DNA of 64,000 nt from Macrostomum lignano. Lineage: Eukaryota. Below are positions 1 to 64,000 of the stretch, piece after piece (the stretch's first letter is position 1; every line of letters begins with the position of its first letter). The position numbers and the translations under genes were made by a program. The stretch is taken from positions 42,744 to 106,743 of the forward strand of contig NIVC01002166.1 of NCBI GenBank assembly GCA_002269645.1. The letters run 5' to 3'. The notes under the pieces were generated by a model. The model ran no database searches and was not told the origin of the DNA. It worked only from the letters and a program-made list of their open reading frames with translations.

Positions 1-430
1 TGGGTTGCCCGTGTGGTGGGTTGCCCATGTGGTAGGTTGCCCCTGTAGTAGGTTGTCCATGTGGTAGGTTGCCCCTGTAGTAGGTTGCCCATGTAGTAGG
101 TTGCCCATGTAGTAGGTTGTCCATGTGGTAGGTTGCCCCTGTAGTAGGTTGCCCCTGTAGTAGGTTGCCCCTGTATTAGGTTGCCAATGTGGTAGGTTGC
201 TCATGTGGTAGGTTGCCCGTGTGGTGGGTTGCCCATGTGGTAGGTTGCCCGTGTGGTGGGTTGCCTATGTGGTGGGTTGCTCATGTGGTGGTTTGCCCGT
301 GTGATGGGTTGCCTATGTGGTGGGTTGCCCGTGTGATGGGTTGCCCATGTGGTGGGTTGCCCGTGTGATGGGTTGCCCATGTGGTGGGTTGCCCATGTGG
401 TGGGTTGCCCGTGTGATGGGTTGATAACCT
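1..430. repeat. Tandem minisatellite, 16-bp unit (GTTGCCCRTGTGGTRG), runs off the window start
   Basis: Directly visible periodic unit; ORF 281..505 is its translation. Confidence 0.9.
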
Positions 431-1114
431 AGTAGATGGGACTGGGACTGGATGGGCTGCCCACCAAACAGATTCAATCAGATTTTCTTTAGAAATTGAT
501 TGCACATTCTGTAATTATCATTGAGCAACACCCCGTGATTTCTTTCACATGTAAACAATGCTCATATTGCCGTATTGTAATTTGCAGTCTAATTATATTC
601 AGCCCTTTTCGTGTTTTTTGTCCTTCTCAGCTTGTTTCGTCTTCTGTTACACTTTGATTATCCCCAATGCGCTACTTGTAAGTAGAGAATCTGGTGTTTT
701 TATCGCAGCATATATTGCTGTTCCATATTTACACGCAAGAAATGTCCCCAATCAGATGGAATTCCTAATTCTATAATTTTACGCACCTTTTTTAGCTTGC
801 CAGCTTTTCTAAGAATAATTTCACTTGGCACAAACTATTCTGCCCATGTCCGATATGCACTACTGGGAATCTCTAAGTAGTCCGATGCAAGTTTCATACT
901 TTTTGCACGGTAATAATGACACTGTTTGTATGCTAATTCGGTTAGATCTTCCAGCTGCCTGGTTCTATTCTCAGATTCATTTTATTTTCAATAAAACTTT
1001 CCAATTGAATTGGTATGAACGGATGCTACTTTCATGTCATTTAGATTTGCGATGCTAATCCTTGTATTGACAAATTCTTAGAGACAATCTTTGCATTCAC
1101 GTCTAGAGGTGCTT

Positions 1115-2632
1115 ATTGATTCACTCTTGATTTACTTTCAGAGTCACACTTTTTGATTCACTCTAAAAGGTATTCTGATTCACTCCTCGAGTCACTCTAG
1201 TAATCTCTCTTGGTTTCACTCTTTGGAGTCACCCTAATTCACTCTTAGAGTCATCTTGGATTCACTCGCGAGTCACTCTTTTGTTCAATGCCAGATTCAC
1301 TATTAGTTATTTGAGTCACTCTTGATTCACTACTAGTTACTTGAGTCACTCCTTGATTCACTCCTAGAGTCACTCTCATTCCCTAGAGTCACTCTGATTC
1401 ACTCCTAGAGTAACTCTGACTCACTCCTAAAATCGACTCTGATTCACTCCTAAAGCCACTCTGATTCACTCCGAAAGTCACTATGATTCATCCCTAGAGT
1501 CACTCTGATTCATCCCTAGCGTCACTCTGATTCACTCTTAAAGTAACTCTGATTCACCCTAGAGTCACTCTGATTCACTCCTAAAGTCACTCTGATTCAC
1601 TCCTAAAGTCACTCTAATTCACTTCTAAAGTCACTCTGATTCACTCCTAAAGTCGCTCTGATTCACTCCTAAAGTCACTCTGATTCACTCCTAAAGTCGC
1701 TCTGATTCACTCCTAAAGTCACTCTGATTCACTCCTAAAGTCACTCTGATTCACTCTTAAAGTCACTCTGATTCACTCCTAAAGTCACTCTGATTCACTC
1801 CTAAAGTCGCTCTGATTCACTCCTAAAGTCACTCTGATTCACTCCTAAAGTCACTCTGATTCACTCTTAAAGTCACTCTGATTCACTCCTAAAGTCACTC
1901 TGATTCACTCCTAAAGTCACTCTGATTCACTCCTAAAGTCACTCTGATTCACTCCTAAAGTCACTCTGATTCACTCCTAAAGTCGCTCTGATTCACTCCT
2001 AAAGTCACTCTGATTCACTCCTAAAGTCACTCTGATTCACTCCTAAAGTCACTCTGATTCACTCCTAAAGTCGCTCTGATTCACTCCTAAAGTCACTCTG
2101 ATTCACTCCTAAAGTCACTCTGATTCACTCCTAAAGTCACTCTGATTCATCCCTAGAGTCACTCTGATTCACTCTTAAAGTCACTCTGATTCACTCCTAA
2201 AGTCACTCTGATTCACTCCTAAAGTCACTCTGATTCATCCTAGAGTCACTCTGATTCACTCTTAAAGTCACTCTGATTCACTCCTAAAGTCACTCTGATT
2301 CACTTCTAAAGTCACTCTGATTCACTTCTAAAGTCACTCTGATTCACTCCTAAAGTCACTCTGATTCATCCCTAGAGTCACTCTGATTCACTCTTAAAGT
2401 CACTCTGATTCACTCCTAAAGTCACTCTGATTCACTCCTAAAGTCACTCTGATTCACTCCTAAAGTCACTCTGATTCACTCCTAAAGTCACTCTGATTCG
2501 CTCGCGAGTCACTCTTTGATTCCAATCGCAAATTCAGTCCTAGAGCCACTGATTCACTCCTGGAGTCACTCTTATGTTCAATCCTAGAGTCACTCTTATG
2601 TTCAATCCTAGAGTCACTCTATGATTCACTCG
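1115..2632. repeat. Tandem minisatellite, 22-bp unit (CACTCTGATTCACTCCTAAAGT), degenerate at both ends
   Basis: Dozens of near-identical units in the core; ends ~17 nt before the USP ATG. Confidence 0.95.
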
Positions 2633-2648
2633 CGCCCGCAGCGAGCCC

Positions 2649-3525
2649 ATGGGTGCCTACCTAAGCAGCAGCGCAGCCGCCACGGCCGCTGCCTCATCTG
2701 CCGAGTCCGGCAACCCGCTAAACAGCGGCATTCCGCGCACGCATCGCCGAGTCCTGATCGCCATTGACGAATCGCTGGGCGCTCAAAAAGCCTTCGATTT
2801 CTGGAGCGGCGTGGCGCGCAGTCAGGATGACAGCATCCTGCTGGTGAACGCTGTGGAGGTGCCGAACGTGCCGACCGGACTGCTGCTGTCCCCCACCGGG
2901 TAGGCCGTGCAGACAGGGTTGAGCAGTGCTTGACGAATAACTTTTGAATTTTGAATTTGAAAACTATTAAAACAAATCTCTCATATACCCACAAAATACT
3001 AAGACAGTACAAGAGAATCTTCCTCAGTCAGCTTTGAGATCAGACATTATCCAGCTTTGAGAACAGCCATTAACCAGCTTTGAGAACAGCCATTAACCAG
3101 CTTTGAGAACAGCCATTAACCAGCTTTGAGAACAGCCATTAACCAGCTTTGAGAACAGCCATTAACCAGCTTTGAGAACAGCCATTAACCAACAATAAGA
3201 AGCTGTTAATGAACTCGAGTCTCCCAAATTCCGCAGCTCATTTGACTACTCGGAGTACCAGAAGCAGACTCAGCCGCTGCTGGAACGGGCCCAGCGACTC
3301 AAGGCCAACATGATGGCCAAATGCGAGCAGCGCAAGCTTCGCTGCAAGTTCATCACGGAGGTTGGCAGCCCGGCAACTGCTGTGCTTGACGCGGCTAAGA
3401 CCTTCTCAGCCTCGGTCATTGTAGTTGGCTGCTGCGGTCACAAGAACCACTTGTTGGGCTCGGTTAGCAACTATATTCTGCAGCACTCCTGCCGGCCTGT
3501 GGTCATTGTGCCCCGGTTCGACTGA
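2649..3525 (+). CDS. Universal stress protein (UspA/USP domain), 2 exons 2649-2899 and 3237-3525, 179 aa
   Basis: RVLIAIDES N-terminal strand; GSPATAVLDAAKTFSASVIVVG..G...LLGSVSNYILQHSCRPVVIVP C-terminal USP signature; phase-2 intron GG|GTAGG...CCGCAG|C joins both ORF pieces in frame. Confidence 0.92.
3051..3190. repeat. Tandem repeat, 23-bp unit (CAGCTTTGAGAACAGCCATTAAC), inside the USP intron
   Basis: About 6 direct copies. Confidence 0.9.
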
Positions 3526-3699
3526 ACTGCAGCTGGGATAACCTTGAATTGACTGATAGGTGGGTGCAGGCTGATTGCTTTGCACTTTGTTGCTTTGAGA
3601 AGGTCTGCTAATCTGTTGCCTAAATGTCATGTGATGTGATGTATATTCGCCTTACCAATGAGTTAGCGGAAAATTATGGTTAAGGTTTAAAGTTATATT

Positions 3700-4085
3700 C
3701 CAGCCAATCAGAGACGAGATCAGTCTAGCTTAGAGCAAGCATCCAGCCAATCAGAAACGAGATCAGTCTAGCTTAGAGCAAGCATCCAACCAATCAGAGA
3801 CGAGATCAGTGTAGCTTAGCTAGCTTCCAGCCAATCTGAGACGAGATCAGTCTAGCCTAGCTAGTTTCCAGCCAATCAGAGACGAGATCAATCTAGCTTA
3901 GCTAGTTTCCAGCCAATCAGAGACGAGATCAGTCTAGCTTAGCTAGTTTCCAGCCAATCAGAGACGAGATCAGTCTAGCCTAGCTAGTTTCCAGCCAATC
4001 AGAGACGAGATCAGTCTAGCCTAGCTAGTTTCCAGCCAATCAGAGACGAGATCTGCCGTCTAGATTAGTTTTTCCAGCTAATCAG
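3700..4085. repeat. Tandem repeat, ~41-bp unit (CCAGCCAATCAGAGACGAGATCAGTCTAGCCTAGCTAGTTT)
   Basis: About 9 copies, most carrying CCAATCAG. Confidence 0.9.
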
Positions 4086-4675
4086 AACTTCCGTTTAAAC
4101 TCCAATTAAAATTCCAATCATGTTTATTTTCAATAGCAGATTTTAAGAAAGTAGTTGACATTTCGTGTGTAGTTTATTTTTACTTGATCCATTTTTGTTA
4201 TATACTATTCTGTAAAATACTTTCGATCTCAGAGTGTTGCGTTATTTATATTTATATTTAAGAGTAGTAAAATTTTCATCTTGTTTTAGTAATCGCTGTT
4301 TTAATTTTATACCATAGTTCCATGCTATAAAATGGAATAATAATTCCATACTATACCTTGCAGCCTTTGCTTAAACCATTATACCGAGTAATTTTTAATA
4401 CTATGCTTTTACCACTGTGATATGTAAATCTATTTATCATGGGAATACAAGTTATTAGTACACTAACAGGCTAATCCGTTCTGTTTGCTGTGCAGTTTTC
4501 TGGTTACCAGCCGCACTATATATCAAATTAATACGCACATTAAACTGACAGCTGATTTATTCTCTATCTCCGTCACTTTCTCTTGTTTTTGAAAGGAGGG
4601 TACGAGCAGCATTGTGGAGGTTTAGTGTGGAGGATGAGGATGAGATTAGGTCAGAAGAAAGTAGTGGAAGTGTAA

Positions 4676-6160
4676 AGAGGGGCAGGGTGGATACAGGGGC
4701 GATAGAGGGGCAGGGTGGATAGAGGGGCAGGGAAGATAGAGGGGCAGGGTGGATAGAGGGGCAGGGAGATAGAGGGGCAGGGAGGATAGAGGGGCAGGGA
4801 AGATAGAGGGGCAGGGAAGATAGAGGGGCAGGGAGGATACAGGGGCGATAGAGGGGCAGGGAGGATAGAGGGGCAGGGTGGATAGAGGGGCAGGAAGATA
4901 GAGGGGCAGGGTGGATAGAGGGGCAGGAAGATAGAGGGGCAGGGTGGATAGAGGGGCAGGAAGATAGAGGGGCAGGGAGGATAGAGGGGCAGGGAAGATA
5001 GAGGGGCAGGGTGGATAGAGGGGCAGGGAGATAGAGGGGCAGGGAGGATAGAGGGGCAGGGAAGATAGAGGGGCAGGGAAGATAGAGGGGCAGGGAGGAT
5101 ACAGGGGCGATAGAAGGGCAGGGAGGATAGAGGGGCAGGGTGGATAGAGGGGCAGGAAGATAGAGGGGCAGGGTGGATAGAGGGGCAGGAAGATAGAGGG
5201 GCAGGGAGGATAGAGGGGCAGGGAAGATAGAGGGGCAGGGTGGATAGAGGGGCAGGGAGATAGAGGGGCAGGGAGGATAGAGGGGCAGGGAAGATAGAGG
5301 GGCAGGGTGGATAGAGGGGCAGGAAGATAGAGGGGCAGGGAAGATAGAGGGGCAGGAAGATAGAGGGGCAGGAAGGATAGAGGGGCAGGGAAGATAGAGG
5401 GGCAGGGTGGATAGAGGGGCAGGGAGATAGAGGGGCAGGGAAGATAGAGAGGCAGGGAAGATAGAGGGGCAGGGAGGATACAGGGGCGATAGAGAGGCAG
5501 GGAGGATAGAGGGGCAGGGTGGATAGAGGGGCAGGAAGATAGAGGGGCAGGAAGATAGAGGGGCAGGGTGGATAGAGGGGCAGGAAGATAGAGGGGCAGG
5601 GTGGATAGAGGGGCAGGAAGATAGAGGGGCAGGGAGGATAGAGGGGCAGGGAAGATAGAGGGGCAGGGTGGATAGAGGGGCAGGGAGATAGAGGGGCAGG
5701 GAGGATAGAGGGGCAGGGAAGATAGAGGGGCAGGGAGGATACAGGGGCGATAGAGGGACAGGGAGGATAGAGGGGCAGGGTGGATAGAGGGGCAGGAAGA
5801 TAGAGGGGCAGGGAGGATACAGGGGCGATAGAGGGACAGGGAGGATAGAGGGGCAGGGTGGATAGAGGGGCAGGAAGATAGAGGGGCAGGGAGGATAGAG
5901 GGGCAGGGAAGATAGAGGGGCAGGGAGGATACAGGGGCGATAGAGGGGCAGGGAGGATAGAGGGGCAGGGAAGATAGAGGGGCAGGGAGGATACAGGGGC
6001 GATAGAGGGCCAGGGAGGATAGAGGGGCAGGGTGGATAGAGGGGCAGGAAGATAGAGGGGCAGGGAGGATAGAGGGGCAGGGAAGATAGAGGGGCAGGGA
6101 GGATACAGGGGCGATAGAGGGGCAGGGAGGATACAGGGGCGATAGAGGGGCAGGGAAGAT
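4676..6160. repeat. Purine/G-rich tandem array, 17-19-bp unit (GATAGAGGGGCAGGGARG)
   Basis: Visible periodicity; source of the spurious 540-aa Pro-rich ORF. Confidence 0.95.
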
Positions 6161-6709
6161 AGGGGGGTAGGGAGGTTAGAGGGGTAGGGATGATAGAGGA
6201 AGTATAGAGGGAATGGGACTATTACAGAGGCTGGGAGAGTGGCAGGGGTATAAACAGGAGCATGACAAGTCAATCTGCTCTACAAGTGCATCAAGGGAGA
6301 GCGGTTATTCGCAGCTCAGCATCGCAGAGTGCCTCCCGGGAGTTGGCATGGAACTGGCCGGATAAATTCAAATGTTTTTGCTGAGCCTGCGCTTAAAAAG
6401 CGGAATTTTTCGAGCCGTCGTTTTTTCACTTCGCAGCGGAGAGTCGGGCAGCCATTTCCCAATTAGCATGGGAGCGGCAGGGCTGGGCTGGGAACATCAA
6501 AATGAAGCCGTTTTAGTCCGGCTGGCGATTTCAGGGACTGCGCTGTCCGTGTGCCGAGCTGATTGTGAATTCTGCTGCTGCGATTCGGGATTAGTCTAGA
6601 CAGATGAAGTGCTGGGAGGCTGGCTGCACTGGCTCGGGTGCATTGCCGGTTCAGTGGACTCGCGCCTGAGGTGATCGGGATGGCTCGAGAGCTGCAAATT
6701 TAGAGGTCG

Positions 6710-7450
6710 GAGTGATTCTCAAGATGCTGTAGGAGTGATTCTCAAGATGCTGTAGGAGTGATTCTCAAGATGCTGTAGGAGCGATTCTCAAGTTGCTGTA
6801 GGAGCGATTCTCAAGTTGCTGTAGGAGCGATTCTCAAGATGTTGTATGGGCGATTCTCATGATGTTGTAGGGGCGATTCTCATGATGATGTAGGGGCGAT
6901 TCTCATGATGCTGTAGGGGCGATTCTCATGATGTTGTAGGGGCGATTCTCATGATGATGTAGGGGCGATTCTCATGATGATGTAGGGGCGATTCTCATGA
7001 TGATGTAGGGGCGATTCTCATTTTGTTGTAGGGGCGATTCTCATGATGTTGTAGGAGTGATTCTCATGATGCTGTAGGGGCGATTCTCATGATGTTGTAG
7101 GGGCGATTCTCATGATGATGTAGGGGCGATTCTCATTTTGTTGTAGGGGCGATTCTCATGATGATGTAGGGGCGATTCTCATGATGCTGTAGGGGCGATT
7201 CTCATGATGTTGTAGGGGCGATTCTCATGATGTTGTAGGGGCGATTCTCATGATGATGTAGGGGCGATTCTCATGATGATGTAGGGGCGATTCTCATGAT
7301 GATGTAGGGGCGATTCTCATTTTGTTGTAGGGGCGATTCTCATGATGTTGTAGGAGTGATTCTCATGATGCTGTAGGGGCGATTCTCATGATGTTGTAGG
7401 GGCGATTCTCATGATGATGTAGGGGCGATTCTCATGATGCTGTAGGGGCT
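6710..7450. repeat. Tandem minisatellite, 23-bp unit (GGGGCGATTCTCATGATGTTGTA)
   Basis: About 30 direct copies. Confidence 0.93.
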
Positions 7451-8319
7451 GTTTTCAAGTTGCCGTACTGGCAACTCTCTAAGTGGTTTAGGGACATTCC
7501 GCAGTTTGGTTTAAGGGTGATTAAATATTAAGGCAAGGTTAGGGGTTTTGGCAAGTATATAAAAGCGATCTTATAGAAAAAATTAAAAATCAGAAAATAG
7601 TATTCCAAATTCAGAATGACTTCAACTGTGCTGTGTCACGTCCTTCAATCCTGTTATGTAATTATTAAAATATAAGCAGGTGCTGCCATGGGTTATCTTT
7701 AGCTTAAGATTTGGGCCAAAAATGAACCAGAAACAGCATATATTAGTTGGGGAGAAGTGGGAGTGGTTGTTAGAGATGAGAGCTGATGTGACTCATTTCA
7801 GCCGAAATCAAAAGGAAACAATGGCTTGGGAAACCGGCCACTTGTTCAAGCAGTTGGTGGGGTGGGGGGGGTTGCCGCTGCAATCTGCAATTTTGCTTTG
7901 GCAAACGGATCGCTGCAGTCTGACAAATTTGCTTGCAGGGGGGGAGCTGATTGGTGTTTAATTTTAGCCATTGGCAAGCCCGATTTGGGCGTTGGCGCCG
8001 GCGGTCGCTGCATTTTGAATTGATGCCAGCTTTGCACTTTAGGCGCTGATACAATGGGCTGACGGCACCACTGCCGGCCTGCGACAGTTGGACATTGGCT
8101 GCCTTCGGATTCCATTGTACATTGTCTTTTACATTGTACTCTTAAGTTCTATACCAAGCCCGATGGCGCTAAACAAGTAGTATGAAGATGCACACGTCTT
8201 TTTGCCACCAGTGAACGGGCTTCTTTTTAGACGTGGGTCTTCATACTACTTGACAAACCTAGTTTTGTACCGATGAAAAAAAACTTTGAGAAGCTCAAGA
8301 AAATGAAAATCGGTTTCTC

Positions 8320-8760
8320 TCCTCTCTAATCTCTCTCTCTAGTCTCCCCTCTCCTCTCGCTTCTCTCTTATCTCCTCTTTTCTCTTCTTCCTCTATTCTC
8401 TTTCGTTTCCTCTCTCATCTGGCCAGCAGCCATGAACTGGAATCTTCTAGAATAGGCCCTCGATCTAAAAAATTGTCTAAGTCTCCAGAGCGTTGAAGGG
8501 TTATACCACCCCATTAAGCTGGTTGTTTCGGCGCAAGATCTTCTTAGCATCAGCTTAAGTGCTTGGAAAGTCAGGCCAGTTTTGTGGGACATATTATAAT
8601 ACTCGTACTCTCAATTAGATTGTACACTAAACTGGCATAGATACCCTAAGCCTCTTCCTCTTCTCCAACGGGGTTGCAAAGAAAGCTATAAATAAAGTCA
8701 TTTCAAAACACTGTACATTGCTACTGTATAAGCCGTATCTCACCTTTTGGTCTGGGGAAG
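8320..8760 (-). mobile_element. Probable degraded 3' end of a non-LTR retrotransposon with a (GA)n tail
   Basis: Broken minus-strand frames give WRRGRGLGYLC and DLDNFLDRGP..SSSWL, resembling C-termini of L2/CR1-group ORF2; ends in a GA-rich tract. Confidence 0.3.
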
Positions 8761-10357
8761 GGATTGTAAACGTAGTGACTTGGAACTTGCCACCCGCTAA
8801 ACTTTGTCAATTTAAATGTGCAGTTAAAGAGCTAAATTTTAATACAAAATTCTAATCACGTGACGCCTGTTTATCGATCTAATTTTCCTTGGTCTGTGCG
8901 CGAAGCAAATAAAGCTTTATTGACGCCCCTCCGGCCCAAGCCCTCACGTCGTCACTCGTCAGTCCCCCCCCCGCTTAGAAGGACGGAAGTGTACATTGTA
9001 TGTACGATTATTCCTTCCCTTCCTTTCCTTTCTAACCAGCTTAACTCGGCCCCACGCCAAAGCCATGCAAGCAATCGCATGCAAATGCAAATTATGCAAT
9101 GCGGTATTTCATATGCAGCATAATCTGATGAATTTTGGTGCAAAAAGGCATTTTTTACCTCAAAAGAACAACGAATGGTTATGAAACTCAAGAAATTTGC
9201 TAAATTAACTGTATAGAACACTGTGTATTGGTTTCAGTGCAAAATTCCTACCATTTCCCGGTTAATTACGAGCGTAGCCCCGGAAGTAGCAAAAGTGTCA
9301 CAAATCAAGTTTTCAGTTTTTTATCGATAATTTTTTACCCAATGAACCGAATCTCTAGAAATTGCACACAAATAGGCCTCGTTATGTGGGAAATCAGGCG
9401 TCATAAAAATATTGCCGTCCTATTGCGTTTTTTGCCTGATTTCAAGCCAAATATTAAAAAATCACTACTCTGATCGATTTCCAATCACTTTTGACACAAG
9501 AGCACTTGTTGCAGACACTCAAAAACTTGGTCAATTAAAGCCCGACATTAGTACAACTAATTGCAGTGTCCGCATTTGATCTACCATTCTTCCATCCATT
9601 TTTCGGGCACCGAATCAGCCAAAATTCACAAATTATCGATTTCTGATCGATTTTCCAACCCGAAAGCATCGAAATCAGACGGCGGCAATTTATAGTACAG
9701 CAACTTTGCTGTAGAAATTTGAAATCGGCTTTATTCGCACCATGTTCTCAAAATTATAATGAGCAATAATGCGAAACTCATGTGATTTTTTGAAAAATCG
9801 ATTCTTGTAGATTTTCTCAGCACTGCAGAATCGTAGGAAAACAAAACTTTAGACACTTGTAGATATTTGCATTGCGCATCTAACTGCACTGCTTTGAAGC
9901 CGAAACTCAAAAAGCTTCGTAGGAAAAAGTGGGGAGATAATAAAATGAGGGTATTTTTTTACCCAAAAAAACCCACCAAAACTGAATAAAGATGTCGAAA
10001 TAAATTAAAGCGCCATATACCATTTTGTAGTAAATTTAGTTTTACAACTTTGATCCTCAGATGTCGAAGCCGTATCTCGTTAAGGTGTACCAGAATTTTG
10101 AGATCTCCCAGAAGCACTTTTGAAAAAATCGTCTTTCCACTTAATTTACGGCTTAGTAATAAAATCTCTGCACTTAAAAGTATATTCATTCGATAGATCT
10201 AAAAGTTTTCTATCGATCGACACCTCACTCAACTCAATCGGTGCAGTGGTTGCAAAAAAGGAGCATTTTTTGGCGAAAAAACGTGAAATTTAAAAATGCA
10301 TGGGAGTCTAACTTATTTACCGGCGGCGCCGGACTCGGCTCGTTCACTGGTGGAACT

Positions 10358-10900
10358 AGAGCTGGTATAGACATCACAACTAGAGCTGGTATAGGCATCA
10401 CAACTAGAGCTGGTATAGGCATCACAACTAGAGCTGGTATAGGCATCACAACTAGAGCTGGTATAGGCATCACAACTAGAGCTGGTATAGGCATCACAAC
10501 TAGAGCTGGTATAGGCATCACAACTAGAGCTGGTATAGGCATCACAACTAGAGCTGGTATAGGCATCACAACTAGAGCTGGTATAGGCATCACAACTAGA
10601 GCTGGTATAGGCATCACAACTAGAGCTGGTATAGACATCACAACTAGAGCTGGTATAGGCATCACAACTAGAGCTGGTATATATAGACATCACAACTAGA
10701 GCTGGTATAGGCATCACAACTAGAGCTGGTATAGGCATCACAACTAGAGCTGGTATAGGCATCACAACTAGAGCTGGTATAGGCATCACAACTAGAGCTG
10801 GTATAGGCATCACAACTAGAGCTGGTATAGGCATCACAACTAGAGCTGGTATAGGCATCACAACTAGAGCTGGTATAGGCATCACAACTAGAGCTGGTAT
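10358..10900. repeat. Tandem minisatellite, 24-bp unit (AGAGCTGGTATAGGCATCACAACT)
   Basis: About 22 copies; 8-aa periodic ORFs on both strands. Confidence 0.95.
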
Positions 10901-11973
10901 AGACGCCAAACAGCCGGGGCCTCTGATATCGAATGTCAGACTGGCCCAGTTGAGTATAAATTAGCCATTGCCCGATGAAAATCGCAGGCAGGCTGTTGTG
11001 CGCAGCTTCCTGTTATTTCTGCTCGATGCTTTCAGGTGCAAATAATTGTAAGCCATAAAAGCGGAGGATTTACGCTGCTTTTAGCTGATGGGGACGGACC
11101 GGCATCCTTCATCATGCTTGCTTGGGATCGAGTGGAGTTGTGGGTGCCCGGGTTTGCAGATCAAACGAGTGGCAGCCCACATCTCCTTAATTGAGTTATC
11201 AACACGGCTGCCCCTGTGCTCAGATATCGCCGATTTGCAATAAATATCCCATATCCCCATTTTTTGCTTCTCCTCCCATGGGGTCCCGGCCGGTTTCAGA
11301 CCCCCCAGTAAAAGGCTTGTAGGGGAATGATGACGAGAGGCGTCAAATAAAGATGCTAACAAAATCGGCAGATCAGCAGACAGCTCAGAGCTAATTATTC
11401 GTTCCGGTCAAGCGCGGGTTGTTAAAGTGCGCCCAAATGCAGCAGAGGCTGAATCAATATTTCAAGTTTGCACTAATTTATTTTTGGCCCGCTTGCGTGT
11501 TTGCCATCGCCTGCCTGCTACAGTCAGCATTGCTATTATTACCATGATGACTCAAGCCCGATTGCTGCGGAGTCCGGGCTTGAGCACGTGTGTGGGCGGC
11601 TGCTCTCGGTTGCTGGGAGACCGACAGTAGAGAAAGGAAACTAGCAACGTCGCTGACAATACCATCCGGTTGCTACGAGAGTTTCAAACTCCTATGAAGA
11701 GACGAAGAGCCACTGTGTCTCGTAAAGTGGCGATCGATACCGGATCCGGAATGGTAAAGATTCTATTTTAATCATAGATTCATAGACCAGGAAGTTCAAC
11801 CATAGACAATCAATCCTGGCGCTGGAGAGGAGATTGCAACTGAAAGCTACGAGTATAATAGTTGCCACTATAAAAAAACAAAAAAATGAATTTCTTTCAC
11901 CTTAGACCTAAAGGTGATTTTGCCATAGAAAAAATCAATTCTGTTCGCTTGATCGTGAAAGACTGATCAATTG

Positions 11974-12205
11974 ACGTATTCTCACCGATTGGGGCTACGT
12001 AAATTAAAATTGCTACTCAACTCCAACCTGAGCACCGCACTTACAAGGGGGGCTTCAGGACGCACCCACACAAGGCTTCACCAGAGTCTGGACGCAGTGG
12101 TACAGCCTGGGGCTGGCACACATTGGCCGGTACGCCTCGGTAAGCTCTGGCGGGTCTTAATTCGATTGCTCTAGATTGAGTTAAGTAAGAGACCGTCTTT
12201 CCGGC
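11974..12205 (-). ncRNA. Candidate spliced-leader-related snRNA-like gene
   Basis: Begins GCCGGAAAGACGGTCTCTTACT-TAACTCAATCTAGAGCA, near-identical to the Macrostomum SL 5' half as recalled; U-rich Sm-like site AATTTTAATTT (12011-12001) between two short hairpins; no AUG|GU donor. Confidence 0.5.
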
Positions 12206-12894
12206 TAGCAAGGAGAGAAAATCAAGACGTGAACACGACACCACACCCCAACACACGGCGTCAGTAATTAAATATCTACGGCCCGCGGAGGGGGAGGCCA
12301 ACAGCCCTCCAACCCACCACCCCATCGATCCCAACCCGCGCCAGCCAACCACACCGCCAGGGGGGGAGGAAACACCGATCCCCCCGCCGCTCGGCCCAGC
12401 CAATCAGAACGCAGTAAGCAACAAATAGTACAGAAGCTGAACGATAAGTCATAGTAAAAAAACGCCCGGCTTGAACCAATTGATGCATGTGGGGACAAAC
12501 TGAGTCAACCTGGCACTGAAACAAAAGTGCATGCAGAAAACAACAGTAATAAAAGTATTGAGTGCAAGTTTCACTAATAGATCGATAAAATTGACTCTTA
12601 GTCACTCAGAAGTTAGCAATGGAAAATCTTTTTTAAAATGAACATTACTACGCCTTTACACTTTCATTAAGCCTGGAGACGAAAAAAGCTTTAATGTTTC
12701 AAGCAATTTAGCCAGCCCATCTTGGTCTGGGGGATAGATTGGCATTGTACGTATTGAGGCAATGCTGCCAGTGTTTGTACTACAGCCGGGTAGGGACCGA
12801 GAGAGTTTCCAATTGGTGAAAAGGTGCCTTCGCAACCAACGCCCTTGAAGCTAATTTTTTGTTTGCTACGTCAATCAGGGCCAAAGCCAGTGGG

Positions 12895-12980
12895 AGCCGG
12901 GGCGGGCGGCCTCCTCACTCCGCCGCCCTCTCGTCCCCCCCCCCCCCCCGGCGGGTCAGATTGCGTGTATTTAAGCTGCG
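12895..12980 (+). promoter_or_regulatory. Putative promoter of the secreted-protein gene: GC box and TATA-like element
   Basis: GGGGCGGGCGG at ~12899; GTATTTAAG at ~12967, about 100 nt upstream of ATG 13068. Confidence 0.4.
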
Positions 12981-13067
12981 GCACGGGCCGCCCCAGCTGC
13001 CCTTACGCCACCAGCTCAGCCGGCACCAGCTCAGGCGCAACACTCGACAGCTACTCTCGAACCCGAC

Positions 13068-13487
13068 ATGCCGACTGCCGCGCACTGCCGCCAGCCGCAC
13101 CAGCCGCCGCCGCTGGCCCTGCTACTGGCTCTGCTATTAATTTGCCTGGGCGCCCAGCTGCCAAAAGCGGCGGCGCAGAACGCCGAGGTCGAACGAATCT
13201 GCGGCCAAAATCCGTTCGAAAGGCTGAAGCAGATCGCCGAAAATATTCTGCAGAGAACTCTAACAGGCCGTGAGTAGCTGCTCAGGTTGCTAACCGATAA
13301 TATCAAACAGCTTAAACTTCGCGTTGCTAACCCCGGCAGCCACTCCCTTTATTCCGGTAATTTTGCAGCTGAGTTCCACATCCTGTTCAACCGGGCGCTT
13401 AGCGATCCGGAGAAGGGCCCGCGGCTGAAGGCTGCGGTCACCCGCTACCAGGAGTGCAGCCTGGGCGTGGAGAACAGCCACTTCTGA
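13068..13487 (+). CDS. Small secreted protein of unknown family, 2 exons 13068-13269 and 13369-13487, 106 aa
   Basis: Hydrophobic signal peptide LALLLALLLICLG..AAA/Q; phase-1 99-nt intron C|GTGAGT...TTTTGCAG|CT; GC-rich codon usage; AATAAA at 13733. Confidence 0.75.
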
Positions 13488-14536
13488 ACTGGTGGCGCAA
13501 TGCTAACTGACTGAAATAGACACACCCGCACCTGGCCTACTCACCGGGCAGTGTTTAATCAAGCACCTCTTATTCACTCACCTCTTCCGGCACCAGTTTT
13601 GTGTTATTCAATTCAATTTTAATCGGGTCGCAACAGCGAAATACAAATTTGAGCTAGACAAATTCTAGGACATGAGTCAACCTCATCTCAACCGGGTATC
13701 TGATTATAAACTAACAGCTTTTGAGCAAGCAAAATAAAAACAATTGAGAGGATGCGTCTGTTACCGTGATGGCTTTTTGCAATTATTGTTATCAGCTTGT
13801 AGAAGAAATCAGATTAGTTGCGAAGAGAGTCAAGCAACCCCACAGGCCGAAGGGATTGTGATTGATTCTATGGAAGGTCTAATCATTGTGGCAATCACGA
13901 GTTGTATTAGGCTATTATTAATATAGATAATTGGGCGAATGTCTGGTGGAGTGAGCCTGTTCATAATTAGTGTTATTGTAATGCACTTATTTAAATAAAT
14001 AAGCAGAGCAAATGTGATTGAAGTTGCCAGTGAGATACACAAATATGCGGCCACATATAGGAGGGTTTTCGAGAGAAAAAAATATCGACAAAGGAGCGGT
14101 TGGCAGCTATCTACTGTCTAAGTTAATTTGAAGCAAAGAAGACAGACAGAAGCAGAAAAAATGATCGGAATAGCGTAGACTTCAAGTGTTCAGTAAAAAT
14201 AAAACTTCAACAAATTAAAACTAAGGCCTTCAATAATAGAAAATATCGAATATAGATTAATTGGCCCAGCTTCACTTCACGCAATCCAGAAACCCGATAG
14301 GCCAAGGTAATAAAATTTAATCGATAATTGAGGCACCTGACCTAATTTCATGGTGGATGTCCTCGGCAGACCTCGCAAAGTGCAAAGCTAAATTTAGCAA
14401 CAGAAACACAGCAAGAAAAAGTCGGTGTTACTAGGATTCCTGGTTCTCCGAATACATAATATAGCAGCGGGAAACCCCCACGCTTCCGTGCGTGCTTTTA
14501 ACGGCGATTTCACTGCCACTATTTGACTGCCACTAT

Positions 14537-14960
14537 TTGACTGCCGACCAAACCCCAACCCCAACCACAACCCCAACCACAATCCCAACCATAACCCCAA
14601 CCACAACCCCAACCACAACCCCAACCTCAATCACAACACCAACCATAATCACAACACCAAATCAAACACAACCCCAACCCCAACCACAACCACAACCACA
14701 ACCCCAACCCCAACCTCAATCACAACACCAACCATAATCACAACACCAAATCAAACACAACCCCAACCCTAAACCAAACCACAACCCCAAACCAAACTAC
14801 AACCCCAAACCAAACCACAACCCCAACCACAACACCAAATCAACCACAATTCCAACCACAACCCCAACCCCAGTCACATCAACCACAACCACAACACCAA
14901 ATCAACCACAACCCCAACCCCAACCACAACCGCAACCCAATTAAATAATCGGCAGTCAAA
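14537..14960. repeat. CAACCC/CAACCA low-complexity telomere-like tract bounded by a perfect 12-bp inverted repeat
   Basis: TTTGACTGCCGA (14537-14548) and TCGGCAGTCAAA (14949-14960) flank the tract. Confidence 0.7.
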
Positions 14961-15163
14961 AGCCGGGCTTCCGATTTAGACAGGCCTAGCATTCAGAATT
15001 CCCTACGGAGAACTAACTTGACGATATGTATAGAAAACCAATTTATCCCAAAGGTAGGCGAAGACAGCACCAACTTGAAGATTAATTACGAGCGTATAAT
15101 TGACAATATAATGTAAGGTAGGCCACAGAACATCATCCTCTCCATTAGAATCTGCGCTGGAAT

Positions 15164-18124
15164 TCAAAAGAACTCGGAGTCCGAGCTCTGGCTGGTGTCG
15201 CCTCCGCCTCCGCTGCGACCGGCAGCTCCGCCGTCCCGATGCGTTACGCCGCCATCGTTGTCGACCTCGGCGCTAACAGCGGCAGTGGCGGCTGCTCCGC
15301 CAGATGCGTCGCAGTCGTCTTCGTTGGCCTGCAGCAGCGAGGAGCGAGACCGGAGCAGCAGGCGGGAGAAGCTGGGGAACATGGCGGCCAGGAGCAGCTG
15401 CAGGCACTCGGCTGTGCGGGCCGAGCTGGCGCAGGCCAGAGCGGGTACGCCGCCTTCGGCGTCGGCGCAGAATAGGTTGGCCTTCTTGCTGATCAGGTGC
15501 TCAACAACGCCGGGCAGGCCGTTGCCGGCTGCCAGGTGGATTGGCCCTCTACCAGCGCTGTCCAGCTGCGGCAGGACCAAGGCGAGACAAGGCGTGCGGT
15601 TAGCGCGGGTGGCAACCACTTGCAGCAAGAATTGAAGGTTGCTTAGGGATTTCGGGTCAATTGAGGACTTTGGGTCACTTGGGGACTTTTGGTTAATTGG
15701 GGATTTTGGGTCAGTTAGGGACTTTAGGTCACTTGTGGATTTTGGGTCAGTTAGGGACTTTAGGTCACTTGTGGATTTTGGGTCAGTTAGGGACTTTAGG
15801 TCACTTGTGGATTTTGGCTCAGTTAGGGACTTTAGGTCACTTGTGGATTTTGGCTCAGTTAGGGACTTTAGGTCAGTTAGGGATTTTGGGTCACTTGTGG
15901 ATTTTGGCTCAGTTAGGGACTTTAGGTCAGTTAGGGATTTTGGGTCAGTTAGGGACTTTGGGTTAGTTAGGGATTTTGGGTCACTTGTGGATTTTGGGTC
16001 AGTTAGGGACTTTAGGTCACTTGTGGATTTTGGCTCAGTTAGGGACTTTAGGTCAGTTAGGGATTTTGGGTCAGTTAGGGACTTTGGGTTAGTTAGGGAT
16101 TTTGGGTCACTTGTGGATTTTGGGTCAGTTAGGGACTTTAGGTCAGTTAGGGATTTTGGGTCAGTTAGGGACTTTGGGTTAGTTAGGGACTTTAGGTCAC
16201 TTGTGGATTTTGGGTCAGTTAGGGACTTTAGGTCAGTTAGGGATTTTGGGTCACTTGAGGACTTTGGGTCACTTGGGGACTTTAGGTCAGTTAGGGATTT
16301 TGGGTCAGTTAGGGACTTTGGGTTAGTTAGGGATTTTGGGTCACTTGGGGACTTTGGGTTAGTTAGGGATTTTGGGTCACTTGAGGACTTTGGGTCACTT
16401 GGGGACTTTAGGTCAGTTAGGGATTTTGGGTCAGTTAGGGACTTTGGGTTAGTTAGGGATTTTGGGTCACTTGGGGACTTTGGGTTAGTTAGGGATTTTG
16501 GGTCACTTGGGGACTTTGGGTCACTTGGGGATTTTGGCTACCAGGAAACAAAGGTCATATAAAGACATGAAATAAAGGATTTAACGAGGAGTCCCTGTTT
16601 ACATGTAGAATAGAAAAAACTTGACTCAATAGAGGATAGAATTGAAAAACAATCACTCCGACACTCATCACTCACAGCATTGATGAGATCCGGATCCACG
16701 ATCCGCTCCAATAGGAGAAGAGCGGCTCCCTCGTCGCTAGTAGAGCAGGCGTGATGCAGACAGGTCCTGCCGTCGGCGTCAACCACCGACACGGAGGCGC
16801 CGGCATCAAGCAACAGGCTGGTGGCAGCGGCGCGCGCCTTGCCGGCTGCCAGCAGAAGCGGCGTAGCGCCTTCAGCGTCGGCGACGTCAACGGTGGCGCC
16901 GTAGCGAAGCAGCAGGCTGGCCGCTTCGCAGTGATCGCCGTGCGCGGCGGCGTGCAGCGGGGTTCGACCACGCGAGTCGCGTCCGTCCACCTGGGCGCCG
17001 GCCTCTAGCAGGAGCTCAACGCAGGTGTCGTGGCCGCGGCCGGCGGCGCAGTGCAGCGGGCTGTAGGAGTTCCAGGCGCGCCAGACTGGCTTCTGCTCTC
17101 CCGAGGCTGGCGGTGCCGGCGGTGTCGGCGGATGCCGCTGCAGCAGCAGCTCGACGCAGCGCGTGAAGCCATGGTAGGCGGCGTAGTGCAGCGCCGAGTA
17201 GCCTTTGGCGTCGATGCTGGCCGCAGCTTCGGGGTTGTTGCCGATGGCCGTGAGCAGGCGGTCGGTGGTGGCCTCGTGGCCGCAGGCGGCCGTCATGTGC
17301 AGCGCGTGGCGCTTTCGAAAATCGCGCGCCAGCGGATTGGCGCCAACTTTGATAAGCAGCTCAGTGCAGTCGTCGTGACCGTTGGCGGCGGCACGGTGCA
17401 GGGCGGTCCTCTCGTAGACGTCGGGCATCTGCGAATCGGCGCCTACCTTCAACAGCAGGCGGGCGGCCTCCAGGTGGCCGTTCTGGGCGGCCAGCATCAG
17501 CGGCGTGCGGTCGTGCGCATCGGCGCTGTCGATCAGCGGCCGGCCTCCGCGGCTCCACAGCATCGCCTGGAGGACGCCGACGTGGCCAGCAGCGGCGGCG
17601 TAGTGAAGGCCGTTCCAGCCGAACAGGCCGTCCACCATCTCCAGTGCACAGCCGCTGCTGTCCAGCAGGGTCTTAACTGCGCCCAGGTGGCCCTGGTGGG
17701 CGGCCAGGTGCAGCGGCGTGCGGCCCTGCGGATCGGCGGCCGAATTTGCGGGACTCTCCGGGGCCAGGTGCTTGGCCAGGAGGCTCAACACCTCATCGTG
17801 GCCGTGATAGGCGGCCAGGTGCTGCGGGCTCGGCGAAGAGTTCCAAGCGGCCCGGAGCACGGTGGCCCTGGTGGCGTCCAGCAGGCGGGCGACGGTGTGC
17901 CGGCTGCCAGCGCGGGCGGCGAAGTGCAGCGGCAGCAGCGGGCCGAGCTCGGGGAATTCAGCCGTCTGGCACGGATCGGCGCCGTGCAGCAGCAGCTGAT
18001 CGGACAGCTGCGGGTCGCTGGCGGCGGCCAGGTGCAGCGGCGTGAGGCCCTGCCTGTCCGCCTGGCCCGGCAGGGAGCCGCCGTTCAACTGAGGGGCGAA
18101 GACGGAGAGGCATAGGATTAACGG

Positions 18125-18185
<61 letters not shown>

Positions 18186-18190
18186 CACAC

Positions 18191-18228
<38 letters not shown>

Positions 18229-21200
18229 GGACAGACAGACGGCAGCTCACCAGAGTCACAGCCGCATTCCGATGCCCCTTGGCGGCGGCATAGTGCAGCG
18301 GAGTCCGGCCCACCGAGTCCAGGGCATTGGGATCGGCGCCCTTGCCTAGCAGATATTCGACGCACTCAACGCGCCCACCAACGGCGGCCGCATGCAGGCA
18401 AGTTCGGCCGAATGCGTCAAGCCGGCCGATGGCCAGCGGCTGGGCCAGCGTGAGCCGCTGGACGCAGTCAAAATAGCCGGACAGGCAGGCAAGATGCAGC
18501 GGCGTGAGCTGGCTGGGCCCGACTGGCCGGTCAGGCGAGGCGCCGGCCTTCATCATCACGTCAAGGAAGAGGTCGTGGCCTCGCATCGCGGCGACGCTGA
18601 GCGGAGTGTAGCCGGAGGCATCGACAGAGTCGGGCACGGCGCCGGCGGCCAGCAGCGACTGGGCGCGAGTGAACCGGCCGTGAACAGCGGCCATGTGAAG
18701 TGGAGTGCGGCCCTCCAGGCAGACCGCGTTCACGTTGGCATCCTCGTGAATTAGCCAGTCTAGGCACTGAGCGCTGTGCGTGCCTGCAATGTAATGATTT
18801 GAAATGAAGGTGAGAAGGTGCTTCTTCTCAGGGTTGAACATACACTTAAGGGGGGTGGTCGGTGTTGCATGTACTCTAGGGAGGCTGGGTGGTCGGTGTC
18901 GCATGTACTCTAGGGAGGCTGGGTGGTCGGTGTTGCATGTACTCTAGGGAGGCTGGGTGGTCGGTGTTGCATGTACTCTAGGGAGAGGCTGAGGTGGTCG
19001 GTGTTGCATATACTCTAGGGAGAGGCTGGGTGGTCGGTGTCGCATGTACTCTAGGGGGAGGCTGGGTGGTCGGTGTTGCATGTACTCTAGGGAGAGGCTG
19101 GGTGGTCGGTGTTGCATGTACTCTAGGGAGGCTGGGTGGTCGGTGTTGCATGTACTCTAGGGAGAGGCTGGGTGGTCGGTGTTGCATGTACTCTAGGGAG
19201 AGGCTGGGTGGTCGGTGTTGCATGTACTCTAGGGAGAGGCTGGGTGGTCGGTGTTGCCTGTACTCTAGGGAGAGGCTGGGTGGTCGGTGTTGCATGTACT
19301 CTAGGGAGAGGCTGGGTGGTCGGTGTTGCATGTACTCTAGGGAGAGGCTGAGGTGGTCGGTGTTGCATATACTCTAGGGAGAGGCTGGGTGGCGGGTGTC
19401 GAATGTACTCTAAGGGAGGCTGGGTGGCGGGTGTCGCATGTACTTTAAGGGAGGCTGGGCAAAGGCCGCAGCACGCACCCGCAGCGGCCAGATGAATGGC
19501 AGTCTGTCCCAGCTGGTTCTGAGCCTCCAGCTCCACCCCGGCCAGCTCGGAGCACAGCTGGTCGTTGCCATTGAGGCAGGCCACGTGCAGCGGCGTGTTG
19601 CCCTGCAGGGTGGCCGCGTTGACGTCGGCACCCAGGTCGACCAGCTTGCGCGCGGCGAAGATATTGCCGCAGGCGGCGGCCGTGTGCAGCGGAGTGAAGG
19701 CCTGCTTATCGCGAGCGTTGATCTCAGCGCCGTGGCGGACCAGCAGGTCGATGAGATCCACGCTGCCGTTGTAGGCGGCCCAGTGCAGGGCGCGCCGGTC
19801 GCGCTTGTCGAATGCGTTGACCATGTCCGGCGAGCGGGACAGCAGAAGCTCGGCCACTTCCGGGTGGCCGTTGAATGCGGCATGGTGCAGCGCCGTGTGG
19901 CCAGCCCGATCGCTGACGTTCGGATTAGTCAGATGAGGCAATAGAAGCTGGGCGCACTCAACCGCATTGTTGGCGGCGGCCACGTGCAGCGGGGTCTGCC
20001 AGTTGCGATCGCGGCATTGGACCTCGGCCTGGGCATTGGGAAGGCATTGGGGCGGCTAAGAGGTTGTCTATGGGCTAAGCTGTGCGGCCTCGGCTGCGAT
20101 CGATAGTTACTTGGACTCGCTTATGAGTGATTTATGATCCTTTTTAAAACACTTTTGCCTAAATTTATGAGCGTAATTGTAGTTGTTTGGCATCATTTAT
20201 AAGCGGTTTCCGAGTGGTTAAGCTATATTTATGAGCGATTCATAAGTTTCAGCATCATGTATGAGTGATTTTTATTGTATTTTGCCTAGTTTATGGGCGC
20301 TTTCTAGCGGTTATTTCTCATTCGTTAGCGTTTATTAAATTTTTCATTGATGGTCTTATTGGCGAGCAATGAATGGCTCAACTGCTTCAGGTCTCATTGG
20401 TGAGCTATGGCTAAACTGCTTCAGGTCTCATTGTGATGAATGGCTCAACTGCTTCAGTTCTCATTGGTGAGCAATGGCTCAACTGCTTCAGGTCTCATTG
20501 TGATGAATGGCTCAACTGCTTCAGGTCTCATTGGTGAGCAATGGCTCAACTGCTTCAGGTCTCATTGTGATGAATGGCTCAACTGCTTCAGGTCTCATTG
20601 TGATGAATGGCTCAACTGCTTCAGGTCTCATTGGTGAGCAATGGCTCAACTGCTTCAGGTCTCATTGTGATGAATGGCTCAACTGCTTCAGGTCTCATTG
20701 TGATGAATAGCTCAACTGCTTCAGGTCTCATTGATGAGCAATGGCTCAACTGCTTCAGGTCTCATTGGTGAGCAATGGCTCAACTGCTTCAGGTCTCATT
20801 GTGATGAATGGCTCAACTGCTTCAGGTCTCATTGTGATGAATGGCTCAACTGCTTCAGGTCTCATTGGTGAGCAATGGCTAAACTGCTTCAGGTCTCATT
20901 GGTGAGCAATGGCTCAACTGCTTCAGGTCTCATTGTGATGAATGGCTCAACTGCTTCAGTTCTCATTGTGATGAATGGCTCAACTGCTTCAGGTCTCATT
21001 GGTGAGCAATGGCTCAACTGCTTCAGGTCTCATTGTGATGAATGGCTCAACTGCTTCAGGTCTCATTGTGATGAATGGCTCAACTGCTTCAGGTCTCATT
21101 GGTGAGCAATGGCTCAACTGCTTCAGGTCTCATTGTGATGAATGGCTCAACTGCTTCAGGTCTCATTGGTGAGCAATGGCTCAACTGCTTCAGGTCTCAT

Positions 21201-23304
21201 TGGTTGTTGCAATGTCAGTCTCATCGGTATATTTTAAATATATTTTAGCCAAAGAACACTGATAAAATGTGTTTTCATAACGGGCGGGAATAGGTCACAG
21301 CTCCACACCCAGTTGGAGAGAGTGAGTTCGCAGATTGACAGGTAGAGATGAGGATAGAAAGAATGAAGAGTATCAGCGATCCCGCATATTCAATTTGCCA
21401 ATACTGAGGCTGACGAATACACAACGGGTCAAGCAGTTTTACTGCAAGTTTTCAACCCCCTCAATCCATCTGTGTATTCAGCCAGCATTTTGTGAGAGCG
21501 CCTAAATTTAATGGACACAGGGAGGCTGCAGGGACGAAAAGCCAATTAGCAGTCAGTTGGCGTAGGATCGCTGCAGAGGACCTAAGCTATCTATCCAGCC
21601 TTCGGATAGCTCATTAAATATTTATGATCTCGACGCGAACGGGAAACGCATCTCTTGGCTTGTTGAGTTTCTAGGAAAAATTGATTGGGGGTCTGTTTTG
21701 AATTTGATTTTTTTTGCATTGCTATTCGTGTATGGCCGTGTACTTTTATTGAGCACTAAGGTTAATTTGTTTGATATATTTTGACAGGGCAAGCACCGGA
21801 GGGCAAACACCGGAGGGCAAACAAAGGAGGGAAAACACCGGAGGGCAAACACCGGAGGGCAAACACCAGAGGGCAAACACCGGAGGGCAAACAAAGGAGG
21901 GAAAACACCGGAGGGCAAACACCGGAGGGCAAACACCGGAGGGCAAACACCGGAGGGCAAACAAAGGAGGGAAAACACCGGAGGGCAAACACCGGAGGGC
22001 AAACACCGGAGGGTAAACACCGGAGGGCAAACACCGGAGGGTAAACACCAGAGGGTAAACACCGGAGGGTAAACACCAGAGGGTAAACACCGGAGGGTAA
22101 ACACCAGAGGGTAAACACCGGAGGGCAAACACCAGAGGGTAAACACCGGAGGGCAAACACCGGAGGGTAAACACCAGAGGGCAAACACCGGAGGGCAAAC
22201 ACCAGAGGGTAAACACCGGAGGGCAAACACCAGAGGGTAAACACCGGAGGGCAAACACCGGAGGGTAAACACCAGAGGGCAAACACCGGAGGGCAAACAC
22301 CAGAGGGTAAACACCGGAGGGCAAACACCAGAGGGTAAACACCGGAGGGCAAACACCGGAGGGTAAACACCAGAGGGCAAACACCAGAGGGCAAACACCG
22401 GAGGGCAAACACCGGAGGGTAAACACCAGAGGGCAAACACCGGAGGGCAAACACCAGAGGGTAAACACCGGAGGGCAAACACCAGAGGGCAAACACCGGA
22501 GGGCAAACACCGGAGGGTAAACACCAGAGGGCAAACACCGGAGGGCAAACACCAGAGGGCAAACACCGGAGGGTAAACACCAGAGGGCAAACACCAGAGG
22601 GCAAACACCGGAGGGCAAACACCAGTGGGCAAACACCGGAGGGCAAACACCAGTGGGCAAACACCCGAGGGCAAACAAATCCTGCTTAATATAAATAATA
22701 GGGCAAAACTGAACTTAATCTTTGATTCGATCTCTTTGGAATGCGATTCAATACCAGATTTTGCACCGCCACTGTCTCCATTGTCATTGTCCCAATGGGT
22801 TCGCGTTCACTCCACAAACTCCAGATTTCACAAACGGTTTCTCTCATCGATTTCAGTTCGTTCGTGGCCAAATTAATAATTAAAGCAGGGAATAATTTTT
22901 TTTTTTTGACGATATGAGAAGGCCATGGCCGCCAAATCTTCAATCCCACTAAAATACTCGCTGAAGTGTGCACAGACCTGATGATCAAGCAGCACCTGAA
23001 CGCATCTGGCAGACTTGCTAGCGCAGGCTCGATGCAACGGCGTGTACCACTTGCTGTCCTTGCAGTTAACCCTGGCCCCGGCGCACAGCAGCAAGCTGGC
23101 AATCTCGGGCTCGTCCAGGTGCGCGGCCGCGTGCAGCGCTGTCCTCTTCTCGGCGTCCTGGGCGTTGATCTCCTCGCGCTGGGCGGACAGAACGCAGCGG
23201 ACGCCGTCAGGATTGCTGGCGAACGCCTCCTGAATGAGCTCCGGCGCCGCGTCCAGCTTCAGCATGATCAATTGCGGTCGGTGGCGCTCGGCGGGGGATG
23301 ACAT
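15164..23304 (-). CDS. ANKRD28: Ser/Thr protein phosphatase 6 regulatory ankyrin repeat subunit (ANKRD28/44/52 family), 5 exons 23304-22978, 20028-19479, 18783-18251, 18088-16676, 15565-15164, ~1074 aa
   Basis: Collinear match to the family from MLKL..LIQEAF / KRTALHAAA / ARVNCKDSKWYTPLHRAC / RDRNWQTPLHVAAAN / AFDKRDRRALHWAAY to the C-terminal PALACA..AECLQLLLAAM and SDSEFF; all four introns GT-AG with matching phases; total 3225 nt. Co-ortholog of ANKRD28/44/52; the start may instead be ATG 23265. Confidence 0.95.
15640..16537. repeat. Tandem array, 18-bp unit (GTTAGGGATTTTGGGTCA), in ANKRD28 intron 4
   Basis: 6-aa periodic ORF 15639..16562; many units contain TTAGGG. Confidence 0.93.
18124..18240. 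repeat. (CAGA)n microsatellite in ANKRD28 intron 3
   Basis: Direct; translates as CLSV inside the 788-aa ORF. Confidence 0.95.
18852..19458. repeat. Tandem array, 34-36-bp unit (GGGAGAGGCTGGGTGGTCGGTGTTGCATGTACTCTA), in ANKRD28 intron 2
   Basis: 12-aa periodic ORFs. Confidence 0.93.
20368..21205. repeat. Tandem array, two unit variants of 33/34 bp (AATGGCTCAACTGCTTCAGGTCTCATT + GTGATG or GGTGAGC), in ANKRD28 intron 1
   Basis: Direct periodicity with interspersed variants. Confidence 0.93.
21790..22678. repeat. Tandem array, 14-bp unit (GGAGGGCAAACACC), in ANKRD28 intron 1
   Basis: Direct; 14-aa (3-unit) periodic ORFs in all three minus frames. Confidence 0.95.
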
Positions 23305-23590
23305 GAAGCGTAAAGGGAACAAAGCTTAATAATACAATAAACAGACACAGCTATGCACCAGTTTACCTTCAAGTGTTATTAAACTAATTTGGGTTCAATT
23401 CAAACTACCTGAACTTCAATTGAGACACGAAAGAATGCATTTGGATGGTTATTGCGGAAATTCAATTCAGACTCAACTCTCTATTCTATAGGCTAAATTG
23501 TCGTATATATTCTGACAGCTTATGGCTAAAACTGATTTTGAGCGACTGGATAGAAGTTTGAAACAAACAGACAACCGCTACACTTTTGAA

Positions 23591-24167
23591 AAGCTCATTC
23601 TTGTTGTTTTATCTTTGGCTGAGACTGCAAGACGTTTAATTAATTCCGACACTTCAGTCAGACTGGGGCTTGGCATGGCTGCACTTAAACTGGTGCACTT
23701 CGACACCCTACCTCTGCCGTGCCCAGTTTTCTCTCCCTACTATCACTGTGTACCCCATCCCTCGTCTCTTGTCTGCGATTGGCTGAGCCAGGGTAGTGTG
23801 AAAGTCTTACGCCTGACCTTGGTCAGCCCTCTTGTCTTCTCCACCCCTCCCCAGCCTTTTCTTTACCCCACGCGTCGCGCTCAGCCCTAGCCCCGCAGGC
23901 GGCGTCCAGTGATTGGCTGTTGTCTCTGTCTCTCTCCCTTTCTCGCTCTACCTCCCCCTTATTTAAAAATTGCGGCTCAGCCAATCACAGACAGTGACGG
24001 GGGATGGGGTACACAGTGATATTAGGGAGAAAACTGGGCATGGCAGAGGGGGTGTCGAAGGGAACCAGTTTAAGTGAAGCTATGCCAAGCCTCAGTCTGA
24101 CTGAAGTGTCGAAATTGATTAAACATCTTGTAGTCCCAGCCATAGATAAAGCAACAGGAATAAGCTT
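23591..24167. mobile_element. Foldback/MITE-like element: ~200-bp inverted arms (23591-23789 and 23974-24167) around a ~185-bp spacer
   Basis: Arms are reverse complements with scattered substitutions and small indels, e.g. CTTCAGTCAGACTG / CAGTCTGACTGAAG and TATCACTGTGTACCCCATCC / GGATGGGGTACACAGTGATA. Confidence 0.75.
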
Positions 24168-24667
24168 GCTTGGATTGACTAAGAATTCTCGATTTTTTGT
24201 GGAAGTTTGTGTGTTTTGTTTGAAACTAGTCTCTTTTGAAAGGCAATGTTTGTCGGAATCAAATGCACATCCTACCGACCGCTACCATAAACTATCTGAA
24301 CTGAATCAAAGACAAAAAAGTTGATTTCCGTGTTTGATTGGACGTTGATTTTTAAAATGAGCCTTTAGCCGAGAGCAAGTGAAATTACGAGTATTGTGCT
24401 TTATGTAATAGGGCAAACCGAAGCAAAACACGGTGTCTATGGATTGTCTTTAAGTTGTCACTTACACCCAGTCCTAAACCAACTTCGTGGCTGTAGAAAA
24501 GCTATGGCTAGAACTAACGATGTTGATTTTGACATGCAATGTTAGTAAACGGACGTCTAGACTTTCAATAAATGACCCCAGTGTTTTGTTAGACTGAGAG
24601 AGCCAGCATGATTAAAAAAGCGACTTTGCAATTTTGCACGGAGATCAACTCGTTTAAAATGAAAATT

Positions 24668-25681
24668 ACAGGTTTGGGTGTTCTCTGGTCCCGAGGGCCA
24701 CATGCCGCCTGCGAAGCCTCTATCCGGCCCTTGGGTCCTTTGAAACTTCACAATAGCAGCCCGGCCAGATCAATGTTTGTGCTCTCTTATTTCCTCTCTC
24801 CTTTTTTATTCTCTCTCATTTCTCATATCTACTCTCTAGCCTCTCCTCTCTCTGTCCATTCTAGCCTTCCCCTTTTCTCTCTAGCTTCTCCGCTCTCTAT
24901 TCTGTCTTCTCTAGCCTCTCCCCTTTCCTCTCTAGCCTCTCCCTTTTTCTCTCTAGCCTCTCCCCTTTCCTCTCTAGCCTCTCCCCTTCTCTCTAGCATC
25001 TCCCCTTTTCTCCCTAGCCTCTCCCCTTTTCTCTCTAGCCCCTCCCCTCTCTCTTCTCTCTAGCCCCTCCCCTTTTCTCTCTAGCCTCTCCCCTTTTCTC
25101 TCTAGCCTCTCCCCTTTTCTCTCTAGCCTCTCCCCTTTTCTCTCTAGCCTCTCCCCTTTTCTCTCTAGCCCCTCCCCTCTCTCTTCTCTCTAGCCCCTCC
25201 TCTCTTCTCTCTAGCCCCTCCTCTCTCCTCTCTAGCCCCTCCTCTCTTTTCTCTAGCCCCTCTCCTTTTCTCTCTAGCCCCTCCCCTCTCTCTTCTCTCT
25301 AGCCTCTCCCCTTTTCTCTCTAGCCCCTCCCCTCTCTCTTCTCTCTAGCCCCTCCTCTCTCCTCTCTAGCCCCTCCCCTTTTCTCTCTAGCCCCTCCCCT
25401 CTCTCTTCTCTCTAGCCACTCCTCTCTCTCCTCTCTAGCCCCTCCCCTTTTCTCTCTAGCGCCTCCCCTTTTCTCTCTAGCCTCTCCCCTTTTCTCTCTA
25501 GCCCCTCCCCTCTCTCTAGCCCCTCCCCTCTCTCTTCTCTCTAGCCCCTCCCCTCTCTCTTTTCTCTAGCCTCTCTCTCTTTCTCTCTAGCTTCTCCGCT
25601 ATCTATTATCTGTCCTCTCTAGCCTCTTCCCTTCTTCTCTTTACTTGGCCCTTGAGGTAAAAAAGTTTGCCGATCACAGGA
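24668..25681. mobile_element. Possible decayed hAT-type MITE whose interior is a pyrimidine-rich tandem array
   Basis: Left CAGG..CTCTGGTCCCGAGGGCCACATG..CCGGCCC and right GGCCCTTGAGGTAAAAAAGTTTGCCGATCACAGG resemble typical non-autonomous hAT termini; no TSD identified. Confidence 0.35.
24810..25630. repeat. Pyrimidine-rich tandem array, ~21-25-bp unit (CTCTCTAGCCCCTCCCCTTTT)
   Basis: Direct periodicity. Confidence 0.9.
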
Positions 25682-26730
25682 TTACAGACTTGCTTCTCCA
25701 AGACGTATAGCAAAATAAAGCCTTTCCAGATAGTATTCGATGTAATAGATGGAATTCGGAGGGACTTCTACCCTATCAAATAATAAAATTTGATATTCAT
25801 AATTAGACTAAAATTTTTCAGAAACAACAAAAACAAGAAAAAGCTTTCTAGTGATATCGGAATCTCACTAAATTGAAGCCTAATGCAAGCCAGATAGGTT
25901 ATTTCTGTAATCGCAACTACAAGAGATGGCGTCATCCATTTACTCTTTGAACTAATGGCATTCGATTGAAATGACAAACCCAGGAAGACAGTGAAGCATC
26001 AACCAAAGCAAGCAGAAAGCTTTATTGCTTTTATTAAACAGCAACGCGGATTAGGAATGCTTCGTCAGTAATTAAGCATGAATTGCACAGGGAAAGATGT
26101 TAGTTAATCTCCATATAAAATTGACTGTAAAATATCATCAGAAAAATGTTTCAATAAAATCGCATTGCACAGCCCTCAGATACAGAAAACGCGCAGGGAC
26201 GGAACGAATACAATGTTAAAAAGCAGAATGTTTCACAACAGACCTGCTGACAATAGTAAACAAAAAATTGCACAATTGTATATCACTCAATGTAGACTCA
26301 AATTGTCCAGGACGGAACTAAAATTCGACCAGATAGATATCCGCCTACCCGCATCAAATAAATAAGTAGCAAGTTGCGGTAAATCAATTCTCCAGTCAAC
26401 AGAAATTAACCCAAAATGAAAACGGTACCCAGGACACAAGAAGCGTCTCTAAACGACTCAAAAACTACGAGATGACTCATCGTAAAAGACGCCAAAAAGT
26501 CGTCAAAGAGTCGCCTAAGAGTCAATTTCTATAGCGCATCTGCGTCACTGTTTACCAATTAGAATCGCATTTCGCATTTATAACAACTCTATTTAGTCTA
26601 CTTGAGTTAGTAGTGAGTTTATCGCTAGCACAACAGCTCTCAGACGAATTTTTTTGCAACTCAACAGTCGGCCTCTCTGTCGCATTGCAGTCCAACGAGA
26701 AACCTAATAGAAAATCGCGCAATAGCATAT

Positions 26731-29700
26731 TCAACGCCGATTGAGCGCCATCAAATTAAGCCGGATGGACAGCACGCCTTTGGGATATTTGTGCAGATAG
26801 ACTACGCACGAGAACTGCACTTTGGGCACAGCGTCGCTGCTATCTACGTACATGCCGATCTCGTGCAGCTTCGTATTGCGCACCTCCTGCAGAATTTCGT
26901 CAGTGGACATGTAGCCGACTCGCATTGAGTAACCAACAATCTACAAGTTTTGTCGTATATTAAAATAAGTTAATTAATCTGTTTTGTCTACTTTAAGTAC
27001 AAAGTTGCGATAAATTTCTTACAATTTTGCTCGCAAATTGCTTGTTGTAGTTTTCTCTGGCTGCTAGTAGCTGACTGGCCTCAGGATTATAGTGATAAAT
27101 CTCCATGCTGCGGTGATGAAGATTTTGTTGTTGTAAGTAATAGACTGCAGATACTGTGTGACGGCTAAATGTACACCGGGGTCGGGTGGCTGTGGCTAGC
27201 AAATGTACATTGGGGTGGGGTGGCTGTGACTAGCAAATGTACATTGGGTTGGGGTGGCTGTCACTAGTAAATGTACATTGGGGTGGGGTGATTGTAGGTA
27301 GTAAATTTACATTGGAGCGGGGTGGTTGAGGCTAGCAAAAGTACATTTGGGTGGGGTGGTTGTGGCTAGCAAATGTACATTGGGGCTGGGTGGTTCTGGC
27401 TAGCAAATGTACATTGGGGTGGGGTGGCTGTGACTAGCAAGTGTTACACTGAGGCTGGTAGGTTGTTGTATCATAGCAAAATTGACGCTATGATACGGTA
27501 GAAAAGAATTTGATTTTAACTCTCACTATTTGAGCAGGTCGCGAATCTCCCTGCTACCGGCATTGTACCACAGTGTGGGCACCCTGGGCCGCCACTCGCT
27601 GATAGCTTTGCGCAGGGTTATCTCGATCTCGTACTCGATGTTGGCAATATCTGAGTCGCCAACTGGTCCGCCCGAATAGTTAATCGGCTGCTGGATGCAT
27701 TCGAAAGTTCGTTCGTTAGGCTTCTCAATGTGAAGCCAGTAGTTCTGATCAGTGACGCCATAGTTGAGCACGCGAACACCTTCGAATGGCTTCTTGTTGA
27801 TGTACACACCACCTGCAGATATGAGGCAGTCAATGCTGATCAGGGGGCAGCGATCGCCCATGGCGTTGAACCGGAGGCCTAGCGAAGGATTCCACACGTA
27901 TTTGTCGTTGCCATCGACTTCTACCACATAAGCGGTGGAGCCTTCTGGTACCGCGTTGCCAAGTGCCAGGTAGATTTGAGTGCCAGTGCCCTGGCTGAGG
28001 TGGAGCAGATAATTAGCTAGCAGCACGGCGTGCTCCTCTTCATCTCCGGCTTGGTAGTCCATGAACTCCTGCGCGAAGGGCAATTGGCGATCGTTGTCTA
28101 ATGGACAGTGTCTGTGACACCCACCCCACTCTTGCGTACACCATCGATCTAGAAACCCACCCCACTAGCTCCTTTGCGATCGACCTAAACACCCAACTGA
28201 CCCCTTATGTACACTATCGATAGACACCCACCCCACTCCTATGTGCACTATCGATCTAAACACCCACCCTACTCCTATGTACACTATCGATCTAAACACC
28301 CACCCTACTCCTATGTACACTATCGATCTAGACACCCACCCTACTCCTATGTACACTATCGATCTAAACACCCACCCTACTCCTATGTACACTATCGATC
28401 TAAACACCCACCCTACTCCTATGTACTATCGATCTAACACCCACCCGACTCCCTATGTACACTATCGATCTAAACACTCACCCACCTCAATCTCATGTAG
28501 ACTATCGATCTAGACACCCACCCCACTCCTTATGTACACTATCGATCTAGACACATTCCACATCAATCCATGAGTACAATGTTTGCGACACCAACCCAGC
28601 GGTAAAACACATACGCACCCTCGATATAAAAGTTTGTCTTATTGCATTACCTCGCAAGTGTTCCAAATATCGATTAGGCCAGGAAAAGCTGAGGCATCGC
28701 TCACAAACGGCACCAAGGAGACGTAGTTAGCGATGATTAACTGAAAAAATGATGAATGGATTGCATTGATATAGTGGCTTGACTGTGATAAACAACTTAA
28801 CGAGAGGCTTAGAACTGACCTTCTTATGCTGGGGATCAGTAACTTCCTGGCCTCGCGAGAACAGCTCAGGTGGTGGTGCCAAACCAGTGGGACTCAGATA
28901 GCAGGAAACAAAGACCTCCTTGACCTCCATGCTAACAACGAAAGCTCGCGGGTGATAAAGAAACTCTTCAACTTGAGCTTCCGGATTTGATTGCATCTGG
29001 CGCATGACGCCGGCAACTTCGTCGGCGAGGCGACTCAAGGTGTTCTTGGTGGCGCGAACCCACTGCCTGGCGGCTCGTGCACCGTGTCGAATGCCTGCTG
29101 CAGCAGGCCAGGCCTGGCCAGGTGCGGCTGCAGAGTGATGAAGACTCGGAGCGCCGGGGCGCGCGGCCGCCTGCGAGCGGCGCCATCGCCGGCCCCGGAG
29201 CCACCGTAGCCGGTCACCAAATCCGGGACGCGAAGCTGCAGCCGGCCCTGCACTTTCTCGTTGATGTACACGGTTGAGAACGGAATGGACACGCTGCCAA
29301 GGAAGTGCTTCTCTTGAACAACAACAGAGCCAACGTCTGCGGCCTGCTGGCCCTCGGCTGGCCGACTGTAGGTTCTATCGTTGAACACCTTCAGCACCAG
29401 CGGGTCGGATATGGTCTCGGGCTTCTGGGTGGCATTGCGCAGACGGAACGGCAGCTCCAGACTGGCATTCCAGTCCGGATTCGTGCCAGACATGGTAGCC
29501 GTGCGCAGAGTGTTGCCCTGCGGCGGAGTGCGCAACGTTATTATATATTCTGCTATTATATTAGCACGGTTTCGCATAGCAACTAACAGCTTGACCTACT
29601 GCTGTGTGAACCTAATACTAATCTTTAATAGAAATAGTTCCTAGTGGGAAACTTCCATTGGGAATAGTTCCTGATTGGAAACTTCCATTGGGAATAGTTC

Positions 29701-32700
29701 CTGTTTGGAAACTTCCAGTGGGAATAGTTCCTGTTGGAAACTTCCAGTGGGAATAGTTCCTGTTGGAAACTTCCATTGGGAATAGTTCCTGTTTGGAAAC
29801 TTCCATGGGAATACTTCCTGATTGGAAACTTCCAGTGGGAATAGTTCCTAGTTGGAAACTTCCATTGGGAATAGTTCCTGATTGGAAACTTCCAGTGGGA
29901 ATACTTCCTGATTGGAAACTTCCATTGGGAATAGTTCCTGATTGGAAACTTCCAGTGGGAATAGTTCCTGATTGGAAACTTCCAGTGGGAATACTTCCTG
30001 ATTGGAAACTTCCATTGGGAATAGTTCCTAGTTGGAAACTTCCATTGGGAATAGTTCCTGTTGGAAACTTCCATTGGGAATAGTTCCTGTTGGAAACTTC
30101 CATTGGGAATAGTTCCTGGTTGGAAACGTCAATTGGATATGGTTACTTCAGCTACCTGAAAGGTGACTTCCACAAACGGCTTCAGAATCTGCTTCGAATC
30201 GTTGGGGCTGGGCAAGTCGATGGCGTCAATAATATTAACGCTAAGCGTGATTGGCGCCATGGCCAGGCTGAGCAGTGGTGTCCGGGACACAATCTCCCTG
30301 GCCGGTTTCAGCGGCCGTTTCCGGCTGAACAGCGGGCGCAGCAGCGACAGAATGTCAACAACCACGGCTTTGGCTTCGTCGATCACCTCCTCGTAGGTTC
30401 GATAGCCTTTGGCGGCGTTGAACGCCTCCGTGACCTGTTCGCGTACGTAGCGCATTTTTGCTTCGTAGCGCATGCGCATCTTCTGCAACTCGCTGGCTCG
30501 GGTGCGCGATACGTCCGTCTCGCGCTTCGGCTCCTGGCAGATGGGAGTTCAGTGCGGTTATAGTGGGATTAATAGGTACTGCACCCACAGGCATTTTTGC
30601 CTCAATGATAATCGAATTCCCCAAGCTTCAGTGAGCATCAGCTTCTCACTTCCCATGCTTACAGTGAGCATCAGCTACTCACTTCCCCATGCTTACAGTG
30701 AGCATCAGCTTCTCACTTCCCCATGCTTACAGTGAGCATCAGCTTCTCACTTCCCTTATGCTTACAGTGAGCATCAGCTTCTCACTTCCCCATGCTTACA
30801 GTGAGCATCAGCTTCTCACTTCCCCATGCTTACAGTGAGCATCAGCTTCTCACTTCCCCATGCTTACAGTGAGCATCAGCTTCTCCCTTCCCTATGCTTA
30901 CAGTGAGCATCAGCTTCTCACTTCCCCATGCTTACAGTGAGCATCAGCTTCTCACTTCCCCATGCTTACAGTGAGCATCAGCTTCTCACTTCCCATGCTT
31001 ACAGTGAGCATCAGCTTCTCCTTCCCCATGCTTACAGTGAGCATCAGCTTCTCACTTCCCCATGCTTACAGTGAGCATCAGCTTCTCACTTCCCCATGCT
31101 TACAGTGAGCATCAGCTTCTCACTTCCCCATGCTTACAGTGAGCATCAGCTTCTCCTTCCCATGCTTACAGTGAGCATCAGCTTCTCACTTCCCCATGCT
31201 TACAGTGAGCATCAGCTTCTCACTTCCCCATGCTTACAGTGAGCATCAGCTTCTCACTTCCCCATGCTTACAGTGAGCATCAGCTTCTCACTTCCCCATG
31301 CTTACAGTGAGCATCAGCTTCTCACTTCCCATGCTTACAGTGAGCATCAGCTTCTCACTTCCCATGCTTACAGTGAGCATCAGCTTCTCACTTCCCCATG
31401 CTTACAGTGAGCATCAGCTTCTCACTTCCCATGCTTACAGTGAGCATCAGCTTCTCACTTCCCCATGCTTACAGTGAGCATCAGCTTCTCACTTCCCATG
31501 CTTACAGTGAGCATCAGCTTACTCACTTCCCATGCTTACAGTGAGCATCAGCTTCTCACTTCCCCATGCTTACAGTGAGCATCAGCTTCTCCCTTTCCCA
31601 TGCTTACAGTGAGCATCAGCTTCTCACTTCCCCATGCTTACAGTGAGCATCAGCTTCTCACTTCCCCATGCTTACAGTGAGCATCAGCTTCTCCCTTTCC
31701 CATGCTTACAGTGAGCATCAGCTTCTCCCTTCCCATGCTTACAGTGAGCATCAGCTTCTCCCTTTCCCATGCTTACAGTGAGCATCAGCTTCTCACTTCC
31801 CATGCTTACAGTGAGCATCAGCTTCTCACTTCCCATGCTTACAGTGAGCATCAGCTTCTCACTTCCCATGCTTACAGTGAGCATCAGCTTCTCACTTCCC
31901 ATGCTTACAGTGAGCATCAGCTTCTCACTTCCCATGCTTACAGTGAGCATCAGCTTCTCACTTTCCCATGCTTACAGTGAGCATCAGCTTCTCACTTCCC
32001 CATGCTTACAGTGAGCATCAGCTACTCACTTCCCCATGCTTACAGTGAGCATCAGCTTCTCCCTTTCCCATGCTTACAGTGAGCATCAGCTTCTCACTTT
32101 CCCATGCTTACAGTGAGCATCAGCTTCTCACTTTCCCATGCTTACAGTGAGCATCAGCTTCTCACTTCCCCATGCTTACAGTGAGCATCAGCTTCTCACT
32201 TCCCATGCTTACAGTGAGCATCAGCTTCTCACTTCCCATGCTTACAGCGAATCAAGTGGAGTTTTTAATCAAACAGCTAATTAATTAAAATCCATGGGTC
32301 ACAATAATAAATAAAACTAAATTTAATAGGTCAAAATCAATGCTCTGAATAAATAAATACAATAACTGCGCTATACAAGTGGAATCAATTTTCCAGAGAA
32401 AACTCTTAATGGATCTGTTACCCGCGTGGTCGCTACTAAAAGCTTACCGTTCCAATAGCAAGATTCTGCAAGCAAGAGAGTTGAGCAACAACCAGTGCAC
32501 CATTCAAAGACAATACTGAGGTCATTGCTAGCACCAATACAGCAGAGCAAATGCAGAAAAAGAAATAAATAATATTAGTCTGCAAGTTCAGAGTGAGTGA
32601 ACATACAACCAACGGTTCAATGTGTAAAAAAGCTCTAGTTAATAAACTGACCAAATGAATGAATATAAATATTAAGCAATAAGTTTTCGGTGACATTACC

Positions 32701-35700
32701 AATTTGCGTGGCTGTAAATGATTAAAAGAGAATAGGAAAAAGATGACTAGTAAAACTGTGATCTTATTTAAACATGACAAGCTTGTGAACTATAGCAATT
32801 TAAAATAAAAGCCCATACTCGACTGGTCATTGTTGCGTCGCCAATATCCACTATTAATGAAGGGGCCTGCGACAGCATAGGCGGCTCTATATGTTAACAC
32901 TGAGTATACTGTGCCTCACTTGTCTATTTAAATATTGGCTTCAGGTATTCTGACTAGGAATTGGATTGAGATTTCGATCAGAGAAGGGGCGGATTACCGC
33001 CGACTGATGATGGAGGCAGGGGCGGAATACCAGACTGATGATTGAGGGAGGGGCGGAATACCAGACTGATGATTGAGGGAGGGGCGGAATACCAGACTGA
33101 TGATTGAGACGGTGGAATATTATCTACTGATGGCTGAAAGTTGGCAAAAGTGCCACAATAAAAACCCGGCAACAATATTAGAGGCAGACATGTCACTACG
33201 ACACTGGTAGACATAAGTACGCATTCTCACCTCGACCATCTCCTTGCTAATTAGGCTGGCAAAGGCTGGCATCGGAGCACCCTTGAGCTGCTCAGCGCCA
33301 ATGTCGCCTCGGTCCCGCATAATCAGCGCCCGGAATCTCAGATCAGTGTCCAGATCCTCGGCCGAGCAGAAGCCGAACTCCTCCTCGAAGAAGTTCAGTC
33401 GGCAATAGCCGCCTGTAAGCTGCTGCTGCTGCTGCTGCTGCGGATCCTGGCCCAGAGCCGCGTTGAGGTTGAGCCGCACAAATGCCGGATCGTTGGGGTC
33501 GCGCATCTCGGTCAGGCGTGGCAGCTTGGGAGCGTCTGGCGTCGGGTCAACGTAGGTCTCAGTCTGCGGATCGTACACCTTGAGCATCGGCGCTAGAATG
33601 TTGCCTTCGGAGTCGGAACGCCAGCCGCACCTGGACCGAATTAGGCCCTCGTATTCGGCTGGGCCGGCATCGGCTCCGGTCTGGCTGAATTGAACCTCCG
33701 AGAAGTTCAGCTGGGCCCGCGTGGTCTGCGAGTCCGGCCTGGGCAGCGAGGCGAAGCCGATGGTACGGACAGCGGAGCGAAAGCCGCCGCGGCGATGCTC
33801 GGTCAGCTGCAGCCGAATGCGGCTGGGAGGCTGCACCACCTCCACCAGGTAGATGCGGTTGAAGTGCAGAGCGAAGTTCGAACTCAGCGTCCTGGATGAA
33901 GCGAGGGAGCCGCCAGAATCAGGGAACTGATACAATACGCATCATAGATAGCTGGCCTGACCCCAACACCTGCCACTGACAAAAGCAAACCTGTCTCTGA
34001 CAGAAGCACACTGTCTCTGACAGAAGCACACCTGTCTCTGACAGCACACCTGTCTCTGACAGAAGCACACCTGTCTCTGACAGAAGCACACCTGTCTCTG
34101 ACAGAAGCACACTGTCTCTGACAGAAGCACACCTGTCTCTGACAGAAGCACACCTGTCTCTGACAGAAGCACACCTGCCACTGACAGAAGCACACCTGCC
34201 ACTGACAGAAGCACACCTGTCTCTGACAGAAGCACACTGTCTCTGACAGAAGCACACCTGCCACTGACAGAAGCACACCTGTCTCTGACAGAAGCACACT
34301 GTCTCTGACAGAAGCACACCTGTCTCTGACAGAAGCACACCTGTCTCTGACAGAAGCACACCTGTCTCTGACAGAAGCACACCTGTCTCTGACAGAAGCA
34401 CACCTGTCTCTGACAGAAGCACACCTGTCTCTCACAGAAGCACACCTGCCACTGATAGAAGCACACCTGTCTCTGACAGAAGCACACCTGTCTCTGACAG
34501 AAGCACACCTGTCTCTGACAGCACACCTGTCTCTGACAGCACACCTGTCTCTGACAGAAGCACACCTGTCTCTGACAGAAGCACACCTGTCTCTGACAGA
34601 AGCACACCTGTCTCTGACAGCACACCTGTCTCTGACAGAAGCACACCTGTCTCTGACAGAAGCACACCTGTCTCTGACAGAAGCACACCTGTCTCTGACA
34701 GAAGCACACCTGCCACTGACAGAAGCACACCTGTCTCTGACAGAAGCACACCTGTCTCTGACAGAAGCACACCTGCCACTGACAGAAGCACACCTGCCAC
34801 TGACAGAAACACACCAGTCTCTGACAGAAGCACACCTACAGAGACAAACCTAATCCAGCACACCACGACGGGCACAAGTATTACTTACACATCCTCAGTC
34901 GGTCCCACAAGTTTATCGTCGGCATAGATTTGAATAGTATAGAAAAATTCCGATTCCATGCGCCGACGCCTGGTCTCTTCGGCGGCGCGGTGCTGCCTGT
35001 GTAGATTTTGTTTCGGGAGAAAAATAATTTAGAAAAACGCGATTCTATCACGCCTACTAATAGTAGAAAACGGTATGAAATCGTGCACTAACTCTGGAAT
35101 ATCGTTCAAAGGCGTTGTCACGTGCGAATTGTCCAATAAGCGGACGCGTACAAGCGGCTCGCCCGGCTGACGTCGACGGCACGTGACCTGGCCGAATTCG
35201 TCTTCGCCGAGCCGAACCAGGCGCTCAATCTGCGAGGAAAATATGATTATCAGCTAATTATGCGTACGGATACCGGATCAAATCAATCAATGCACTGTAG
35301 AACCCGAACCTGCTGCACAAAGTTGTCAACATTCTCCGGCTGCGGCTCCGGCGGTGGCTCATCGTCGAATTCGCCAGTGGCCATGCCGGACTGCTCCATG
35401 GCCAGGCGGCGGCTCTCGAAGTCGGCCCGGCGCCGTTCGTACAGCTGACGCTGGGCCAGGTACTCCGCCTGGACCAGCTGGTGCTTGGCTTGGACAGCTG
35501 ACTGGTGCTCCTCTGTCCAGTCGCGGATCTCCGCTAGGAGCTCCTGCTCGTCCTCCGACCGGCTCTGCACCGCCTCTTCAATGTCGCAGCGGACCTGCGC
35601 AGGGCGAGCGCAGTTCGAAAAGGAATAATTATGGCGAAGCTCCAGTATCAAGAGAAGGGATTATCGCCAAATGAGCGAGCGAAAGATACAGAGGATTATC

Positions 35701-37919
35701 GCCGATTGGACAAATCGATTCAAACATGGAAGGACGCATACATGCATGGCCCCAGCCAAGGTAAGTCGCAAAAATGCCCACAAAATAGACATAGTACTAA
35801 TTAGATGACGACGTATTTAGGTCAAACAATACAGTGATAGTTACTCCTGTCGTTTACCCAAAATTACGTTAATTTTTACTTAGAATTTCTTTCATAGGTA
35901 AGTCGCATTTTTGGTCAAAACGTAAGTCGCACGACCAGTGTAAATCAGAGGGGTTGCACATGTATGGAAGGACGAATGATGTAGAAGTGCTGGGAGGCAG
36001 CCTACAAGTCACAGAGACAGTGATATCTCTAATCGATTTCTATACTTTAAGGAAAGCAAGAAAAATGGCTCACATCCGTCACAGAGAAGCCCAATTCTTG
36101 TCGAATGTCGCGCACCTCGCGCCAAGCGTTTAGCAAATCGATGAGCAGAGAGTAATGAGCCGCCTCTTCGCGTATCTTGCTGTGCCGCGTGGTCGACAGC
36201 TCGGCTCTGAATAAAGGTTTTTTCAGCGACTTTATTAGCAATATTAAGGTGATCTTATGAGCAAAATTTGGGCGATTCTTATGAGCAGAAAAAAGGACTA
36301 TTCCATGAGCAGGATTAGAGCGATTCTATGAGCAAGATTGAAGCATTTCTATGAGCAGGATTGGGGCGATTCCATGAGCAGGATTGGAGCGATTCTTGTG
36401 AGCAGAATTAGGACTATTCCATGAACAGGATTAGAGCGATTCTATGAGCAAGATTGGGGCGATTCTATGAACAGGATTCGGGCGATTCTATGAGCAAGAT
36501 TGGGGCGATTCCATGAGCAGGATTGGGGCGATTCTATGAGCAGGATTGGAGCTATTCCATGAGCAGGATTGGAGCGATTCTATGAGCAGGATTGGGGCCA
36601 TTCTATGAGCAGGATTGGGGCGATTCTATGAGCAGGATTGGAGCTATTCTTGTGAGCAGAATTAGGACTATTCCATGAACAGGATTAGAGCGATTCTATG
36701 AGCAAGATTGGGGCGATTCTATGAACAGGATTCGGGCGATTCTATGAGCAAGATTGGGGCGATTCCATGAGCAGGATTGGGGCCATTCTATGAGCAGGAT
36801 TGGGGCGATTCTATGAGCAGGATTGGAGCTATTCCATGAGCAGGATTGGAGCGATTCTATGAGCAAGATTGGGGCGATTCCATGAGCAGGATTGGGGCCA
36901 TTCTATGAGCAGGATTGGGGCGATTCTATGAGCAGGATTGGAGCTATTCCATGAGCAGGATTGGAGCGATTCTATGAGCAAGATTGGGGCGATTCCATGA
37001 GCAGGATTGGGGCCATTCTTTGAGCAGGATTGGGGCGATTCTATGAGCAGGATTGGAGCTATTCCATGAGCAGGATTGGGGCGATTCTATGAGCAGGATT
37101 GGAGCGATTCTATGAGCAGAATTGGAGCGACTCTATGAGCAGGATTGGAGCTATTCCATGAGCAGGATTGGGGCGATTCTATGAGCAGGACTAGGACTAT
37201 TCTACTATGAGCAGGATAAGGACTATTCCATGAGCAGGATTAGAACTATTCTATGAGCAGGATTGGGTCAATTCTTTGAGCAGGATTAGGGCGATTCTAT
37301 GAGCAGGATTGGGGTAGAGTACAAGGACATATTTTTACTAATCTGGCAAAAATCCCACCTATAAGCGTCCACTCGGTTCCGATAGTCCTGCAGGACCAGC
37401 TCGTTTTTATTCTGACTCCGCTCCAGCCGGGCCGCCTCCTGCGTCAGCTTGGCGATCTCCCGGCGCAGCGCCGCAATTCTGTCCCGGAAATAAGCCGGAA
37501 AGTTGGACTTCTCGCTGCGAGCGTAGCGCCTGTGCAGCTGGCGGAGCCGGCTGACGGCCGCGTGCTCCCTGGTGAACAGCGGGTGCGCCAGGAACTGAAC
37601 CCCGCCGATGTCCACCTCCAGCTGCCAGGGCGTCTCGCGCTCCAGGCTGGCGAAAGGCGAATCCCAGCGGCGGGCCGGCCGGAACTCGGAGCGGGCCAGC
37701 TGGCGCAGGCGGAGTTGCTCCTGATGCTGCTGCTGCGCCTGGACGCCTTGCACATCGTCATCATCGTCTGGCACCAGCGGCCGCATCGGCACGTCTTTCA
37801 ACGGGTCTGGCAGCATGCGGAGCCGGCCGTCTTCGCCCAGCCAGCCCTGCAGAGCAGAGTGGATGCGCTTACTGAGTCAGGCGGATCAGACAGACAGACA
37901 CACAGACAGACAGATAGAA

Positions 37920-37967
<48 letters not shown>

Positions 37968-38029
37968 TGACTGACAGACAGACACTAAGACAGACAGACA
38001 GACAGACAGACACACAGACAGACAGACAC

Positions 38030-38063
<34 letters not shown>

Positions 38064-38078
38064 TGACTGACAGACACC

Positions 38079-38110
<32 letters not shown>

Positions 38111-38130
38111 TACAGACTGACAGACACACC

Positions 38131-38176
<46 letters not shown>

Positions 38177-38202
38177 TAGACAGACAGACAGACAGACACA
38201 CC

Positions 38203-38233
<31 letters not shown>

Positions 38234-38379
38234 GGACAGACAGACAGGCAAACAGACAGACAGGCAAACAGACAGACAGACAGAAAGACACAACGACAGA
38301 CAGACAGACGGACAGACAGACAGGCAAACAGACAGACAGACAAACAAACAGACAGACAGACAGACACACCGACAGACAG

Positions 38380-38417
<38 letters not shown>

Positions 38418-38490
38418 GGACAGACAGACAGACGGACAGACAGACAGACAGACAGAAGGACAGACAGACAGAAGGACAGACAGACAGAAG

Positions 38491-38521
<31 letters not shown>

Positions 38522-38559
38522 GGACAGACAGACAGACAGACGGACAGACAGACAGGCAA

Positions 38560-38602
<43 letters not shown>

Positions 38603-38898
38603 CACCGACAGACAGACAGACAGACGGACAGACAGACGGACAGACAGACAGGCAAACAGACAGACAGACAGACAGACACAACGACAGACAGACAGACGGA
38701 CAGACAGACAGGCAAACAGACAGACAGGCAAACAGACAGACAGACAGACAGACACAACGACAGACAGACAGACGGACAGACAGACAGGCAAACAGACAGA
38801 CAAACAAACAGACAGACAGACAGACACACCGACAGACAGACAGACAGACAGACAGACGGACAGACAGACAGACAGACAGAAGGACAGACAGACAGAAG

Positions 38899-38945
<47 letters not shown>

Positions 38946-38979
38946 GGACAGACAGACAGACGGACAGACAGACAGGCAA

Positions 38980-39018
<39 letters not shown>

Positions 39019-39095
39019 CACCGACAGACAGACAGACAGACGGACAGACAGACAGGCAAACAGACAGACAGACAGACACAACGACAGACAGACAG

Positions 39096-39169
<74 letters not shown>

Positions 39170-39202
39170 GGACGGACAGACAGACAGACAGACAGACAGA
39201 AG

Positions 39203-39241
<39 letters not shown>

Positions 39242-39251
39242 GGACAGGCAA

Positions 39252-39293
<42 letters not shown>

Positions 39294-42200
39294 GGACAGA
39301 CAAACAGATACTAAGACAGACAGACAAACATAAAAATCAATCAGACCAACCTTCTTAGACTCGTACACATCAGCCTTCATAGTCAGTATGCTCTGCAATC
39401 GCAGCACGTTGCCCTCGGTGACCCGGGGCCTGCGGCCAACGTAGAGTCCCTCCTCGGCCAGATTAACTGGATGCTCCACAGAAACCGGCGTGGCTGAATG
39501 AGCAAAATGGATGCCGAACGGGTTAAAAAGCAGTCAGTTGGCGCAATAAAAAGCCCCGGCAAAAGACCTACCGCTAGCAGCAGACGGATAATAGTACAGC
39601 TTGCTCTCATCCGCTTTAGCCAGGAACACCGCCCTGTGCAGGTAGACTTTCTCGCCTTCGTACACGTAGACCTCATCGTCTGCGCCAGCCTGAGGCTGAG
39701 CAGCTGCCGGCGCCGCCGCAGTCCCGTCCGCCGCGGTCAATTCGTCGGGCTCCCAGACGGAGTTGGCAAAGAAGCTGACCTGCTCGTCCTCGGTGAGCTC
39801 TTTCTTCTCGCGCAGAGCCTCCCAGGACATCTGGCGAATTTGATTGGCCAAGAAGCATGCAGATTGGTTTGAAGCTTAAAAGTTAATTTTCAGTGTTAGC
39901 GCATAAGCTTGTTAAGTTGCAGACAGAATCAGCTGTTCCTGCTAAATTATATGCTATCTCCTTGGTAACGATGGCTTAACCTATAAGCCATTGACTACCC
40001 CTTCAGATTCTTCAGCAGGCCCTTGACTACCCCTCCGATTCTTCAGTAGGCCCTTGACTACCCCTCCGATTCTTCAGTAGGCCCTTGACTACCCCTCCGA
40101 TTCTTCAGTAGGCCCTTGACTACCCCTTTAGATTCTTCAGTAGGCCCTTGACTACCCCTTTAAATTCTTCAGTAGGCCCTTGGCAACCCCTCCGATTCTT
40201 CAGTAGGCCCTTGGCTACCCCCTCAGATTTTTCAGTAGACCCTGAGCTACCCCCTCAGATTTTTCAGTAGACCCTTGGCTACCCCTCCGATTCTTCAGTA
40301 GGCCCTTGGCTACCCCCTCAGATTTTTCAGTAGACCCTGAGCTACCCCCTCAGATTTTTCAGTAGACCCTTGGCTACCCCTCCGATTCTTCAGTAGGCCC
40401 TTGGCTACACCCTCAGATTTTTCAGTAGACCCTTGGCTACCCCTCCGATTCTTCAGTAGGCCCTTGGCAACCCCTCCGATTCTTCAGTAGGCCCTTGGCT
40501 ACCCCCTCAGATTTTTCAGTAGACCCTTGGCTACACCCTCAGATTCTTCAGTAGGCCCTTGGCAACCCCTCCGATTCTTCAGTAGGCCCTTGGCTACCCC
40601 CTCAGATTTTTCAGTAGACCCTTGGCTACACCCTCAGATTCTTCAGTAGGCCCTTGGCTACCCCTCCGATTCTTCAGTAGGCCCTTGGCTACACCCTCAG
40701 ATTTTTCAGTAGACCCTTGGCTACCCCTCCGATTCTTCAGTAGGCCCTTGGCAACCCCTCCGATTCTTCAGTAGGCCCTTGGCTACCCCCTCAGATTTTT
40801 CAGTAGACCCTTGGCTACACCCTCAGATTCTTCAGTAGGCCCTTGGCAACCCCTCCGATTCTTCAGTAGGCCCTTGGCTACCCCTCCGATTCTTCAGTAG
40901 GCCCTTGACTACCTCTTGAGTATTTACTTAGGCACTTTCTACTTAGGCACCAATACCGAGAAAATCACAGCACCAAAAATGGCAAATTTAGGTCTAACAA
41001 ACAAAAATTATTCATGAAACAGCAATTATTGGAAATCATATCTTTAACGCCTATTGGTAGGTAAGGTCGTTAGAAAATAAAATTATGTAAATAATTAATC
41101 AATACTAATTATGATTTTTACGGTAATTGTTGAATTAGTTAACTGAAAAATACCAATAAAGGACTCTTAAATGATTAGTAGAAACACACGGAACTTACCA
41201 GAATAATTAAAAGAAATGAGAGCTAATTTCAGTAAAAGCATTTTATAGTTTACCTTAGTCATCTTTGCCATCCGTTCGGTCCTGCTTCGTATAAGCTCCT
41301 GCGCAATTCGCCAATAAATAAATTTAAGTTACTGACAACAACAAGAAGCACGTGATAGATAGATAAATTAAAAATAATGATAAGATTCATGACATGCATT
41401 TAAACTACTCGTAAGTAGAAAGGAGTGCAATCTCTGTAGTTTGATTCTGTTCTTAAGCTAAATAATAATAACAATAATAATAACAATTGATTACACCTGT
41501 CCCAATTGGGTCGGATGTGCAACCGACAGCTCAGCCGCAGCTATTGCGCGGCGCATCTGAAGGCTGCTCACGGCTGTTCAGTCCAAGGACTGGGGGGTCG
41601 CCACACACATCCTCAATTACCCCAGCTAATGCCGGCACCCATTTTACAGCTGGGTGAACTGAAGCAATCCAGAGTTAAGTGTCTTACTCAAGGACACAAA
41701 CTGCTCCAGTGGGATCGGGAATCGAACCCCCAACCTTCAAGTCGTGAGCCCGACGCTCTAACCACTAGGCTACAACCCCCTAGTAAAAAAGACCTTAGAA
41801 ACGAGAAAAAATAGTAGTGCAAACACGAAAGTGAAAATAAAAGCAAAAAAATCAAGAAAAACAAAACAATTATAAAATGTAATACACGAATTGATTAAGC
41901 TAATTCATGACATAACATCTACACAGACGTAAAGCATATAGTATTATTCCGTATATTTATAATATATAAGCTAACTATAAGCCAAACCTTTGCCACCAGA
42001 GTTGGCAGCCTTGACGCCCGGTAGGTCAGCAGTTCTGCATCCTCCAGGCCGGATTCAAGCTAAGATATAAACAGATATTATTTGAACAGTCTATAGATCA
42101 ATTTGGACGCGTGGGACTAAGCATCTTGGGGAGGACTCATAGCTTCTGACCTTCAATGCAACCTAAGTAATAAACAATACCTATAGCAAATATATGGATC

Positions 42201-42903
42201 TGTAACAGAACACAAATGTCATAAATTGTATTTAAACTGCAAATAAGCAGGTATACGGTATCCAGCATCAGTACATGCATGGTAAATTTTCTATGAATTT
42301 TTAACAAAGATCCCAACTCTACTGAACTATTATGCAAGGCCTCACCTGAGCTGTGGCCGCGTCAAAGCGAGTCAGCCGGTCCTCTCTGTTGAGCGCGGCG
42401 TGCGCGGCGCTGTACATCTGCGCCTCCTCGGCCTGCTCGCGCAGCCGCTCAGCCTGCTGGCGCTGCTCCTCCTCCAGCTTCTTCCGGCGAAGCGCCTTCG
42501 CTGTCAGCGGCTTGCCAGCCGGAGCTCCACCCGCCGCCGCCACCGCAGCAGTTGCCGATTTCGCCGACGCTCCAGCAGCTGCGTCGGCAGCCGGCGACGA
42601 AGTCGATGGTGCTGCAGCGCCCGCGGCCTCATCGTCGGCTGTCGCTGGCGCGGCCGCGGCATCGGCAGCCTCCCCGCCAGCCTGGCGCAGATCTTCTCGA
42701 CTAAGCCTTAGCCGCTCTTTCACCTGAGCTTGAGCAGACTGCAGTTCACCTTCGGCTGGCAGTTCAGCGTTGAGCTTCTTGCGCAATCTGCGCTTTTTAG
42801 TATCGTGCTTGGTCTTCACGGCGCCGCGCAGCTTCTCGGACTCGCGCGACGCCGCGTCGTCGGGCGCCTCCGCAGGCTGCTCGGGCTCTGGTTGGCCGGC
42901 TTC
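26731..42903 (-). CDS. CC2D2A: Coiled-coil and C2 domain-containing protein 2A (MKS6, ciliary transition zone). Exons 42903-42346, 41298-41254, 39830-39572, 39493-39351, 37846-37359, 36206-36074, 35594-35310, 35229-35093, 34996-34889, 33891-33231, 30533-30156, 29517-28820 (frame break near 29083), 28740-28651, 28068-27527, 27107-27023, 26940-26731; ~1580 aa; initiator not located
   Basis: Motifs collinear with CC2D2A: [33 protein letters not shown]2 domains (LSSNFALHF; [22 protein letters not shown]; [14 protein letters not shown]), [50 protein letters not shown]; GT-AG phases consistent except at 29083-28997. Confidence 0.93.
27185..27450. repeat. Tandem array, ~34-bp unit (CTAGCAAATGTACATTGGGGTGGGGTGGCTGTGA), CC2D2A intron
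   Basis: About 7-8 diverged copies. Confidence 0.85.
28120..28555. repeat. Tandem array, 36-bp unit (CACTATCGATCTAAACACCCACCCTACTCCTATGTA), CC2D2A intron
   Basis: 12-aa periodic ORFs. Confidence 0.9.
29630..30127. repeat. Tandem array, 30-bp unit (GGAAACTTCCATTGGGAATAGTTCCTGATT), CC2D2A intron
   Basis: 10-aa periodic ORFs; internally palindromic unit. Confidence 0.93.
30626..32248. repeat. Tandem array, 33/34-bp unit (GCTTACAGTGAGCATCAGCTTCTCACTTCCCAT), CC2D2A intron
   Basis: Nearly 50 highly homogeneous copies. Confidence 0.95.
32985..33115. repeat. Short tandem array, 31-bp unit (GGGGCGGAATACCAGACTGATGATTGAGGGA)
   Basis: About 4 copies. Confidence 0.8.
33968..34840. repeat. Tandem array, 21-bp unit (CACACCTGTCTCTGACAGAAG), CC2D2A intron
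   Basis: 7-aa periodic ORFs. Confidence 0.95.
36255..37312. repeat. Tandem array, 23-bp unit (GGGGCGATTCTATGAGCAGGATT), CC2D2A intron
   Basis: Direct periodicity with higher-order variant blocks. Confidence 0.93.
37888..39330. repeat. ~1.45-kb interrupted (CAGA)n microsatellite, CC2D2A intron
   Basis: Direct; source of the 509/536/364-aa CLSV ORFs. Confidence 0.97.
39995..40915. repeat. Tandem array, 31/32-bp unit (GATTCTTCAGTAGGCCCTTGGCTACCCCTCC), CC2D2A intron
   Basis: About 29 copies, two variants. Confidence 0.93.
41461..41780 (-). mobile_element. tRNA-derived SINE, full length, with CORE-like central domain and (TTA)n tail
   Basis: Minus strand: A box GTAGCCTAGTGGTTAGAGCG, B box GGTTCGATTCCC, GTGTCCTTGAGTAAGACACTTAAC..CTGTAAAATGGG core, ATT-repeat tail; second copy at 43181. 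Confidence 0.85.
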
Positions 42904-43180
42904 CTGCAAAACAATTAGCATCAATCGTTCGCTCGATTTCAAACATAGACAATCGATGTTTCCCCAGGTCCTGGAGTTCTAAGCACAGATATGCATTTGC
43001 TTGCATTTGCAACGTGCTCTTTTTTGATCCAATACAGTTGATTCGCACCACAGGAAGCGACACTCAATGTTTATAAAGAAAAGTTTGGTCTTCGAGCCAA
43101 TTGAGAGTTAGCAATTAATGATCCAAATAAAACATCATAGAAGCATTTTTAGGACAAATCTTGTAGGCATGAACATTAGT

Positions 43181-43428
43181 AATAATAATAACTGATTACA
43201 CCTTCCCGAATTGGGCTGAATGTGCAACCAAAAGCTCACCCGCAGATATTGCGCAGCGCATTTTAAGGGTTCATATGGCTGTTCAGTCCATTCACTGGGG
43301 GGTCGCCACATGCACCCTTAATACCCCAGCTAATGCTGGCACCCATTTTACAGCTGGGTGAACTAAAGCAATGCAGAGTTAAGTGCCTTGCTCAAGGACA
43401 CAAATTGTTACAGTGGGATCAGGAATCA
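43181..43428 (-). mobile_element. 5'-truncated second copy of the same SINE
   Basis: Collinear with 41461-41720 including the tail; tRNA head missing. Confidence 0.85.
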
Positions 43429-45661
43429 GTTGTCCATCAGCACACCCCCTGGTCCATCAGCATGCATTCCCATTGGTCTGTTTATCAATGCACATCCCCC
43501 TAATAGAAAATTCTGGGTATGCCAATAAATGTTACAATTATAGCATTTTCTAAATAAATGTTTATTTTTACTTAAAAATTTAAACATCATTTTGTAATTT
43601 GTTGTTACATTTTCATTAAGACAGTTATCCAGCATGCTACCTTTTAATGTACTGTGACTTCACCCTTTAAGTATGTGATACCTCTCTGGTACACTCTGGG
43701 TTTTTTTATTCAAATGGGTGCGAATAGCATCTTGGTTTTAAAAATCACACCCTGAAATTTGACTCAGGGTGCAAAAAGTACACTAGAGTTTTTTTCAAAG
43801 ATGTGATGCAGATTTCACAATTTAGTGTTATGGACATTGAGTAGTATTATGTTAGACAAGTTTTTGTCTGCAGCAGTGCAGCGCATCCTGGTCTTGAAAA
43901 TTGCACCTTGAAATCTAGCACAGGGTGCAAAATTGCATCCAAGTTATGGATGAAAAAACCTAAGGTTAAGGTACACTGCCTTTCTAGCATGCCACCCCTA
44001 GCCCCATTAGTGGGCTACCCTTTAGCCCTTAGTGTGTCATGTGCACCAATACTTCAAAGTGTGCACTCGTAACAGACAACCATCTAACAAAATCTTATTT
44101 TTTAATAGGATCTAGGCTTATTTTAAAAGAATATTGATTATGCTCTTATTTTGTATTATACTTTTTATAGGCCTAATTAAATTAGGTCTGATTATTATTA
44201 TTATATTATAATAAAGGTTTTTATTATATCAAGCCTATCACTCCTGAATCTTATAAATATGCTAGGAAATTCTAACAAAGGCCTACAATGGATAGGCCCT
44301 ATAAAAAATGGTTGACATAAAATATCTAATATATAAAATAATCTGCCAGAAAATTGCCTTATAGAACTAGTGTATAATATAGCTATTGGCATACAAAAGA
44401 ATAAAATGTCCTTATGCAAGAAAGGGTCCTTTATTGTTGCAATGCCTTTTTGATAATATGCAATATGATTTATATGATAAATCATTTATATATATGATAT
44501 ATGATTTTATACAAGTAAATTTGTTTTTCCAATAGGCCTATAAATTTGAATTTATGATATAGTGGGTCACTTTTTCTAGCATATAGTGTAAGTATAAATT
44601 TGAGAGTGTGATAACAATAATAAATATTTAATAAATAAATTTATCAAATCACTGACATGTAAGATATTGGATTGATAGGGCCTATTTATATAAATTAATT
44701 CTTTCTTTTTTACCTATCTATTAGACCTCCCTTGTTCACCTATGACTATGTTGCTATGTTATCTACCTTCTATATATAGTATGCAGGTCAAATAATTGCA
44801 TACATAGCTATGGAATATATACTTAATCAAGACTAGGCTAGGCTTAGGACTTTATCAAATATCAACTGTCAACTGACATTATAATGTTAGACTAGATTTT
44901 AGGGCATAATAATAACCACACACACAAAAAAACTTAAATTTAGGCAGTAACTCTGATGGACATGGACTATGGTATGATTTTGCATTAAAAAGTGTCTCTT
45001 GCTGTTAATTAACTAATAAATGATTTAAAAGTAGCAGACCCTAACTAACAAATTTAGATTTATGTAATATGATTTAACACAACAATGCACTATGTCTATG
45101 TTTCACAACAACAGATACAATGCCCCAGCGCTCAAGCTTTTTTAAAATAGTAACTTTAACAGCCTATGCCTAGGGTAGGCAGGCCTTAGGCACTGCACAC
45201 ACCACATGTTTAAACTAGTTTCTGCGTAAGCCTATAAATAACAAATTAGATTTACATTAATTAGGCCTGCATTATTTAATACATATATAAATAATGTATA
45301 TAGGGGTCGATATATGTGGGCATAAGGACCTGGCTATATTTTAAGAGTATTTATCTAGGCCTATAATTAATAAAGGGATTTATGTAGAAGCAAATATCTA
45401 TAGCCTATAGGACGGAAGGGAAAGGGAAAGGGAAACAAGGTGCGCTTTACGTTGGATTTTTTGGAATCCTTGGAAGTCAGTTCAACAAAAATGTGCGGAA
45501 TTTTCCTACCTTCTAAAAATAAGAACAAAAAAGAGAGTTTTCAGTACACCCTAATTAATATCAATATCTTCCTTAACTACTTTAGCTAGGCCAAAAACCA
45601 TTTTAGAAAGAATACAGAATCGTTTTGTTTTAAGTGACAAAAGTAAAATTTAACTTTGCAC

Positions 45662-48600
45662 TTAACCATTGTCAGCCGGGTCGTTCTCAAATTCTGGGAG
45701 GAGCGAAAATTTTAACAATTTTCCGAACATTTACTATTGTTACTGCCGTATTGAAAATAATAGGACACTTTCATCCGTGAATAAAGATAATTTTTGGGTT
45801 GAAATTTATGTTGCAAAAGTGTTTTAAGTTGTCTTGCGGTATTAGGCGATATTAGGTGATGAAAAAATTCAAATTCAATCACTTCACCGATGTCGTAATT
45901 TTTGACACTATGATGTCTATAGCTAAAAAAAGTTGTTGTTGTGTTGAAAACTTGCTGTATTACATTTAAAATGAAAGCTTATATAAATTTAATTTAAGAT
46001 TTTTTTTAAAGCTTAATAAACTGCACTATAAATGATTTTATAGACGCTTAACTGTATGCCTAGCATTTCCGGTGGGATAGCCTCTTTGCGTCTCACAAAA
46101 TGTATTTTTCAGCTGACGTCTAGAATGTGCGCTTAAAATGATATATTTTGATGCAGATAATTAGAAAAACATGTCTTATTATCTTTTTGTAAAAAATTGT
46201 TATGAAATAGAGCACTATTGTTGATAAAAATAATTAAAAGCAACCATGCATCGCAATAAACTCCTACTTTGAAGCACAAAATAAATATCCTGTAACCACA
46301 CTAGCATTCTCCATGGAGCACCTTTTGAGCTGAAATTTTACACAGATATCCAGTAAAGTAAACTGAGCAAATGATTTTTTTTGTTTTTGAAAATACTTCA
46401 ATTTGGCTATGTATCAGTTAGTTCATTGGACATATTTATTATATTTTTATTAGAATCCTTGTAACCAAGCTACAGAGAAACATGTGCAAAACTGGACCTT
46501 GAAATTTGACCTGAATGATCAGCAAATGTGTATCTCGAAATGATTTTTTTTGTTTTCATCAAGTCATTCTATGCTAATTTTTTCTGAAGGGAAAGATACC
46601 ATATATTTAGAGTCAATAGGGGAAGCATTTAGACTTATTCAATAGTCATTAAAATTGCAACTATATTATTATAATATAGTAATAATATTATACATGTATT
46701 ATATAGTAATATTAACTTCTAAGATGCCCTTATAAATTTAAGTAAAGACAACAGGCCTTAATTAATTAATCAGCATTTTGAAGAAACTGACCTTATACAG
46801 ATGGGCCCCAAGCTAAGAAATGAATGTAGAGCTTATTTCGTGTAAGGTATAAAAATCAATTTATTATAATATTAAATACTCCTAATAAATTGGTTAAATT
46901 AGTTATTTACCTTGAATTAATTTAATTTAATAATAAATATATAAATTTGTTTCACTTCTTACTGCATTTAAATAGAGTACCTCTCTACTATACTATAATA
47001 GTATAGTAAAAGTATATATTAAAAAAGTATAGTAAAAAATTTTCTTTGGTTTAATCCCACCTTGCCTCAGTTTTTTAGTCTTAATACGAGCTAGATAGTA
47101 AGTGTTGATTAATTTGCTCCATCACCTTTTGCCACGGAAACAGCACATGTCGGACATGCAACACTCTTCCTGATCCCTGGATTCAAGATGACTGCTTCTG
47201 CTTCTTCAATGCTTGAAAACTGAGCTCATGGAGCTTTAGGTTATGCTGTCAGAGTGCTGCTGCCGGTGCTGTGTGTGTATGTGTGTGTCTTCTGCGGGTA
47301 GGTTCCCTGTCCCTCAGTTTAGCCACTGTTGTGGGCTAACTGGAGGAATTGCCGTTGTCGGTGCTGCAGATGGCACTGCATGGTAGTATTGACGCTGTCA
47401 GTGACGCTGGCAAAGGCTTGGACAAAGCTAGGTGCCGTCATTGTCAGGAGGACATGCGTGTGCTGCTTAGACCAGTGCGCACATTCGACTGGACTCGTAT
47501 CTGGTGCAGTCTGGTGTATTCACTGAGATTGTGTGGATCTGCCTCCTCGCATCACCTCAACCAGGCTCAATTTCTTTTGTAGAATTTTCGTGCGCTGCTT
47601 AACTGCATCTTGTGCCTGCTGAGTGATGCCAAGAATTGTGCCACACAATAATTTGGCCCATAAACTACTCGTATATTATACATATGTATGCACAGCACAC
47701 ACACGCAGTTCATTCATATTAAATGTACTAGTTAATGGAATTCTCATCTCATGAGCTCTAGTCTATGGACAAACCTGAAATTACTAGAATATCTAGATAG
47801 ATCTAAACTTATTTGAGCAGCGCGCTGCGCTGCGAGCAAATACATGTAGATTCCTTAGTGCAACTAATTAATAGTGTCGTACAGTCTACAGCCTGAAGTA
47901 GCCTGTGTAAGATGCGGAGGGATGATTTTTGCATAGGAAGCCACTACGGTAAGGTTGATGGAACTATGGGGAGGTGAGAGATTCAAAGCGAGGGACGGAA
48001 GCCATGCATAGTTCGATCATAAGTTTGATTATTGCATGAGTCTGGGGATGCATTAACGAGAGGCGGACGAGAGCATAGAAATAAAGCGGGCTAAATATAT
48101 GAATACACAAAATTACATGTACTAGCTAGTAATTTCAGAATGGTCAGCGACTCCTCCGATTTGTATCCGCGACCGCGTGCCCACAAATCCCCCGGCAGAC
48201 TCTGTCGCAGTTGGTGGTTGTGCACAGAATACAATGTTAATTTTCGAGCTTCTCTGCAAAAAATGCGTGATGCACTCAAGATGCGTGCTATAGTCTACTT
48301 CTTTGATTGATGGCTGGGTTTTGCCTTTTCGCTTGTGATCATCAAAAGCTTGGGCGTCATTGCTACTGGTGTTTCAGTGTGCGCATTATGTCTGGTTATC
48401 ATATTATGTGCATGTGCAGTGTCTTTTACCTACATTTTTGTTTGTCTCTGTTTCCTGCATGCTCTTTCGCATTTTTACACCTCGCACATCCTCATTTTTC
48501 TCAATTAACAAGTGAAATCTTTTCTTAAAGACTAATTGCTATTTTAGTTAAGCTAGTAGGTTTTTGGTAATTAAATAATTCAATTTTGTCTATTTTCCAA

Positions 48601-49483
48601 AAAGTTTCAAAAAATGAATTAATTAAAATAAATTTGAATTATTTTAAGTTAATTGGAGTAAAATGTCTAATAAGTAACTATAATTTTTTATTTTAAGTAC
48701 ATGTAGCTTTGGTATAAGTATTAATGTAATGAGTACTTAAAGTAAAATCAAGCAAGTTATAGTTTTCAGAAATTATGCTACAAATAATCAAATATATACT
48801 AGTATCCGAATTCCTTTATTAAGGAACATGCAGTCGATATTAAATCCACAATGTGCTCTTTGGTGTTCAAGGATAGTTCCCTGACTTTTTCTATTATTAG
48901 TTAGATTTTATTATATTTAATGTAAAAATGAACAATTCTATTCAAGGTAAAAATGAACATTCTTTATTTGTCGAATCATCTTGCCTTTGAAAAGATACAT
49001 AGTGAAAACTTGATTTTTAATTCAAACTTTCAAGACTTATTTAGACTTCTTAATTCAGTGATTAGTTAAACTGATCGAAGTTCTTTCGAGTGCATGCTAT
49101 AATAATTTCGCACTTTTTCGCACACGATAATTTTAAATGTCTGGGATTTAGAGCAGAGTAACAAAATGCTGTGCTCAAAAACATTTCCTTTGTCAATTTC
49201 TTGTTCTTTTATTTTTGCAAAAGAAATTTAACTGCATATTTAAAATAAAAATGGAAGAAAATTTTATTTTCTCTTTTAATATTTTTGTCGTTTATTTTCC
49301 GCAACAAAGAATAACAAATAGCCTTGATTTCTTCTCAATTTCAAGTTTTCTTGTGGTTTTAGTAGCAGCTTCTTACAGAAATTGTTGAAAGAATTTTTTT
49401 TGTACGATTATTAGTCGATGTATAAACTTTTTTTGCAATAACAAAAAGTTGTGACCTAGCTTTGAGAACGACCCAGCCATGGG
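45662..49483. mobile_element. Candidate ~3.8-kb non-autonomous DNA transposon with short imperfect TIRs
   Basis: GCCGGGTCGTTCTCAAA (45675-45691) and TTTGAGAACGACCCAGC (49461-49477); left end TTAA-CCATT is piggyBac-like, right TTAA absent; no intact transposase. Confidence 0.45.
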
Positions 49484-51842
49484 CCTGTATGGCCAAATTC
49501 AGCAGGCTTTGTCTGAGCCAAACACGTACCAGTACCACATAACTAGGACTACAACCAGATGTGTCTAGCGATTCCCCCTCGGATATGGACTATAGAGTCC
49601 GGAAAGTGAACGGTCAGTGTCACAGCCCTCTACTAACTGAACGACAACGAGTTGGCCAAGCCTGAGGAAAGGAGCATCTAATTCGCAGAAAAGCAAAAAT
49701 TCGTGAGACGCTGGTGCTTCGTCAATGAGTTTCTGCAGTTTTCGCCTCTCGTAGCCATTATGCAGGACTGGAACGCTATAGTTGTTAAAAAACTAGGCCG
49801 CAGATCTCATTTGACTTTACATGTAGTTTCGGTCTCGAAGCAAAAATCTCTTCTTTCACTGCTTTTCTTATTTTATCACTCATAAATTGCGTTTTATCTT
49901 AGAAAGGCGCCGCCGGGGTTCAGTTGCGGGACGAGGCATGTACTAAACTGTGTGGCTGCATGGTTAGTAGCAATTGCATCGAGCGACGGCTTCTGCTACC
50001 TCACACCGTCTCCGACAGTCGGTTGTATGCACACCTCCGAGTCCCCTGATTTTGTTCTTAGCTCCAGTTTGGATACGGAGAGCAGATCGTTGTGTCAATC
50101 TTTTTTATCAGTAGCGTGATCAGTGCAGGCCTAGGTTGCAGAGCGTATCTGTAAGATGAAAAAGTGAATCATGGATGCAGGAAAGCTTTTTAAAAATGAT
50201 GCGGGCAGAATAAGTCTGTATATCTCTGATACCTTGCAGGAACGCAAAATGGCTTCACCCAACGTTTCTCAAAAAATCTAACCAAAGCTTCACCACCTTT
50301 GATATGGACAATGACAACAGCATAGACTCTAGAGCCCGGTGTTATGAAAATTCAATGAAAGCAGAGTTCGAAACCCTGATTACGCGGATTTGATTGAATG
50401 GGTGACTCACAACTCAATACCCTATCGACAATAAGCAATGCGAGGATAACAAACAATGCTATATTTTTTCCGCGGGAAGATTGCAATAAACTCATCTAGT
50501 CTGATGACAGTTATTTAAAGTACAGAACGATTTTCAGTCATTTTAATTTTTGTTGACTTGATTAGCTAGCGTTAGCTTGAATGAGTCTCAGCGAGAAATT
50601 GAACCCAGCGAGGACGTTACGTGTCGGCACAGGCTGAGGTCGCCGTTTTGCCTTGATCGTTCCGCGCTTTCCGAAAGCCAACTGTTTCTGAATTAGCTGG
50701 AGGCCCACGACAAGTGGTGATTGCTTTCCCTCTGATAAAAAAATCATGAGAAAGAAGGTCCATGAACTAGCTCATGCCATTAACGAACAGGGTTGATCGA
50801 GGTTACGGCACTCATGATAGTTCATCGGGCCTTGTGTTGACTCACTCAAATATGTCAAGCTACATGCAAATACGTTCTAATGCAATACTAGACCTGCATA
50901 AAAGATCCCACCCGTAGGAATCCAAGCATGCAAGACCCTCGTGCAGCTATGGACGATTACGGCAAGATATGGGAATTTTCATATGATGTAACCACGCTCT
51001 GGTCGCGGGATAGGGCATGGGAACTTTTTCGTAAGTGCCTCCTATCCCGTGTACCCCCCTGCACAGAGCCGTCGAGACTCGGCCAGGTTTCCGACCAGTC
51101 CTGGAGACTCCCGCTCTGCTGCACCCCCCTGCTGCCTTGGTTCCGTCTCCCCTGCCGCCACACCTGCCTTTCCGGAGCTCCCTGTCCCTCTCTGTACCCT
51201 CCCCTCTACCTTATCTCCCCTGCACTCCACCCTATTCTTCTGGTACTTCCCCTATCCCCCCCTCTTTTGTCTCTCTCTGCACTCTTTTCTTGCGCTGTCC
51301 CCTCTTTCTCTACGTCTACTTACAGTATGTTGTGTGCTCACCGTCCTCCCATCCTTTCCCAAACTCCCAAACGGTGACGCAAGTCGTGTGACCCCTTCTC
51401 CCCCCCGATGACTCATCGATGACTCACCCCCCTCTCTTGCGCAACCTTTTCTCATGCCATTGTTCTCCTCCCCAAATTTCTCATGCGACACCCACCCCAC
51501 CTCCGCTTCTATTGTTCTCATTTTTGATTCTTTTGTTCTCTCGACCCCCACCAATTATCACATTTTCTCCGATTTTCTCTTTCTTTTGTTCTCGTTTTCG
51601 CACCTAATTATCACCTTTTCTCCAATGTTTACTTTTCCATTGTTCTCAGTTTTCCCCAATTATCCCCGATTTCCAATTCCTTTGTTCTCGACCCCAGCCC
51701 TATTGTTCTCAATGTTTGCTTGCGCAACACTTTCGCGACCACCCGCTGCGCCAATTATCCCCCCACCCCACCTCCGGATTGCGCAATTTCCCGATTTCTC
51801 ATGTTGCTATGCCGGTCTCATGCTTCTCATCATGACTCATTC

Positions 51843-51923
51843 TGACGTCATTCTGCCGGCAGCCAATCAGAGAGAGGGAGCCATGGTAACGACCTTGAGG
51901 AGGCGGCTGTGAGGTCTATAAAA
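51843..51923 (+). promoter_or_regulatory. Pol II promoter-like cluster: CRE TGACGTCA (51843), CCAAT (51863), X-box-like GGAGCCATGGTAAC (51877-51890), TATAAAA (51917); possible non-coding first exon ending at donor 52252
   Basis: Ordered motif cluster upstream of the TTLL10-like gene; G|GTAAGT donor at 52251/52252; an LTR origin cannot be excluded. Confidence 0.5.
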
Positions 51924-53556
51924 GGAAGCGATTTCGGCATGAGAATCCTCAGCCTGCTCGACTCTTCCTCTCCTCGTCCTTCTTTGGACTTGCTGTCAGA
52001 TTGAGTTCTGACCCATTCGTCTATAAGACGAATCCCTGCCAGTCCGCGGTCTGCTACCGCCAAGTTATCCTTAGCTCCCCAAGTGAGCTCGCCTATCGGC
52101 CAGCGGTCTGATACCGCCCAGCATCATCAGCATCGCCTGATCTACATCAGCGCCTCGTCGCTCCAGCGCATCGCCGCTTCACTGTCTGCCTGACTGCAGC
52201 CTACAGCCACCCTCGGTCACTCCGCCTCTCTCTCTCTCTGTGCAGCTGCCGGTAAGTTCCTGCTACTAATTTGAGCTCTAATTGCCTCTGCTTATCCGGG
52301 GTTTGCCTATTTTCCATTGTCTGATTAGAGATCTGAGCCAATTGTGATACCGTATCTTTTGCTGTATTTTACTCAATAGTGAAGCCGCCTAATTGCCTGA
52401 TTATTCGCCTAAGGGCCTAATTATTAACTATTAACTAACTTCATCATTATTCAATCTTTCACCATCATTTAACTCATGGCTTGCTAAGCCTTTCTCCCGG
52501 GGTGGCAAAGCATAAGGGAGTTTGGGTAAGCTAATGGCCTCTCCCCGTGCAAAGCCCGCCTGTGTGAGTGCGTGCGGCGGGTTCGTGAGTGCGTGCAGTG
52601 GAGGGTGATTAGCGAGTCTTGGCACAGAATGGCAGTAGGAAGGTTGCAACCCCATGCTAACGCGTCCCTTCGCCCTGAGCAATCTAAACTATAGACAGTA
52701 CATGTTCGCCTCATACTACTCTTAGTAATCAAAGTCGCAAGTCAGCCTCGCTCACAGCCACAAAGGATCCCCTGCTGAGAAATCCTCCAGGATTGAGCCC
52801 AGAGTTCCCGATCATGCCTTAAGCAGAGTCCCTGTACTCGGCTGCATGCGTCTCCCCTGTTAGCCTAAATCCCCTGGTAACCAATCCAGGCGGGGCTCTA
52901 GCCTCGAGAGGTCTGGTAGAAAGATCCAGGTGCGCCAGGTCACATAGAGTGGTGGCAGCCACTCGGTCATACCATGACCGAGTGACCAACTATTGCACCT
53001 TGGCTACAGGTGGGGTCCATGTGGGTCCTTGGCCCTCTGGTCACGAAGCGCTACCAAAGCTACTAATCATGTGGGCGGGACAGTCTGGTGCTGGAGGTCC
53101 GTCAGGTCATTGCCCGGTCATAGGCAGCCTACGGTCATCGCCCCCTCTAGCCAAGCGTTCGTCTCTCTATAGGAGCGGACAGGCGACAAGGGCGGTTACA
53201 TCACATATTCTTATTAGATCGATCGAGGAATCAATAATATGAAAAAGTACTCATAAATCCTCACATGCACTGGTTCAGTGGTTTCTATGGTTTTGTGATA
53301 CGTTTCGATTATTTGCGCTTAAACTGACGAAAGATGCTTGGTAGGTGTAAAACTAAAACGTAAACGGCTGAAAAGTGGGGGATACAGAGTATTCCCGATT
53401 TACCCTTAGTATCTATGGCATAATGCATAAATAAATGCACAGAATGCATTCGTGTCTTACTAATTGACCCCGGCTTTGCTTTATAAAGCATGTCGCGCTA
53501 ATATATTTGTACATGTTGTTTATCAAAGCTGTAGGCTACATGTGCATGCATCAACA

Positions 53557-56041
53557 ATGACTTGCTCCGGTACGCATCCTGATTCCCTTCAAATCGCCCA
53601 GACAGCAGTGCCGTCGGGTAGCACCGGAGACGAAGCCAGCAGCTCCAAACGGGCAAACTGCAAAAGCGCGGTTATTCTAGCCCACCCGTTTCCTCTAGCT
53701 GACGTGGCGGATGCCTTTCGAGATAAGTACAGAGCGTACATTGGCTATACAATTGAAACTGCAGGACAGCGGGAGCTCACTACTCATATGAGCAAGAATG
53801 CAATTGAGTAAGCTTTATTTCACTCGTCTATTTCTATACATTTATTATTATCCTGCATTGAACAATACTGATAGCTTTCACAAATGAATACTGTTTGGAT
53901 TAGGGACAGGAGTGTGCTCAACCAGTAGTCTGCGCCTGATACCTGAACTGTTGTCATTGTTGCAGCAGATATAACTAGCCAACCATAATACTTCAAGTGA
54001 TCTCGTGCACATACTCCACAAACGAACCAGAAAGAATACGACCGCAATGTCTTCATCATATCACTGCAGTATGAAAAAGTCAATCGAGTGCCTCGGATTC
54101 AGGCGTCTGGACGAAGACATGGCCGAGTGTTTGCTAGCTGATGCCGATAAACTGTCTCTGACCGTTTTGACTTCTGGCGACGAGAATCCAGCCATCTGTA
54201 AGATATCCGTATGGGGTTTTTGATCAGTACAACACGGTTGATCTATTCGTAAAGTAAAAATCTTAATTTAGCACTAATAGCTTTTAAAACAAAAATATAT
54301 TGGATAGCAGAGTAGCATTAGTCATTCAAAATTATATTTTTCTTGAAGGCGGTAATTGATTTTGTAATCGTTTACTTTGTTCTATTAGTTCTTCTACCCG
54401 ACTTGGAAAGTAGAAATTAAACCATGTATTGAAAGCTTTTTGTAAAGCTGAGTGGAATAAACTAAAAAGCGAAATAAGCAGAACGCGATTGGTACAAATC
54501 GAATTACTTCTATAGCTGGTCCAAGCTTCCTGACAGCAAAGCTGAAGGCCGAGCCGCTCAGCGAAATTCTGGCCTGCGACTGGCAGCTTCACCAACACCT
54601 GCGACAGTTGGAGGAGAAATTGAGCCAAGCCAACATAAGCTTCCTTACTGATTCCGGAAGAGTTTATAATATTGAATACTTCCTTCCGTTGGCTGTCTGC
54701 ATGGCAGATGCCAAACATCTTGAGGAAACCCTCGGTGAGAATTTACGCAAATGAATTCATTGAATTAATGCGATTTTTGACAAATCTTGTCCGATAAATC
54801 ATTGCAGCATCTCGACCTGGCAAATATCTGATAAAATCATCCAGGTAAAGTTATATGCGGCAACTAGCAACAAAACTGAGAGTTAAATATGAGCATTGAC
54901 ACATGGCAGAGCTGCAGGGCCTTGGCGTGTAGGTTGCGCTGTTAGTACCATGCGAAACGCAGAGTCTGCATCCGTCTTCTTGCCAGTGCCTGCAGTGTCA
55001 TTAGCGACTTCTCCTGCACCGCTTGTGGGCTGTTAACTCTGACTCTGAGTTTTGTTGTGGACCTGTGCGGAAGCAGTTGCTTGAATAGTGTTCGCTCGTG
55101 TTCAATTTCATGACTGGCCTTTTAATTATCTCGTACACTTCAGTGCATTATTTCATTCATCATTTTCTAAATCTTTTTAAGCCGACAGTTTACTTTACAG
55201 CCAACTTAAAAATAACCTTCCCTCGATTGCCAGCAGAAGTTCGAAACCTCGCCAGCGACAGCTGATTAACGTCCAAAGCAGCAACTCCGCAAAGGCTATC
55301 CGCGACTGCCTTCTCAGCGGGACACCTTTGCAACAAGCGTCGCTACAGGCCTATATTGAGCAGCCACTGCTGGTTGACAAGCGCAAGTTCGACATCCGCA
55401 CCTTCTTAATGCTTGTCTGTCCAAAGCGGGGCGGAGCTGGTGGCCGAACAAACGATTCCGGCTACTTCGCCTTCCACCATCCGGGCTTCCTGCATCTTCG
55501 TCTCGAGCCATTCAACCCGCAATATCCGGAGCCTTCGCAAGACGGACCGAAATATCAGACGAGTCAGCAGCTCATGGAGGCTTGCACATGGTATCCGGAC
55601 GAGCTCAACGCTTACTTGAACAGAAAAAAAGGCTTCAGAATGCCCCCAGACTGGGTCAAAGTTAGGCTGTATCCACAAGCGAGAGCTGTTCTGGGCTACC
55701 TAGCTGGCTTGCTTCGATGGAACCTACATGATCGCGTCTCCGCAACCAGCAGCTTCCGCATCATCAGCGCCCACATGCTTCTGGACGAGAGCCTCAGACT
55801 GCACCTGCTGAAGTTGGACGATGATGCGCCAAATTGGAGCCGCCCAACCAGCGTGGTGGACTCCGTGCTGTCGAGCATTTGGCAGGAGGCTGTCTGTCTC
55901 GCATGCGAGATTGCCATCAGATTCAGAAGCGGCAGAACCATCAGCGATGATCACTTGGTAACCAGGCGGAACTTTCGCATGGTCTACAGCTCAGAGGATC
56001 TGTGTCTCGCCAGACAGAGCGTCACTTTGATGTACGACTGA
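53557..56041 (+). CDS. Divergent tubulin-tyrosine-ligase-like protein closest to TTLL10, probable pseudoenzyme; exons 53557-53807, 54070-54197, 54516-54734, 54808-54844, 55201-56041; 491 aa
   Basis: LQAYIEQPLLVDKRKFDIRTFLML, RVYNIEYFLP, YLIK, W..DELNAY...PPDWV match TTLL10 layout; four GT-AG introns with matching phases (total 1476 nt); AATAAA at ~56155 and ~56201. Confidence 0.85.
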
Positions 56042-56749
56042 TAGAGTTGCATTTCAAGTGTACTTGATAGTGAAATTTTCTCTTCCTTTTTAGTTTATCG
56101 GCCTTGTCTTAAAAATTGTACCATACTACTCGTTTTGCTAAGAGCAGGCATAGGAATAAATGCATGCATTTATTGTATCATTCTGTCTTTTTCAATCTAA
56201 ATAAAGCACTTAGCTGTTCGACTCTTTTCATAAGAGATCTGAATTATGATGATATTTAAATTCTTACGTCTGAAGACGTATGAAGCTCGCAAATTCGGGA
56301 AGTACTTTTAATGACTACGAGGGCCGGGCACGTAGGAAGGGGTTGGGAGAGCGATAACTGTCCAAGATTCTTTAAGCGATACTCTTGAGGATAGTAGCGT
56401 GTTCACGCTTGAAAAAGTCAAATGACTACTATGCGCAGGTGAACTATAGTGGGTAATCATAGGGCTAGAAGCAGTTGGGTGATTTTCCCACAAAGCCCAG
56501 CTTCTCATCTTTTTTGAAGGCTGATTACTTCAATTTGAAGGTGAACAATATTGAGGTTATTAGAGTTAGAGGTTATTACGAGTAACTCAAATTTAGTAAG
56601 ACAAGGAGCCTCCTCTCTGCGTCTATTACTTTATTGTAGTTTATTTAAAGACACATAATTGCTTCCACAATTGTTCCAGTAACGAGTTAATCAAGTCCTA
56701 TTTCAGCTTTATCATATCAGCCTAGCATAAGCTCTGCAGCTCGTATGCC

Positions 56750-57441
56750 TCATTCAGCCATCCAGATGTCGTCACTTACATGTATTTCGCCGCTCAAGGC
56801 GGTGGCAAAGCTGTTGAGGTGTCAGAGGCCGCTGCTGCCGTTGAAGCAATACGGGGACTTGACCAGACTCTTCGCCATGCGAGCTCAGCCCAGAGAGAGG
56901 TTGCAAATTCCGCAGCTGGGATGAGCGGATGGGCGGCGGAGGCGGTGACCTTGTGAAATCGACGGCCCTGGGAGCCTGCATGCAATGTGGGAAACGTATG
57001 GACAGAATACACTACATTTCACAGACGGAAAGTGAGTGAGAGTGAACATTCTCACAGATGGAATTTCTCTTGACTAAACCGTAAAAGCCGCATTTCCAGT
57101 GCAATAATCGTCTTTGCACTCCAGACCCTGTTGCTGAACCGCAGGAGCCGTAGCAGGAGCCACACTAATAGTAAAGGCCTGTCTGCACGCCTTCGTATCG
57201 AAAACCGCCGTACAGATCAAACATCGTGTCTCCTCTGGACAAGATCACCTGTCTATCGTAGTTAAATATAAACGGGCCGATCTGGTCGATGCCGGCAAGA
57301 CCCCGCAAGTCTCTGTTAGATTGGTCAATGAGGCAGCTGGCAAAGACTCTAATGGCCTTCGCTGCCCCAGCAACTCGCGGAGACTAGCAGAACGGCCACT
57401 GCAACAGCTGCCCAAGCAGCGAGGACTCTGATGTGGCTCAT
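56750..57441 (-). pseudogene. WSC+PAN secreted protein paralog 1, heavily decayed
   Basis: Signal peptide MSHIRVLAAWAAVAV; WSC remnants (RDLRGLAGIDQIG, YGGFRY); exon 2 GSQGRRFHK..AEF, CFNGSSGL*; several frameshifts, stops and deletions. Confidence 0.7.
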
Positions 57442-58111
57442 ATCTTTCAGTGTTAAACTTATTTGTTGACTGAATTGAACCATGTTATTTATTACATGCC
57501 TTTCCGCACAGGATGGATGTTAAGCAAAGGCAAAAAATACACTGGAAGGAAGCTGCGCAATGCACGGTCAAACATTCTAATTTGGCAACCATATAATACA
57601 GAGACAGAAACCTTTAAAACATTGATTATAAATGCAGTATGCAAATCCCTAACCCCTATCATCCCGTCTTTCAGAACTATTAGACCAAATATTGTCAATT
57701 CAATGGGTTAAGCAAGGCTGTTACTGTTTAGAGTCAGTTATATTAAATTCGAAAAAGCTATAAAAAATCCATCAGATCGATTCTACAAGTATTGCAACTA
57801 GACCGACCATATTTGGCTAGTCTAGGATTATTCTGGGATTTATTCTCACTTCTGTTAGAAAACAAAACCAACAAAAATACATTCTTTTTTTATTTTCACA
57901 GATTTAAAGGTCTGAATTGTGTTTGCAATTGTATTTGTCGTAAATAGCTGCAAAAGTCTCTCTCTTATTAGTATTTATTATTGCACTCGAATCTAATAGT
58001 TAGTATTTCATTTGTGCCTTCGTCACCGAGTTCATGCACTGATTCAAAAAGTTAGCCAGCATAGTCTTCAGTCAAATCAGGAACAAAAAACTTATCCTGG
58101 ACTTCAGGGCT

Positions 58112-58835
58112 TCAGCCGACGATCCAGACATCGCCAGTCTCCTTGTCGAATGCGGTGGCGAAGTTTCTGAGGCGGCAGAGGCCGCTGCTGCTGTTGAAGC
58201 AATAGGAGGAGGAGCTGGCAGACCGGGCGCAGGAGGCGGCGCAATCGATCCGACTCTGCGCCTTGACGTCCCAGCCCAGGGAGCCGGCGAATTCGGCAGT
58301 GGCGACCAGCTTTGGAGCGACAGAGGTGGCGAACTTGCGAAAGCGAGTATTTTGCAAAGCTGAAATAGAATTTTTAAGGGCATAGAGCTCACTTTTCTCT
58401 ATTGTAGCTTATTAGTAAAAATCTAACACTTCTCGACATACTCACTCGATGAGTACACATTTTCATAGATGGACTTTTGCAAACGACCTCCGCAAATCTG
58501 GCTAGCATTCCCGTAGCAATTCGTGTTTCACTCGGACTCTGGCGCTGGACCCCAGGAGCCGTAGCTGAAGTCGCACGAGCAGAAGCCGTAATCCTGCACC
58601 GCAGTGAATCGGAAACCACCGTAGGTGCAGATTTCACTGCACAGCTCCACCGTCATAGCAAGTCCAACCATCCGATACCTTCTCTGGAATACTTGACTCT
58701 GAATGAGGCAAATTCTGCGATGCCAGCAAGGCCCCCAATGTCTCTGTTTAGTGCGTCTTTGTCAACAAAGCAGCCAACATAGACGGGAGTGGCTTTGCGC
58801 TGTAGAACGGCAGCAGTGACAACAACTTTAAGCAT
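58112..58835 (-). pseudogene. WSC+PAN secreted protein paralog 2 (exons 58835-58446, 58359-58112), disrupted
   Basis: YVGCFVD..MTVELCSEICTYGGFRF..CSCDFSYG; frameshift near 58655 and TGA at 58530-58528 replacing a conserved Cys. Confidence 0.85.
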
Positions 58836-59815
58836 AGTCATTTGCGGCGACTGAGATGTGCTTAGCAGCTTGGCAGGACAAGTAATGTTGCTCACAAGTT
58901 CTTATAGATGTCAAATTCCATTGATAATAAGATCGCGTCTAAAACATCAATATTTATTGCTTTCATGGGCTAATGGGCTCGACCGGGAGACACAAAAAAT
59001 CTAATTGACGAAGTGAATAATGTTGATCAAGTTTATTTTGCATTGCCTTCTCCAAATAAAACTGACCCAGGAAGAATGAGAACTGGCTAATGGACTCGAG
59101 AAAAAAGTCGAGAAAGGAGTGGACGAGAGATAAAAAGTTAGGGTATTGGCTTGGTTGTGCAAGTTCTAGTTGTCCACGATGACATACCGAGATTAGAAGT
59201 TGCGAGATGGAACGATGAACGAACAAAGTCGGGGTAGTAGCCTCATCAAAACAAGCTGATAAGCACGGTAAATTGATCAGATTGACAAGCACTGCCCAGA
59301 ATGAGTAAACATAAGCTAAGCTAAGCTAAATTGATTTAGGGTAATCTGATGCGCGCTACCTTCAAGGTCAGCAACGTCATAAGTTGCTTTAGAGAGGGAA
59401 AGAGTAGAAGTATTGTTTTAACACTTCGTAATTAAGTTTCCAAAGACTCTCTGAGTCTGGAGTCTGGGGTGCTGCAACTGCAGATAGAGAGTGTTGAATG
59501 CCTCCAGTGCCAGCTCATGAATCAGAATCCATCAGTCAGCTTCCATGTATTTAGGTGAGAAGCTGATCAAACTGGATTCTCATGTTACTCCGCATCTTCT
59601 TTCATTTTTTCTTTACTTTGAAAATGCAACGATAGCCGTTTACCGTAGAATGAAAAAGAAGGAAAATAAAAAAATCTATAATAAGAACCAATTAAAACTT
59701 AACTTGCAAATGTCTTTGCTTTCTAACCAAAATTTATTTCAATTTCAAGTAGTTGGTCTGACAATTCCAAAAAACACAATGGGAAATCGAGTCATCGAAA
59801 TCGGGCTCCGAGGCT

Positions 59816-60675
59816 TCAGCCGACGATCCAGACATCGCCAGTCTCCTTGTCGAATGCGGTGGCAAAGTTGCTGAGGCGGCAGAGGCCGCTGCTGCTGTTG
59901 AAGCGATAGGAGGAGCAGCTGGCAGTCCGGGAGCAGGAGGCGGCGCAATCGATCCGGCTCTGCATCTTGACGTCCCAGCCCAGGGAGCCGGCGAATTCGG
60001 CAGTGGTGACCAGCTTTGGGGCGGCAGAGGCGGCGAACTTGCGGAAACGAAGTACCTGGGATCCTGAAATGTGTTTTTTGCATCCGAGCTTGTTGGCAAA
60101 TGTTTTTGGATAATCTCAGCTTTCTCGTGCTTTACGATCTTAAGCTGTACATTTGACCTGGTCGAGTCGAATTTTGAACTTTACTGATCCCGGATGCATG
60201 AACCAACTTTTGGCTTTTAGTAAACCAGATCGGAATCCGAAAAAATTGTGCTCACCCGAGAAGGTACTCTTGTAGATCGAAGCCCGCAGGAACTACCGCA
60301 CACCTGACCATGATTGCCAGAGCAAGGATTGCTGCACTCGGCTTCCGGAGCGGAACCCCAGGAGCCGTAGCTGGAGTCGCACATGCATTCATTACTATTC
60401 TGCACTGCGGCGTATTGAAAGCCACCGTAAATGCAGATTTCGCTGCACAGATCCACAGTCATGTCATGTCTGGACACGATGCCTTGGCTTGGGTGTAAGA
60501 CACTGTATATGCCAAGCTGGGCAACACCAACAAGTCCCAGCATGTCTCTTTCGGGTGGAAGTTTGTCAACGAAGCAGCCGACATAGACCGGAGTGGCCTT
60601 GCGCTGGCACAGCGACTCGCCGGCCAGCAGAGCGACAGCCAGAACATTCGCTAGCACGGAGAGTCTGCTCAACAT
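59816..60675 (-). pseudogene. WSC+PAN secreted protein paralog 3 (exons 60675-60256, 60063-59816); best preserved, single 1-nt frameshift
   Basis: Signal peptide, complete WSC (YVGCF..MTVDLCSEIC..QNSNECMC..ECSNPCSGNHGQVCG), PAN-like CAASC..C..F....LCRL; one base missing near 60287; could be an intact gene with an assembly error. Confidence 0.8.
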
Positions 60676-61309
60676 GGTTTGTAGAATAGGTGGGGGTGGT
60701 CGATTTTGCTGTCTGTGACTCTTTCTTGTATTGCCTAATGTAGCCTTGATGGCGCCTGTCAAACTGTTTCATGACTTTATAGATCAGCTCAGGCTAAGGC
60801 TTTCTGAAAGATTTCTTTCTTTATGCAGGAAGTTTGCCAGGCCGCATTGTCTGTGCGGTGGTCGCTGATGATTGATGCCGATGAGCTGAAACTGCGGAAG
60901 CAAACCGGATGGATTGAATGAGAGACAGAAGCTCACGGTTAAATTTGTCCGCTTAGTAAGAAGAAGGAAAAGCAAGTCGATAAAGCTGTCTTACAATCAT
61001 CGATTGAATAGCAGTAAAAAAGAATAGGACTAATTTGGGAAAAGATTTGAACCAATCGCCTGGGAAATCAAGCTCCTCGGACTCGCTATTAACAACAATT
61101 ACAATTTTTGGGCATATAGCAACAACATTCACGAGGCAGTGTATTTTAAGACATCATGATCAGCACATAACCACACGCTTTACCTCGTTCGAGATTCGGG
61201 AAGTTGCCAACACAACAGTATCAATAGCACAGACAATTGTCAATGCCATATGAATGAATTATAGATCCGAACTCACTTTATATTACTCTATAGGATTTTA
61301 AGGGTGGCT

Positions 61310-61545
61310 AGAATAGAGCACAGCGGACTAGAATTCAGTACAGGTGGCTAGAGTAGAGCACAGATGGCTAGAGTAGAGTACCGGTGGCTAGAGTAGAGCA
61401 CAGGTGGCTAGAGTAGAGAACAGGGGGCTAGAGTAGAGAACAGGGCTAGAGTAGAGAACAGGGGGCTAGAGTAGAGCACAGGTGGCTAGAGTAGAGCACA
61501 GGTGGCTAGAGTAGAGAACAGGGGGCTAGAGTAGAGCACAGAAAG
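61310..61545. repeat. Tandem array, ~20-bp unit (GGTGGCTAGAGTAGAGCACA)
   Basis: About 11 copies between WSC paralogs 3 and 4. Confidence 0.85.
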
Positions 61546-61641
61546 AAAACTCGTAGACAAGTTTTACTCATTAACTATGTCTGCAGTACTTGAACTGGTT
61601 TCAGATTCGTTTCTCGCCAAGCTAAAGCCAGTTGCCAAAGT

Positions 61642-62459
61642 TCAAGTTGCAATCCAGACGTCGCCGGTCTCATTCGCCAAAGCGACGGCGAAGTTGCTAA
61701 GGCGCAGAGGCCGCTGCTGCTGTTGAAGCGATAGGAAGAGCAGCTGGCAGTCCGGGCGCAGGAGGCTGCGCACTGCATCCGGCTCTGCGTCTTGACGTCC
61801 CAGCCCAGGGAGCCGGCGAATTCGGCAGTGGTGACCAGCGGAGGGGGCAGAGGCGGCGAGCTTGCTAAATTCACGGCCATGGAAGTCTGCAACAAATACA
61901 TAACCAGTTTTTCAAAATCAGTACAAGGGTTGTACTTTTACTTTTGCATCGGAAAAATTGCTTTAGTCGCCGCCACTTAGTCTTTTTGGGAATTTTTTGG
62001 GAAAAAGGATAAAAAATACTGGAATTTCCTCTCACTCGATGGGTACACATTCTCGTAGATTGAGTTCCTGTACGCTCCACCGCACATCTGCTTAACGTTC
62101 CCGAGGCAGTGCTGGTTACACTCAGTCTCTGGCGCGGGACCCCAGGAGCCGTAGCTGGAGTCGCACGAGCAGGTGGCATAATTCTGTAGGGCGGCGAACC
62201 GGAAGCCGCCGTGGGTACAAATTTTGCTGCACAGCTCAGCTGTCATGTCGGACCTGGACAGAATTCCCTGCGTGATGTAGGTGACGCTGAATGGGCCGAG
62301 CTGGGCGATGCCAACGAGGCCCTACATGTCTCTGTTTGGCGGAGCTTTGTCTCTGAAGCAGCCCGCGTAGACCGGAGTGACTTTGCGCTGGCACAGCGAC
62401 TTGGAGACCAGCAGAGCCACCACTACAGCAGCCGTTGCTGCAGAGAGTCTGGGACGCAT
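61642..62459 (-). pseudogene. WSC+PAN secreted protein paralog 4 (exons 62459-62036, 61886-61642), disrupted
   Basis: Signal peptide and WSC domain in frame but TAG at codon 46 (62324-62322); two frameshifts in exon 2 (~61840, ~61706) relative to paralog 3. Confidence 0.85.
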
Positions 62460-63289
62460 GGAATGCGGTTGTTGTCACTTGCGCGACCGTAAAATTTCAG
62501 GTCACTATCGCAGTAAAGAGGGTTTAGACTGTCTGAGTCTCTTGTTTTTCGGATTGAGTGGGATAAAGGCAGCACTTCATAGTTCGTTTTATACTTTTTT
62601 CCTGGCTTCTTTCGATGTTAAGAATAATAGACGGCAGCGGTGTGTTGTAGCCAGCAGTCAATAGAATCCCGTGTTTTAAACTAGTGGGTTCACGAGTAAC
62701 TTTATTGATTGATAGAATCGAATTCAATGCTGCTGATAGACATGCTAGAAACATGCCATGAGAATTATCTGCAGTCCTGGTATCATTTGGTATCTTTCCC
62801 AAGGGTATTCAGTGACAGAACAGGCAAAAATTCCACCCTAGAGGTTCAAATTTCTCCATTTTCCAGTAGATTTCGTGAAACAATACGTTGAAAAGTGCCA
62901 GCATTTCAGCAAAGTTCGTCTATCCTTCGAAAAAAATTGTCCACCTCCATCCTTCAGTCTGCCGCGACCGATTCTGATTGCATTCTGATTGGCATTGCAT
63001 GCTCTGCGAGAGTATTTCATGCACAGTTTGGTTAATTTCAAAGTGATTCCCTGAATAGTATCTGGTTAAAAATCTTGTCGATAAAATTTAGTCATACGAG
63101 TAACAAGCAATTTAATTTTTTGATAAAAAATCTCATTTAGGGAAGCAACCGTTGAATTCCATGGAGATTGGGTGTCTTACCACACACTAAACAGTAGAAA
63201 AATAGCTAAGCCAAAATAGCTAACTTCATAGTGAAGTTAGACATACCTGTCTGTCGCTGAAAATAAGGTGAGAGTCTCAAAGTCAGACT

Positions 63290-63772
63290 CGAAACATTAC
63301 TGAGAAGGCGCCACTCACACTACTGGAAAAACAATATTTTAAAAGTCGCTCGTAGTCATCGTTTAGAACAGCAGTTCGCAGCACAAAAGTCAAGAAACGT
63401 AACGAACAGGAACGGCACCAGCGTATCTAAGGATGTCTAGAAGGAGCCACAGAGGTATAGGAGGATCCGTCCGGTTTTTGTGCCGAGGTACATCGTCATG
63501 TTAGCGTAAATCAGCTAATGGGAGTACCTGACGGGAGTACGGCCTTTTCAAGGTGGGTGGACATCCAGTCTATGTCGCCGATGAAGGCACCCACTGTTAT
63601 TAATGCCCTTCGCAGAACCTTCGAATACATTGGATTACCGAGAAATCTACGAGTAGTTTTAGACAAAGATGGCACTTTTTTTCTGAAGAGTTCAAACATT
63701 GATTATACGCTTACTTCTTCAGGAAACCATCAGTTCAATGGTTCATCAGTTCAACCCAAGTTCTACTTATAA
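63290..63772 (+). mobile_element. Degenerate Ty3/Gypsy-type integrase remnant
   Basis: HSHYWKNNILKVARSH (zinc-binding region-like) then FSRWVDI..M..TVINALRRTFEYIGLP..VVLDKDG..F....IDY..TS..HQFNG, matching the rve core layout; broken. Confidence 0.7.
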
Positions 63773-64000
63773 ACAGCATCAAAACTATCCTTTGATTCTG
63801 CTACAAAATACCCTTTTAAGTTATTTATAAGCTCAAAACTTGTGCCGTCAATGGTAGGTTCAGTGTTCTTCTGTTCTATTCGTACATATTGCTTACATTT
63901 ATATCTAGCTCAGACGGCTAGCAACAAAGACAAAGACAAAAGAAGTAGAGAGTACTGTACACTACAAGTACTGTAAGTACTCTCAGTTACATTTACAATT

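What the first reader, a model, noticed from the sequence alone, without database searches (positions are those of the whole stretch)
11974..12205. Spliced-leader-like snRNA candidate: SL 5' half, no splice donor, hairpin-flanked Sm-like site
Seen: the minus strand from 12205 reads GCCGGAAAGACGGTCTCTTACTTAACTCAATCTAGAGCAATCG. Recalled, not verified here: the Macrostomum lignano SL is CCGTAAAGACGGTCTCTTACTGCGAAGACTCAATTTATTGCATG, which would give 20/21 identity over stem-loop I plus a shared ACTCAAT..GCA. The terminal AUG|GU donor that defines a working flatworm SL RNA is absent. About 190 nt later there is a GCTCA/TGAGT hairpin, a U-rich site AATTTTAATTT and an ACGTA/TACGT hairpin, the layout of an Sm snRNA 3' end. 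Upstream is a GC-rich segment with a CCAAT motif. Inference: a non-donor, SL-derived snRNA (conceptually like nematode SmY RNAs, which assist trans-splicing), a divergent SL variant, or an SL-headed mobile element.
Basis: partly seen in the sequence, partly recalled or inferred. Interest (0 to 1): 0.8.

Follow-up and report, generated by a model that had tools for sequence, protein, structure and literature searches.

The report
Degenerate spliced-leader RNA gene copy
This is a lone, badly decayed copy of the flatworm spliced-leader RNA gene: its first 22 bases are intact, but it has lost the start codon, splice site and protein-binding site a working copy needs, so it is most likely an ordinary pseudogene.

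Summary
The minus strand from 12205 matches the published Macrostomum spliced leader (SL) at 21 of 22 bases, starting at the SL's first base; no shuffle of the window gives such a match. I recovered two canonical macrostomid SL RNA genes from public contigs. Homology to them runs about 56 nt, past the exon into the intron (TAAGAC-CCG). At the canonical positions, AUG is now AUCG and the GU donor is UU. Stem-loop II is gone and the Sm site UAUUUUUAG reads CAAUGUGUG. A covariance model of the canonical gene scores 9.4 bits here against 130-134 bits on real genes.

One is a consensus GTAAGT at 12044. The other is a 21-bp long-range helix pairing the SL head with the sequence just after that GTAAGT.

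The locus is single-copy in the window and absent from the syntenic M. lignano region. The best reading is an orphan SL RNA pseudogene. A functional SL-derived RNA is not excluded (about 0.12). Transcript data and the source genome would decide.

The parts
12184..12205 (-). SL head. It is 21/22 identical to nt 1-22 of the Macrostomum SL, starts at the SL's first base and includes the 5' mini-hairpin GCCG/CGGU.
12150..12205 (-). Stretch homologous to nt 1-56 of the canonical SL RNA gene (exon plus the first 11 nt of the intron). The alignment has 45 matches in 60 columns and several indels.
   Evidence: Local alignment scores 54 against shuffles 23.8 +/- 4.1. Anchored extension past nt 22 has p = 0.02. 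Extension past ACTCAAT has p = 0.025.
12163..12166 (-). Decayed SL-terminal start codon: ATCG in place of ATG.
   Evidence: Alignment
12151..12160 (-). Relic of the canonical 5' splice site and stem I 3' strand: TTAAGAC-CCG in place of GTAAGACACCG. The donor GT is now TT.
12099..12205 (-). Full-length match (model positions 1-106) to the covariance model of the canonical SL RNA gene, but at only 9.4 bits. Stem-loop II is absent and the Sm site is replaced by CAAUGUGUG.
   Evidence: canonical genes score 130-134 bits
12103..12115 (-). Hairpin CAGCC-CCA-GGCTG, in register with canonical stem-loop III (CAGCCC...GGGCT).
   Evidence: CM alignment; pair probability 0.88
12167..12188 (-). 5' arm of a long-range helix or inverted repeat (TTACTTAACTCAATCTAGAGCA).
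12013..12034 (-). 3' arm of the long-range helix (TGCTCAGGTTGGAGTTGAGTAG).
   Evidence: Own shuffles 0/500; matched genomic background 7/1500; the same arms as plus-strand RNA give only -16.3 kcal/mol.
12039..12044 (-). Consensus 5' splice-site hexamer GTAAGT, 161 nt after the SL start.
12001..12011 (-). It lacks the G of RAU(n)GR and of the canonical AUUUUUAG.
11967..12007 (-). Terminal hairpin that includes ACGTA/TACGT.
   Evidence: Pair probabilities 0.93-0.99
11868..11890 (-). Polypyrimidine tract followed by TAG. With GTAAGT at 12044 it could bound a 177-nt cis intron.
   Evidence: Read directly from the sequence; no transcript evidence

Best explanation
The locus is a solitary, degenerate copy of the Macrostomum spliced-leader RNA gene: an SL RNA pseudogene or relic. 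It lies in an intergenic stretch about 3 kb downstream of an ankyrin-repeat gene in a macrostomid flatworm genome.

Shown:
- It derives from the SL RNA gene or its primary transcript, not from a spliced mRNA, because the homology crosses the exon/intron boundary.
- The elements a working SL RNA needs are lost at their canonical positions: the terminal AUG, the GU donor, stem-loop II and the Sm site.

Inferred:
- It arose by duplication or retroposition of an SL RNA gene and then decayed.
- It no longer donates a leader.
- A local rearrangement explains why changes cluster after nt 22 and why the head pairs with sequence 132 nt downstream. Candidates are an inverted micro-duplication, quasi-palindrome-templated mutation or a small TA-flanked insertion.
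- The downstream GTAAGT, U-rich tract and hairpins are not homologous to the SL RNA 3' half.
For: - The head matches the SL at 21/22 from +1, with no match in shuffles.
- Local alignment to a canonical gene recovered from a metagenome contig (L002) scores 54 against 23.8 +/- 4.1 for shuffles. It covers exon plus TAAGAC-CCG. Extension beyond the exon has p = 0.025.
- A second canonical gene (L010) has different flanks, yet the two genes are 95% identical over 106 columns. The whole functional gene is therefore tightly conserved.
- A covariance model of the two genes scores them 130-134 bits and the candidate 9.4 bits, with stem-loop II missing and the Sm site mutated.
- The first 110 nt do not fold better than shuffles (z = -1.0). 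The canonical gene has z = -3.6.
- There is a single copy in 64 kb.
- The syntenic M. lignano locus (CC2D2A, then the ankyrin gene) has no SL-like head within 10 kb downstream.
- SL RNA loci with a non-conserved donor are already read as pseudogenes in parasitic flatworms (PMC12582326).
Against: - Decay is strongly uneven: 1 differing column in the first 22 against 14 of 38 afterwards (Fisher p = 0.005). This could mean constraint on the head, although counting mutational events rather than columns weakens the contrast.
- The head pairs with the sequence just 3' of a consensus GTAAGT in a 21-bp helix. That helix is rare against matched genomic background (7/1500) and is stronger on this strand because of G.U pairs.
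- The combination of GTAAG, hairpin, U-rich tract and hairpin is rare in the window (defined post hoc).
- No transcript or population data were available to show that the locus is silent.
Confidence: 0.55

Rival explanations
1. The locus encodes a functional SL-derived RNA of about 240 nt. It would be either a non-donor Sm-class RNA, or a variant SL RNA with a 161-nt exon that uses the GTAAGT at 12044. In this reading the conserved 22-nt head supplies the cap-proximal hairpin and perhaps an intragenic promoter element. The long-range helix would play the role of stem I, enclosing the donor, and would be followed by a single-stranded U-rich site and a terminal hairpin.
For: - The head is conserved far better than the rest.
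- The 21-bp head/3' helix has pair probability 0.90-0.97. It is rare against shuffles and matched background and is strand-biased through G.U pairs.
- A consensus GTAAGT sits immediately 5' of the 3' arm.
- The first four bases of AAUUUU are predicted unpaired (0.95-0.99) ahead of a stable terminal hairpin.
- The whole 241 nt folds with z = -2.05.
- From my own knowledge: in Ascaris the 22-nt SL is itself a promoter element (Hannon et al. 1990).
Against: - There is no sequence similarity to the highly conserved canonical 3' half.
- The U-rich site lacks the G of the Sm consensus.
- A 161-nt leader containing a short upstream ORF (ATG at 12123) and no terminal AUG would differ from every known flatworm SL.
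- It is single-copy in the window and absent from the syntenic M. lignano region.
- No promoter motif is shared with the canonical genes.
- There is no expression evidence.
Confidence: 0.12
2. The locus is an SL pseudogene or SL fragment disrupted by, or forming part of, a small mobile element. The segment 12185-12016 would be a roughly 170-nt MITE-like insert with 19-nt terminal inverted repeats and TA target-site duplications.
For: - The inverted arms CTTAACTCAATCTAGAGCA and TGCTCAGGTTGGAGTTGAG are each flanked by TA.
- After conceptual excision, the downstream sequence aligns weakly with the rest of the canonical gene (CAATTT..., CGGTGA, CAATT, GATCAGT.TTT; anchored p = 0.038).
- The genome is repeat-rich.
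Against: - There is no second copy in the window or in any fetched locus.
- The left 'TIR' contains ACTCAAT in register with the SL, which argues that it is SL sequence rather than element sequence.
- DNA-level similarity between the arms is not significant on its own (p = 0.22).
- The termini do not resemble familiar Tc1/mariner ends (my own knowledge).
Confidence: 0.1
3. The locus is the 5' end of a conventional RNA polymerase II transcript, either a lncRNA or an unannotated gene. Its first exon would contain an SL relic and be followed by a 177-nt cis intron running from GTAAGT at 12044 to TAG at 11868. This is not exclusive of the pseudogene reading.
For: - The upstream region is GC-rich with two inverted CCAAT boxes.
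- A consensus donor and a strong polypyrimidine-AG acceptor lie 177 nt apart.
Against: - There is no ORF or Pfam domain downstream.
- No protein homologue was found for the ORF across the exon.
- There is no conservation with M. lignano.
- Both splice signals are short motifs that can occur by chance.
Confidence: 0.1
4. The locus is a relic of a retroposed, SL-trans-spliced mRNA: a processed pseudogene that carries the SL at its 5' end.
For: - Homology starts exactly at SL nt 1.
- There is no shared upstream sequence with the canonical genes.
Against: - Similarity continues past the exon into intron sequence (TAAGAC-CCG, p = 0.025). A stem-loop-III-like hairpin also sits in register.
- There is no poly(A) tract and no convincing target-site duplication.
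- The sequence after the SL has no coding homology.
Confidence: 0.06

Closest known systems
Canonical Macrostomum SL RNA gene (109 bp in M. lignano, PMC8629364; examples recovered here: L002:615-720 and L010:1589-1693)
   Same: - The first 22 nt are the same (21/22) and start at the same base.
- ACTCAAT follows.
- The stem I partner TAAGAC-CCG is present.
- A CAGCC/GGCTG hairpin sits in register with stem-loop III.
- The homologous block is about the same length (107 nt).
   Different: - AUG is now AUCG and the donor GU is now UU.
- Stem-loop II is absent.
- The Sm site UAUUUUUAG reads CAAUGUGUG.
- The covariance-model score is 9.4 bits against 130-134 bits.
- The 110-nt block shows no significant folding.
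SL RNA pseudogenes of parasitic flatworms (loci without a conserved donor in S. bovis, S. haematobium and F. hepatica; PMC12582326)
   Same: - Recognisable SL RNA homology with the splice donor lost.
- A solitary locus outside a functional cluster.
   Different: - This one is in a free-living macrostomid and is far more decayed after nt 22.
- It carries an extra inverted repeat and a downstream GTAAGT.
Nematode SmY RNAs (Rfam RF01844)
   Same: Only the concept of a non-donor small RNA related to SL RNA.
   Different: - There is no Rfam match.
- There is no canonical Sm site.
- The size (about 240 nt) and fold are different.
- There is no evidence of expression or conservation.
snRNA-headed chimeric retrocopies (the U6/L1-type template-switch products of mammals; my own knowledge)
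   Same: A small-RNA sequence that starts exactly at its +1 and is fused to unrelated downstream sequence.
   Different: No poly(A), no target-site duplication and no identifiable parent for the downstream part.

Membership tests
Functional flatworm SL RNA (trans-splicing donor) | Conserved SL exon ending in AUG | tested here: not met
   Only nt 1-22 are conserved (21/22). The 3' half has indels, and AUG is now AUCG at 12166-12163.
Functional flatworm SL RNA (trans-splicing donor) | GU 5' splice site directly after the exon, base-paired with the exon in stem I | tested here: not met
   At the canonical position the sequence is TTAAGAC rather than GTAAGAC. A GTAAGT exists 161 nt from the start, but there is no precedent for such an exon and no data on its use.
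Functional flatworm SL RNA (trans-splicing donor) | Sm-type site between stem-loops II and III | tested here: not met
   The covariance model aligns CAAUGUGUG to UAUUUUUAG, and stem-loop II is absent. The AAUUUUAAUUU at 12011-12001 is not homologous to the canonical site and lacks the G.
Functional flatworm SL RNA (trans-splicing donor) | Three-stem-loop fold of about 100-110 nt | tested here: not met
   z = -1.0 and no canonical fold. The canonical gene gives z = -3.6 and three stem-loops.
Functional flatworm SL RNA (trans-splicing donor) | Expression with a TMG cap and use on mRNAs | not testable with these tools
   No transcript data for the source species could be reached.
SL RNA pseudogene | Significant homology to the SL RNA gene that includes non-exon sequence | tested here: met
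SL RNA pseudogene | Loss of elements essential for function | tested here: met
   AUG, GU, stem-loop II and the Sm site are all lost at their canonical positions.
SL RNA pseudogene | No selective conservation in relatives | tested here: inconclusive
   It is absent from 10 kb downstream of the orthologous ankyrin gene in M. lignano. However, the species are so diverged (55-85% amino-acid identity in exons) that only this one comparison was possible. The uneven decay also leaves constraint on the head open.
SL RNA pseudogene | Not transcribed or not used | not testable with these tools
   No RNA data.
SmY RNA | Match to the SmY model: two stem-loops flanking a consensus Sm site, about 70-90 nt | tested here: not met
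   No Rfam hit at E <= 10. The size and the site differ.
MITE (Tc1/mariner-type) | Terminal inverted repeats with a TA target-site duplication | tested here: inconclusive
   There are 19-22-nt imperfect arms flanked by TA. The arm similarity alone has p = 0.22 at the DNA level.
MITE (Tc1/mariner-type) | Multiple dispersed copies | not testable with these tools
   No other copy in the 64-kb window. The source genome is not available.
Processed pseudogene of a trans-spliced mRNA | Complete SL joined to an mRNA body, with a poly(A) tail and target-site duplication | tested here: not met
   Homology continues into the intron. There is no poly(A) or target-site duplication and no coding homology.

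The most novel reading that the evidence does not exclude
The locus encodes a stable RNA of about 240 nt derived from SL RNA. It would keep the 22-nt SL head, use a 21-bp head/3' helix as an enlarged stem I around a 132-nt insert and a consensus 5' splice site, and end in a U-rich site plus a terminal hairpin. Such an RNA would be either a long-exon SL RNA donating a 161-nt leader or a non-donor RNA that competes for or assists the trans-splicing machinery, a flatworm counterpart of nematode SmY.
Probability: 0.12. Interest if true: 0.75.

Novelty: new member of a known kind. Interest (0 to 1): 0.25.

Why it matters
If it is a pseudogene, the value is mostly practical. Genome annotators and pipelines that seed SL RNA gene searches with the SL should expect degenerate SL-headed loci in Macrostomum, and only loci with AUG|GUAAG, stem-loop II and the UAUUUUUAG site should be called SL RNA genes. 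The two canonical genes recovered here show that the whole 106-nt gene, intron part included, is under tight conservation.

If the minority reading were true, it would be the first SL-derived accessory or variant RNA outside nematodes, and that would bear on how trans-splicing machinery evolves. Existing RNA-seq data and the genome of the source species could test this directly.

Tried and rejected
- Rfam, at gathering thresholds and at E <= 10, finds nothing at the locus. It also fails on a genuine canonical SL RNA gene, so this null result is uninformative.
- Looking for more copies: exact and 3-mismatch searches and short-word BLAST within the window found none. A viral-contig scan found none. 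A scan of bacterial and archaeal genomes returned seven chance 17-mers and one useful contaminant contig, L010.
- Orthologue approach: the syntenic M. lignano locus was fetched, but non-coding DNA does not align between the species and no SL-like head is present. Two further protein searches meant to reach other Macrostomum genomic contigs gave only short Logan contigs or nothing.
- ORF approach: the 72-aa ORF across the candidate has no real homologues among 1.84 billion representative proteins.
- Tandem-dimer or decayed-array idea: I saw a second degenerate head around 12117-12084, a CTTACTGCG 9-mer at 12425-12417, and other SL k-mers downstream. None of this is supported. SL 8-mer density near the locus is at background level, the covariance model finds no second unit, and the alignments give p = 0.1-0.4.
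- Shared promoter motifs between the canonical genes and the candidate: none. The two canonical genes share nothing upstream with each other either.
- Target-site duplication or poly(A) for a retrocopy: only a TTGATTTT 8-mer at -20 and at 11938, which is within chance.

Full report
**1. Checking the observation**

- The 45-nt M. cliftonense SL, GCCGTAAAGACGGTCTCTTACTGCGAAGACTCAATTTATTGCATG, and the M. hystrix SL are in the supplement of PMC10468722.
- The 35-nt M. lignano core and the description of its SL RNA gene are in PMC8629364: 109 bp, donor GTAAG, and an Sm-like site between two hairpins.

The window therefore matches the SL at 21 of 22 positions from the SL's very first base. It is the only hit with 3 or fewer mismatches in the window, and no shuffle gives one. 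ACTCAAT and GCA follow, and the AUG|GU is absent. The upstream 200 nt are 63% GC and carry two inverted CCAAT boxes.

**2. Where the window comes from**

The window is 28% minisatellite. On its minus strand it carries a CC2D2A gene followed by an ankyrin-repeat (PP6-regulatory-type) gene. The same gene order is found on M. lignano contig NIVC01002095.1 (L003), with collinear exon matches at about 55-85% amino-acid identity. Only one exon aligns at the nucleotide level. The source is therefore a macrostomid flatworm well diverged from M. lignano. Its proteins are not in the searched collections.

**3. Canonical genes for comparison**

Pattern scans recovered two genuine canonical SL RNA genes.
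- L002:615-720 lies on a JGI metagenome contig, 1.05 kb upstream of a Na/K-ATPase beta gene.
- L010:1589-1693 lies on a flatworm contig mis-binned into a Flavobacteriaceae MAG.

Their flanks are unrelated, yet the genes are 95% identical over 106 columns. Each consists of the 45-nt SL, then |GTAAGACACCG, stem-loop II (GATCCA...TGGATC), TATTTTTAG, and stem-loop III (CAGCCC...GGGCT). The gene folds into three stem-loops with z = -3.6.

Rfam recognises neither the candidate nor this canonical gene. Its silence on the candidate is therefore uninformative.

**4. What the candidate shares with the canonical gene**

A local alignment covers canonical nt 1-56 and scores 54, against 23.8 +/- 4.1 for shuffles. 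Anchored tests show the homology continues past nt 22 (p = 0.02). It also continues past ACTCAAT, across the exon/intron boundary, into TAAGAC-CCG (p = 0.025). The sequence therefore derives from the gene or its primary RNA, not from a spliced mRNA.

At the canonical positions, ATG is now ATCG and GTAAGAC is now TTAAGAC. A covariance model built from the two canonical genes aligns its full length to 12205-12099 at only 9.4 bits (E about 0.1 in 8 kb). The real genes score 130-134 bits. In that alignment:
- the head and stem I are kept;
- stem-loop II is missing;
- the Sm site reads CAAUGUGUG;
- a CAGCC/GGCUG hairpin sits where stem-loop III should be.

The 110-nt block does not fold better than shuffles.

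**5.

The segment 12044-11974 has no significant similarity to the canonical intron half (p = 0.05-0.4 across scoring schemes), and the covariance model finds nothing there. Folded alone, it is unremarkable (z = -1.1).

- The module begins with a consensus GTAAGT at 12044-12039, the only GTAAG in the feature.
This helix pairs head nt 18-39 (12188-12167) with nt 172-193 (12034-12013), with pair probabilities 0.90-0.97.

The helix has a duplex energy of -25.0 kcal/mol.
- No shuffle of the candidate's own downstream sequence reaches this (0 of 500).
- In non-repeat windows with matched GC content, only 7 of 1500 reach it.
- In unfiltered windows, which include the minisatellites, 12% reach it.

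All three imperfect positions are G.U pairs on this strand. The same arms read as plus-strand RNA give only -16.3 kcal/mol. The arms are flanked by TA on each side.

A post hoc scan found the combination of GTAAG, hairpin, AU4-6R and hairpin at 1 of 102 GTAAG sites and at 1.5% of random positions. Separately, GTAAGT together with the polypyrimidine-TAG at 11890-11868 could simply bound a 177-nt cis intron.

**6. Copy number and conservation**

There is one copy in the window. There is no SL-like head within 10 kb downstream of the orthologous ankyrin gene in M. lignano. No further comparative data could be reached.

**7. Interpretation**

The best-supported reading is an orphan, degenerate SL RNA gene copy. 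This is the same kind of locus that a recent survey of parasitic flatworms calls a possible SL RNA pseudogene when the donor is not conserved (PMC12582326). I give it 0.55.

The main evidence pulling the other way is the uneven decay: 1 of 22 differing columns against 14 of 38 (Fisher p = 0.005). The effect is weaker if indels are counted as single events. The strand-biased long-range helix next to a consensus donor also pulls that way. Both are compatible with neutral routes such as short gene-conversion tracts, an inverted micro-duplication, quasi-palindrome-templated mutation or a small TA-flanked insertion. They also keep a functional SL-derived RNA alive at about 0.12.

The other rivals are a MITE-type insertion (0.10), a conventional first exon and intron (0.10, not exclusive of the pseudogene reading) and a retroposed trans-spliced mRNA (0.06). 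The last is disfavoured by the intron homology and by the lack of a poly(A) tract or target-site duplication.

**8. Novelty and score**

This is a new member of a known kind. It would not surprise a specialist unless the RNA proves to be expressed, so I set interest at 0.25. The decisive tests are a genome-wide copy and orthologue search, comparison with the species' own canonical SL intron, and RNA 5'-end and junction evidence. All are simple, but none was possible with the data reachable here.

Noticed in passing
L010:1589-1693 (JAGQZA010000190.1, 3752 nt): A complete canonical macrostomid SL RNA gene sits on a low-coverage contig binned into a 'Flavobacteriaceae bacterium' MAG (HKST-UBA79). 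The contig is evidently flatworm DNA contaminating a bacterial bin.
   Followed up: partly
L002:615-720 and L002:1774-2922: A JGI metagenome contig (Ga0302322_100095745) carries a canonical SL RNA gene 1.05 kb upstream of an intronless Na/K-ATPase beta-subunit gene. The closest proteins (76-77% identity) are on short Logan contigs.
   Followed up: partly
L001:1-300: This metagenome or metatranscriptome contig begins with the SL (from AGACGG... to ...TTGCATG) joined directly to an mRNA for a CCHC zinc-knuckle protein. It is a trans-spliced flatworm transcript in an environmental data set.
   Followed up: no
window 11868-12044 (-): A consensus GTAAGT and a long polypyrimidine tract ending in TAG lie 177 nt apart. 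This could be a cis intron of an unannotated transcript.
   Followed up: partly
window 12417-12425 (-): The 9-mer CTTACTGCG, identical to SL nt 17-25, lies about 215 nt upstream of the SL-like head. The head itself lacks the GCG of this motif. The occurrence is within chance expectation (about 0.1).
   Followed up: partly
window 1-64000: About 28% of the window consists of minisatellites with 16-95-nt units. Several lie inside or beside exons of the ankyrin gene, for example (AGAC)n at 18125-18240 and a 36-nt repeat at 18853-19459. A 1.4-kb (CAGA)n array lies at 37887-39330.
   Followed up: no
window 15164-37816 (-) and L003: The gene order CC2D2A followed by a PP6-regulatory-type ankyrin-repeat gene is conserved with M. 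lignano NIVC01002095.1 at 55-85% exon amino-acid identity, while intergenic DNA cannot be aligned.
   Followed up: yes
window 41707-41781 (-): A tRNA-Val(CAC) gene is found by both ARAGORN and Rfam (39 bits). The Rfam alignment shows a 3-nt gap in the T arm, so it may be a degenerate or tRNA-derived copy.
   Followed up: no
window 23591-24167: An inverted repeat with 118-nt arms (88% complementary, 341-nt spacer) encloses a second 41-nt inverted pair. It may be a foldback or MITE-like element just upstream of the ankyrin gene.
   Followed up: no
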